Source: Octopus vulgaris
Taxonomy: Eukaryota
DNA: 64,000 nucleotides
Assembly (NCBI GenBank): GCA_951406725.2
Contig: OX597831.1
Span: forward strand, 53,196,001-53,260,000
Direction of reading: 5' to 3'
This document shows positions 1 to 64,000 of this stretch, piece by piece. The notes under the pieces were generated by a model. The model was not told the DNA's origin. It saw only the letters and a list, made by a program, of their open reading frames with translations, and searched no databases. Position 1 is the stretch's first letter; each line of letters starts with the position of its first letter. Made by a program: the position numbers and the translations under genes.

Positions 1-269
1 GCCATGGCTTTTATTTTAACCCTATAAATTTTTTGACAGTTGAAATTCCTCTTAACTACTGTCTATGTAGAACAGATTTTTCTGACAACACTTGGATTAA
101 ATTCACTTTGAGCTTTCCTCACCATCTAATCCAGCTTATTTGGATTTATTACATTGCCCATCATAATCTTACATAGTGATTTTTAGAGGGTGGTTAGGAG
201 CAAAACCCTATATCATTAAAGAGCTGGTTGAAGAAGGATTTTGCAGAATGACTAACTCATATATTCTGA

Positions 270-590
270 GACCTCCCTTCTGTCACAACACTGACCATGG
301 GATTGCACCTAGAAAGTTACCCTCCCACAAGTCCGGGCAAGGTTGTTTATGGAAGACCAGCAGTCGCCCATGCATACCGGCTTCCCCTCTCCATGCCACC
401 AGTGTTATCCAAGGGAAAGGTAAAGGCTGATACAGCTTGACACCAGTGATGTTGCAACTCATTTCTACAGCTGAGTGAATTGGAGCAATGTTAAATAAAG
501 TGTCTTGCTTAAGAACACAACATGCAGCCTGGTCCAGGATTCGAGCTCACAACCTCACGATCGTAAGCTCAACGCTCTAACCACTGAGCC
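270..590 (-). mobile_element. tRNA-derived SINE, family A (CORE-like middle)
   Basis: Minus-strand head TGGCTCAGTGGTTAGAGC (A box) ..CTCGAATCC (B-box-like), then a TTCTT(G/A)AGCAAGACACTTT core. Related copies at ~2480-2700, 5161-5407, 12955-13290, 17850-17985 (-) and 60295-60600 (+). Confidence 0.8.
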
Positions 591-1388
591 ATATATATAT
601 ATATGTGTGTGTGTATGTATATATATATATATCCATGTTGGGTGTCCATAGCAGTATATCACGGTCAAGTTCTTGCTTATTTCTCCAGCATTGTCCTGCA
701 TAATCCATGTTTCTAAGTCATCTACAGAAACAACTAAATAAATGGAAAGAAGAACATTTCTAGAGCTGCTCAGTAACTCCTCAGTAGCTTCAGAAAGACC
801 CATTAATAACTGCTATTAAACATTATCTATAATGGTGTTTTCTACTATAGCCCCAGATTGACCAATGTCATGTGAGTGAATTTGGTACAGGGAAACTGTG
901 TGGGTGGGCATTTAATACATGGAACTGTGTGGGTGGGCATCTAATACTTAAGGTCTATAGTCATCATTGCCATCATGATCTTCATTATCATCATCCATCT
1001 GTTTTCTATGCTGGCATGGATTAGATGGTTTCACTGAAAACTGGCCTGCACCTTGAAGCATTTTTATTTGAATGAATTGCCCCCAGTACTTGTTTTGTTT
1101 TTAAGCCTCATACTTATTCTATTGTTTGTTTTTGTGGAACTGCTAAGTTAAGGGGTCATAAATACAACAACAGTTGTCAAGCAATGGTGGAGGACATCCT
1201 GAAACTCAAAGACACACACACACATATATGACACACTTCATTCAGTTTCCATCTACCAAATCTGCTTACAAGTCAGCTTGAAGCTATAGTTGAAGTCATT
1301 TACTCAAGATGTATATATTTATATATATATATAATTTGTCTACTGATTCATTCTCTCTCTCTATTTTCCTTTATTTTTATATTTCTAG

Positions 1389-1546
1389 TTCTGGTTCAGA
1401 AAGGTTCCAGCCTAATGATCCAACAGAAGATCCCTACTTGAATCTTTCAAATAATCATGTTTGTACAATTCCCTTCCCATACAATTTGCTGGTCCTTCTT
1501 CCACGTTGCCAACAAGCACAGTTGCTATTTTCTGCATATACTGTCA
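1389..1546 (+). CDS. SZT2: SZT2 coding exon 1 (in-window numbering)
   Basis: ttctag acceptor, gtaagt donor; SGSERFQPNDP..FPYNLLVLLPRCQQAQLLFSAYTV; ends phase 1, matching next exon. Confidence 0.85.
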
Positions 1547-1794
1547 GTAAGTATAGTAGTTTATATCATTAAATAGTTTGTTTTGTGTGTGTGTGTGTGT
1601 GTGTATTTTTTAAGCAAAAATAGTATCGACAGTGACTTCAAAGTTTTGGGCAACTAAGCCATCATCAAACAGTTTGATGATGGTTTAGCTGACTGAAACT
1701 TTGATGTCACTGTCAATACTATGTGCAAAGTTTAAAATGTGGTATATTTTGTAAGATCTATACACAACAGGCAGGTTGCTTTCAAAAAGGTTAC

Positions 1795-2010
1795 CCCTTC
1801 AGTATTTAAACCAGCCATATCCAACCCAAATACTCTACCTGTTTCATATTAAAACCAGTCAGATCTGGTTTCTTACACTTATCCTACAATGTCTCTCTAA
1901 AATTAAATATTCTCATCATCGAAATCTTGAAACTATGAGATAATGCATGATTCATTCAAGACAATGTGAATAAATATTATATTTGACAAAGTAATCTGAA
2001 TGCTAAAAAG
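1795..2010. mobile_element. piggyBac-type MITE (~220 bp family)
   Basis: Family consensus ends TTAA-CCCTTTAGCATT..AATGCTAAAGGG-TTAA (degenerate here). Other copies at 5009-5484, 10171-10381, ~12685-12900, ~15985-16160, ~23200-23415, 25569-26470, 39729-39948, ~46068-46260, ~61135-61340. Confidence 0.8.
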
Positions 2011-2120
2011 TTAAATGTTTCAATACCTGAAATGCGTTGCTGAAAAGAATTATGGTTTTCCTCACCTAGTTGATATTAAAATGAAATTAATGTGGTTAAT
2101 AATTTCTGCTTTGTTTTCAG

Positions 2121-2330
2121 ACCATTCTGTATATCCTGACAAAGAATGGAAAACACCAAACAATATTTTGTTTGAGATTTTTTTGGCCAAACTGAAAGCA
2201 TCTCATGGTAGAGAAATCAAACTCTCTCTGAAAGACTGTCAAGAATTTACAAAATCCTTGACAAAGCGAAAAACTGAGAGAACCATGTCAGCTTCTTCTT
2301 TATTCAATGAAACACAGCATGACGAATCTG
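2121..2330 (+). CDS. SZT2: SZT2 coding exon 2
   Basis: tttcag / gtaaag; HSVYPDKEWKTPNNILFEIFLAKLKASHGREIKLS; phase 1 to 1. Confidence 0.88.
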
Positions 2331-3314
2331 GTAAAGAAAGTTTTTTTATTTGTATTTGTTTAATTGTTGTTTGTTATTGCTTAGTTCCAGGTCAGCCCTA
2401 ATAGTGCAAACCTATAGGCATTCCAGCAATGACCATCCCATCTGTCTCAAAAAAAAAAAAGGATCAAATGTGGTTCCTGAGCTATAGGCTCATAAGGCTG
2501 GTTTTCTGGATTTGGTGACATATATATTCTCCCTGAATGGGACGCCTGTCCACAGGATTACTCATTTTTGACAGCTGAGAGGACTGGAACAACATGAAAT
2601 GAAGTGTTTCATTCAAGAACACAACACATTGCTTAGTCTAGGAATTGAAACCACAATCTTACAATCATGAGTGCAACATCCTAACCATTAAGCACATGCC
2701 TCCACTTTTGACCATCTGCCTGAGACTGTATTATCAAATGAGTCCTTCCTTTTACTTTCTCTCAAATCTCAACAAACCTATTTCAGAGCAGAAATGTTCC
2801 TTAATATTTTCATTGAGAAATGTGGCAAGCTGGCAGAATGGTTAGTATACCTGGCAAAAAGTTTAGCAGCATTTCAGCTGTCCTTACATTCTGAGTTCAA
2901 ATGCCACCAAGGTTGACTTTGCTTTTCATCCTTTTGGGCTTGTTAAAATAAGTACCAGTTGAGCGCTGAGGTTGATTTAATTGACCTACCCCCTCTCCAA
3001 ACTTGCTGGCCTTGTGCCAAAATTTGAAATGAATATTTTCATTGAGAGAGGTGGTGGAATAAAAACAGTTAAGCACCAAACAATATGCTTTGAGAAGTTT
3101 AGATAGGAGGTTATGTCATTTAAAATGAATTCTAATATTTTTTTCAATAGCTTCCAATTTGTTGTTGCTGTTATTGATAATAACGATGATAGCAATGATG
3201 ATGATGACAATGTCTTAATTCCTTTTAATTTTAAGTTTAATAAATATAATATATTTTATTGAAATTAAATGATACCAAAATATTTTTTTTGTTTTTCATC
3301 TTCTATTTATCTAG

Positions 3315-3673
3315 AGCCTTCTTGTGATAAGAAAACTAATCTAGGTGGACAGGAGGAAGTACCAAAAGATGCAGGTAATAAAGATTCAATGACTGGTAAG
3401 GATGGCTGCAACAATGCTGCTCCAACCAAATGGTGTTGCTTCATTCAAGACATTAACCATTCACATATGTTCCTGATATTTGTCCCAGCATCTTTCGATG
3501 ATTTGCTCACTCTGAAATCCAGCAGCTTCACTGAGACATTGCATGATAATCTAGAGATTGTTGCAGTAAAAGAGTGGGATTTAGATTGTCAAAAGTTATC
3601 TGATCAGTTATCTGATGAGGTGTTATCAAGTAAAGAAAGGCTTTCAAATGAAACATTGTCAACAACAGAACTG
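3315..3673 (+). CDS. SZT2: SZT2 coding exon 3
   Basis: atctag / gtaagt; KWCCFIQDINHSHMFLIFVPASFDDL; phase 1 to 0. Confidence 0.9.
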
Positions 3674-4713
3674 GTAAGTTCCTTTTTCATAATTTCTTTT
3701 ACAATTATTATTGTTGTTGTTGTTATTATTGTTGAGGGTGCATGGTCTAGTGTTGCATTCATGATTGTATTTCGTCTGTCATTACATTCTGAGTTCAAAT
3801 TCCACCGAGGTCGACTTTGCCTTTCGTCCTTTCGGGGTCGATAAATTAAGTACCAGTAATCGACTTAATCCATTTGTCTTTCCTTGTTTGTCCCCTCTGT
3901 GTTTAGCCCCTTGTGGGTAGTAAAGAAATAGGTGGTTTCAATTCACAGACTGGGTAATGCATTGTGCTCTTGAGCAAAACACCTCATCTGACATTGCTCT
4001 GAAATTACTTTGACACCTGACACACGGCACACCATGTACCTCTTCAGGTAACATCTAGATGTGCTGCTGGGTCAATGGGGAGGGGGCTAAGAGAGTATCT
4101 AAGTCTGCTTATGACTACACTGGCACCTAAAGCAATTAGCATAAACATGGTACATATCACCAAACATACTTTCTTGTGAATGGCAGCTGGCTGTTATGTA
4201 CTGTAAGCTGGTGCTTAGAACATAATGATAGAAAAGTTCCTGAGTATAATTATACTGGAAGGTTTTAATTTATATATGAATGCCTTAAAATGAGAGGTTG
4301 TGTATTATAGAACTAGGGATAGCTCCAGGATCACTTCAGAGCTAGTTTCTTCATCTTATATTTACTTATATGATCCAGGCAAGAGCACAGTATTATATTG
4401 ATAGAAAATAGATGACATCAAACTACTTCATTTACACAGATATATTCATCTTTGTAGATATTATTACTTTATGAAATGATGGAAATCATTATTAGTGTTT
4501 TATGCTGTCCCTCTATCATTCTTTAACCTCTCATCACCTCGCATAAAGCCACCTACCTCAATAGTACTCCTCACTCAGCTGAGGAGTCTTGTCTTGTGAG
4601 TTACTGGGGGATCTCACTGATGCTAGTGCCATGTGAAAAAGCATCCAGTACCCTGTGTAAAGTGTTTGGAATTAAGAAGGGCATCCAGTCATAGAAATCA
4701 TGTCAGAGTAGAC

Positions 4714-4927
4714 CAGTGCTTTTCAAACTTTTTGCTGGAGTGGAACCCCAAGGAAACATTCCACTGGCTCGAGGAACCCCTGTGCAATAATTTAATAGTC
4801 TTATGCACACATATCTGCACAGAAGAATTAAAAATTACTGCCGATTTTAGCAGTTTTGTAACTTCTTGTAGAACCCCTGTACTGGCTAAACCCTAAGGTT
4901 CCGTGGAACCCTGGTTGAAAACCACTG
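4714..4927. mobile_element. hAT (Charlie/Buster-like) MITE
   Basis: TIRs CAGTGCTTTTCAA / TTGAAAACCACTG; perfect 8-bp TSD GAGTAGAC at 4706-4713 and 4928-4935. Confidence 0.9.
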
Positions 4928-5008
4928 GAGTAGACATTAGAGCATAGCATAGTCCTTTGGCTTGCCAGCTCCTGTTGAAACTATGTCATCATGAAAAATG
5001 AACATTAA

Positions 5009-5484
5009 CCATTTAGCATTTAAACTGGCCATATCTGGCCCAAATATGCCTCTTGTTTTAAGTTCAAACTGACTGGGTCTAGCCTCTCACACCTACCCTA
5101 CAATATCATCCTAGAAATAGACAATGACATTATTGAAATCTCAAAGCTATGAGACAATACCAGCACTGTGAGATTAACGTGCAAGTGGCTGAGCACTCCT
5201 AATTCTCAAGGAGATTCAGTGTGATATAGAATGTGACAAGGCTGGCCCTTTGAAATACAGGCACTACTCAATTTTGCCAGCTGTGTGGACTGGAGCAACG
5301 TAAAGTAAAGTGTCTTTCTCAAGAACACAACACATCACCAGGAATTGAACTCACAACCTTACAATTGTAAGCCAAATACCATAACCACTAAGCTATACTC
5401 CTTTACAAGACAATACATGACTAATTCAAAACAATATGAATAAATAAGCTTTACACTTGGCAGAGTAATTTGAACACTAAAGGG
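5009..5484. mobile_element. piggyBac-type MITE interrupted by a family A SINE
   Basis: TTAA at 5005-5008 and 5485-5488; SINE 5161-5407 (-) flanked by AGACAATAC duplication (5152-5160, 5408-5416). Confidence 0.85.
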
Positions 5485-5647
5485 TTAAATGATGATGTAG
5501 ATGATGATGATTCTAATCTTCTGTTATTCAACCAGCATCCTAATTATGTAGACAATTATGTTACTATTGCATTATTTCCATAATTTCATATAAATTAATT
5601 GCATTTTTAAAAATTAAAATATATATCATTTTTTTCTTTTTCCAAAG

Positions 5648-6389
5648 AACCCTCAAAATATAAAGGGCCAAAATTTACCTCAAGGGATGAGTCATTCTCC
5701 TTTACAGCCAACACAAATTCATTCTTTTCCACCACAATCCCCAGCACAAGTGGACTTTCCTTTATCTCCTTTAATAGAGCAGCCATCTTTGATTCAAACT
5801 TCAGAACAAGGAAAGACCTCGTTATCTCCTTCTCAGATAACTATTTCCTCAAACAAACCAAATGTTTCTCCATCTGCATTGCATGGTGGTTATTCTCAAC
5901 CATTCCAACAACAAGTACCACCATTGTTATCCACTTTAGGACATGATATTCCTTCAACAGAGCCACTCAGTGATATACCTACTTCAGTGCATTCTACTGG
6001 AGATAGTTCTTTTAATTTTCCTCCAGATGACATAAATTTAGAGTATGATACTTCCATGTTCCAAAAGAAAGAAAACTTTGTGATTCCTGTATACATCTAT
6101 GATTGTGCATTGTCAAGGATCACCGACTCCCTTGTTCACAAAAGTACTTTTACCCTACCTCCTGATATCTATGAGGACCATCAGTTCATCGAAAATATTT
6201 ATCTTGGATGTGAGCCCTTCTCTAAAGTATTTAACAATTTAGACATCCATGATGACAGTAGTGAAGGGGGTCGTCACAGCACAGCTTCTCTGGATCGACG
6301 TTCTAATGACAGCACTTCAGACTACCCTGGTGAATTCAAGAAACAGAAAGAGAAGATCATGGAAGTGTTTTATAGCAGCTATGTCACAG
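5648..6389 (+). CDS. SZT2: SZT2 coding exon 4 (large, Pro/Ser/Gln-rich first half)
   Basis: pyrimidine tract + aag / gtgagt; ..FVIPVYIYDCALSRITDSLV..MEVFYSSYVT; phase 0 to 1. Confidence 0.9.
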
Positions 6390-7488
6390 GTGAGTAAATT
6401 TACAAAAGGACAGATCTATATTGTTTTCTTGGTAATGTCTGGAAAATCTATTTTTTAAACAATAAATCTTTCTTCTACTTGCTTCACTCATTTGACTGCA
6501 GCCATGCTGGAGCACCACCTTGAAGGGTTTTAGTAAAATGAATTGACCCCAGTACTTATTCTGTCAGTTACTTTTGCCAAACCTCTAAATTATAAAGGCA
6601 TAAACAAGCTAATACCAGTTTTGAAGTAGATTCAAGGACACATACACACACACACTTTCCCTCTACCAAATTGACTTACAAGACTTTGGTTGGCCCAAAG
6701 CTATAATTGAAGACACGTGCCCAAGGTACCATGCAGTGAGACTGGACTTGAAACCTTGTGGTTAGGAAGTAAACTTATTACTTCACAGCCACACCTGCAC
6801 CTATTACATATTGGTTCCTTACATAGGCACAAGGCCTTAACTTGGAGAGCAGTCAATCATATTGTTACGAGTACTTGAGTGATGCTTTCCAAATACTAGG
6901 TTTGACATAATTGACTGTTCCACTGGCTGTGTGACTAAGATGTTTGCTTCCCAACCTTGTGGTTTTGGTTTCAATCCTACTGTGTGGAGTTGGCCAAAAC
7001 TTTCTGAGTGGATTTGATGGACAGAAGCAGAAAGAAGCCCAGTGTGTGTGTGCGCATGCATGCGTGTGTTTGTTTTTTTTAAATCCATTTTCCCATGCTT
7101 GCATGCATCAGATGAAATTTGCTGAGGCAAATTTTCTATGGTTGGATGCCCTTCCTGTTGCCAACAAAATAATATTTTCCCATGACCAGACATGTTTTTC
7201 ATGGAATATTGGAAATGAAGGACAATACTTGCTCAATGATGCCACAGATTTGCAAGTATCATGTGATGTAAAGACAAGGAAGCAGCAACACACACAAACA
7301 CATTTAGTTTGAAGATACTTCTAGTTTTAATTAGGAAATAAAATAGCATTCATAGAAGCAGGTATCAGTTAATGTAAAAATATTTGTAGAATATTGCATT
7401 AGTAAAAGTCTTGAATTCATTTGTGAGTGAGACAGTCATTTATTATTTTCTCTCTTTAACAAATCCCAAATGTCATGATATATTGTAG

Positions 7489-7732
7489 GAATTTTCCGAA
7501 ATTTGACTGATCAGCACTACGTAGATAAATTGGACATGGATGCAGCTGTCAATATTTGCGAAGAATTGTTACCTATAGAAATAAACATTGTGAATTTCTT
7601 ACATGCTACCTGTGGACATTTTCGACAAGCCATCACCAAGCTGAAACAGAATGCAGAGGAAGATAATTCATCTTTTTTAAACACTGGTTCTCCACGTAAA
7701 TCAGCTGTCCGATTCGCAGACAGCAGTGAAAG
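7489..7732 (+). CDS. SZT2: SZT2 coding exon 5
   Basis: ttgtag / gtgagc; IFRNLTDQHYVDKLDMDAAVNICEELLPIEINIVNFLHATCGH; phase 1 to 2. Confidence 0.9.
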
Positions 7733-9056
7733 GTGAGCTATACAAGGTTGTCCATTTTGTTTCCCTTTAACAAACATCATGATATTAAAATGTGTAAGTA
7801 GAATTTCTAGAATTTATGTCTTTGGTGCAAAATATTGCATGTATCATCATCAACTTTTAACGTCCGGTTTCCATGCTGGCATGGGTTGGATGGCTTGACA
7901 GGAACTGGTTATTTGTATGCTCTAAATCTATGTCATGTTTTCTACTCTGGTTATTTAAAGATACAGTATTATATTTCTAAATTAACGTAGTGATTATGTA
8001 GAATCATTAGCACACCAGGCAAAATGCTTAGCAGCAATTCATCCGTCCTCACGTTCTGAGTTCAAATTCCATTGGAGTTGACTTTGCCTTTCATCCTTTC
8101 AGAGTCGATAAAATAAGTACCATACGAACACTGGGGTCAATGTAATTGACTTAGCCCCTGCTCCAAAATTGCTGGCCTTGTGCCAAAATTTGAATCCATC
8201 ATATTTCTAAATTGATGTTCTGGTTTATTTTATTATAATATATAGAAATTACTTTTTCAATACTCAACAATTTACTGCTGATATATTGTCTTTATGGTGT
8301 TTGAACCTCAAGTGTGTGCCCTGGCACTTGCCACCATCTATATCTCTCTCTTCCATTACTCAACCATCCCATTTATATTCAGATCCCCGTCCCTTGTAAA
8401 TATACCCGGCACTTTGCCACCAACTCTATCCTGCTGTCTTCAACTCTCTCTTCTCCTCCTACACTTCCCTCAGGTTGGGTAACCGTGTATTTCCTTTGCA
8501 GCAGCACACCTGTTTCTGTCTTCATTCCTGATCTCTCTCTCTCTCTCTCCCCAGCCGGGTAACCTAGTATCTCCCATACAGCAAGACACCTGTTTCTGTC
8601 TCATTATAATCTTTCATCATCTGACACAAGATCACTTCTTCCAGTGCTCCCTCCTCTCTCAAAAGAGATTTTATTTTGTCTTGCAAGTACTTAGTGACCC
8701 TGTCAGTGCAGGTGCCACTTAACTGTAAAGTGGTTGGCATTTGGAAGGGCATCCAGCTGCAAAAACCTTACCAAAACTGATCTTACCTGTGTTTATGTAA
8801 TGTAAAAAGTTAAAAAGCACTAAGTCCACTCCGCTGAGTGGTTGGTGTTAGGAAGGGCATCCAACTGTAAAAATCCTGCCCAAAAAGTTACAGAAGTCTG
8901 GTGCGGGCTTCTGCCTGGCTGGCTCTTGCCAAACCATCCCACCCTTACTAGCATGGAAGGCAGATGTTAAATGATGATGATGGCCATGATGATGATGACT
9001 TCCCTTAACTATGATTTACTTAAACTCCATGTCAGTATCATTCTATTTTTGTCCAG

Positions 9057-9273
9057 AAATATTGACCAGCCATTGTTTCAGCTTCCACCAGGCCGAGTAC
9101 CTGTTCCAGTGGCACCCACAGAGGAAGGTTTCTGTTGTGAATACATTTCAGAATTGCATCAGATTATTCCCACCAAGTTTAAGGAAACGATGAGTACATG
9201 GTTCTTACCAGTGCCAAATTGTCCTGGTTACTATTTCTACTGTCCTATTCAGTCTGGCTTCAGTGATAATGTG
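9057..9273 (+). CDS. SZT2: SZT2 coding exon 6
   Basis: gtccag / gtaagt; KFKETMSTWFLPVPNCPGYYFYCP; phase 2 to 0. Confidence 0.9.
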
Positions 9274-10444
9274 GTAAGTAGTTACTAGATGACCAATTTC
9301 TATAGTCTTTTTTTGGCTTCTCATTTAAATCAATAATAATAATAATGATAATAATAATATTTCTTTGATTATGTTGAACAAGTACAAGTGTGGCTGTATG
9401 GTAAGAAGTTTGCTTCCCAGTTTCATGGTTTTGGGGTTCAGTCCCACTGTACGGCAACTCAGGCAAGTGTCTTTTACTATAGCCTTAGGCCAACCAAAGC
9501 CTTCTGAGTGGATCTGATAGATAGAAACTGAAAGAAGCCCATTGTGTATATATGAATATATGCGTGTGTATGTGTGTGTGTGTGTGTATTACTGTCTCCT
9601 TGGCTTGACATTGTGTGATAGTGGTTAATGAGTGTCACAGTGATGCAAATGGTATCCTTTGTTACCAAATGTGTTTAGTGCTACTTTCTTTTGTTTGTTC
9701 ACTCACTTTATACACACGCACACACACACACATTGGGCTTCTTTCAGTTCCCAACAGCTAAATCCATTTATAAAGCACTGGTTGGCGTAGAGTTATGTAG
9801 AAGATACCTGTCAAAGGTACCATACAGTAGGATTGAACTCAAAACTATGTGGCTAAAAGAGCATGTATATTATGCTGTGTTCATCATATATTCTTCTTGA
9901 CATTTCCTCTGATCTTTGATAAATCTGTTATTTGGTTGAAATTCTTTTTTTTATTTATGATTCTCAATTGAAAGTGAAAATTTTATTGACTTAAAACGGA
10001 TATTTTTCTGTCATATCTTACTTTCAAAATATATACAATTGGTGTATTCTTTACTGTTCTCTTTCATAAAATTCTTGTTATAAACTGAGAAAATGGTTTT
10101 TTGTATGCTAAAGAATTGTTGTCCGACAAAATACTTTCACTATTAACAGTAAAGAGAAAAAGAGACTTAACCCATTAACATTCAGATTTTTCTATCATTT
10201 ATTCTCATTGTTTTGAATTAATCATATATTATCTTGTAGCTTTAAAATTGTGATGATGTATGTGATTGTATACTTTTAGAATGGCATTGTAGGGTAGGTA
10301 TGAAAGGCCACATCTGGCCAATTTGAACATAAAACAGGTAGAATATTTGAGCTGGATATGGTTGGATTAAATGCTAAAGGGCTAAGATAGGAGTTCAGTT
10401 GTGCATGTGTTTAATTTTGATAAGTGGATATTAGGACATTAGTA

Positions 10445-10790
10445 GTAAGCATCTTTCAGTCTTGAGACATCATGGATCTGTGCCTGAAGAAATTGTGTCA
10501 GCTGCTGATGGTGGTGCTGCATCTGCTGTTACTGTAGAGGCCTACACTAGAGTGGTAGTCACGCATACAGCGACTACATGTGAAGGAGCTCTCTGCTGGT
10601 GCTACTGGTTTTACCTCCAGTTGAGTGTGCTTTTCTTTGGTGACAAGTTCCTGTTTCTCTTCCCCTCACTTCATCCCCTTTCAAAATATTTGTCTCCAGC
10701 ATGGGTCATCATTTGCTATCTCCTTCCATCACAGGACATCCAGATCCAGCAACTTCATATCTCTCTTGCAGATGTCCTTGAAATGCAAAT
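10445..10790 (-). mobile_element. RTE/BovB-like LINE 3' fragment
   Basis: Minus strand encodes ..FTCSRCMRDYHSSVGLYSN, matching the C-terminal CxxC..SRIGLxSH motif of RTE ORFs; disrupted by stops. Confidence 0.7.
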
Positions 10791-11566
10791 ATAAATTTTG
10801 TTTTCATTTTCAAAAAAGAAAAAAAAAAAGAGAGAGAAATTAAGCCAATGAAAGGAATCTCTTGACAATTCCCTAAACTGCTAGAAATAATAGGCACATC
10901 TTTTCTCTCAAATTACTCTTTACAATTTTAGAAATAAGGATTCATTTGATAATAATTTAGCAAAAAAAAAAAAATATTTAGGATCCTGGAAGGTATTGGT
11001 TGGCAAAGATTTTACACTGAAATTTGAAAATTTGGATGAATTATTGTGCCATGTAGGTAAGAAGTATTTTTGTTTTACAGGCAAAGGGCTTTGTCTGAAA
11101 CATTAGGATTATAGGAACTGTGAATTTTATTAACAAAATCTTATGTGCAATATATCTGAAAAGAAAAGCAAAAAGTAAAAAGCTGGAGAGGTTTATTTGG
11201 TTAGGAATGGCTAAATAACAAGATTTAGTCTTTATGTTACCATATATCTGTTGAAATACAAAGCCGTTGTTTTAATCAATTTAAATGCAGTGCCACTTAG
11301 TGTTTTGCTTGGTGTGCTAATGATTCTACCAGCTCACTGCCTTATGTCTAGAATATGAATTAACATGAGATTTTTATGGAAGGTTTTAAAGTTAGCTCAC
11401 TTTAAAAAGGGATATCATAGAAGCAGAGGCATTCAAAGGTGGATTTGCTGTCAAAAGGGTTTAAAAAAACCAAAAAACCAAAAAATCAAATGTAAAGATT
11501 ACAATGATAACAAGTGCTTAACTTGTAGAATATATTAAATATATTTTCAACCATTGTTTATTTCAG

Positions 11567-11615
11567 CCATTTGAACAAACCTCTAACTTGTCAGAACAGA
11601 ATCAAACAACAAATG
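11567..11615 (+). CDS. SZT2: SZT2 coding exon 7 (49-nt mini-exon)
   Basis: tttcag / gtatgt; PFEQTSNLSEQNQTTN; supplies the phase 0 to 1 shift required between exons 6 and 8. Confidence 0.78.
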
Positions 11616-12253
11616 GTATGTACTTTTGACTTCTTTTCTTAATTTTGTTATTTTTTTTTTTTTTTTGCTATTAGTGATTTACCAGATTGTAAGTTAATGG
11701 AACAACTCAACTTAGTATAAAAACCATTTTACCTGTACTTACAAACTATATTATTCATCTTGTGGGTGCTGGTGCCATATGAAATACGCCTGTACCGGTG
11801 CTGTGTAAATTCATCCAGTATACACTGTAGAGTGGTTGGTGTTAGGAAGGGCATCCAACCATAGAAGCCATGCCAAAACAAACATGGTGCCTGGGCAGCT
11901 CTTCAACTGGTCAGTTCCTGTCAAACCGTCCAACCCATGCCAGCATGGAAAACAGATATTACATGATGATGACTAATGAGCAGCTTTCAACTTTTTCCAT
12001 TCAAAGATTTTTTAACCTGATATTTACATTATGTTTATTTGCCTATTCTGAGTTCCACCATTAAAGACAATTATTTATTATAAACAACAAGTCATGTCAG
12101 ACATTTAGATATTTAAGGGAATATAAACTACATTTATTTTTTTAACTTGATGAGTCTGGAGGAAGTGCCAGAGCCCATGGTCTTTGCAGCCCTTCTTAGA
12201 TATTTAATTGTTTGAAAGTTATTGGTATTTCATATTGTATTTTTATGTTGCAG

Positions 12254-12523
12254 ATTCAAATGGCAAAGGTTTCACAACTACTGAAGACACAGATATCCTT
12301 TTGGACTCACCAGGATCTTTCAAGATGTCTGAGAAATTTGAAAATTCTTGCAAAAATGTTTCAAGCGATTCTGATTCTGACGTCCAGTCTTCATCAAGCA
12401 GTGGCATGGAATCATTTGACTCTGATGATATGATGTATCCTCTCTTTGTTTGCTTCACTTGTACCATTAAACAGAACTCGGATTTTCATCACAGAATTGT
12501 CAGCACCCTTCCAACATGTCTGG
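12254..12523 (+). CDS. SZT2: SZT2 coding exon 8
   Basis: ttgcag / gtaatt; ..YPLFVCFTCTIKQ..STLPTCL; phase 1 to 1. Confidence 0.9.
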
Positions 12524-13587
12524 GTAATTTTTATTTTTCATTTTGTTTTGAACTTTTTCCTGTTTTAGCTTTTCTTTTTTTTTATCTTCATACTTGTTTC
12601 AGGCAATGTGTTTTGACCATGCTGGGGCACCACCTTGAAGGGTTTTAGCCAAGCAAATCTAGTACAGTACATGTTTTTTGTAACCTTTTAACATCTAAAC
12701 CAGTCATACTTGACCAAAATATTCTACCTGTTTTATGTTTAAATTGGCCAGGTCTGGCCTTTCACACCAACCCTTCAATAGCATTCTAAAGATTAACAGT
12801 TACTTCACCAAAATTTCATAGATAAAAATAATGCATAATTAATTCAAAACAATGTGAATTAATAAGCATTACTTTTGACATGGGAATCTCTGTACTAATG
12901 TCTTTGTATTTAAATTATATGATCTTAATCAAAATTTCATTATAATAAAGGGTAAAAAGTAAAGACCCCTTTCTGTCATGAATGACCATAGGATTGCTCC
13001 TAGAAAGTTACTCTCTGAGGCACAAGCCTGAGCAAGGTTGTTTATGGAAAACCAACAATTGCCCATGCATACCGGCCTCCCCTCTCCATGCCACTGATAT
13101 TACCCAAGGGAAAAGCAAAGGCCATCTTGGCAACAGTGATGTCGCAACTCATTTTTACAGCTGAGTAAACTGGAGCAATGTAAAATAAAACATCTTACTC
13201 AAGAACACAACACACAGCCCAGCCTGGTCTGGGAATCGAACTCACTACCTTATGATTGTAAGCCTGACACTCTAACCACTGAGCCATGCACCTTCACTAT
13301 TCTATATAATTCATTATAATATGAATTTATAACAAAATTTTGACAACATGATTTTCATCAATAAAAACAATGATCTGAATTTAATTTGCCTGAAGATGCA
13401 AAGGCTCTCTCATATTTAGGGTAAACACTTGTGTGCTGAAGGTGTTGCTGTATTCCATCTATGAATGCAAGAGTTCAGGAAGTGAAGCATCTCTGTTGTG
13501 GTTCCAGTTGTCAGGGGCTATCCTACTGATGTAGGTGACAAAACTCCCACATAACAGCATGAAATGGACGCAATAAAATAATAGGCT

Positions 13588-13930
13588 TAGCTGCGTGGCA
13601 AGAGTTTTGCTGCGCAACAGCATGGTTCTGAGTTCAGTCCCACTGTGTGGCACCTTGGGCAAGTGTCTTCTACTATACCCTCAGGCCAACCAGAGCCTTG
13701 TGAGTGAATTTGGTAGATGGAAACTGAAAAGAGCCCGTTGTAATGTGTGTGTGTGTCTTTGTGTCCAGTGTTGGTGTGTTTACATCCCTGTAACTTAGCG
13801 GTTTGGCAAAAGAGACCAGGCTTACAAAATAAAAAAGGAAAAGACTGGAGTCGATCCATCTGACTTAAAATTCTTCGAGGCAGTGCCCCAGTATGACTGC
13901 AATCTAATAACTGAAACAAGTAAAAAGGTA
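13588..13930 (+). mobile_element. tRNA/CORE SINE, family B
   Basis: Head GCTGCGTGGCAAG..GTTCAGTCCC, core GGCACCTTGGGCAAGTG, internal (TG)n, tail CCCCAGTATGACTGCA..CTGAAACAAGTAAAA. Confidence 0.8.
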
Positions 13931-14153
13931 AAACATAGCAATTCGTTTGTTTAGATTTGTTTGTTTTTTTCCCCTTGTTTTTATTCTTTGTTATATATTC
14001 TTTGAAAATAGTTCTAGTTTATTGTTCCTGTATAGTTTCTCCAGCATGCAGCACAACTTAAACTCAAGTGAGATTTTAAAAACTTTCAAATTTTTCCATT
14101 ATTAGCCATGTAACCAATAAAAGTAAAATGTTTTCTATTTTCTGTTTCCACAG

Positions 14154-14334
14154 CTGAAATAACCAGTCATTTTACTGACAAGCTAACTGAACTAGATTTT
14201 GAAAACTTGAAGGTGACTTTTGATTTCTACTGCTTAACGTTGCGTGTAGACCTTGAACAGTACAATGATAGGCCACCAAAAGCAGACAACAGATCAGTAT
14301 ATTCTGAGACTGAGGAGGAATCATGTATGAAAGG
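14154..14334 (+). CDS. SZT2: SZT2 coding exon 9
   Basis: ccacag / gtatgt; EITSHFTDKLTELDFENLKVTFDFYCLTLRVDL; phase 1 to 2; absent from ORF track. Confidence 0.88.
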
Positions 14335-14599
14335 GTATGTCTTGTAATGCCATTGATATACATATTTATGGGTCTTTTACTACACAATTACTTCTCCATT
14401 AATAAACGTTACTGCCTAGTAGGATAATTTGTTGAGCATTCAAAAAAGATTAAAGGTGTAGACCAGTGGTTCCCAAAGTGGGCAGTTGTATTTCTTCTAA
14501 CTCTATGTTCTGAGTTCTAATCTTGTTGAGGTCAACTTTAACTTTCATCTCTTCAGGGTTGATAACATAAACTCTATATTGCTGGCCTTGAATTCTGCT

Positions 14600-14957
14600 G
14601 TGCTTACCTTGGATCGTAGGGTGACCTGCTGTGCTTGAGGAGACCTATTGAGTAAAGTACAGCAACATCAAAATAAATATCAAATGGAAATTGTAGTTGT
14701 GATACCTGTGCCGGTGGCATGTAAAAAGCACCATCTGAACGTGGCCGATGCCAGCGCCGCTTTGACTGGCTTCTGTGCAGGTGGTACGTAAAAAGCAACC
14801 GCTACACTCACGGAGTGGTTGGCATTAGGCAGGGCATCCAACTGTAGAAACACTGCCAGATCAGACTGGAGCCTGGTGCAGCCTCCTGGCTTCCCAGACC
14901 CCGGTCGAACCGGCCAACTCATGCTAGTACGGAAAACGGATGTTAAATGATGATGAT
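14600..14957 (+). mobile_element. RTE-LINE 3' UTR-derived repeat (GGAAGGGCATCC motif, (GAT)n tail)
   Basis: Shares the ~65-bp subrepeats and the terminal ..GGAAAACGGATGTTAAATGATGATGAT with the LINE at 50048-51023; more than 15 related fragments in the window. Confidence 0.75.
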
Positions 14958-15940
14958 ATATGTATGTATGTATATAATTCCAAGAGAGTTATAGGTTGTG
15001 AATCCAACCAATTAAGGGATAATATCTGTCCAATATACTGCTAGTAGAATACCCAATTATTAATACACATTTTTTATTGTGTGGCAATTACACTACTGAA
15101 TGTAATGAATGGGTTAGGGTAAAAAGGTGTTTTACCCTTAAATTATACAAGAAAATGGAGGGGATCAAGAGGTGGTATTCATCAACTTTTAGACATTATA
15201 TTATGTTTGTTTATTTATTTTTTTAAAAACATTTATAACAATATACATACATGTATAGTATATCATGCTTCATATATATAAAAATACCAGTAATTATTAA
15301 AATATATAATGTAGAACATAGAAAGTAGAAATAGTTTCTTACAGCTGTTTCAGCCAAGAGGTCATAGTACCCCACTTTATTTCCATCCCTTCAGTGAACT
15401 GAAGTATTTGATAGATAAAATTAAGGTTCTTGGTTGTGCTTCTGGGCTTTGTCAGAGAGTTTAGAAAGTTCATAAGGTTAAGTTATAAATACATACATAT
15501 ATACACACTTTTATATATCTGCATATACTAAGTTGTCGTTATTTACTGCTAAAATTATGTTTAAAATCTATTTTATCTGACAAAATGCCTCAAATGCAAG
15601 GCTCCATGTAATAGTGTTGAGTCACTTAATTAATGAACCAGTCAGTCATTCAGTCCTTTAAAATATCCGTTATTTATTCAGTTAATTACTTTTAATGTTA
15701 TATTTAAGTGGTGTGGGGAGTGGGGGTTAAGGTATAAGTAGAATGAAAGGAGGTATCTGTAGGTTATTAAGATCTAGAATTAGAAGAATAATAACATACT
15801 CAAATATTTAGGTCCATTATTCAATCAACCAATCAATTAATTTATCTATTTATTACTTCTGTAATGGGGTTGCATATCAATATCTATATACATACATAAG
15901 TATATACAATAAATATATATATATATATATACACACACAA

Positions 15941-15976
<36 letters not shown>

Positions 15977-16383
15977 TTGTGTTCTATCTGTTTTATTTTC
16001 AAGCCAACTAGATCCAGCCTTTCACACGTACTCTACAATGTCAGTTTGAAAATAGTCACATTATTAAAACCTTCAATCTATAAGATAAGGCATGATTAAT
16101 TCAAAGAATGTGAATAAAATAAGTATTGCATTTCACAGAGTAATCTGAATGTTAATGTGTTAAGGAACTGATAAGGAGCAAAAGAGTAAGGACGGTATTT
16201 GCAAACCAGGCCAATTGATGCTAACTTGGAAAAAAAAAACAAAGAAAAAAAAACCACCTAAAAATATACTAATAAAAATGGTGGTTATTTTGATAATATT
16301 TAAAATTATTTAATAATATTTAAAAATAGAGAAAAATTTAATACTTATCCTTTTCTTTCTCTTTTTCTTTTTTTTTCTTTCAG

Positions 16384-16456
16384 TTTCCAACACCATCATC
16401 TATTCAATATTTTACCAAAGTCTTACCATGAAGCTGTTATGGATTGTAAACATGAA
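16384..16456 (+). CDS. SZT2: SZT2 coding exon 10
   Basis: long T tract + cag / gtaaac; FQHHHLFNILPKSYHEAVMDCKHE; phase 2 to 0. Confidence 0.85.
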
Positions 16457-16514
16457 GTAAACATTTCACCAGTTTTTGTTATTTTTCCTTGTTTTGTTTT
16501 TAACTCCTTCTTAA

Positions 16515-17585
16515 CCCTTTCGTTACCAAACCGCCCAAAGCCGCCCGAAAAAATTTTGGTTTATGAAACCAAACCGCCCGAATTTACCTATTCATATTTA
16601 AATGAGAATATCAGAGCAAATCTCTTCAGTACATTCGTGAAAACACGTATTATACTTCGTAAACAGTTCAACTACAGTTTTGTACAATAATCGAAGTGTA
16701 ATTTTAATTCCGTGAATTTTGGGAGATTTTTTTCCGAAATTTGTTCCTATTGTGTTTTCAAAATTTGTAATTCTGACAAAAAATGGATACGAATTTCATT
16801 ATATCAAGCAGCGAGTCAGAATTCGAAGGATTTTCTACTGAAGACCTTCATAAATCTAACTCTATGACTGAAAAAAAAAAGCACATGGTATTTGATAATG
16901 AATTTGATGTTTCATTTTCCGAAAGTGAAAACAGTGAATCTGAGATCTCCGATAGCGATAAAGAAAACGAATTGGCACCTGAATGGAGTGAAAATTTAAA
17001 AACTGTTTCTTTCGGTGATTTTTCTGCAGAAACTGGACCAAGCCACAGACTTTCCCAGAAGGGTAAAGCCTTAGGCTATTTCTATTTACTTTTTCGAATG
17101 AGCCTATTTGAAATCATTACAGCGAAAACGAACCGTTACGCTAAACGTAAACAAAACGAAAGAAAGGATAGTTTGTTATTTCCCACAACCTTAAATGAAA
17201 TTAAGGCCTATTTTGCCATAAATATTATTATGGGTATCAGAAAGTTACCCAGAATAACAAATTCTATCGTAAAATTTTGTTGTATACCCAATTGAATATT
17301 AGCTAATATTTTCTATAGCGATGTTTGAACAAAATTTTAATAATTTTATATTTTGTGGAATTTACCTGTATCTACCTGCAAATAGAGTCACTTTGTGACA
17401 AAAATTATAGTATAGAATTGGTTGAGAATATTTCATTAAATTATCTTCCAAAAATCAGATTAATATATCGATAAATAAAAAAGTTATAGTTGTTTAATGA
17501 AACCAGACTAAATTTATGATTACGTTAGAAATTAATTGAAACACATAAGGGGTGTAATTTGGTCAGAAATATAGTAACGAAAGGG
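16515..17585 (+). mobile_element. Internally deleted piggyBac transposon
   Basis: Perfect 12-bp TIRs CCCTTTCGTTAC / GTAACGAAAGGG; TTAA TSD (16511-14, 17586-89); contains ORF 16783-17295. Confidence 0.93.
16783..17295 (+). pseudogene. Truncated piggyBac (PGBD-like) transposase N-terminus
   Basis: Acidic N-terminus, then F..F...LF..I...TNRYA..EIKAYFAINIIMGIRKLP, the start of the DDE_Tnp_1_7 domain; catalytic DDD region deleted. Confidence 0.85.
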
Positions 17586-19413
17586 TTAAATATCTAAAAT
17601 ATCTGAAATCAAAAATTGAATTTTACAGCTGTGCGGTTAAGAAGTTTGCTTCCCAGCCACATGCTTCCAGGTTCAATCTCACTGTGTGGCATCGTAGGCA
17701 AATATTTTCTACTATAGCCTCAGGTTGACCAAAGCCTTGTGGGTGGATTTGGTTGACAGAAACTGAAAGAAGTCCATCTTATTTGTGTGTGTGTGTGTGT
17801 GTGTGTTTGTGTCTGTTTGTCCCCCACCACTGCTTGACAACTGTTCAGAACTCATTTCTACATCTGAGTGAACTGGAGCAACGTGAAATAAAGTGTCTTG
17901 CTCAAGAACACAACACACAGCCCAGTCCGGGATTCAAACTCACAACCTCGTGATCGTAAGCTCGACACTCTAACCACTGAGCCATGTATGTATGTATATA
18001 TGGTGTTAGGAAGGGCATCCAACCTTTAAAACCCTGCCAAAACAGACACAAAAGTTTGGTGCTGGCTCCTGCCTGGCAAGCTCTTGTGAAACCATCCAAC
18101 CAATTCCAGCATGGAAGGTAGATGTTAAACGATAAAGATGATAATATCTATCATCATCATCATCATCATCATCTTTTAATGTCCATGTTCTATACTAGCA
18201 CGGGTTGGAAGGTTTGACAAGATCTGATGGGATCAAGGACTGCATTGTGCTCCATTGTCTTCTTTGGCATGTTTTCAGTCACTGGATACTCTTTACAGTG
18301 TGTGTTAGATACTTTTCAAGCAGACTCAGTGCTGAGTTACTGAAGCAGAAATAACATAGCAAATATTCTGCTCACTACCACAGATTTGCTTGTCAGTTGC
18401 TTGACCTTAACCACTTGAGCATGTCCCTTAGTGGCTGACAATGTGTGCATCTCTGATCATGAGCAGGAGTAGTGGGGGAGCATTATAGCCATGTGTTGGC
18501 CATACACACTTTACAGTGTGTGTTAGATACTTTTCTCATGCCACCAGCACTAGTGAGCTCACCATGAGAGAAGAGGTAAGAGTAGATATTTGTTGTAGAA
18601 GAGTTACATGGCTAGTCACATTTGGAAGAGAGGGTAAGAATGATCTGGTGGTGCTGAAAAGAGATAAAATGATGGTGATGAGGTGTCCAGCAGGGACCTC
18701 AAGGTATGAAGTAAGTGGAAGTGAATGGGGACAGAAGAACTAGGAGTATGGACGAGTGGGGGATTGCAAGCATTTATATGTGGAAGCAAGAAATGTAGGA
18801 ATAGAAGAATGAGAGGAAGCAGGCAATAATTGTAAAGATTGAAGGGTGGATATAGGGAGTGGTAGATAAGGGGTTGAGGATGACCAATGATGCATGAGTG
18901 GAGAGAAGGTTGAGAGATGCAGGAGAGAGCTGGGAGAGAACTGTAGGTAGTAATTATGATAATGTTGATGGGGTGGGGGTGAGAGAGATAACATGTGGAA
19001 TATGAAATATTTGTCTTGGACTAATATTCTTTTTTTTTTGTTGAATGATGATGATCATCATAGTTTAATATTTGCTTTCCATGCTGGCATGTGTTGGACG
19101 GTTTGACATGGAGCTGGCCAGCTGGGAGCTGTCCACAAATGGAAAAGGCACTCAAAAAACAAAATAATTAAAAGTAAAAAGAAAACTAACCAAAATCTTT
19201 AAAACAATTATTAACACCAAATTAGCCATCAAAAATACAACTCCAGTGGTCCAAAAGTGTTAACTGCCCTAAATGCACCTAGTTGCAGAATCTGCAACAA
19301 CTTCATTGAGACTTGTAGAAAATATTCCTTCAATAAGTGTTGTCCTACCAATTGTATGGAAAGACAGACAAAAAAAAAAATGATGATATTACTCTTTTTT
19401 TTTTTCATTCTAG

Positions 19414-19605
19414 ATTGAATGGTTACTGCGAGATGAGATTGCCTGTGCCCTCCGTTACGTTTTCCCAATCACAGAGGACAAGCTTCAGAATGTCACTGAG
19501 CATGTGCAGGAATCCGTGCAACTGGGCAAATCATCTTGTTACATTGAAGAAGTGTTTCCACAATTTGTCTTTGGAAGTGACCAATGTTTGGAGAGTTTTA
19601 TTGAA
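19414..19605 (+). CDS. SZT2: SZT2 coding exon 11
   Basis: ttctag / gtaagt; IEWLLRDEIACALR..PQFVFGSDQCLESFIE; phase 0 to 0. Confidence 0.93.
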
Positions 19606-21075
19606 GTAAGTCATTTTCTTTGCTCTCAGTTCAATATCTCCTCTCATCAACCCCAACATGTAATAAATAATAAATTACTTTTTTTTTTGTCCTTCTTTTC
19701 CATTCTTTTCTATTTTTTCTGCTGGCATAGTTCTTAGGGTCTTTGAGGCACATAAGTTACCACACTCCAGCAAGGGCTGGATCTTGTGGTGGATGAATCA
19801 AATAGCATTGTTACATTATTTGTTGCCTTCATTTATACCATGTTTGGAAAATGTTAGCTGAGATTACCAGAATTTTCAGCTGTTGATGTTGTTGTTGTCT
19901 AATCCTAAATCAACCTTTATTGAGCAGGTATATGATAAAAAGCCTTCAAACTGTAAATGCCCTGTTATTATTTTTTTAGGGTTTCTTAGCAATACATCAT
20001 CTAATGTATTCTTCTTTTTAAGATGGTAGAGTGTGTCCTAAGAGAGGGACCTGACAGCTATTTCTAGCAGGTTGAGCAAATGCTTAGAGAGTTACTTTTT
20101 AATTCATGAGGACCTTTGTTACACACACACACACATATATATGCATGTATGTAATGCTTTTGTGTACATACATGCGTATGGATGTTTGTATATACATACA
20201 TCATGGCACTCCATCGGTTACAACGATGAGGGTTCCAGTTGACCCGATCAATGGAATAGCCTGCTCGTGAAATTAACATGTAAGTGGCTGAGCACTCCAC
20301 AGACATGTGCACCCATAACATACTTTTTGAGGAGATTCAACTTGACACAGAGTGTGACGAGGCTGGCCCTTTGGAATACAGGTACAGTAGAAACAAGAAG
20401 AAAGAGTGAGAGAAAGTTATGGTGAAAGAATACAGCAGGATTTGCCACCACCCCCTGCCGGAGCCTCGTGGAGATTTGTGTTTTCACTTATAACACAACA
20501 CCCCATCTGGGAATCAAAACCGCAATCCTATGACGGCAAGTCCGCTGCCCTAACCACTGGGCCATTGTGCCTTCATACATACACACACACATATGTATGA
20601 ATGAGTTCACTATCCAATGTGTCCTAAAATTTTAAGATAGCAAGGTGTGATTTCAAGGAAGATTCAATTGCTTTTTTCACCAGACAATCAGGTTGAACAA
20701 GCTTACAGAGGTTCCTGTGTTTGGCTCCCTATACATAGTCATAATCGCTGCTACATGATTGCAAAAGTCATTAATATTAGATTCCATCTAAAGCGGTGAG
20801 CAGGAAGAATTGTTAGCACTTTGGGCAGAATGCCCAGTGGCATTTTGTTCATCTTTACGTTCTGAGTTCAAATTCTGCCATGGTCAACTTTACCTTTCAT
20901 CCCTGCAGGGTCAATAACCTAAGTACCAGTTGAATTCTGGTGTTGATGTAACCGACATACTCCCCTCTTAAAATTGCTGGCCCTGTGCCAAAATTTGAAT
21001 TCAATACTAGATTTACATTGTATCGAATCAATAAATATAACCAGAAATGTTTTAATGTTTTGTAATGTTTTTCAG

Positions 21076-21293
21076 GAACTGAAGCGAGTGAGCATCAAGA
21101 ATTACCGATTAAAAAGAGAAGGGATGTTTTTTTACTTGGTGCTGACCAGAGAAATGGCCGCCCATTATAAGGCTCTTAGCTCAGCTGTTAGGTCATTGGA
21201 TGATGACTCACAGACACCAGAGAAATGTACTAAAAAGTCAATAAGTGAAGAAAGCAGGAGCAGGCATCCTAGCTCCCAGAAAAACTTATCTCG
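21076..21293 (+). CDS. SZT2: SZT2 coding exon 12
   Basis: tttcag / gtaagg; ELKRVSIKNYRLKREGMFFYLVL; phase 0 to 2. Confidence 0.9.
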
Positions 21294-21384
21294 GTAAGGT
21301 TATATGTGTAGTTGGACTTAGAAACAGCTTTTTAAATTTTTTTTCCATTTGCTGTTTTTCTTTTTTTTTTTTTTTAAATGTTCT

Positions 21385-21900
21385 TCAGTGTGGCAGATGC
21401 ACAGGGCCAATAAAACACCACAAATGCTCAGAAAACTGATTCCATCACATGCCAAGGGGAGAAAGTAGAAATAGTTGATAGCTTCTGCTACCTAGGTGAC
21501 CAAGTCTGTAGTGGGGATAGTTGCTCAGACGGCATTGCCTCTAGAATAAGAATGGCCTGGGAAAAGTTCAGAAAGCTCCTACTTCTTACTGGTGACAAAG
21601 GGTCTCTTGCTCTGAGTGAAATGTAGATTGTATGATGCATGTGTGCAAACTGCCATGCTTCACAGCAGTGAAACATGGGCTATGACCACTGAAGACATGT
21701 GTAGGCTTGAAAGAAATGAAGCTAGTATGATCTGCTGGATGTGTAATGTCAGTGTGCACACACAACAGAGTGTAAGCGCCCTGAGAGAAATGTAGGACAT
21801 AAGAAGCATCAGATGTGGTGTGCAAGAGAGATGACTGCGCTGGTATGGTCATGTGCTATGTATGCATGAGGGGAGCTGTGTGAAGAAGTGTCACTCCCTG
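21385..21900 (+). mobile_element. RTE-clade LINE fragment (post-RT region)
   Basis: ..EIVDSFCYLGDQV..RIRMAWEKFRKL..AMLHSSETWA..RLERNEASMICWMC, with stops and frameshifts. Confidence 0.85.
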
Positions 21901-22286
21901 GTTAGTGGTTAGTGGCAGTGATGGTGGTGGGAAACTGATAAACTATTTAAATCTACCACCTAGCTGCTTTACTGGCAATATATCCCTCCTCACTTATGTT
22001 ACCTAGGTAACCTAATTAACAGTAGAGGAAAATGTCCTGAAAGCATAGTAGTCACATTAAGAATGAGGTAGGGAAAATTCAGGGAGTTTTTACATCTGCT
22101 GGCAAACAGAGCAAAGAAAAACTTATTCTCTTCAAGTGAAGGGTAGATACATGTGTACATGATACATGCATACAACTTTGGTAGCAAAATTTGAACATTG
22201 ATTGCAGAAGATGTGTAAGCTTTAGGTGTGGTACCTGTAGATATTGTTATTGACTGTGGCTTTAATTTTTGTTTTTTTTTGTTTAG

Positions 22287-22499
22287 GGATTATCCTCAAG
22301 AATGGAGAGGAAGTCCAACAAAGCTGATTGATAAACGAGAAGTTGCTGATGTTTCCATTCATCTGACCAATGAAAAAGGACAGAAGGAAGTTTGTTGTTT
22401 GTCTCCTGAACGCGTAGCACTACTCAATAAAGTGGACACCCAGAGTTTACTGAGTGACTTCGATGAAGGAGTGTTGAAACGCTCATCCAGCTTTGGAGG
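22287..22499 (+). CDS. SZT2: SZT2 coding exon 13
   Basis: gtttag / gtttgt (donor chosen by phase); DYPQEWRGSPTK..KRSSSFG; phase 2 to 2. Confidence 0.85.
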
Positions 22500-24336
22500 G
22501 TTTGTAAATTCTTAGAATATATCTTTTATCTTTCACTTGTTTCAGTCATTAGACTGTGGCCATGCTGGGGCACTACCTTGAAGAGTTTTTAGTCTAACGA
22601 ATTGACCCTGGTACTTTCTTTTTTAAACCTGGTACTTATTCTATTGGTCTCTTTTGTTGAATTGCTATATATTTTCCTGTTTTTCTCATTTTCCAGAAAC
22701 TTTTAACTTATTTCAGTGGCAAAGACCAGAACAGTAGCATACCTGAAGTGATTTCAGTATTTAGTTTTAAATATCTTTGTTTTGGGTTCAAGTTCTATCA
22801 GCCCCGGTGTCAGTAAAATAGTCACTAGTAAAATTATACTATCTTCTTAACAAATTTTGCTTTGCCTAAGAAAGAAATCAGTATATTTCAGTTCTAAGAA
22901 ATGAAGAATTTAGTATATATGCCATTGGTAATGGTGTTTTGTTTTTCAATATTTTTGGACAAAGTCCCTCTTCAGGGTAAGAAGAATGTGGATAAAAAAA
23001 AAGTGGGAAGTCAGATGATTTTTACATCCTCTCTTTCAGTACGACTGGGAGCAACTCATAGGGAATGTAAAACAACATGTAAGTGCATGCATAAGCAAGA
23101 AGTACTGGGAGAGGGGAACTGGTGAGAGAAGGAGAAAAAAATGGAAATCAAAAGAGGAAGAGAAGATGAGCAAGGATGAGGTGGGGTGGGGGATTTGGCT
23201 CTTTAGCTGTCAGAATATTCAGTCATATGTAATGCTTATTTATTCACATTGTTTTAAATTAATCACTCATTATCTCATAGCTTTCTGGTTTTGATGATGT
23301 GATTGTTTATTTTTGGAATGGCATAGGGTAGATGTCAGAGATTGGATTTAGTTGATTTGAACATAAAACAGGCAGATTGTTTGGACTGGATATGACTGGT
23401 TTAAATGCTAAAGGTCTTGAGCAAGTGGAAATCTAAAGAATAAAGCAGGATATGCTGTTACAAAAAGTGATGAAGGAGTAGAAGTAAGTTAATTTAGATC
23501 CATTGGTGCCATGGTTCTCAGTTCGAGTTTGGTTTATTGTTCTTATGCTTCACTGAGACTGTGGATCTTGATGGAAGTTTTCATTATTCCAGTGAGATCT
23601 TCTTGCCACCTTGTGAAAACTGGTATGAAATTTCATGTCATAACTGTTGTCATTTCTTTCTATTTCTTTCTTATATCTTGTTTCCTATAATCAGTGAGTC
23701 TTCACTGCAAACTTTACATATATTGGAACATAGTGAAACTTGAAGCCTGTTCCTTTCCCAGTGGTACACAGGGTGAACCATGTTCAATTCACAGACTGGT
23801 GGGGATGGGTGTTGTAGTTCAGTTATGATAGAACAGAACTACAATCAAAGGCATTCCAACTGTGACCATCCCATTTTTCCTTATGTACAGGAAACCCAGG
23901 ATCTCATGATTCAACATATGCCTTCCTAAGGTGATTAAGATGAGATTGAGATTTGAGAGAGTTTTAGCTGCTATTTCTAACAGGTCAACTGACCACATAG
24001 AGACTTCCTCATTGGCTTGAACTCCCTCATGGTTTCAACTTTGACTTTCATCCCTTCGGGGTTGATAACATAAACTCTAAATTGCTAGCCTTGAGTTCTG
24101 CAATGGACCAGTGTCCTGTTTAGGGAGAACATTATGATCTTGGATAGTTATATGCCATGGAAACCAAGTCAATCAGCTTTATTAATCCTGGGGTCAGAGA
24201 AAAATAAAAAAGCTAGTCATATTTAATTTGTCTTCTGTGTCACTGTATTTCTAAAAAAAAGATTCAACCTGATTATTCAATTGCATATCTTGGATTTAAT
24301 CTCATTAATGTTTGTGTTTTCTTTATTCCACCACAG

Positions 24337-24623
24337 CTTTGATGCAGAGGGCAGTCGGCGAGCTCAGTATCGGACTGTTGCAGGGTCAGATAAATCTTTG
24401 TCAACCATTGAGTCTGCCTCAGCTACATCAACTTCAGTTGCCATGACAACATCTGTTGCCAAACACTTAACGAACTCACCGGCAGCTCAACTAGCATCCC
24501 GAGCCAGGCATTTTTCTGCCCCAACAGCTGCACAGAGAAATGCTATGGGTGCCTACAGCCAGCCTTCTACTATGCCTGCCACACCATCTTGGATATCTTC
24601 ACGTGGTAGTTACACAGAAGAAG
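24337..24623 (+). CDS. SZT2: SZT2 coding exon 14
   Basis: ccacag / gttaga; FDAEGSRRAQYR..SRGSYTEE; phase 2 to 1. Confidence 0.88.
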
Positions 24624-24838
24624 GTTAGATATTTTTCATACTTTATTTATCTTTTATCCTTTACTTGTTTCAGTCATTGGGCTACGGCCATACTGGGGCA
24701 CTGCCTTGAAGGATTTTCTTGAACAAACTGATTCCAGTACTTATTTTTTTGGTGAAGTTTTCAACTTATTCTATCAGTCCTTTTTGCTAAACTGCTAAGT
24801 TACAGTGACATAAACTAGTTGTCAGGTGGTGAGATGAA

Positions 24839-24871
<33 letters not shown>

Positions 24872-25190
24872 CAAGCTTCCGCACAGTTTTCATTGACCAA
24901 ATTCACTCACAAGGCATTGATCAGCTTGGGGTTATAGTAGACACTTGCCCAAGGTGCCATGCAATGGAACTGAGCCCTGAACCACAGGGTTGCAAAGTGA
25001 GCTTCTTAACCTCACAACTATGCTGTATTTATTTATCGACAATTACTTTCAGTTTATGTTCGCATCTTGATAATGACCGTACTTACGTATCATCCGAATC
25101 GATAATTTAAAAATTTAATTTCCACATCAATGTTGAAAAAATTAATATTCTAATTAAAGTATTTAGTTTTATGTTAATATTCAGAATGTA

Positions 25191-25408
25191 CAATGAGGTG
25201 CTGAAAAGTTCCTGGCTTCAAGAGTATTGTGAAAGGCTTGGTTGGTGGTTCAGTCTTCTGAGTTCTTTTTATCAGGCTTAGGAAAACTGAAGGACTGCTG
25301 CAACAAGTGCATGAATCTGAGAGGGGAATATGTTCAATAAAATCATAATTAACTGATCCTCCTGTATTTTCTTTTACCCAAAGCCAGGAACTTTTCAGCA
25401 CCCTCTTG
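25191..25408. mobile_element. Mariner-type MITE
   Basis: ~29-bp TIRs CAATGAGGTGCTGAAAAGTTCCTGGCTT / AAGCCAGGAACTTTTCAGCACCCTCTTG flanked by TA. Confidence 0.85.
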
Positions 25409-25599
25409 TAAGTTTTTGGTACTGGCGCTGGCTTTCTGTACCAAAGGCTGATGGCTATAATTCCATTCAACTGAGAGTTGTACTTACTTGCTTCAGCCCT
25501 TAATTCTCTTCGGAGTAAAGGCCATTGATAACTTTTCTCCATCGTTCTTGACTCTGGGCTGTCTTTAACCCTTTAGCATTCAGCACACTCTGTCAAATG

Positions 25600-26285
25600 T
25601 ATCATCATCATCGACCATTTAGTGTCTGTCTTTCATACTGGCTTGGGTTAGACAGTTTGACTGAAACTGGTAAACTGGAGAGTTGCACCAAGTTCCAGTC
25701 TGATTTGACATGGTTTCTACAGCTGGACACACTTCCTAACACCAATCACTTCAAGAGTGTAATAAGTGCTTTTTACAAGTCATCACCATGAGTGCCTGTA
25801 ATGTGACACCAGCATTGGCTACAACTACAATTTCACTTGGCTTGATGGGTCTATTCACGCACAGCATATTGCCAAAGGTCCTGGTCACTTGTCTTCCTGG
25901 GTCTACTCTTCTACAAGTTCCCTCCACAGGTAGCGAACTGGCAGAAATGTTAGCACGCCGGGCGAAATGCTAAGTGGTATTTCGTCTGCTACTCCGTTCT
26001 GAGTTCAAATTCCACCGAGGTCAACTTTGCCTTTCATCCTTTTGGGGTCAATTAGATAAAAACCAGTTACTCACTAGGGGGCGATGTAATCGACTTCATC
26101 CGTTTGTCTGTCCTTGTTTGTCCCCTCTGTGTGTAGCCCCTTGTGGGCAGTAAAGAAATAGGTTCCCTCCACAGTTAGAGATTGGCACACCTTCATACAG
26201 CTGTCCTTGTCCATACACATCACATGACTATACCAGTGCAGTCGTCTCTCCTGCACACCTCATTTAATGCATCTTAGGCCGAGCT
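25600..26285 (-). mobile_element. RTE LINE 3' end inserted in a MITE and itself interrupted by a SINE
   Basis: Minus strand QERRLHWYSHVMCMDKDSCMKVC, then 3' UTR and (GAT)n tail. Confidence 0.8.
25930..26161 (+). mobile_element. Deu/Nin-domain-type SINE, family C, full length
   Basis: Head ..GAACTGGCAGAAATGTTAGC..GAGTTCAAATTCC, domain GGTCAACTTTGCCTTTCATCCTTT.GGGGTC; 13-bp TSD GTTCCCTCCACAG (25917-29, 26162-74). Confidence 0.85.
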
Positions 26286-26859
26286 TTTTAATGCTTATTT
26301 ATTCCTATCGTTTTGAATTAGTCATGCATTAGCTTTGAGATTTCAATGATGTAATTCTGTATTTTTCGAATTACAGTGTAGAGTAGGTGTAAGAGGCTAG
26401 TTTTGACCAGTTTGAGCATAAAACAAGCAGAATATTTGGCCGAGATATGGCTGGTTTAAATGCTAAGGGATTATGGCCATCCTCTAAATTGTAATTGACA
26501 CTTCTATAATTTTGCTTTTTCTAAGCTGGAGTATTGACCCCACACAAACCCATTTTTACATCTGGGAAGAGGTGGTTCGTATTTGTTTAGCCTCTAACCT
26601 TTGGTAAAGATCTGATCCAGAGATCTGAAGTAGGTTTGAAGTAGAGAGGGCATATTATTGATAAGGTTGCAAATGGCAAGAAGAAAACTGATGAACTTAG
26701 ATGATTGATTGGAAAACAGATGTTAAACAATGATGATGATGATTGGCAGATATAAGCACTGATCATCAAACAGTTTTGTTGGCTGAAATCATAAACAAAG
26801 CTAGTGGCTTGTTTTGGCTCAAAAAGCCCAGTTACTATTGGCTCATGAGACACATGTCA

Positions 26860-27120
26860 AAACACCAGTGTCTCAGTCTCAAAATCCCAAGGGCAGCCTG
26901 TCTTGAATTCCTCTGTTATTGCCTGGATGACTATGATGAACAAGAGGTGGGTGAGCACCGATCCTTGATGAACCCTTACTTGTACCCTGAGTTCTTCACT
27001 GTACTCATTGCCAACCCTCACCTTGCTGGTAGCATCCCAGTACATAGCTTGTACAGCTGTCATCAACCACTTGTCTATCTCTAGTTTCTGCATTTACCAC
27101 CTGATAAGGGATCAGCTACT
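26860..27120 (-). mobile_element. RTE LINE reverse-transcriptase fragment
   Basis: [33 protein letters not shown], matching the RT motif GVxQGSVLSPLLF. Confidence 0.88.
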
Positions 27121-27619
27121 TGTGGCTCCAGTGAGCTTAAGAACTGAACTGGGTAATTGACAATTTCCAAGTCATCAACAACAGAGTTTATAGATTTGTA
27201 TGTTCATTTCCTGGTAAAAAACTTTCTTGAATCTTTCATTTAAATTATTCACAGTAATGTTCTTTGGTGCCATCATTGCTCTTTCGCACAACTGTTGTCA
27301 ACGTCATACTATATTTGTCTTAGGAAAGTTATTTGTATTTTTGTTTGTTGTAATACTTAAATTCAATAAATTACAGTATGTTTAGTTATCGCCATTAGAC
27401 CAGTCATCTATTTGAGAAATGTGGTTGGAAAAGGACCCTGTAGCTCCTTTAGGAGGGCACCTGGAAACTCTGGACCTCTTCTTCCATTGTCTTTGGCATA
27501 AAATTTTACACAAGAATTAACTTTTAGTTTTTATATAGTTGCTGTGACCTTTATTGCTGTAGATAGACAGACAGATGTGCACATGCACGCACGCACGCAC
27601 GCGCGCACGCACACACACG

Positions 27620-27678
<59 letters not shown>

Positions 27679-27987
27679 TCATCTTTATTATATATACATG
27701 CACACACACAATGGGCTTTATTCAGTTTCTGTCTACCAAATCTACTCACAAGGCTGAGTCTATAGTAGAAGACTCTTGCCCAAGATGTCATGATGTGAAA
27801 TTGAACCTGAAACCATGTGGTTGGGAAGCAAATTTCTTATCACACAGCCACACCTGTGTCTATATTCATTGAAATTATTATAATGAACTGAAGTAAAACT
27901 TTTTTTCTCTTGTTTACTTGTAATGAATGACTAAGACAAAATTTCAACATAATCCTTGATATGTTTTATACATCCGTTACTTTACAG

Positions 27988-28132
27988 CTGGTTATGAAGG
28001 GGACTCAAGTGACTCTAACAATGATGATGGAGCTTTCTTTAATGACACTGGTGGACAACGATCATCCATGCCAAACTTTTGGTTAATATTACGTGTAGAA
28101 GCCAAAAAAGTCACAATATATTATCATTCTCG
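27988..28132 (+). CDS. SZT2: SZT2 coding exon 15
   Basis: ttacag / gtaagt; GYEGDSSDS..MPNFWLILRVEAKKVTIYYHS; phase 1 to 2. Confidence 0.93.
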
Positions 28133-28785
28133 GTAAGTTTGAATGATGTAAAACAATTTGTATTACTTTACATTGCACTTCAATTTCAAATGCTAGCATT
28201 CTAATAATTTGATGTGAAATAACCATATAGCAAATTGAAAAAAATAAGGAAAACAAATGCTAGAAATATGTCTTTTACTTGTTCCAGTCATTAGATTGTG
28301 GCCTTGCTAGGTGCACTGCCTTGGAGGGTTCTAGTTGAACAAATCAGTCCTAGAACTTATCGTCTTTAAAGCCTGGTACTTATTTTATCTATCCTTTTGC
28401 CAGACTGCTAGTTTATGGGGATGTAAACAAACCTTATGTATGTATGTATGTATGTATGTATGTGTGTGTGTGTGTGTGCGTGTGTGTGTGTGTGTGTGTA
28501 TGTGTGTGTATGCATGCATGCATTTATTTTGGCATTAGGAAGGGCATCCACCTGTAGAAACCATGCCAAATCAGACTGGAGTCTGGTTCAACCCCTCAGC
28601 TTTCCAACCCTGGTCAAACTATCCAACCCATCCCTGAGAACTATGTTAAGGGTACACGTGTCTGTTGAGTGCTCAGCCATATGCACGTTAATTTCACTAG
28701 CTGGCTTTCCATTAGATCAACTGGAACCCTCATCATTGTAACCGACGGAGTGCCACGTATATATATATATATATATATATTTATA

Positions 28786-30055
28786 TCAGGTTGGTGCAAA
28801 AGTAATGTCCAATTTAAAGATCTAAGGTAAAAATGAATAACCAATGGCTATGGAAATATTTATTCATTAACATACTCTCCATTGCTTTCAATGACCTCAT
28901 TCTATCTTTCAACAACCTTATAAATGCCTCGCTTGTAAAATTCTGTAGGTTTAGAACTAAAATATGAATCCAACTCATTTTCATTCTCTTCTCTTGTTGT
29001 TAACCTAAGTCCATCAAAATGGTTCTGTAGTCCTTGGAACAAATGGTAATCAGAAGGAGCAAGGTCAGGAGAATATGGAAGATGAGGTAGTATTTCCCAA
29101 GCAAGTTCTTCCAAGAGAGTTTTGGTCATTCGAGCTGTGTGAGGATGAGCATTATCGTGATGGAAGATGACACCTTTCTGTTAACCAAGGATGCTCGCTT
29201 TTGGCTCAGAACTCTTTTCAAACGACCAAGTTGCTCACAGTAAAGATTAGCATTAATTGTTTGGTTGTTGTCCAACAGCTCATAATGGATTACTCCTCTA
29301 ATATCCCACCATACACTCAACATGATCTTCCTTGGATGAAGTCCTGCTCTTGGTTGTTGAACTAGCTGTCCTCCTCAACTGATCCAAGAACGGCAGTGTT
29401 TAACATTATGGTAAAGAATCCACTTCTCATCACCTGTAACAAGCCTGTCTAAAAATGTTGCTTGAAAGTGTCACGAAAGTAATGATTGACAACAAGCAGC
29501 ACGCTGTTGTCGATTCTCTGGAGACAACTCGTGAGGGACCCATTTTCCAGCCACTGACACCATTCCAAGGTGTTATAGCTGGCCATGGTTGTATGGGCCA
29601 TGTTTAACTGTTCTGCAAGTTCTCTAGTGGTAACGGTAGGGTTCTCTGAAACAAGAGCTTTCAACATTTCAGAATCAAGTTTTTTTGGATGACCCTCTTT
29701 TGACTCTTCTTTCAAAGTGAAATCACCACTTCAGAAACGGGAAAACCACCTCCTGCAGCTTCTTTCATTTACTAAATCATCCCCATAAGTGCTCTGAATA
29801 GATCTTGCTGCCGCACTTGCATTAACTCCCCCATGAAACTCGTAGAGTAAAACATTTTTTATGTGATCTTTAGATGGGACAAACATGGTCGTAAAATTTT
29901 CTGAGAATTATATCCAGAAGTTAGATAATCTGAAAGAAAATAGTACAAATTAGACACAAAGATATCTTAAAACTATAAGAAGCAGTTAAAAAATTAATAA
30001 ATTTGCTCTGAAATTTTTTTTCTAGAAATCGGACATTACTTTTGCATCAAACTGA
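28786..30055 (-). mobile_element. Full-length decayed mariner (DD34D, Hsmar1/cecropia-like TIRs)
   Basis: 1,270 bp; TIRs TCAGGTTGGTGCAAAAGTAATGTCC / GGACATTACTTTTGCATCAAACTGA; TA TSD. Confidence 0.93.
28860..29886 (-). pseudogene. Mariner transposase pseudogene
   Basis: ATG at 29886; motifs WVPHEL, TGDEKW, MLSVWWD, YSPDLAPSDYHLF spread over several frames, with a premature stop near the C-terminus. Confidence 0.92.
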
Positions 30056-30360
30056 TACACACACACACGCATATGTAGTGGTTTCTTTTTATCAGTCATA
30101 CTCCCAAGGCAGTAGTTCAATCAAGGTTATAGTAGAAGACACTTCTACCATGTTACTACCCAGCAGGCATGAACCTGAAACCACAAGGTTTCAAAGCAAA
30201 AACTACACATCCATATCTGTACCTATGAGATTATTTCAATTATATTTAGCTACAAAATACGCATAGATAAAGAAATTTTGGATTTTATAATGTCAGTCAA
30301 TATTTGTTGCCTTACATTTCTTTGCTGTTTTGTTCAGTTTTGTCTCCTCTCCTCTTACAG

Positions 30361-30454
30361 GAAATACAAAGATTTGTGCGTCACCCAGAATGTGAAGCAG
30401 TTAGTAACTGATGTCAGTGAAATTGTCATGGATACCTGCAAGCGGGTGAACCAA
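30361..30454 (+). CDS. SZT2: SZT2 coding exon 16
   Basis: ttacag / gtcagt; KYKDLCVTQNVKQLVTDVSEIVMDTCKRVNQ; phase 2 to 0. Confidence 0.9.
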
Positions 30455-30554
30455 GTCAGTCATAAATTATTATTATTATTATTATTATTATTAATATTGG
30501 AAAGCGGACGTTAAACGATGATGATGATTATTATTATTATTAACAACAACAACA

Positions 30555-31178
30555 ATGGTGGTGATCTGGCAGATTTGTTAGTATGCTGGGTAAAATGCTG
30601 AGCAGTATTTTGCCCATTGCTACATTCTGAGTTCAAATTCCACCGAGGTTGACTGGGGTCAATATAATCGACTCATCCCCTCTTCCAAAATTGCTGCCCT
30701 TGTGACAAATTTTGAAACCATTATTATTATTATTATTATCATCATCATCATCGTCGTCATCATCATTGGGCAAAATATTTTGAGGCATTTTTCCAGCTTA
30801 ATGTTCTGAGTTCAAATTATACTGAGGTTGACTTTGTCTTTCATCCTTTTGAGGTTGATAAATTAAGTACCAGTTGAACACTGGGGTTGATGGAATCGAC
30901 TTACCCCCATCCTTAAAATTGCAGGCTTTGTGCCAAAATTTGAATCCATTTTAATTTTAAAGAAGGTGGTGAGCTGACAGAATTGTTTATGTTCCAGACA
31001 AAATGCTTAGCGGCATTTCTTCTGGCTCTTTGCATTCTGAGTTCAAATTTTGTCAAGGTCAACTTTGCCTTTCAGCCTTTTGGGGTTGATAAAATAAGTA
31101 CCAGTTTAGCATTGGGGTTGATGTAATCAACTTACCCCAACCCCTAAAATTGCTGACTTTGTGTCAAAATCCAAAGCA

Positions 31179-31180
<2 letters not shown>
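30555..31180 (+). mobile_element. Three head-to-tail family C SINEs with microsatellite spacers
   Basis: Three repeats of the ..TTCTGAGTTCAAAT..AGGT(T/C)(G/A)ACT..AAAATTGC.. unit. A similar run of four copies lies at ~51480-52320. Confidence 0.8.
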
Positions 31181-31223
<43 letters not shown>

Positions 31224-31758
31224 GAGTGAGAGAGCATGCCATCAAAGTGACACTGGGGTACAAATATACAAAACCCAATATACCCATCATGACTACCCGT
31301 CTGATAATGGTACACTAGATACATGCATTGCAACCATATATGTGCAACATGATGATTTCATATCAAGATAAACAGTGCATGACCGTGCAGGAGGAGCCCA
31401 TTTAGAATTTTCTTCAGGTCGAGTAGCCCATCCCACTCAAAAGGACCCTGAATAAGGTTTGTCTAAGGATGTTGAACAAAACACACATATTTCCAGAGGT
31501 GAATTATTCAAACCCCAAAGAATTCCTCTCAATACATGGCTATGATGCTCCCTCACTATTTCTGCTTGTAATCAGAGATGCACATATCATCAGCCACTAA
31601 GGGACATGCTCAACTGGTTATGGTCAAACTACTGACAAGCAAATCCTTGGTATTGAGCATAATATTTGCTGTAACTCATCTTTTACACCAAGACAAAACA
31701 TGTACATGATAACACTTCCAATCAGAAGATCAAAAACCATAAGAGCCAGTACCTGGTA
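31224..31758. repeat. ~550-bp element, copy 1, embedded in (ATT)n
   Basis: Aligns end to end with 31827-32380; bounded by ATT/ATC arrays. Confidence 0.85.
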
Positions 31759-31790
31759 TTATTATCATCATCATCATCATTATTATTATT

Positions 31791-31825
<35 letters not shown>

Positions 31826-31826
31826 T

Positions 31827-32380
31827 GAGTGAGCGAGCAGAGCATGCCATCAAAGTGACACTGGGGTAAAATATACGAAGCCCAGTATACCCATCATGAC
31901 TACCCGTCTGATAAGGGCACACCAGGCACATGCATCACAACCATATGTGCGCGAAATGGTGATCTCATATCAAGATAAACAGCACATGACCTTGCAGGTG
32001 GAGCCCAGTTAGAATTTTCTTCAGATCGAGTAACCCATCCCGCTCAAAAGGTCCCTGAATAAGGGTTGTTTAAGGATGTTGAACGAAACACCCATGTTTC
32101 CAGAGGTAAATTATTCAAACCCCAAAGAATCCTTCTCAACACATGGCTATGATGCTCCCCACTACTTCTGCTCGTGATCAGAGATGCACATATCGTCAGC
32201 CACTAAGGGACATGCTCAACTGGTTAAGGTCAAACAACTGACAAGCAAATCTGTGGTATTGAGCAGAATATTTGCTGTAGCCCATCTTTTATACCAGGAC
32301 AAAACAATGTACATGATAACACTTCCAATCAGTTAAGATCAGAAGCCATGAGAGCCACTGCCTGGTACTGCATCAGGGCA
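31827..32380. repeat. ~550-bp element, copy 2, embedded in (ATT)n
   Basis: Diverged duplicate of 31224-31758, followed by a ~120-bp (ATT)n array; an inverted fragment also occurs at ~18355-18500. Confidence 0.85.
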
Positions 32381-32382
32381 TA

Positions 32383-32419
<37 letters not shown>

Positions 32420-32421
32420 CA

Positions 32422-32504
<83 letters not shown>

Positions 32505-32734
32505 TTTATTTTATTTTATTATTCCCTATTTCTATTTGGAATTTATTTTGCATTAAATGATTATTTACTGTTGAATGAATTTTTGTAGCTTGTCTTGTGG
32601 CAAATGGGGCTTGCAACTTGCTAGCTAGTTTTGAAGCTTGCCTTGTGCTGAATAAGTTTGGAAACCTGTCTGATGCTAAACTTGTTGTTTCGCAAATAAT
32701 CTTGTTTTCTGCCCTCTTTTATTCACCATTTCAG

Positions 32735-32843
32735 TTGTTTCTGCTTCATGATCTCTACACAACGCACAGCTGTAATGTGTTACTTGTTCCTGAAGCAGAT
32801 GAAGATGTCTGCTGGACTAAAGATAGATATGCAGGCCGAACAG
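32735..32843 (+). CDS. SZT2: SZT2 coding exon 17
   Basis: tttcag / gttagt; LFLLHDLYTTHSCNVLLVPEADEDVCW; phase 0 to 1. Confidence 0.93.
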
Positions 32844-33165
32844 GTTAGTTTTAACCCTTTATCATTCAGATTTCACTGTGTAACAAAGTTTTTTTTATTT
32901 TATTTTCTTTTTGGCCAGTAAGTGTTATTTCCTATTTGTTTCTATCTAGAAATCAAAGGAAATGACTACTATTCCCTTCAAGCCACAACACTGCAACAAG
33001 GGCTTAACCATTTGGTGGAGTGTCTATGTAATGTCTGTCTGTCTATTGTATATTTGTCTGATATCCAACGAACATCTGTGTGATAAGTGTCTCTGATTTG
33101 TGACCATTTTCCCTTGCTTACATGTGTTGGATATAAAACCTAACGCATGTTATTTTCATTTACAG

Positions 33166-33330
33166 ATCCAGAAGATGAAGAAGAGGATGATGAACAACAA
33201 AATTATGGCTATTTAGCAGATACACGTAGTTTTTTGCCTGGGCATTTTGCTTGTAAATGTATATGGGAATCCCATTTTCAGTTGCATCCCCGTTTGAAGA
33301 ATTGTGCACCACGGAGCAATGTTTCTACTG
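33166..33330 (+). CDS. SZT2: SZT2 coding exon 18
   Basis: ttacag / gtaaat; ..FLPGHFACKCIWESHFQLHPRLK; phase 1 to 1. Confidence 0.93.
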
Positions 33331-34483
33331 GTAAATTCAATTCTTAATTCTAATCACCATTTCTGTTGCTAATGGAGAGTATTAAAGTGTGTAGATTCAG
33401 ATGACTAATTGATAGGGACAGAGAGGGAGAAACCATGACTGTCTGATTGTTCTCAGCCTAAAGCCGTAGCTTCAGTGCTTGTAAGGAGATGGATTCTATT
33501 AAAGATACCAGATTATAAAAGTATAATGTAACTGTTAGGTTGTTACATGTAGGCACAATTGTATGCATAACCCTTTTGCAGGCAGAATGACATTTTGGTT
33601 GCAAGTGGTAAACAGGCAGGGCAATATTTTGTTTATTTTTGCCATAGCTCGATGTAAGACATTCTTTTATTGGCTGGTCATTGAATACTGAACGTTAATG
33701 TGTCAAAGCATCACTAGATGGCCCTACTGTATGCTTTCCTGTGAAATTCCCATGATTTGCATGTTATTACAGCATATTTTTAGAATGTTCCTCTCTCTCT
33801 TTCAGAGAGGCACTGAGCAGCTATACGCATACATACACACACGGCAGTAACTTCCGCCTACCGAATTCAATCACAAAGCTCCGGTCGGCACGGGGCTATA
33901 GTAGAAGACACCTGCCCAAAGTGCCACGCAGTGGGACTGAACCCGAAACCATGTAGTTATAAATTTAAATGCTCCAAAGCAACATGGTGGAACCCAGTGG
34001 TTCACAGGATTCTGTTCTTCATTCAGTGTAGACAAAATGTTTGTTATCTCAGAGGAGTCTGATGGTAACAGCAACAATCTAGGTCCTGGAAGTGATCTTG
34101 ATTTGTCCTATTTTTATATTTTGGGTACCATTTCAGATGACAAAATATAATGCATGTGCAAATGATGTTAATAATGCTGGTATGCATGTTTATAGTTTTG
34201 CTGTGTCTAGTAGTGAAAATGAGTTGGCATGATGATGGTGGTACCTCTGACAATAAGATGATACCATTGCAAATAAGTGGTAACATGTGGTAAGTGATGT
34301 CAAAAAAGGCAAGCTTCTTGTTATATATGATTTTGTTGGTCAAGATGAACCTGTATGGACACCAACTGAAGCTAGGCCTGTTGATTTTTTTTTTTGCTGA
34401 TTCTAATTCATTTATTATTTGGTTTAGGATTGTATCTAAATGTTACATAGAAAGATTGCAAACATCGTACTTTATTTTCATAG

Positions 34484-34583
34484 GTATGCATGCCCTGCGG
34501 TCAGTGTTGCACAAATTTTCTGTGAATAACAGAAAAAATATGTTTGTTATCAAGGATAAATTAGACAATTATTTCTATGTAAG
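34484..34583 (+). CDS. SZT2: SZT2 coding exon 19
   Basis: tcatag / gtaaga; MHALRSVLHKFSVNNRKNMFVIKDKLDNYFYV; phase 1 to 2. Confidence 0.93.
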
Positions 34584-36328
34584 GTAAGAATTATTTTAGT
34601 TTGTTTTCTTCTTTTCTCTTTACCTAATTGCTTCTCTTCCTTCATCTTTTATCATCTTTTACTTGTTCCAGTTATTGGACTGCAGCCATGCTAGGGGTAC
34701 TGCTATGGAGGGTTTGGTAACAACGAATCAATCCCAGTACTTATTTTATAAGTCTGGTACTCATTCAATCATTCTCTTTCGCTGAGTTATGGGGATGTAA
34801 ATAAATCAACATCAGTTAAGTGATGATGTGGGGACAAACACAACACAAATACAAAGGCATAGACTCACTCACACACACACACACGCGCACACTTGCACGC
34901 ATACACTACATGATGGGCTTCGTTCAGTTTCCATCTACTAAATCCACATGCAAGGCTATGGTTGACCCATGGCTATAATAGAAGACACTTGTCCAAGTGC
35001 CCTGCCATAGGACTGAATCCAAAATCATGCAGCTGGGAAGCAGTCTTCTGAACCATGCAGCTATGCCTGCTCTGACAGATGATTTTAAAGTTAAATTTTG
35101 TTTTATGCTTCATGTAAGAGAACCATCCGAATGTGGCCATTGCCAGCACTGCATGTAAAAAGCACCAACTGATCGTGGCTGTTGACAGCCTCATCTGGCA
35201 CCTGTGCTGGTGGCACGTAAAAAGCACCCACTACACTCACGGAGTGGTTGGCGTTAGGAAGGGCATCCAGCTGTAGAAACACTGCCAGATCAGACTGGGC
35301 CTGGTGCAGCCTCCTGGTTTCCCAGATCCCAGTTGAACCGTCCAACCCATGCTAGCATGGAAAGCGGACATTAAACGATGATGATGATGATGATGATGTG
35401 GGTGTGTGGCCTAGTGGTTAGAGTGTTGCACTCACAATCACCAGATCATGGGTTTGCTTTCCAGACTGCGTGGCGTGTTGTGTTCTTAAACAAAACTCTT
35501 ATTTGATGTTGCTCTAGTGCTGTGTGGGGCTGGCATACCAAGGAATAGACCCAATGTTTTCTCTGTGTGTGCTGTAAGAGGTAACAGCAAGAGGTGAAGG
35601 TGAAGTAGGACTTGCACTCTGACCTCATAAAACCCTCATCAGTATTGACTGCACAAAACAGATCCATGGGTTGGAGGGTTGTTTGCCTGAGTGGTGCAAA
35701 GTTATCATCAACCAGGAGTAGGGAATCACCAACAAGTGATGGATGCAGTAATGTGCTGTTACAAGGCATGCCCTCATAGCAGTGGTGGTAGTGGTAGTTG
35801 TAGTGCAACTGATACTACTTATGTCCAAATCAGCACAAAAAACAGGCAATCTTACTTGCATTCCATCCATGTTTACACCAGCTTTGTACAAATAAAAAGT
35901 GGTTGAAAATATTATTAAAAAAATATATTTAACAATTTTTTTATTTGCAATTTTCAAACTTTGTTTTTTCTTTTGTATCTGCTTTTCATCTATACATAGG
36001 TAGGTAAGTCATAAAACTAAAATTTGTTGGTGCAACTACTTTTAATTGTCTAGGCTCTCTTTAATGTTATCCATTCAATCAAGAAATAAGGAGTGATGTT
36101 AGATGATGAGAAAGCTAAAGCCAATGAAGGAGTCTCTACATGGTTGCTGAAATCCGCTAGAAGTAGCAGCTAAATTCTTTTCAAAATGACGCCCTACCAT
36201 CATTTAGTGTCCTTTTTCCATGCTAGCGTGGGTTACACAGAGCTCTATCAGGTTCCAGTCTTATTTTGGCTTGGTTTCTATGGATGGATGCCCTTCGTGA
36301 TGCCAACCTCTCCAAGAGTGTAGGGGGT

Positions 36329-36610
36329 GCCTTTTATTTGTCACCAGCATGGGTGCCTTTTACATGTCACTGGCACAGGCGTCTCTTAAATGTCACTAGC
36401 ACAGGTACCTCTTATGTGTCACTGGTATGGGTACCATTTACATGTCACTGGTACTGGTACCATTTACATATCAGTTGCACAAGTGCCTTATATGTGTCAC
36501 CAGCACAGATGCCTTTTACGTGTCACTGGCACAGGTGCCATTTAAATGTCACTGATGCAGGTGCCATTTATGCATCACTGGTATGGTTGCCTTTTATGTG
36601 TCACCAACAC
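36329..36610. repeat. 26-bp minisatellite (~11 units) inside an antisense RTE-tail repeat
   Basis: Unit consensus GCCTTTTACATGTCACTGGCACAGGT repeated head to tail. Confidence 0.85.
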
Positions 36611-36729
36611 TGTCCACATCTACGATTTCACTTGACTCAGTGAGTCTTCTCAAGCACAGCAAATCATAAAGGTTTTGAAAAAAAAATGACTTGTTGGATA
36701 ACAACCACTTAATGTCTTAAAAGGTATTT

Positions 36730-37090
36730 AAATAACTCTTGATCAATGAGTACATGAAGCCACCAGAATTCCTTTGATACCAGGATATTTTGCAGGATTA
36801 TAAGTTACCATTGGTTGCATATTGCATCCAGTGATTGGCTCTACTCAGAAACTAGGATGCACCCTGTCACTGGTATGATTTAGAACTACCAGCTTAGACT
36901 GTTTGGCCATGTTGCCCAATTTTCCAAGTTAGACCCTGCTTATCATGTTCTCTTCACTGAGGATCTGGTTGGGTTGATTGCTTGTTATGTTTGACCGTAT
37001 ACTACATGATCAAAGCAGATGAAGTGGTATCTCACAGAGATGGAGGCCAGCTAGGACTCTGCTTGATGGGTCACCTGGAAGGACCTGGGA
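36730..37090 (+). mobile_element. RTE-like LINE C-terminal fragment (second family)
   Basis: ..RNYQLRLFGHVAQF..DPAYHVLFTED, resembling the RLRLFGHVAR motif of RTE ORFs. Confidence 0.6.
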
Positions 37091-37663
37091 ACATCACCAT
37101 CATCATTTAATGTCTCTTTTTCATGCTGACATGGGCTGGACAGTTTGACAAGAGCTGATCAGCTGTTCAGGCTTTATGTCTGTTTTGGCATGGTTTTTAC
37201 AGCTGGATGCCCATCCTAATACCAATCACTTTACAGAGTGTACTGGGTGCTTTTATGCAGCACCAGCATGGGTGATTTTTATGTGGCACCAGCACTTTAC
37301 AAGCCTGCAAGATTAGGGATGCTCAGCTGGAGAGGGTTGCAAGGGACAAGCCTGTATGCAATGATAACCACACTTTTACTTAGCATATCAACACATTGTG
37401 AATGCAGCATGGTGAAGCCTCACTGTGATCAAGCCTCACCGTGATGTGCTTTGTCAGGGCTGACTTGAGGCTAAACAACAGCAACATGAGGGATGGTACC
37501 CTATTTTCAACTAAGCTGAGTAAAGCAATGTTTTTCATTCAGCATCACATTTATTTAGCTTTACTAAGATTTGAACTTGTTATCTTTGTGTTAGCAGCTA
37601 AGTATATTCTGCCACCTACACCTCTACTATTCAATTAAACAAATAAAATACTTGTTTTTACAG

Positions 37664-37740
37664 ATTAAATGAAGGTAAACTAAGTTGCAGCTCTGATGAT
37701 TTGGGAAACAGTCGGCAGGATTATGACTGCTCATTTTCAG
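37664..37740 (+). CDS. SZT2: SZT2 coding exon 20
   Basis: ttacag / gtttgt; LNEGKLSCSSDDLGNSRQDYDCSFS; phase 2 to 1. Confidence 0.85.
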
Positions 37741-38877
37741 GTTTGTTTCTTTAACTAACTATTTAATTAATTAGCACTGCTAAAAATGATGGTTTCTAAT
37801 TTAGGCACAAGGCTAGCAATTGTGAGGGGAGGGAATTTTTTGAGTACATCGACCCCAGAGGAATGAAAGGTATGGTTGACTACAGCTGGATTTGAATTCA
37901 GAATGATAATTAATGGAAGAAATACTGCGAGGCATTCTTTTATGATGTGCTCTGACAATTCTGCCAGCTTACTACCTTAACACTTCTAAAATAATCCTTT
38001 TTATTATAGGCCCAAGGCCTGAAACTTTGTTGGCTGGGGGCTAGTTGATTATATTCACACCAGTGTGCAACTGGTACTTATTTCATCAACCCCAAAAGGA
38101 TGAAAGGCAAAGTCAACCTTGGCAGAATTTGAACCCAGAATGTAGGGATGAAAGCATTTCATTCAGCATGCTAACGATTCTGCCAGCTTGCCACATTAAG
38201 CACTTCAAAAAAAAAATAAAAACAAAAAATTTTAAATACTAGAACTTTGTTGCTTTATATTGAATGGACAATTTGTTGTTACTTTGTGTGTAAACCCTGC
38301 TAGGGTTGATATTGTGATACATAAAATATATTTTAGCAATTTACTGAAAGCGGTATAATCAACTCCAGCCTCCTCGCTCCTTATAATTGATCCTATGTTT
38401 TAGTGAAATGTGTGTGTGTGTATTGTTTTTTGTTTCTTTGTTTTGTCAAAGCTCTTTCATTACACACCCTGTGACCTCTTCAAATGACTCTTTATCTTGC
38501 ATGTCTCCTTGATTTGTGACAAAAGGGCTTTGACAAAAATACAAAAATAATAATAATAAAGCTGAAGTAAAGACCAAACATACTTGGTGTATTTGTGTGT
38601 GTAATTTTAAACAAACTGTCTGCTAAGATTGTACTTTGACATGGTTATTTGATCTGCTGGAAATAGTAGACAAATCCTTTTCATATCATATCCCACCATC
38701 TTCTCCAAGGTGCCTCGCATGGTTGGAAAGGGAGCTTCTCAACTTCACATCCATACGTAGACAATCTGAAAAAACAAAATATTTTTGTTAAATGCACAAA
38801 AATACCTAAATGAAGATGTGGCACAAGGTACATAAAAATATTTCATTGATTTTTAATCTGTCTGTTTTATATTTCAG

Positions 38878-38927
38878 ATTACACAACAGTTTCACCAATC
38901 CTTAATTCAAAGAGAGATGATGATGAG
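38878..38927 (+). CDS. SZT2: SZT2 coding exon 21 (50-nt mini-exon)
   Basis: tttcag / gttggt; YTTVSPILNSKRDDDE; phase 1 to 0 as required. Confidence 0.8.
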
Positions 38928-40226
38928 GTTGGTAAATAGATTACATATCGTTTTATCATTTACTTATTTCAATCATTAGACTGTGGCTATGCTGGAAGAC
39001 CACCTTGAAGAATTTTTAGTTAAATTAATTGACCCCAGCACTTTTTTTTTAAAGCCTGGTACTTATTCTATCAGTCCTTTTTGCTGAACTGCTAAGTTAC
39101 AGAGATGTAAACTACCCAACTTGAATTTCTTTTTAGCAGTGAGGCCCACTTGATGATGAGCCATGTTTCTTGCAGCTCAAAAAAGATTTCCTATGCTTGA
39201 TTTAGAATATCTTTCAGTGGGAAGACATTGGAGAAAGAGAGAGTAATGCTTGGGGTGGGTAGAGCAAATGAGTGACCCTGTAAATATCGGTGGAAGAATT
39301 GTGAAGTGTTGGGAGGGGAAGGGAAAGGAAGGCTTGTAACAATGGAAATCGAGAGGGAAGGAAGAATTTGAAATTTGAGGAGGGAAAAGGGAAGGAATAA
39401 GACTGAGGTGGTGAAAAGAGTGGGAGTGGAAGTGGTAAGAAGTTTAAAAGTAGTGGAAGATGGCAGAAAGGAGAATGACAAATGAAAAAGGTGAGATAGA
39501 ATGTGTAGGGTCAATAAAATGTGGTGGGACTGAGGAAAGGTGTGCATTGGCCAGTCTGCACTGCAGTAGCACATCCATCTCTTAGAGTTTTTTTCAGCCA
39601 CTACAGTTCCTCCAAAGATGCTCTTTGTTGATTGTCCAAGGTAGCTGGTATATTTACTGGGAAAAAATTACAGTGCTCAGAGTAAGTCTTGCATATAAGA
39701 AGGGAAAGAGGTAAAAAATAAAAGTTAGCCCTTTAGCATTCAGATTTCTCTGTCAAATGTAATGCTTATTTATTCACACTGATTTGAATTAGTCACGCAT
39801 TACCTTGTAACTTTGAGATTTCAATGACATGATTGTTTATTTTTAGAATAATATTGTAGGGTAAGTATGAGAGGCCAGATCTGGCCAGTTTGAAGATAAA
39901 ATAGGTAGATTACTATGGATAGATATGGCTGGTTTAAATGCTAATGAGTTAAACCTTTTTTTTTACTAAACTTTTACTAATACTGGTTTCAGCCAAACAC
40001 TGAGTCCATGCTGGGGCATCGCCTTTAGAGGTTGTAACAGTTTCTTTAGAATATCTAAAAAATCTTGATATTCTTTAGAATGTCAATGAAAATCAAAGAA
40101 CATATTTTTAACTAATGAACTTAACATTAACTGTCCAACTGTTCTGCTTAAAGCATTGAACTCGTATTTCATTGTATTAATTTTGAATTGCATATTCTTT
40201 ATTCTTCCATATTTTGTCCCTATCAG

Positions 40227-40344
40227 GAATCTTCCCGGTCACTTCGAGATGTCGATTCATTATCCGTATCCTCTTTGGGAAGTTATGCTGGTAAACGTGC
40301 AGAGGAATGTATAGTGATGTGCATTCATGGCATTACACAAGCAG
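40227..40344 (+). CDS. SZT2: SZT2 coding exon 22
   Basis: tatcag / gtaagg; ESSRSLRDVDSLSV..EECIVMCIHGITQA; phase 0 to 1. Confidence 0.9.
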
Positions 40345-41980
40345 GTAAGGGCTTTGGTTTATAAAGGCTGTTGCACTCAAATTATAGTATATTATCATCA
40401 TGATCATCATCCTTTAACGTCCGTTTTCCATGCTGGCACAGGTTGGACGGTTTGACCAGAGCTGGCAAGCTGGAGAGCTGCATCAGGTTCCAGTTTGGTT
40501 TGCTTGGTTTCCACAGCTGGATACCCTTTCTAATGCCAACCACTCTGTGGTGTGTGTATCGAGCATGAATGCTTTTACAAGGTGCAGGCACAAGTGCTTT
40601 TTATGTGGTACCGGCACAGGGCTCTTGCAGACCAATCCTCTTCATCAGGGGAAGTGGCCTTAACACTTCTGCTGTGATGTGGAGGACGAGTCTTCTTGAT
40701 TACAGCAAGGCACCAGATATCTTGCTCCTTTGTCATCTCTTACATTCTTTGTCTCTACTTTCTCTGTATCATTACAGCAGGAGTATTACCTTTATCATTG
40801 ATATAATTTTTTTCAGATATGTAATGTGTGTTTGTTATCATTCAAACATACTTTAGCCTTCGACATCTGGTATCAAGCCACCCAACTCTCTCAAATACAC
40901 TTCCATTAAGTTGGGGGTGGGGGTGTTTACTTTTCCTTTCTTTACTTTGTCTTGCAAGTTACTACTCAGTGATCACACTAGTGTCAGTGTCATGAAAAGA
41001 GCATTCAATACACACTATGATGTGGCTGGGGTTTGGAAGAGCATCATCATCATTATCATCATTGTTTAATGTCCAGCTTCCATACATGCATGGGTAGGAT
41101 GGTTCACAGGAGCTGGCCAGGTAAGAAAACTACCCTATACTACTCTGATTTGGCAGGGTTTTTACAACTAACTGCTCTTCCTAACACCAACCACTCTGCA
41201 GAGTGAACTCAGTGCTTTTTATGTAGCACTAGCACAGGTGAGGCTAGTTTTGGCATGATTTTTACAGCTGGATGCCCTTCCAAATGCCAACCACTTTTCA
41301 GTGTGGGCTGGATGCTTTTTACGTGGCACCAGCCCTGGCAGGGTCACCAAGTAACTCGTAAAATAAGGAATTATGAGAGGGGCAGGGGCATTTAAGGAGG
41401 GGAACTCGTGTCAAAGGATGAAAAGTTAGAGGGTGACAAAGAGACAGAAAGGCAGAAACAGGTGTCTTCCTATAATTGAGGGGGCATTGGAGGAGGTTTA
41501 TCCAGTATCAGATGACGAAAGGTTAGAGTGTAACAGAGAAATAGTGAGGCAACCAAAGCTGACATTAGTGCTTGATGCAGCTCTTCAACTTGTCAAACTA
41601 TCCAAACCATACTAGCACGGAAAAACGGACATTAAATGATGATGAATGTCAATTTACTTCATATAACTCTGATGGTCTTTGGACCATTAGTGGCCACAAC
41701 AAAATTTTCAGTGGTCCCAATTTGCCTCAACAAATTCCATCTGGAAAAGTGAATGTTAAATCATGATGATGACGATGATGGTGATGGTGGTGATGATGAT
41801 GATGATGATGATGTAGCCTGCTCAGGTGAAGGAGCTTCATGCTCATGATGAGCAACATGTTCTTCTTTTTGCTAAAAGAGATTGTATGAATTGTTCTTGG
41901 AAGGAAGCTACTAAGAAATTTAACCATCTTTTCTAATAGTTACTCAAGCCAAATAATATTTTCTCTGTTTTCTGTTATAG

Positions 41981-42105
41981 GAGCTGAAATGAAAGAAAAC
42001 CTCATAAAAATGCTGCAAAACAAACTTGATGATAAAGTATTGGACATCATTTCTGTGATGCTAGACAGGAATCCTAAATGTAAACTCAGTTTCCAAGATG
42101 TCAGG
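41981..42105 (+). CDS. SZT2: SZT2 coding exon 23
   Basis: ttatag / gtaaga; AEMKENLIKMLQNKLDDKVLDIISVMLDRNPKCKLSFQDVR; phase 1 to 0. Confidence 0.95.
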
Positions 42106-42342
42106 GTAAGAGGATTTGTCTTTTATTCTGTGTCATGTGCAGCTACTTCTAGCTTGCATTGCTATCTTTCCTTACTCAGCTTATCTGTCTCCTCTTTTAA
42201 ACTTTTCTAGCGAGTTGTGCTATTGAACACTGTTTACAATAAGTTCCTCATCGTCATTGTTGCTGCTGCTGCTAATTTATGAAGATTGATATAAATCTTT
42301 ACGATGATAAATTAGCAACAAGAAGTGTAAAATGCGATTTAT

Positions 42343-42490
42343 ACAGAAGGTGGGACATGTAAGGACTCCCATTTGGTGTAAGCAGTGGAATACACCAAGC
42401 ACAACTTGATTTATGTTGGTTGCACAACAGAACAATTAAACAAAAGATTAACTGAGCATAAGTATGATGTCAGCCATAATAACAGTAGCT
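42343..42490 (+). mobile_element. Penelope-like GIY-YIG endonuclease remnant
   Basis: TEGGTCKDSHLV*AVEYTKHNLIYVGCTTEQLNKRLTEHKYDV fits the GIY-YIG pattern C..VY....C....YVG.T...L..R..EH. Confidence 0.7.
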
Positions 42491-42604
42491 TGACAGTTTT
42501 GTAAGCCTAGTACTTATTCTGCCCAAACTGCTAAGTTACAGGGACATAAACACACCAACACCAGTTGTTAAATGGTGGTGGTGGGGGACAAACACACACA
42601 CATA

Positions 42605-43847
42605 CAGGATCTTGCAGATAAACTGAGACAATTTTCACGATGCATAAAACTGGTTATAAATACTAAAATAATGGCAGTAGACAAATATAATTTTAATGTA
42701 ACATTTATTACAAAAACATCACTCAATATGGCTGCACTTTTGGGCAATTACTGCCTCCATACAAAAACGAAATCTTTTTGCAGCTGCTGCAACTTGCTTC
42801 TTGATTTTGCATGTCGCATGCACGATGCAGGCCTTCAAACTGTTGACACTTGAGTGTAGTGAAGCATTGTTCTTTGCTTGAAGTACGCCCCATAAAAAGA
42901 TTTGGACTACTACTGGGCCAGATGTTGGCCCTCACAAAAAATGGCACCTTCTCACCAGGGAAGGCCTGTGTTGTTTTTTACCTATGGCATGATGCAGAAT
43001 CCTGGATAAGCACCACATTGTCAAGCCCAAACTTCTGCTCCATCCAAGGTAACAGAGAGCTCTTCAGGATGTCCAGATACTCCTTTGTGCCGATCTTCAA
43101 GCCAGACTCAATGTAGTGTGGACTCATGACACTTCCATCACTCACCATGGCTCCAAATACCATCACAGAGGCAGGATTCTTAGTCTCAAACATAGTGGGG
43201 ACATCAGAAGGGTTGTACGCAGTCACTCGAGAATTTTTGCAATACACTTCGGTGTCCACAGTGAACTTCTCATTCACAAACATGAGAGTTTTTCCTGCAC
43301 TTTGATGCTTGATGAATGACAAGCTTTGGGCAATTCTTGGCTCTAATTGCTTTTGCCTTGGCTGTTAGGAGGTGTCGGTGTCATCGAACATAGCTAGTTA
43401 TGGTTCCTGTTCACAGCTCTGGATATCATGGAAAGGGACACATTGTGTTTCTTTACAAGGGTTGTTATGGATATGGATGGGTTGGCTTCAATCGAGTGTT
43501 TGAAGCCTGTGAGAAACTTTAAATTATCCTTCGAATCACATGTTCTTTTCTGTCAATCTTTCCCTTTTCTTTAAATTGTTCAGACACACAATAAACTGTT
43601 GCTTTTGGAAGTTTTGTGAACTTAACAATTTCATTGGCAGTGTGCCTGGTGCATGCCAAAACAACAATGGTGGAATGATTCTGTTGTTCCATGACTTTCT
43701 GTTGTCAAATCAGTTTGCTATTTACCTGAAAAATAAAGAGGCGGATTAAATTTTCAAGCAAGTAAGGTTTTGTTTTAAAAGAAATGGCATGTTAAACCCA
43801 CTAAGTCAACTGCTTAAAATTGGTCTCAATTGATCTGCAAGACACTG
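42605..43847 (-). mobile_element. Tc1/mariner-superfamily transposon, maT/DD37D-like, decayed
   Basis: Imperfect ~31-bp TIRs CAGGATCTTGCAGATAAACTGAGACAATTTT / AAAATTGGTCTCAATTGATCTGCAAGACACTG with TA flanks; transposase remnants FVNEKFTV, SVMVFGAM, VLIQDSASCH, WPSSSPNL; inserted in a family B SINE. Subfamily call is inference. Confidence 0.85.
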
Positions 43848-44059
43848 TATATATTAGATCTACACACTACATTTATATAAATGAGCTTCTTTCAGTTTCC
43901 ATCTACCAAATCCATTCATAAGGTTTTGAAGACATTTGCCCAAGGTGCCATGCAATGGGACCGAACCCGGAACCATGTGGTATATTTGTTTTTAATTCTT
44001 GTTTGTTTATTTGTTTTTTTCTTCCTCACACTCTCTCTCTCTTTCTCTCTTTCTTTCAG

Positions 44060-44224
44060 TTCATTCAAAGATATAAAGAAAAACCCAAAGATACCATCTA
44101 TCTGACTGTTCCTAGCAGCAGTTCAAAACACTTATTTGCACTGAGTTACTATCTGAAACAGAACTTGTTACACTTTGTCAATATACCAAATTATGTAGAT
44201 AATCACCCATCGAAACACTTTATT
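44060..44224 (+). CDS. SZT2: SZT2 coding exon 24
   Basis: CT-rich tract + cag / gtaagt; FIQRYKEKP..YYLKQNLLHFVNIPNYVD; phase 0 to 0. Confidence 0.92.
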
Positions 44225-45407
44225 GTAAGTACCTATGTTTATTTGCTTATCTTTTATCTTTTACTTATCTCAGTCATGCTGGGGTGCCACCTTGAATTTT
44301 AAAAAATTTTTAGTCAAATGAATTGACCCCAGTACTTGTTTTCTAAACCTGGTACTTATTATATCAGCCCCTTTTGCAAACCACTAAATTATGGGGACAC
44401 AAACACACTAACACTGATTGTGAGGTGGGGGTGGCGGTTGCAAACACAGACACAAAGACACACACATACAGTTTCCATCTACCAAATCCTTTCACAAGGC
44501 TTTGGTTGACCCAAAGCTATAGTAGAAGACACTTGCCCAAGGTGCCACACAATGGGATTGACCTTGGAACCATGTGTGAAGCAAACTTTTTACCAGATGT
44601 GTGTGGGTGGGCGGTTGCCCTTGTCTGACATCATGTAGTAGTTGTAAATGAACATCATTGTCATACAAGCGAGGTCGATCATTTCTGATCTTCTGTGGAA
44701 AACATGTCTAACCATTGAGGAAATGATACCTTTCCTAGAAATAGGTGAGGGTTGGTAACAGGAAGGGCATCCAGCTGTAGAAAAATCTGCCTCAACAAAT
44801 TCTGTTTGACTCATGGAAGCATGGAAAAGTGGACGTTAAATGATGATGACGAAGTGAATGATGATGATTGCTGCAGTCCATTCAATTTTAAAAGGGTATC
44901 AGTCTCAGCTGTGGAGTTAACCCTACTCTGTTCAGTGGGAAGTTTTGCACTCTGACTTGCTTAAATGTCTCAGAATCTGGTATATATCTTGACCAAATTT
45001 ACCTGTAGATTAACATGTTGGTTGTCATAGTGCTGCTCAAGAAAGTTGGGGATAGTTTTAAAGAAAGCTTCTTATTTCTGTCAAATTGGAAACTGCTTGC
45101 TTCCATTCCATTGCTGAGGCCAAATACAAGCAGACTTAATTTGTATTTAGATATTGAGATATTTAGATGATATTGAACATTAATTTAATATTGTAGCAAT
45201 CTCTCTTCTTCTATACTCTTTCTCCCTATTTCTAGTTTTCTCATCCTTTCTAAGAAATTTAATAAGATTTTTCTACAATTTTACTTGTAAAATCCAAGGT
45301 GTTTTATATTCCAAAATAATTTTCTTTCTCCCTACTTCTCTCTTTCTCTCTCTATATATATATATATATACACACACACACATACATTGTTTATATTGTT
45401 ATGGTAG

Positions 45408-45489
45408 GACTATGCAAGCAGTGAACATCAAGAATTAAAAGAAAACCAAGTGTTTCTATACCATCGACCTAGTTCCTCAGGAAGCAAAG
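45408..45489 (+). CDS. SZT2: SZT2 coding exon 25
   Basis: tggtag / gtaaga; DYASSEHQELKENQVFLYHRPSSSGSK; phase 0 to 1. Confidence 0.87.
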
Positions 45490-47732
45490 GTAAGAACATT
45501 TGTTGCTACAACAGTTATTTTTGTTGTTGAGTATACCTAGGATCAGAAATATTCCAGCTGTAACCATACCATATTTTATCAATATCTATGATTACATTAT
45601 ATGATGTTCCTTTCTTTTTTCATTTAATTACTGTAAGTATCCTTTGCTCTTTACAGTTTCATCATTATTATTCTGCTGCTCAGCACTGTCAATCATCTTC
45701 TATGCCCCACCAGCCCCACCTCATCACTCTCTCTAGCTCCATTCAGTCACTCCCACTCTCCCTTCTAAAACATCAGTGTAGCTCCTCTACAGCAGGAAAC
45801 CTGTTCAGCTCTGGTCCTTTCTCTCATATTGTTACCCATCTGAGAGAGATTTGGCTGCTGTTTATTTTTTCTCCAACAGGTCAGGTGGCTATATAGAAGC
45901 TCCTTTATTTGCTCCTTGTATTGATAAAGTTGTAGGTAACTTACACAGAAAAATCGTGGCCCATTGCATGAATTTTGACAGCATATTTTGCTCTAGTGCA
46001 CAGGTAGTTGATGACCAAAGGAGAAGTTGGGAACTGTTCTAATCTGGCCAAATGAAACTTAAATTTAACCCTTTAGTTTTCAGATTGCTCTATCAAATGT
46101 AATGATTATTTAATCACACTGTTTTTAATTAATCATTTGTTATCTTGGAGCTTGGAGATTTTGACGGTGTCATTGCATATTTTTAGATTGACATTGTAAG
46201 ATAGGTGTGATAGGCTGGACCTGGCTGATTTAAGCATGAAACTGGTAGAATACTCAGGCCACAACTTTATGGTGGTCCCTTTTCCTCTGTTGATCAACTC
46301 GTGAGATACTTCTCATTCCAATGTACTTAGTTACAACTGATTTTGACTTAGTATAAGGTCAATTTTGTATGGGTAGAATATAACCATCTGAAATGAGTAC
46401 AAGATTTTACTGGTACTTATTTTATTTTAAGCTTTGCAGGATAACAGCCAGAATCTGAACTTGGAACTGAGGTCTAACTTAATTAATATTTACAGTGCTT
46501 CAGCTAGTTTCAGCACCCAATACTCTGATACATCACCATCATCATCATCTCCACCATTGTATGTCCACTTTACCAAACTGACATCTATGACTAGTTAATA
46601 ATTTTCAAACAGTTGGAACAAAACATCACTGCTTTTTTTCCTTTGTCCTGTTTTTTACTGTTATTTTTTGTTTTGTTTTGTTTTCACATTAAATTTTTTT
46701 TTATTTTTTATTATCTTTGCTTGTTTCAGTTATTGGACTGCAACCATGTTGGGGCACAATTTTCACAGGTTTAGTCAAACAAATCACCCCAGTAGTTACT
46801 TTCAAGTTTTACTCTCTTGGTCTTTCTTTTTTTTTTTTTTTTGCTAAACTGCTAAGTTATTGGGACATAAACTCACCAACACTGGTTGTTTGCTAGTGTA
46901 TGGGTGAACAAACACAAAGACTATGCACAGACAGATACACACACACTCTGCCTACCAAATCCACTCATAAGGCTTTAGTTAGCCCAGTCCTATGGTAGAA
47001 GATATTTGCCCAAGGTGCCACACCGAGTGATTGAATCATGTAGTTGGAAAGCAAATGCCTATGCTTATGTGTGTGTGTCTGTGTCTGTGTGTATATATAT
47101 ATATGTTTCTTTATTAGCCACACAGGGCTATAAAATCAAAAATATACAATATGAAATAAATCCCATACACACACACACAAACACATACGAATGAATGATG
47201 GATTCTCTTCTCATGAACAACAAATAAGGGCTCAATGAAATAAAGCAGTAATCATGTTCTATGGACATACATGTGTCTCTTAAGGTCTGCTGGTGCCTTG
47301 CAAACATTTTGGCAAATGGAAGCTTTAGTGTGGCTTTGTGGTAAGAATTTTGTTTCTCAAGCACATGGCTCCACTGCATTGCAATTTGGGCATCTTCTAA
47401 TAGAGCCTCAGGCCAACCAAAGCCTTGTAAACTGAAAGAAGCTCGTCATATATGTGCGTGTGTGTGTGTGTGTGTGTGTTTTGGTGTAAGTGTTTGTCCC
47501 CCACCCAACCACTGCTTGACAACTGGTGTTGCATGTTTACATTCCCCTAACATAGCAGTGTGGTAAAAGAAGCTGATAGAATAAGCATCAGGCTTAACAA
47601 AAAAATAATATGTGCTGAGGTTGATTTTTTTTTCAACTAAAATTCTTCAAGGTAGTGCCCAGCATGGCCACAGACAAATGACTGAAACAAGAGAAAGAAA
47701 AATAAATATATATATATAGATGTATAAGTATA

Positions 47733-48138
47733 GGAGTGGCTGTGTGGTAAGTAGCTTGCTTACCAACCACATGGTTCCGGGTTCAGTCCCACTGCGTGGC
47801 ACCTTGGGCAAGTGTCTTCTACTATAGCCTGGGGTCAACCAAAGCCTTGTGAGTGGATTTGATAAATGGAAACTGAAAGAAGCCCATTGTATATATGTAT
47901 ATACATATATGTGTGTGTGTGTGTGTTTGTGTATGTTTGTGTGTCTATGTTTGTCTCCCCAACATCACTTGACAACCAATGCTGGTGTGTTTACGTTCCC
48001 GTAACTTAGCGGTTTGGCAAAAGAGACCGATGGAATAAGTACTAGGCTTACAAAGAATAAGTCCTGGGGTCAATTTGCTCGACTAAAGGCATTGCTCCAG
48101 CATGGCCACAGTCAAATAACTGAAACAAGTAAAAGAGT
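47733..48138 (+). mobile_element. Family B CORE SINE, well-preserved full-length copy
   Basis: GGAGTGGCTGTGTGGTAAG head, GGTTCAGTCCC B box, GGCACCTTGGGCAAGTG core, (TG)n, tail ..CAGTCAAATAACTGAAACAAGTAAAAGAG. Confidence 0.85.
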
Positions 48139-48352
48139 AAATAGATATGTATATATAAGGTTCTTTTGAACTGCTTCTACCAAATTCACCCATAAGGCAT
48201 TGGCTGACTCGGAGCTATAGTAGAAGACAATCTACTATACTAATTTGGTCGAAGATACTTACCCACACAGTGAAACTGAGCCTGGCACTGTGTAGTTGCC
48301 AGTTTTTCTTTTTTTTTTCCCCTTAAATTTATACACTAAATTTCAATTTTAG

Positions 48353-48520
48353 GAATTGCATGTATTGCAATGGCATTTGTTGATGAACATGAACAAGAAA
48401 TCAAATTTACTGGATGCCAGAAACCTCTGCAGCTCGTTTACGATGACATGGTTCCACCTGAAAAATACCTTTCCCTCATAGAGTCAGCACTACTTGAAAA
48501 ATTACCAGCACCAAGAACCG
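48353..48520 (+). CDS. SZT2: SZT2 coding exon 26
   Basis: ttttag / gtatgt; IACIAMAFVDEHEQEIKF..; phase 1 to 1. Confidence 0.92.
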
Positions 48521-49783
48521 GTATGTTTTAAATATTTGTTGCTTCTTGTCAGGTCCTTAGTTTTGCCCTGAATATTGAGAATAATAATAATAATAATAAT
48601 TATAATTCATTCATTTATTGGCCACAAGGGCTAACAAAAATCAATTAAAACATAAAGGGACAAAACACAGGATGCAAGTTACAAAGGGTTTTGTCCATTT
48701 TAAAAAGTCTGTGTACAAAAGCAGGATAACAACGAAATATAAGTAACAATTAAAACTCCCAATAGGGGGAGGCGCTTTGAAAGGTTACTCGTGGAAAAAC
48801 CCATAAAAGCCACGAGAGCCCCTTTCTCCTTTTATATTTCCTTTTAATTTTTCACAGGTGTATCCTCAGAATTGGTCCTCCTTGCTGGTGTGTACTCATC
48901 CAGTTTTCTATGCTTGCATGGATTAGTTAGATTTTGTTGAGGCAGATTTTCTATGGTAGGATGCCTTTCTTGTCACCAGACTTCACCTATCTCAAAGTAA
49001 GATAACATTACACCTTGGCTGGGCATGCTTTCATGGAATATTGTGTGTACACAAATATGTATACACATGCATCTGAGTGGCTTCCACACTGTTTCTGTCT
49101 GGCAAGTTTCACTTACAAAACTTTGGTTGTGCCCAGGCTATGGCTAAAAGACACTTGCCCAACATGCTGCAAGCAACAGTGTGGACCAGAACACGTCTGA
49201 ACCATATGACTATGTCTACACCCAACCCATAAATACAACATACAAAATTCTTTGAAAGAATATATATTATTCCCCTGTTGAACCAATTCTTCCTGAGTAT
49301 GAGACATTTTGGCACAGCCATATCGGTGCCACTTATTTGGCATCATTAATATGACATTGATTTGGGTTTTTAATGGTTCTCTTGTACTCCCTCACTCTCC
49401 CTCTATCACCTTTCTCTCTCTCTCTCTCTCTCTCTCACTCTCTGTTTTGTGTATTAGCATATTCTTCGTTATGTGTATTAGAAGAGAGAAAGTGTTTATG
49501 TCACTTATGACATAAATTAATTAATAAATTGTACTGTCTCTCTCTCATTTTTTCTAGCTGAATGAATATATTTTTGCATGCATGTGTGTGTGCACACGTG
49601 TGTCTGTATGTGTGTCTGTGTGCTTGCCTCCAGCACCAAAGAAGTACTGTTGCCAAAACAGGTACAGTTTTCAGTCAGCCATGTCAAATCATTAATACTC
49701 AAACAGCTACTTGCATTCAATCATTCCAATCCATTTCTTCCTATATTTTGTTTGATCTGTAACTTTCGTTTTCTGTTCTCCAG

Positions 49784-49987
49784 GTTTAAATCGTTATATT
49801 CGTTTTCGAATATGGCAACGTGGCAATGCTGATGTACACAATTTACGGGATAAACTTCACACGTCAGTACAGTGTGCTTTGTGTGATGTTATTTCTGAGT
49901 TCAAGCTGCTGAATTTTCCTATCTGCCAGGCCTCTCATGATTTGCTGCCATCTTTCTCTGAACCTTGTTCTCCATCGGTTGTAAAAG
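49784..49987 (+). CDS. SZT2: SZT2 coding exon 27
   Basis: ctccag / gtatgt; YIRFRIWQRGNADVHNLRDKLHTSVQCALCDVISEFKLL; phase 1 to 1. Confidence 0.92.
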
Positions 49988-50047
49988 GTATGTTACTGAA
50001 ATTATTTATCTTCATGCAGTAGGAGTGAATGGTGAAGGCAGAGGAGA

Positions 50048-51023
50048 GAAAATAGCCTGGGAAAAGTTCAGAGAGCTCCTACCTCTGCTGGTAACAAGGG
50101 CCTCTCACTCAGAGTGAAAGGTATGATGCATGTGTGCGAACAACGATGCTACATGGCAGTGAAACATGAGCCATGACTGGTGAGGACATGCATAGGCTTG
50201 AAAGAAATGAAGCTAGTATGCTCCACTGGATGTGTAATGTCAGTGTGCATACACAACAGTGTAAGTGCCCCGAGAGAAAAGTTGGGTATAAGAAGCATCA
50301 GATGTGGTATGCAAGAGAGACGACTGTGCTGGTATGGTCATGTGTTACCTATGGATGAGAACAGCTGCGTGAGGAAGTGTCACTCCTTAATTATGGAAGA
50401 GGTAGACCCAGGAAGACATGGGATGAGGTGGTGAAGCATGACCTTCGAACCTTAGGCCTCATGGAGGCAGTGACAGGAGATCGATACCTTAGAAGATATG
50501 CTGTGATTGAGAAGACCCGGCAATTAAAGTGAGATTGCCGCCATGCATGTCCAGCCCATTTAAGAGTACTTCTGATGTGTCATGCGATATGATATGCATG
50601 AGAAGACCTGTTGAGTCAAGTAAAACCAATATCGTGCCAGTGACCCCTGACTGGTTCCCATGCTGGTGGCATGTAAAATGCACCTTCTGAATGTGGTTGA
50701 TGCCAGGTCTGCCTGATTGGCTCTCGTGCTGGTGGCATGTAAAAAGCACTGTCCGAACGTAGCCAATGCCAGTATCCACTGGTTGGCCCACGTAAAAAGC
50801 ACTATCCAAACATGATTGATGCCAGGCTCATCTGACTGGCTCCTGTCCCGGTGGTACATAAAAAGCATCCACTACACTCTTGGAGTGGTTGGCATTAGGA
50901 AGGGTATCCATCTGTAGAAACATTGCCAGATCAGATTGGAGCTTGGTACAGCTGCTGGCTCTCCAGACCTCTGTCAAACCGTCCAACCCATGCCAGCATG
51001 GAAAGCGGATATTAAATGATGAT
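50048..51023 (+). mobile_element. 5'-truncated RTE-clade LINE with complete 3' UTR
   Basis: AWEKFRELLPLLVT..HGSET..RLERNEASMLHWMC..QERRLCWYGHV, then four ~55-66-bp UTR subrepeats, GGAAGGG(C/T)ATCC motif and (GAT)n tail. Confidence 0.88.
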
Positions 51024-51256
51024 ATACAGTTCCCTGATCTGATACAGCATATATGTATGTGCGTGTGTGTGTGTCCATTTCTCTAGTGTGTTTCAGCCAA
51101 GGGTATAAATACCAAAGAGAAAACATGAATTCTTGAAAACTCAATTAAGAAAGAAAGAATTATTCCAACTGTGATAAGTATTGAAAGTTTCACTTCCAAA
51201 TGTTCTTTCATTTTATTATTAATACATCTATAAATTTGGTTAACTTTTGACATTAG

Positions 51257-51390
51257 TGAGAGAAAACGAAGAGAAATTACAAGTCGCTTCCAGGAAGTTA
51301 ACTATTCAGTCCAAGTTATCTGCTAAATCCCTTTTCAAGGATAAGTCAAAGCCACCAATTTCAACACCTTCCTCAAAAGACACGACAAAG
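51257..51390 (+). CDS. SZT2: SZT2 coding exon 28
   Basis: cattag / gtaggt; RENEEKLQVASRKLTIQSKLSAKS..; phase 1 to 0 as required. Confidence 0.82.
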
Positions 51391-52957
51391 GTAGGTAACC
51401 AAAATCTCCCTCAGGATTTATCTTGTACAAAACAAGGGTCAGGTTTATCATCATCATCATCACCATGATCGTTATCATCAAGGTGGCAAGTCTCTAGAAT
51501 TGTTAGAGTGTCAGACAAAAAAATGTAATGTTTTGCAGTATTTATTCCAGCTATTTATGTTCTGAGTTCAAATCCTGCTGAGGCTGATAAAATAAAGTAC
51601 TAATCAGGCACTGAGGGTCAATGAAATTGACTGAATTCTTGTCAAAATTGTTGATCTTGCGCCTAAATCAGAAACCATTATTATTTTATCATTGTTATTA
51701 TTATTAGTATTAGTATTAATATTGAGGATGGTGAGCTGGCAGAACTGTTAGCACACCGGGCAATATGCTTAGCGGCATTTCACCTGTCTTTGTGTTCTGA
51801 GTTCAAATTCTGCAGAGGCAGACTTTGCCTTTCATCTTTTTGGGGTTGATAAAATAAGTACCAGTTGAGTTCTGGGGTTGATGTGATCGACTGTCTCTCT
51901 CACCAAATTTCAAGTCTTGTGCCTATAATAAAAAAGATTATTATTATTATTTGTTGTTATTATTATTGGCAGAGTCATGAGCACATCAAATGAGTGATAC
52001 TTCTAGCTCTTTGCATTCTGAGTACAAACTCAACATTGCCTTTCATCCTTTTGAGATTCATAAAATTAAGTAACTGTCAAGTACTGAGGTTGATACTATC
52101 AACTAACCCTCAAAACTGCTGGCCAGGTGCCAAAATTTGAAATAATCATCATTATTATTGTTAAGGTGGCATGCTGGCAAAATCAGCACACCAGACAATA
52201 TACTTAGTGGCATTTCTTCCATCATAAAATTCAAATTCAACTGAGGCCAGCTTTGCCTTTCAGTCTTTTGGGGCTGTTAAAATAAACACCAATTGAGCAC
52301 TGGGGTTGAAGAAATTGAATCATTGTTATTGCAGTGGCATTGTTGGCAATGGTAGCAGCAACAGCAATCGTTGTTATTACCATCGCCATCAAAATGATAT
52401 TTATTATTTTGCCACAACATTATTTGGTGAAATATCACCCTATTATTTAATGTGGTCCCATATTCTCAAGTGTTCCTTAATTTCTTCTCATGTTTACCAA
52501 CATACTATAAGGTTTGCCTTATTTTTGTATTATTACACCTTGATTTGTGAATATGTAGATATGTCACCACTAAAAGCGATAACCTTGACTTATTTTTGTA
52601 TTCCTACTCATAAATTACCTCGTAAAATGTCTCTTATTATTTTTTTCTACTTAATTATCTACCAGTGTATCTTACCTTTTCTCTTTTACTTGTCTCAGTT
52701 ATTGGACTGCAGCCATCCTGGGGCACTGCCTTGAAGGGATTTAGTCAATCAAATTGACTCAAGTTTCTTTTATTTTTATTTTTAAGTCTGGTACTTATTC
52801 TATCAGTCCCTGGACTTCTAATTTACTAGAACATAAGCAAACCAACACCAGTTGTTAAACGGTGATGGTGGGGGAACAAACAAACACACACACACTGGAG
52901 AAATGCACACACACACACACACATGTGTATACATATATACTGTATCAAATCAGGGAA

Positions 52958-52991
<34 letters not shown>

Positions 52992-53429
52992 TTTATCAGA
53001 TCACCAGAAGGGAAGCTAGGAGACAGGTTTACTTACATGCATACATACATAAATACAAACAAAAATACCATGTTGTTGGTGTTGAAATTCCAACGGAGGA
53101 GCCTAGATTAAAAACTGGCTCTTTCTCTATTAGCAAGAAATCTTGAAATAAAACTGAACAATCATACATAAAAATATATGTGATGGACTTCCACACATTT
53201 TCTGTCAACCAGATTTCCTTGCAAGGCATTGGTCAGCTTCAGGCTATATAGTACAAGACATTTGCTCCAGGTGCTTCACAGTGGGACTGAACTGGAAACC
53301 ACATGGTTGCAAAGTTAGCTTCTTAACCAGGCATCCATTACTGCTCCTTTTTCAGTTTATTTATGGTAATTGTTTTGGGGTTGATCTATTTTCATTTTTG
53401 TCATTTTTTCTTTTATCTTTCTTGTAAAG

Positions 53430-53619
53430 GGGTCAGAGACTTCATGGAATACATCAGCTAGCAGTAATGAGAGCCCTAGTTCTCAGTATAGTAGCTTTCA
53501 GCACAAGGTCAAAGATCAACCTCACATGTTCTTTCAGTATGAAAGTGGCGAGAAAGGTTTTCTTCACCCAGTATTTTGGACATCTCTTCCACACTGGTTA
53601 GATTTCTGCGTTAATTTAG
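53430..53619 (+). CDS. SZT2: SZT2 coding exon 29
   Basis: T tract + aag / gtaagt; ..ESGEKGFLHPVFWTSLPHWLDFCVNL; phase 0 to 1. Confidence 0.92.
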
Positions 53620-55047
53620 GTAAGTTTCTCTTTTGACCATTTATCCTATTTCTATGTTATGTTTTTTTTTGTAAAATAGGTACATGTATCCTTGTGTATC
53701 CTGGTTTTAGAAGAGATATACTGAGATCCTAGAACTAAAATTGATGGCAGGAAAGGCATCTGGCCACTAAAATACTCTGACACAAAAGCCATCCAAGCTA
53801 TGCTAGCATGGGGACCACACCAAGTGTAGTATGCAAATTTCTTAGAGCACAAATGTAAACAAAAACATAGTCATGCGGGCATGGGTTGGATGATTTGACT
53901 GAAAGCTGGTAAGCTGGTCTAGGTTCCAATCTGATTTGGCATGCCCTTCCTAACGCCAACCTCTCCAAGAGTGTAGTGGGTGCTTTTTATGTGCCACCAG
54001 CACAGGTGCCAGTTATGAAACACTGGCATTGGCCACGACTGCAATCTCACTTGGCTTGACAGGTCTTCTCAAGCGCAGTATATTGCCAAAGGTCACAGTC
54101 ATTTGTCACTGCCTCCATGAGGCTCAAAGTTCGAAAGGTTGTCTCTGGGAAAATTCTCAAAGAAAATTGTTTGTTAAAAACCAGGGCTTTGCTCAGAATG
54201 CTGGTGGATTGCCAGACATGGTGTTTTGATTTGATTTGTTCTCCTCAGCGACAAATGCTCTGGACATTATCATCATCCATATCATTGTTTTCACATCTAT
54301 TTTCCTATGCTTGCATGGGTTAAAAGGAATTTGTTGTGGTGGATTTTCTATGGCCAGATGCCCTTCCTGTTGCCAACCTTCACCTGTTTCCAAATAAAGT
54401 AATATTTCCCTGTGACCAGACATGTCTTTGCATGGAAGATTGGAAATGAAGGACAGCACTTAGATGATGGTGAAACTCCTTTACAATTATCACATGAAGT
54501 CAGGACAAGGAGTCAGTTACATGCATGCACACACACACAAACATGATAGCTTCTTTCAGTTTTTGTCTACCAAATCCACTCACAAGCCTTTGGTCAGCAA
54601 GCTTCTTACCACACAGTTATGCCTGTGCTTGGCATAACTCAACAGGGTGCATAGCTTGGAGAGTCTCTCCAGGTTGAGCCACCCTACATTGAGAGTTCGC
54701 ATCTGTGATACAATAGACATGTGATTAGAATATCATAGGTGCCACTCAGTGGGACTGAACCTAAAACCTTATGATTTGGAAGCAAACTTCTTGACATGTA
54801 AGCTGTTCCTGAACTTATTATATATCATCATCATCATCATCATCATTTAATGTCCGCTTTCCATGCTGGCATGGGTTGGATGGTTCAATAGGAGCCGGCC
54901 AGATAGAAGACTACCCCAGGCTGTTGTGTCTGTTTTGGTATGGTTTTTACAGCTGGATGTCCTTCTTAACACCAACCACCCTGCAGAGTGGACTGAGTGC
55001 TTTTATATATATAATATATATATATTTGTATATTTTTTCCATTTCAG

Positions 55048-55241
55048 CTGTTCCAGCTGTTACCAAAATTGAATTGGAACTTCAAGCTCGATTTTCAATT
55101 GAGTTCCTACTAAGAGAATTGCCAAACCAATTTGCAACAGTTGCACGGGACATCAACATAAGAATATTTAAACTAGTGCAAGACTCCCCACAAGACGAAA
55201 TTCTGATTGGGGTGCCATATTCCATAATACGCAGCAGTGCA
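55048..55241 (+). CDS. SZT2: SZT2 coding exon 30
   Basis: tttcag / gtaagt; VPAVTKIELELQARFSIEFLLRELP..; phase 1 to 0. Confidence 0.9.
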
Positions 55242-55539
55242 GTAAGTATGGTTTGTTTCAATAGATAAAATGATTGGGGCAGCTGCTATATATGTCTGTA
55301 CAGAGGAATATATACGTGTGTGCATATATATATATATTTATAAATTTTGGACTATTGGGTATATGTTGATTAGTGTGTTGAAGTGTTGAGTAGAGAACTG
55401 GCACAGTTTGGGCTACCTGGTGTCATCCTCAGTTAGGGTATATTTCCATTGGACCTACTCCAAGAATTCTGCAGTTTTGGTTGAGATAACAGTAATTTCT
55501 TAAGTAACAAGAAGATGGATTTGGTATTAATCCTTATTT

Positions 55540-55642
55540 TGTACAATGATCATTTTGAACCATCCTGCTACTGTCCCTTATGAGTGAGACTCCTTTCAAC
55601 ATGTGTTGCATCAATTTTGCAGTTTGGGTCTCATCAGGTACA
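55540..55642 (-). ncRNA. Type I hammerhead ribozyme motif, degenerate copy (GAAA to AAAA)
   Basis: Minus strand TGTAC-CTGATGA-GACCCA..TGGTTC-AAAA-TGATCA-TT-GTACA. Confidence 0.65.
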
Positions 55643-56097
55643 TCTATACACAAAGGTTTGCATCTCACTAAAGATCCTGAGTTTGGCTGTCGTGTTGTTA
55701 TATGCCTGTCTGGTTAGGGAATTAAGCATCACTACAATTTTCAATTACTATTATCTTTTTTCAATAAGAGTTGCAAACACTTGTAAATACAGACAAATAA
55801 TTGTTGATAAAAAAATGTTTGTAGGCAAAGTTAATGGATGGACAGGGATGGATTGATATCATCTCTCTGTCTTAAACTTAATGTAACTCAATCTTTCCTG
55901 TCCATCCATTAACTTCCCCTATGAACTTTTTTTAAAATTTTTATCAACAAATATTTGTCTATATTTACAAGTGTTTGCAACTCTTACTGAAAAAAGATCA
56001 TAGTAATTGATGCTTCATTCCCTAACCAGATGGGCATATAACAACACGACAGCCAAAACTCAGGATCTTTAGCGAGACAGAAACCTTTTTGTATTGA

Positions 56098-56197
56098 TGT
56101 ACCTGATGAGACCCAGCCTACCAAATTGATAAAAAACATATTGAAAGGAGTCCCACCCATAAGGGACAGTAGCAAGATGGGTCGAAACGGTTGTACA
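56098..56197 (+). ncRNA. Type I hammerhead ribozyme motif (Penelope-like), stem III shortened
   Basis: TGTAC-CTGATGA-GACCCA..(62 nt)..TGGGTC-GAAA-CGG-TT-GTACA, followed by AATAAA. Confidence 0.75.
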
Positions 56198-56235
56198 AAA
56201 TAAAGATTAATACTAAATCCATCTTCTTGTTACTT

Positions 56236-56266
<31 letters not shown>

Positions 56267-56267
56267 T

Positions 56268-56308
<41 letters not shown>

Positions 56309-56419
56309 ATATACATATATTGTATGCATGTGTGTATATATATATAAAAAATGTATGTACATATATATATATATACATATATTGTATGCGTGTGTATATA
56401 TATATATAAATGTATGTAC

Positions 56420-56451
<32 letters not shown>

Positions 56452-59400
56452 ATATGTGTATTGTGTGTAACACAATTATGCTTCTTGAATTAAAATGCTG
56501 GGTGGATAATGATATTGAACAACCAACTCTTTTAGTGAGTAATACTTATTTTGACAGTTGATGTATCTCTTTGATCTTCACTTCGCCTTGAGCAGATATT
56601 AAATTCTTTTGGAATGTTTGCCAAAATAGAACAGGTTTCTGTCCAGGGAAATAATTTATCTCTCCTCTACTTAATACCTAGAAACTGGAGTGAGATACCA
56701 TTATCTTTGTTAAAGCCATGCTTCATTCATCCAAAATATTTAAATTGGTTTCTGTTCATCTTGAAGCAGTTGGTATTAGAAAGTAGTCTCATCATAAATT
56801 GATAGCTTTAAAAACTTTAATTTTTAATGAATTAATCATTTGCCCAACCCATTCTAGTTTGAAAAAAAAAGTGACAAAAAATGGAAAATTTTATGAATAT
56901 AAATAAGGCAGCAATCTGGCAGAATTGTTACTGTGCCAGGCAAAATGCAGAATGGCATTTTTTTTATCTTTACATTCTGAGTTCAAATTCCACCAAGGTT
57001 GACTTTACCTTTCATCCTTTTAATGTCGATGGAATAGGTACCAGTTGAGCACTGGTGTTGATGTAAGTGACTAATGCCCTAACCCAAAATTGCTAGCCCT
57101 GTACTAAAGTTTGAAAATAATATAGTTTAACATAAATTGACAATTAATTGACTCTTAATATTGTCACCCCCATCCTTTATAAATCAAGGTATTGACATCA
57201 GTTCTAATTTACTTTGGCTGGCAATGGAGCTTCTGCCACAAAAACATCAACAGCTGTATGTAAAAATTAAGTAAAAATCTGTGAATTTCTACAGTTAGGA
57301 AAAAGGAAAAAGGGTATCCTATTAGTATTCTATTTTGTAATGGGATTTCTCTAATGGGTGGTATATGGCAAGGTTGGTCATGTATTGAACAGAATATCTT
57401 GCAGTCACTGATTGCATCTCCTTATGTTTTGAATTTAAATTTTGTCCAAAGCGACGTTGTCATTTGTACTTCTGGAGCTAATAAAATAAAGTGATTGTCT
57501 GCAAGAATGAGGGTCAGTTGATATAATCATCTGTATACTTAGAATTTGTGTGCCAGCATTGCCACATTCCAGTCATTGAAAGTAGCAAAACAAAAACACA
57601 AGATGAACTTGTTTTGCATTATCTGATTTTTTGTTTGTTTTGTTTTGTTTAAGTGATATCTTGTATGGAGAGGTTTAATGGCTGTAATTTTGTTGAAATA
57701 TAACCATAAAAGATTAAAATGAATTAATAACAACATATCTCAATTTTTCAAATAGAGCTAAGTTTTTTATGTTAAATACTGTAGATTGTGGAAACAAAAT
57801 TTAGAAATATTTTATGATACAGTAAACTCCTTCATACCCAGTACCACTGAGGCCAGAGGGTTATCAGATAACTCAATTTTCCAGATATCTGATCATTACT
57901 TTTTAAATTACCATGACATCTTACAATACACATTAATACTCCCTGTATTCATCAGTATTATCATTAACATTCTAAATGTAGTAGCAATGAGAGAACTAGA
58001 AAGGAATATAAAGTATGATTTAAGCTAAGAACAAGTTTTATTATCTAATGAATCTAATAAAATACAAGAATTGTAAATACAGTAAAATGAAGTTTAGTAC
58101 TTTAAGAAGCAATGATCCATGTAAAATACAGTAAAAACTTTCTTTTAAAAGACAGTTAATTAGTATTAACACAAATTCTTTTGATTCTAATTAACAGCAC
58201 TCTTTCTTTTATTTTTCTCTGGGTGCCGGTTGCTTGAGAGTTCTGGTTATTTGAGTACTGGATAAGAGTGAATTTACTGTATTTAGGTAATTTAATGAGC
58301 TGAGTAGAGGGTAAGCTACTTGGTCTGTGAATTCCATGTGTGAATTTCGGTTTCCTATTGCAGTCAATTCTGTTTACTACCTGTGTCATTGTCTTTGGAA
58401 ATAATAAACATTACTGTTATCATTTCCATTTTCCTGTAAAAATCTTTAAATTTCATTTCTACCTGGTAGTTCTTTGAGGAAATAAAACCCACTTGAAGTT
58501 CATAAAAGATCGGTGAAATTGCATGAAGTGATATCTAGATTGAAAATAGATTTTGGGAAATAGAAAAGGTCTTGAAAAAACTATGGTTAAAATATAGTTA
58601 GCATTAATATACTTAATACATTAACATATTTAATACCAGGAGCATTTAAAAAGCTAATTAGAAATATTTGCGTGGTGAAATAAAAATAAATGTTAATAAC
58701 TTAAGAGTTGTATTTCATGCTTAAATATAGTTTAACTAAAATTCTTAAATGTGTGTTTCTAAATGTTTTGAAATTCTGAAGCCATCCTGATTTTCTGTGT
58801 GTAGCTTTTGCCTATTCAAATAAACATAAAAAAAAAAGAATCCTTATTAACTAATGTCCATAGACTCACATGTACTAGTTCCTTGAAGCATATCGCACAT
58901 TGCTAAAGCCTTAATCTTCTGCTCTGTAGCTCCCCCATCTCAACTTGTGTACCGTTCTTTCTTGCAGTGGTACTTCTCTGTATTGGTGAGAGTTATTTTT
59001 TTATCCTTTTTGTTATTTTCCAATGTCTGTGCTAGCCATTTATCCAGTCATATCCATGACTGGCAGTTCTATCTTCTACTACTGTCGTTGTTTATTATTA
59101 CAACTACTACTACTGTTGCTGCTGCTACTACTATTATGTATATATATTCTCTGCACAAAATTATTGTATTTCAGTAAAGACTGAATTTTAACAATTAAAT
59201 CTTTAACGCAAGGAAGATTTTGTATTTTATTTTCTCCTATCTTTATAAGTGAAATATAGAATTTTTTTTTTAAGTAATAAAAGCCATCTGTTATGTTTGA
59301 TGTCGTTTTGCATGGTGTGAAGATTCTCTGCCATTATTATTATTATTATTTTTTTTTTTATAAATATACTACTTCTGTACAGAGATGTCGACATTGTATC

Positions 59401-62029
59401 ATCACTGATAGTTTATAAACACCTCCACTTTCATTTTTTTTTTATTTTGATTGTTTGTTTGTATTTTTCATTTGCTGCTCATGTTTTCTTACTCTTATGC
59501 AAGTGAGACCAATTTCCTTACAACTACTCTGATTTAATTTACAGTTAATATTAGATGTAGGGCTGACCTGTAGGATCTATATATAATGACATTTACTTTA
59601 GTGATCCATTTGGATTGTTGGTGTTATTGTTGCTTTGACTGAGCAGACCTGTGATTGGAAATGTTTCAATCATGACCGACCCAGCTTTTGTATATTTTGG
59701 GGATTACATTGTTCAGTGAGTCCATCATTTGTTAGCTGAAAACATGGGATTTGGGAGAAACTGGCTGTTATTTCCAATGGGTTGAATGACAGCATGGTCT
59801 CCTTTGCTTGACTTGTCAGCCATTGGTGGAAATGGTATTCATCTTGATAACTGAAAGAAACAGAAACCACTGTTGTAATGTAATGGCCTAGTTTTTGTGA
59901 TATGCCATTGAGTGAATTTTTACCAATCAACTAGGTCTTCTTTTATGTGCAACCTAGGATGTTTCCAAGTTAGTGTGTGTGTGTGTGTGCATGTGTTATT
60001 ACTGCACCATTTTAAATATGTAATCAGTGCTGTATGGGACACACTTGAACTCTGTAAAACTACTGGTTAATCAGAACTGGAGTATTTTTCTAATTCTGAA
60101 GTGGAATCGTGATCTGGTGCATTTTTTTTTTTAATGACTATAATTAAAAGGTTTCCTCCTAAACCTCATAGCATTGGGTTCAATTCCTCTTCATGGCACC
60201 TTGGACAAGTGTCTTCTGTTATAACCTTGAGCTGAGTGAGAGAAATTTCATGAAAGGAAACTATATGGAAGTCCAGTGTTTATCATCTTCAAAGCCTGTT
60301 GCTCAGTGGTTAGAGTATTTGGCTGATAATCATAAGGTCATGAGTTCAATTCCTGGTGGCACATTGTGTCATTTCATGTTGCTCCAGTGCACTGATCTGG
60401 CAAAAATGAATAGTATGTATATTTTAAAGGTCCTGCCTTGTCACATTCTGTGTCACACTGAATCTCCCTGAGAACTACTTTAATGATATGTGTGTTGGTG
60501 GAGTGCTCAACCATTTGCACATTAATTTCATGAGCTGGCTGTTCTGTTGGTCGGACTGACTGGAACCTTTATCATCATAACTGACAGAGTGCCAGTATGT
60601 ATCATCATTATCATCATCATTTTAACATCCTCTTTTCCATGCTTGCATGAGTCAGACAGAGTTTACTGAGACAAATTTTAATACAGTCTTTCTCTTAACA
60701 ATCATCATCTGTTTCCAGGCAAGGTAAAATTTCCCTTTGACCAGACATGTTTTTTTTTTCCACAGAAAACTGGAAACAAACAACATTGCTTTCATGACAG
60801 TAATGCTCATTTAGAACAAGCATGTGATGTGAATACAATGGTTCATGCACACACACACACACACCATCATTATCATCATCCTTTAGTGTCTGCTTTCTAT
60901 ACTGGCATAGGTTAGACAGTTTAACTGAAACTGGCTAGCTGGAGGGCTGCACCAGATTTCAGTCTGATTTGGCGTGGTTTCTTTGGGTGGATGCTCTTCT
61001 TAACATTGACCACTCCAAGAGTGTAATGGGTACTTTTTACATGCTACTAGCATAGGTGCCACTTATGTGACACACACACACACACATATATATATATGTG
61101 GGTAAGAAGTTTGTTTCCCAATCACATAGCTTTGACTTCAGATTACTGAAATATAATGCTTATTTATTCACCTTGTTTTGAATTAATCATGCATTATCTT
61201 GTAGCTTTGAGATTCTGCAGATGTGACTCTTTTTTTATTTTTAAATGATATTGTTGGGTAGGTTAGATCTAGTTGGTTTTGAACATAAGATAGGTATGAT
61301 ATTTGGGCTGGATATGATTGGTTTAAATGCTAAAGCGTTAAAATCAACGCAGTGAGGGTTCAAAATTAACAGTCAGAAAATCATTAACATAATGAAATTG
61401 TGAGAAACACCTAAACATGAGTATTGCACAGTTGACATCCAAATTGCTATATTTTATAGAATGGCTGTGTGCTTGCATCTGTCTATATGTATGTATTCAT
61501 GGCTGTGGAGTTAAGGAGATTGCTTTGTAACCGTGGAGTCTCAAGTTCAATCCTACTATAAAGCATCTTGGACTAGTGTCTTTTTCTGTAGTCTCAGTTT
61601 GAGTCGAGTCTTTTGAGTGAAATTGAGGAAATGGAAACTGTATGGAAGCTTGTTGGATGGAGTGTACTTGTAATTCAGTGGGCTAGCCTTCTTATACACA
61701 GTCACATTGATTCTGCCTGCAGTGTTAAGTGTACATGCTGACTGTGGAATGCTCAGCCACTTATGCATTAATTCAATGATTAGGCCATTCTGTTGATTGA
61801 ATGACTGGAACATTCATTATCAAAATCTATGGAGATGCACTAAATGCATGTATATAGGTGTGTGTGTGTTTGTATGTATGTATGTATGAATATGTGTATG
61901 TAAGTGTGCAGATGTGTGTGTGTGCATGTAGGGATATATGTATGTGTTTATGTAGTTATGTATGTATGTATGTATGTATGTATGTGTATATGTGTGAATG
62001 CATGTATGTTCTTCTCTTTCTCTTTTGAA

Positions 62030-62540
62030 TTTTAGAGTAAATTTTGACCAGCCACCTACTTTGTAGCAAGATTGTAAAGGAAAGAGTCTTCTTTTAACCA
62101 TCATCCTTTAAATCTTTAGAAGGATTAACAGATTTTTATAGTCCCAGATATCGTGATTATTTGTAGCGTATGAATTAAGGATTTGCATTCTCTCTGCTAG
62201 ATCCCAAGTTCAGCCATACTTTGCTCCAGGTGGGTTGGTATATATCCTGTTGCTTGCCATACCTAATAATAGGTATGAAACTGAAAGTGTATCTTGAGTA
62301 CTGGATTTGCAAACTCCTTATCCATGGTCCATAAATGTCGTCTTTCTCGTGTAAATTTCTAACACATCTGTGTCCAGAGGGCTGCTGATTTCCATAGCAG
62401 AACCTATGTTTACTTCGTGGTCCCACACAATGATATCTGGCTGGTTGTGTTTTAACTCAGTGACTTTTAATTTTTAAGTTCCACCAATATACTTTTGACC
62501 TGTCAGTCTCAATATGATCAGCTTCATTTGTAGGTATTTT
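62030..62540 (-). mobile_element. RLE-clade (R4/Dong-like) non-LTR retrotransposon 3' remnant
   Basis: Across frameshifts: YWWNLKIK..KHNQPDIIVWD..MEISSPLD..EKDDIYGPWIRSLQIQYSRYTFSFIPII..ATGYIP..LQIITISGTIKIC, the PD..E..K..Y restriction-like endonuclease C-terminus. Confidence 0.75.
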
Positions 62541-63889
62541 GTTTTTTTGTTTTTTTGTTTGTATGTATGTATGTATGTAGGTATGTATGTGCGTAAATAT
62601 GTATGTGTTTGTATGTGTGTGTTTGAATGTATGTGTGTATGTGTGTGTGCATATATATATGTGTGTGTGTATATAGGTATTTAGACATGTGTGTGTTTGT
62701 GTATAGTAATGTATATGTGTGTGTATGTATTTATGTATATTTGTGTGTGTGTGTGTGTATGTGTGCACATAATGTATACATGTATCCATGTCTCATTTAT
62801 TAAAATATTTTGTTTTTCTTTAGTTTTTTTTTTTTTGTTTACATTTCTTGACAAAACAAAAATTGAATTCCTTGTTGCACGCATTTAAGTCATCTTGGTT
62901 TCTGTTTGTTGTAACAAGACTTTTTTTTTTTTTTTTGCATGTCATTCAACAACTATATAATTACAAAATTTCGTTGATTTTATAGCAAATTGATTAGAAC
63001 CTCACTCTGCTTTAGCATTGTTTCTGTTAATTTCCAACAATCTCCATTCAGTTGATTTTTGTTTTCTCAAGTAATTCCTACTGATTCCATCTTGTTGCTT
63101 GATTGTCTATGATTTTTATACGTAGTGTCTGATTTTGGATGTAATAATTCCACTGCTATGGTCAATTCCTGCTCACATTTAGAAGGTCTGCAGTTTGAGA
63201 CTAAGGCAGGGCAGCCTTTCATTTGTTTATTTATTTTTACTGGCTTGCAACAATGTAATCAGAAATATGTTAGTAATTTTTTTTTTCCCTTTTCTTTTTT
63301 AAAAGTAAGGCCACTTTGCATAAAGCTTTTGATTTCACTGTATGTAAAAAAAAAAAATATTCTTTTTGCCCTCTTCGTTGAGGGATGTGTTTATTCTGTT
63401 TGCTTTGAGAAAATTACATGAAACTGCTATAATAATCAGGTTGTCAAATAACCTTTGTCTTTTGTCTTGAGTTTCATATGAAAATGTTTGTTTTTGTCTG
63501 TAATCTCTTGAGCTGTAAAGATAAAAGTTTAACAAAATAAAACTTGAATAATGCAACTTTACCAAAAACTGTTCCACTTAGATACATCGAATAACTAAAC
63601 AGTACTTACACATTTTTTTATTGTAATTTAAAAAGAGTAATTTTTTTAACAATATAAGGCAAGTTTTAATATTAGCTAATTTGAATTTCTTTTAAAAATA
63701 TACAAGTAAATCTAGATTTAATTTTTTTCCATACAAACATATTTTTAAAAATATATGAAAAAAAGTTAAATTTTAAAAATCTTCAAACGAAATTTGAAAA
63801 ATGCTTCAGAGCACTTAAAGATAAATGTTTGTAGAGTTTGTCTTATTTGAAATACTAAATAAATTATTTGGACTGTTTTTGTATTTTAG

Positions 63890-64000
63890 TCTAAAAGAGG
63901 CAGCATGGACACAACATTTGATGTTGACTGGAATAATAAAGCCCCACCAGGAAAACAGCAAACATTTTTGGTAATTGGCCGTAACGTTGAAGAGTGGTCA
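63890..64000 (+). CDS. SZT2: SZT2 coding exon 31 (runs off window end)
   Basis: ttttag acceptor, phase 0; SKRGSMDTTFDVDWNNKAPPGKQQTFLVIGRNVEEWS, resembling the SZT2 F-x-x-x-GRN-x-x-x-W motif. Confidence 0.85.

Follow-up and report, generated by a model that had tools for sequence, protein, structure and literature searches.

A hammerhead-bearing foldback in a probable SZT2 intron of Octopus vulgaris resembles an inverted Penelope-like insertion

Sections of Craig et al. (2021, PMC8557442) on Penelope-like elements describe an inverted truncated copy with a one-sided tail of 30-40 bp and a bias towards (TA)n targets. The same source lists the hammerhead of Penelope-13_HM on both strands, and the longest loops II in the part of its Penelope table considered here are about 30-35 nt (Selaginella PLE-X1). 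Palindromes at head-to-head junctions appear in a portion of Arkhipova et al. (2013, PMC3846280), and hammerheads of truncated elements, paired on opposite strands 100-700 bp apart, in a portion of Cervera and De la Pena (2014, PMC4209133). For the Anolis Poseidon element PAc, the relevant sections of Frangieh et al. (2024, PMC11167929) describe cutting of both strands at ATT, a protein-assisted hammerhead, and reverse transcription from two start sites that define the tail. A canonical type I hammerhead is described for non-LTR retrozymes in part of Cervera and De la Pena (2020, PMC7229834), and 235 Hammerhead_1 matches are given for the giant squid in an excerpt of PMC6962438.

The locus described here is a foldback in a 64-kb stretch of Octopus vulgaris DNA (the window, to which all positions refer). 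We put the probability at roughly 0.8 that it consists of two mutated, 5'-truncated ends of a high-copy repeat joined head to head, left by an old Penelope-like insertion whose type I hammerhead has an insert of about 60 nt in helix II. Its features are collected in Table 1.

Table 1. Features of the foldback and its surroundings, with positions in the window, strand and the evidence for each.
Feature	Position	Strand	Evidence
Probable SZT2 exon upstream of the insertion	55048..55241	+	AG/GT bounded, open frame, translation
(AT)n microsatellite, left end; likely half of the target site	55324..55342	.	Tandem Repeats Finder
One-sided extension of ~145 bp (tail), part of the repeat	55343..55492	-	Contig depth, contig continuity
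Left arm: copy of the repeat end, inverted and truncated on its 5' side	55493..55856	-	blastn, fold, contigs
Left hammerhead motif, broken by loss of G12, a mismatch in stem II and CpG decay within helix III	55540..55642	-	Majority letters
Imperfect palindrome over the head-to-head junction, centre TGATATCA	55841..55872	.	Fold, junction-crossing contigs
31-nt spacer, mostly further 5' part of the right-hand copy	55857..55887	+	Alignment of another copy
Right arm, sense to SZT2: copy with 5' truncation that stops at the inner 3' end	55888..56244	+	blastn, contigs
Right type I hammerhead; core intact, helix III 3 nt short	56098..56197	+	Descriptor, Rfam 21.7 bits
62-nt helix II extension, inner hairpin 56150-56167	56116..56177	+	Folding, Rfam alignment, majority letters
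AATAAA overlapping the 3' strand of the predicted second stem I helix	56199..56204	+	Majority letters, pair probability
(ATT)9.7, then long (AT)n-rich microsatellite, right end	56241..56442	.	Tandem Repeats Finder

A foldback with arms of about 360 bp and a 31-nt spacer had been read from the sequence, and is confirmed by blastn, by folding and by contigs that cross its centre. In blastn, the right arm matches 55856-55493 of the opposite strand with 83.1% identity over 373 columns (E 1.8e-110), and a gapped alignment of 380 columns holds 315 matches, 40 substitutions (26 of them transitions) and 25 gap columns. The 752-nt foldback folds at -456.9 kcal/mol (z -33), and none of 20 shuffles folds equally well. 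As the centre is crossed by contigs in run X1 (0 differences) and run X3 (2 differences), an assembly artefact is ruled out and the junction is real. The insertion is common to two samples with different organism labels, X3 differing at two flanking places; the absence of exon coverage in runs X14 and X23 proves nothing. The palindrome over the junction has a folding energy of -12.9 kcal/mol in RNA form and of -4.6 in DNA form. Another family copy (X1 record 7) aligns across 55865-56076, and thus most of the spacer is element sequence. The extent first given, 55493..56244, is right for the arms and too short for the whole insertion, which runs left through the one-sided tail to an outer limit somewhere in 55343-55350. 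Neither a third nor a tandem copy of an arm is found by blastn within the window. The insertion site is biased in composition, with (AT)n on the left and (ATT)n(AT)n on the right, and the loose flanks of other copies are AT-rich. No target duplication is readable within the flanking microsatellites, because both ends of the insertion adjoin them.

Contigs of four public runs were placed on 55040-56250 at a likeness of at least 80%. Three DNA runs yielded 1466, 1502 and 1479 placed contigs, as expected of a high-copy repeat, and the exon has flat, low contig depth in two runs (13 in X1, 38 in X3). Depth summed over the arms, relative to the exon, is about 35x (X1) and 28x (X3) at the centre and about 640x and 650x near the outer end; these values are summed contig depths and not copy numbers, and it is their shape that counts. 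This climb towards the outer (3') ends, about 18-fold, is the pattern of 5' truncation. At the 5' junction coverage is still about 30x that of the exon and persists beyond it, and one contig continues for 108 unlike letters past 55865. The climb and the persistence together fit truncated ends of a longer element.

These observations bear on the first-pass annotation, which had called the locus a non-autonomous Penelope/retrozyme-like unit. On a retrozyme reading the family would be a non-coding unit of about 0.5 kb, copied by Penelope enzymes and possibly passing through circular RNA, and the locus would hold inverted partial monomers. The hammerhead suits it, being of canonical type I and having, like those of invertebrate retrozymes, a helix III of 2 bp and a palindromic tetraloop, and so does the lack of coding sequence in the arm frames; animal retrozymes also derive from Penelope terminal repeats, often as monomers, according to part of a recent preprint (bioRxiv 10.64898/2026.07.22.740005). 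However, both the steep coverage gradient and the sequence beyond the 5' junction speak against such a unit, no head-to-tail joint is found among the best 15 of 284 joints, and the window has no tandem copy, so that we regard the retrozyme reading as improbable.

Within the roughly 0.5 kb present, no reverse transcriptase or GIY-YIG domain is linked to the repeat, Pfam gives 0 families for two arm frames, and no homologues of a 59-aa arm frame were found. The 5'-most arm codons look to us faintly like Penelope C-termini, and the protein search gave no support for this. A 35-aa frame had a single match library-wide (P0002), which was rejected as a repetitive low-complexity protein, and matches to microRNA families were set aside as generic hairpin likeness far below threshold.

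The family has two natural 3' ends about 145 nt apart, and the locus uses one of them on each arm. Tail depth resembles arm depth over 55350-55490, and 11 of 32 listed contig pieces connect 55350-55400 with 55582-55655. In other copies the repeat stops at 55493-55500, and unrelated AT-rich flank follows (16, 21 and 17 contigs, with flank agreement of 0.44-0.54). The outer part of the tail, 55368-55449, has three to four times the depth seen over 55450-55490, as if there were many very short copies from the tail end, or a second family that shares the tail.

The head-to-head layout recurs at other loci with different junction points. Same-strand skips from left to right arm are seen elsewhere at 55600-56032, 55623-55865 and 55635-56034 (three among the best 15 of 284 joints), each in both X1 and X3, with sides of 28-37 letters and one contig per run. 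In a further contig listing, 3 of the 12 rows listed, from a total of 45, are head to head as judged from their letters, a count that leaves out the joint 55409-55718 and 8 of those 12 rows (7 strand-ambiguous, 1 internal).

The right motif pairs 56098-56102 with 56193-56197 as stem I and 56110-56115 with 56178-56183, around 62 nt, as stem II; CTGATGA lies at 56103-56109, and GAAA, CGG and TT are followed by AATAAA at 56199. Cleavage would be predicted between 56192 and 56193. Every hammerhead part previously described for the right arm, including the long stem II, is thus present in the sequence, and the motif is recovered by a descriptor allowing a long stem II, a search that the earlier annotation had proposed. 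The descriptor comprised the core, a helix II of at least 5 bp with at most 120 nt inside, GAAA, UH, and a helix I of at least 5 bp. It finds one locus in the 64-kb window, the right motif (helix I of 5 bp, helix II of 6 bp); after shuffling, it matches a single window out of 100 (0.01 loci per 64 kb) and none of 5000 arms. A comparison with Rfam Hammerhead_1 (RF00163), also proposed, succeeds as an alignment and fails as a threshold match: 56097-56198 covers every one of the 45 model positions, with 60 nt inserted, but the score of 21.7 bits (E 0.0031) is below the gathering score of 34, at which Rfam gives 0 matches in the window. The shortfall is due to the helix II insert of about 60 nt, which is not modelled.

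The minus-strand motif claimed for the left arm holds up as a broken copy, intact in the letters of the family majority, although it has no Rfam hammerhead match. Folded alone, the right motif has z -2.9 and the left z -1.5. The two hammerhead cores are 466 bp apart on opposite strands; the distance from the motif is 150 nt to the inner end and about 290 nt to the tail end. Both copies bear private lesions, and both are missing one pair of the second stem I helix described below. Their probable inactivity, already suspected, agrees with these details, as the left copy is without the catalytic G and the right is 3 nt short in helix III.

Variants were taken from the best 40 of 251 rows, of which the 26 in or beside the arms were examined (2 flank, 8 tail and 4 low-depth rows were left out). 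The other arm has the family letter in 18 of the 26, indicating private decay; six (4 sites) are common to the two arms, and two (1 site) involve three letters. At three of the shared sites the two arms have the less common letter in common, which fits a single source RNA or the same source subfamily.

The earlier reconstruction of an intact GAAA-CGATCG core with a palindromic stem III is upheld by majority letters and by loose contig ends in three DNA runs. The intact letter is the family majority at 55556 (67-72% of depth) and 55559 (76-88%), which restores G12 and the stem II pair on the left, and A is the majority at 56089 (94-99%) and 55651 (87-93%). Majority letters also restore GAAA, the inner hairpin, AATAAA and the palindrome ACGATCGT. 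After 56189 (GAAACG), the loose ends read ATCGT, then T or C, then GTACA (37, 29 and 22 contigs in the three DNA runs), and the family has GUC beside GUU as predicted cleavage sites. The loose ends also reveal subfamilies, whose inserts differ in sequence and are similar in length.

With partial majority letters, helix II of the family is predicted to form with a pair probability of about 1, and to lead by way of two GA pairs to a helix of 4 bp and a pair of hairpins, giving a branched arm. A second helix I, CUUUAU with AUAAAG, is also predicted (0.55-0.70 for 5 of 6 pairs); its first strand is CTTTAT in the family and lies at 56085-56090 at the locus, and the other holds most of the AATAAA. 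This hexamer had been taken for a polyadenylation signal, a reading that its place inside the predicted helix in the family does not favour. Helix III of the family has 2 bp and a tetraloop, and G10.1 follows directly after A9. The label of minimal hammerhead is therefore withdrawn, as there is no unpaired base after A9 and the pattern is that of a canonical type I hammerhead with an insert. As a self-duplex, helix III has an energy of -10.0 kcal/mol in the family, -7.2 in the left copy and -1.5 in the right.

The inner hairpin has a loop, ACCCATAA by the majority letters of the family (56155-56162 on the plus strand, 55578-55585 on the minus strand), that repeats the 5' strand of helix II. 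To judge from the letters, this loop could pair with the 3' strand of helix II and so give an off conformation. One run's loose-end consensus is without this loop.

The insertion probably lies inside an SZT2 intron in plus orientation, as suggested by two upstream plus-strand frames that correspond, in the right order, to residues 2040-2092 (E 0.009) and 2168-2209 (E 0.05) of human SZT2. The exon next to the insertion has no database match of its own, and a possible exon at 63.9 kb gave none to SZT2. Helices I and II of the right copy have predicted pair probabilities of 0.65-1.0 when folded alone and 0 inside the foldback, so the proposal that the antisense copy masks the sense ribozyme is borne out in folding. 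Since transcription reaches the left arm first and duplex formation would spread outwards from the centre, masking would be expected. In the SZT2 pre-mRNA, pairing with the left arm is predicted to occupy the right copy, leaving both ribozymes dead or masked. What remains would be a passive duplex of about 360 bp, probably inert save for the formation of dsRNA. From general findings, such as those on lizard Penelope repeats (PMC5625713), ADAR would be expected to edit this duplex, and any effect on SZT2 is plausible. Run X23, the nature of which as RNA is only guessed, contributes 91 contigs that are all other family copies; its transitions are balanced (A>G 13, T>C 11, C>T 16, G>A 13) and uninformative on editing at the locus.

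It is very unlikely that the locus is kept as a regulatory device of SZT2, in which the antisense arm would gate sense cleavage or polyadenylation and editing or dsRNA-binding proteins would act as the switch. The catalytic core and AATAAA are kept in the sense arm, the insertion is shared by the two differently labelled samples, and part of PMC5625713 reports heavily edited Penelope repeats in lizard and a very strong hyper-editing signal in octopus. However, 40 of the 355 positions aligned between the arms are substituted, besides the gap columns, with a symmetric, transition-rich spectrum; both hammerheads carry private lesions, and each is missing a pair of the second stem I helix. The layout is moreover a family-wide insertion product, so no gene-specific purpose is needed, and nothing in the analysis shows a role for the foldback in SZT2 regulation. 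Least probable is an origin as a foldback DNA transposon or MITE whose terminal inverted repeats are long, or as an inverted duplication of local DNA, with the hammerhead as a passenger. The long inverted arms, short spacer and TA-rich target would suit such an origin. However, the family-sequence tail of about 145 bp on one arm only shows that neither arm is a simple copy of the other, the junction points vary among loci, coverage has a 3' gradient, and the flanking microsatellites show no readable target duplication.

A Penelope-type insertion could have given rise to this layout as follows. The element's endonuclease would nick a (TA)n/(ATT)n target on both strands, and each nick would prime reverse transcription on element RNA, starting at one of two sites about 145 nt apart. 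With one start site used per arm, only one of the two arms would bear the tail. Both cDNAs would stop early, and their 3' ends would be joined through the short palindrome at the junction. Cleavage by the hammerhead of the living element would fall at GUC/GUU, and the ribozyme would probably act as a dimer formed through the palindrome ACGAUCGU.

Other repeats occur in the window. At 31215-32367 (plus strand) there are two direct tandem units of about 550 bp with 88.8% identity, bounded by long (ATT)n/(ATC)n runs; a partial inverted copy of the unit lies at 18358-18498. On the minus strand, the units end in (AAT)n, like truncated LINE 3' ends, and no hammerhead core was found in them. A remnant of a piggyBac/IS4-type transposase is present at 16777-17295 (plus strand; Pfam PF13843, E 4.6e-9). 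The broken minus-strand frames at 28902-29730 and 42978-43364 presumably resemble Tc1/mariner transposases; Pfam gave no match for two frames from these regions (29449-29730 left out). An array of 26-nt units, 67-77% alike, lies at 36301-36623, and similar short units are found near 50.5-50.9 kb and 53.8-54.0 kb. Outside the window, a 20-mer had 0 matches in metagenomes, and a pattern scan of viral contigs also gave 0. The sole match of a two-part pattern in metagenomes (L001) was rejected as due to chance, being inside a bacterial gene and having no similarity to the window; we take this gene to be FtsH-like from its translation.

The family is worth keeping in view, with hundreds of related copies, a complete canonical hammerhead missed by standard searches, and two distant 3' ends. 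It is a test case for natural tolerance in loop II and for inverted insertion of the Penelope type, and it may supply many intronic editing substrates, because such insertions form long duplexes alone. A further, rather doubtful possibility is that this is a large unannotated Penelope-type family with a conserved and functional branched helix II module of about 60 nt (6 bp and 4 bp separated by tandem GA pairs, then two hairpins), together with a bulged second helix I. Such a module would replace the contact between loops I and II or dock an element protein. If so, long-armed hammerheads would lie below the Rfam threshold and outside published descriptors, leaving a whole class hidden; some Penelope clades said to be without hammerheads may have them; and the tail of about 145 nt would place reverse-transcription start sites four times further apart than described.

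In the literature searched (Repbase and Dfam lay outside the search), no description was found of this family, nor of a branched helix II of 60 nt in a Penelope hammerhead; longer helix II variants are possible in other work on Penelope/Terminon hammerheads. An origin from Naiad, which in part of PMC8557442 has an octopus member with half a hammerhead core and a (TA)n target (Naiad_Ovul, HHR_half_core), was rejected on sequence. Three Naiad 3' ends differ by eye, and nine short words gave 0 matches in the visible line parts of the consensus supplement for Naiad_Ovul, Naiad_Obim, Naiad_Omin and Hydra-1_Obim. The Hydra-1_Obim hammerhead, so far as the supplement displays it, also differs from that of the locus. 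On the minus strand of the left arm, a pyrimidine run and TAG (55643-55645) stand just before helix I, and one run's loose-end consensus reads TGG, which makes the TAG doubtful. Its likeness to the Drosophila virilis Penelope intron, which ends at helix I according to a section of PMC4209133, is doubtful to the same degree.

The pairs in the portion of PMC4209133 considered share with the locus two type I motifs on opposite strands, a palindromic helix III region and a G10.1-C11.1 pair. The minimal hammerhead has an unpaired base between 9 and 10.1 and an absent or minimal helix III, neither of which is seen in the locus family. In contrast to those pairs, helix III of the family consists of 2 bp capped by a tetraloop, and a structured 62-nt insert follows a helix II of 6 bp. 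RF00163 agrees with the locus in the core, helix I, the base of helix II and the short palindromic helix III; the locus differs from it, and from non-LTR retrozymes, in the 60-nt loop II insert and in having no tandem array at this site. As to Anolis PAc, the sections available describe an ATT-rich target, extension on both strands and two start sites, which would explain the ends of the locus and its one-sided tail. However, the PAc reading frame starts at stem II whereas the locus has no open frame after the motif, and the PAc start sites bound a short tail whereas the ends at the locus are about 145 nt apart. With endonuclease-bearing Penelope-like elements in general, the locus shares a head-to-head inverted copy with 5' truncation and a junction palindrome, a hammerhead 150-300 nt from the 3' end, a tail at one end, and a (TA)n target in which the duplication is not readable; it differs in the length of the tail (about 145 bp against 30-40 bp) and in that no reading frame is linked to it. 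The Penelope-type origin first suggested is supported by this anatomy (inverted truncated copies, one-sided tail, 3' hammerhead, microsatellite ends), from which membership in the Penelope-like elements is judged highly probable: four features agree, and the tail agrees in kind and differs in length. The layout itself is published and common, and the new details are the helix II insert of about 60 nt and a tail about four times longer than described.
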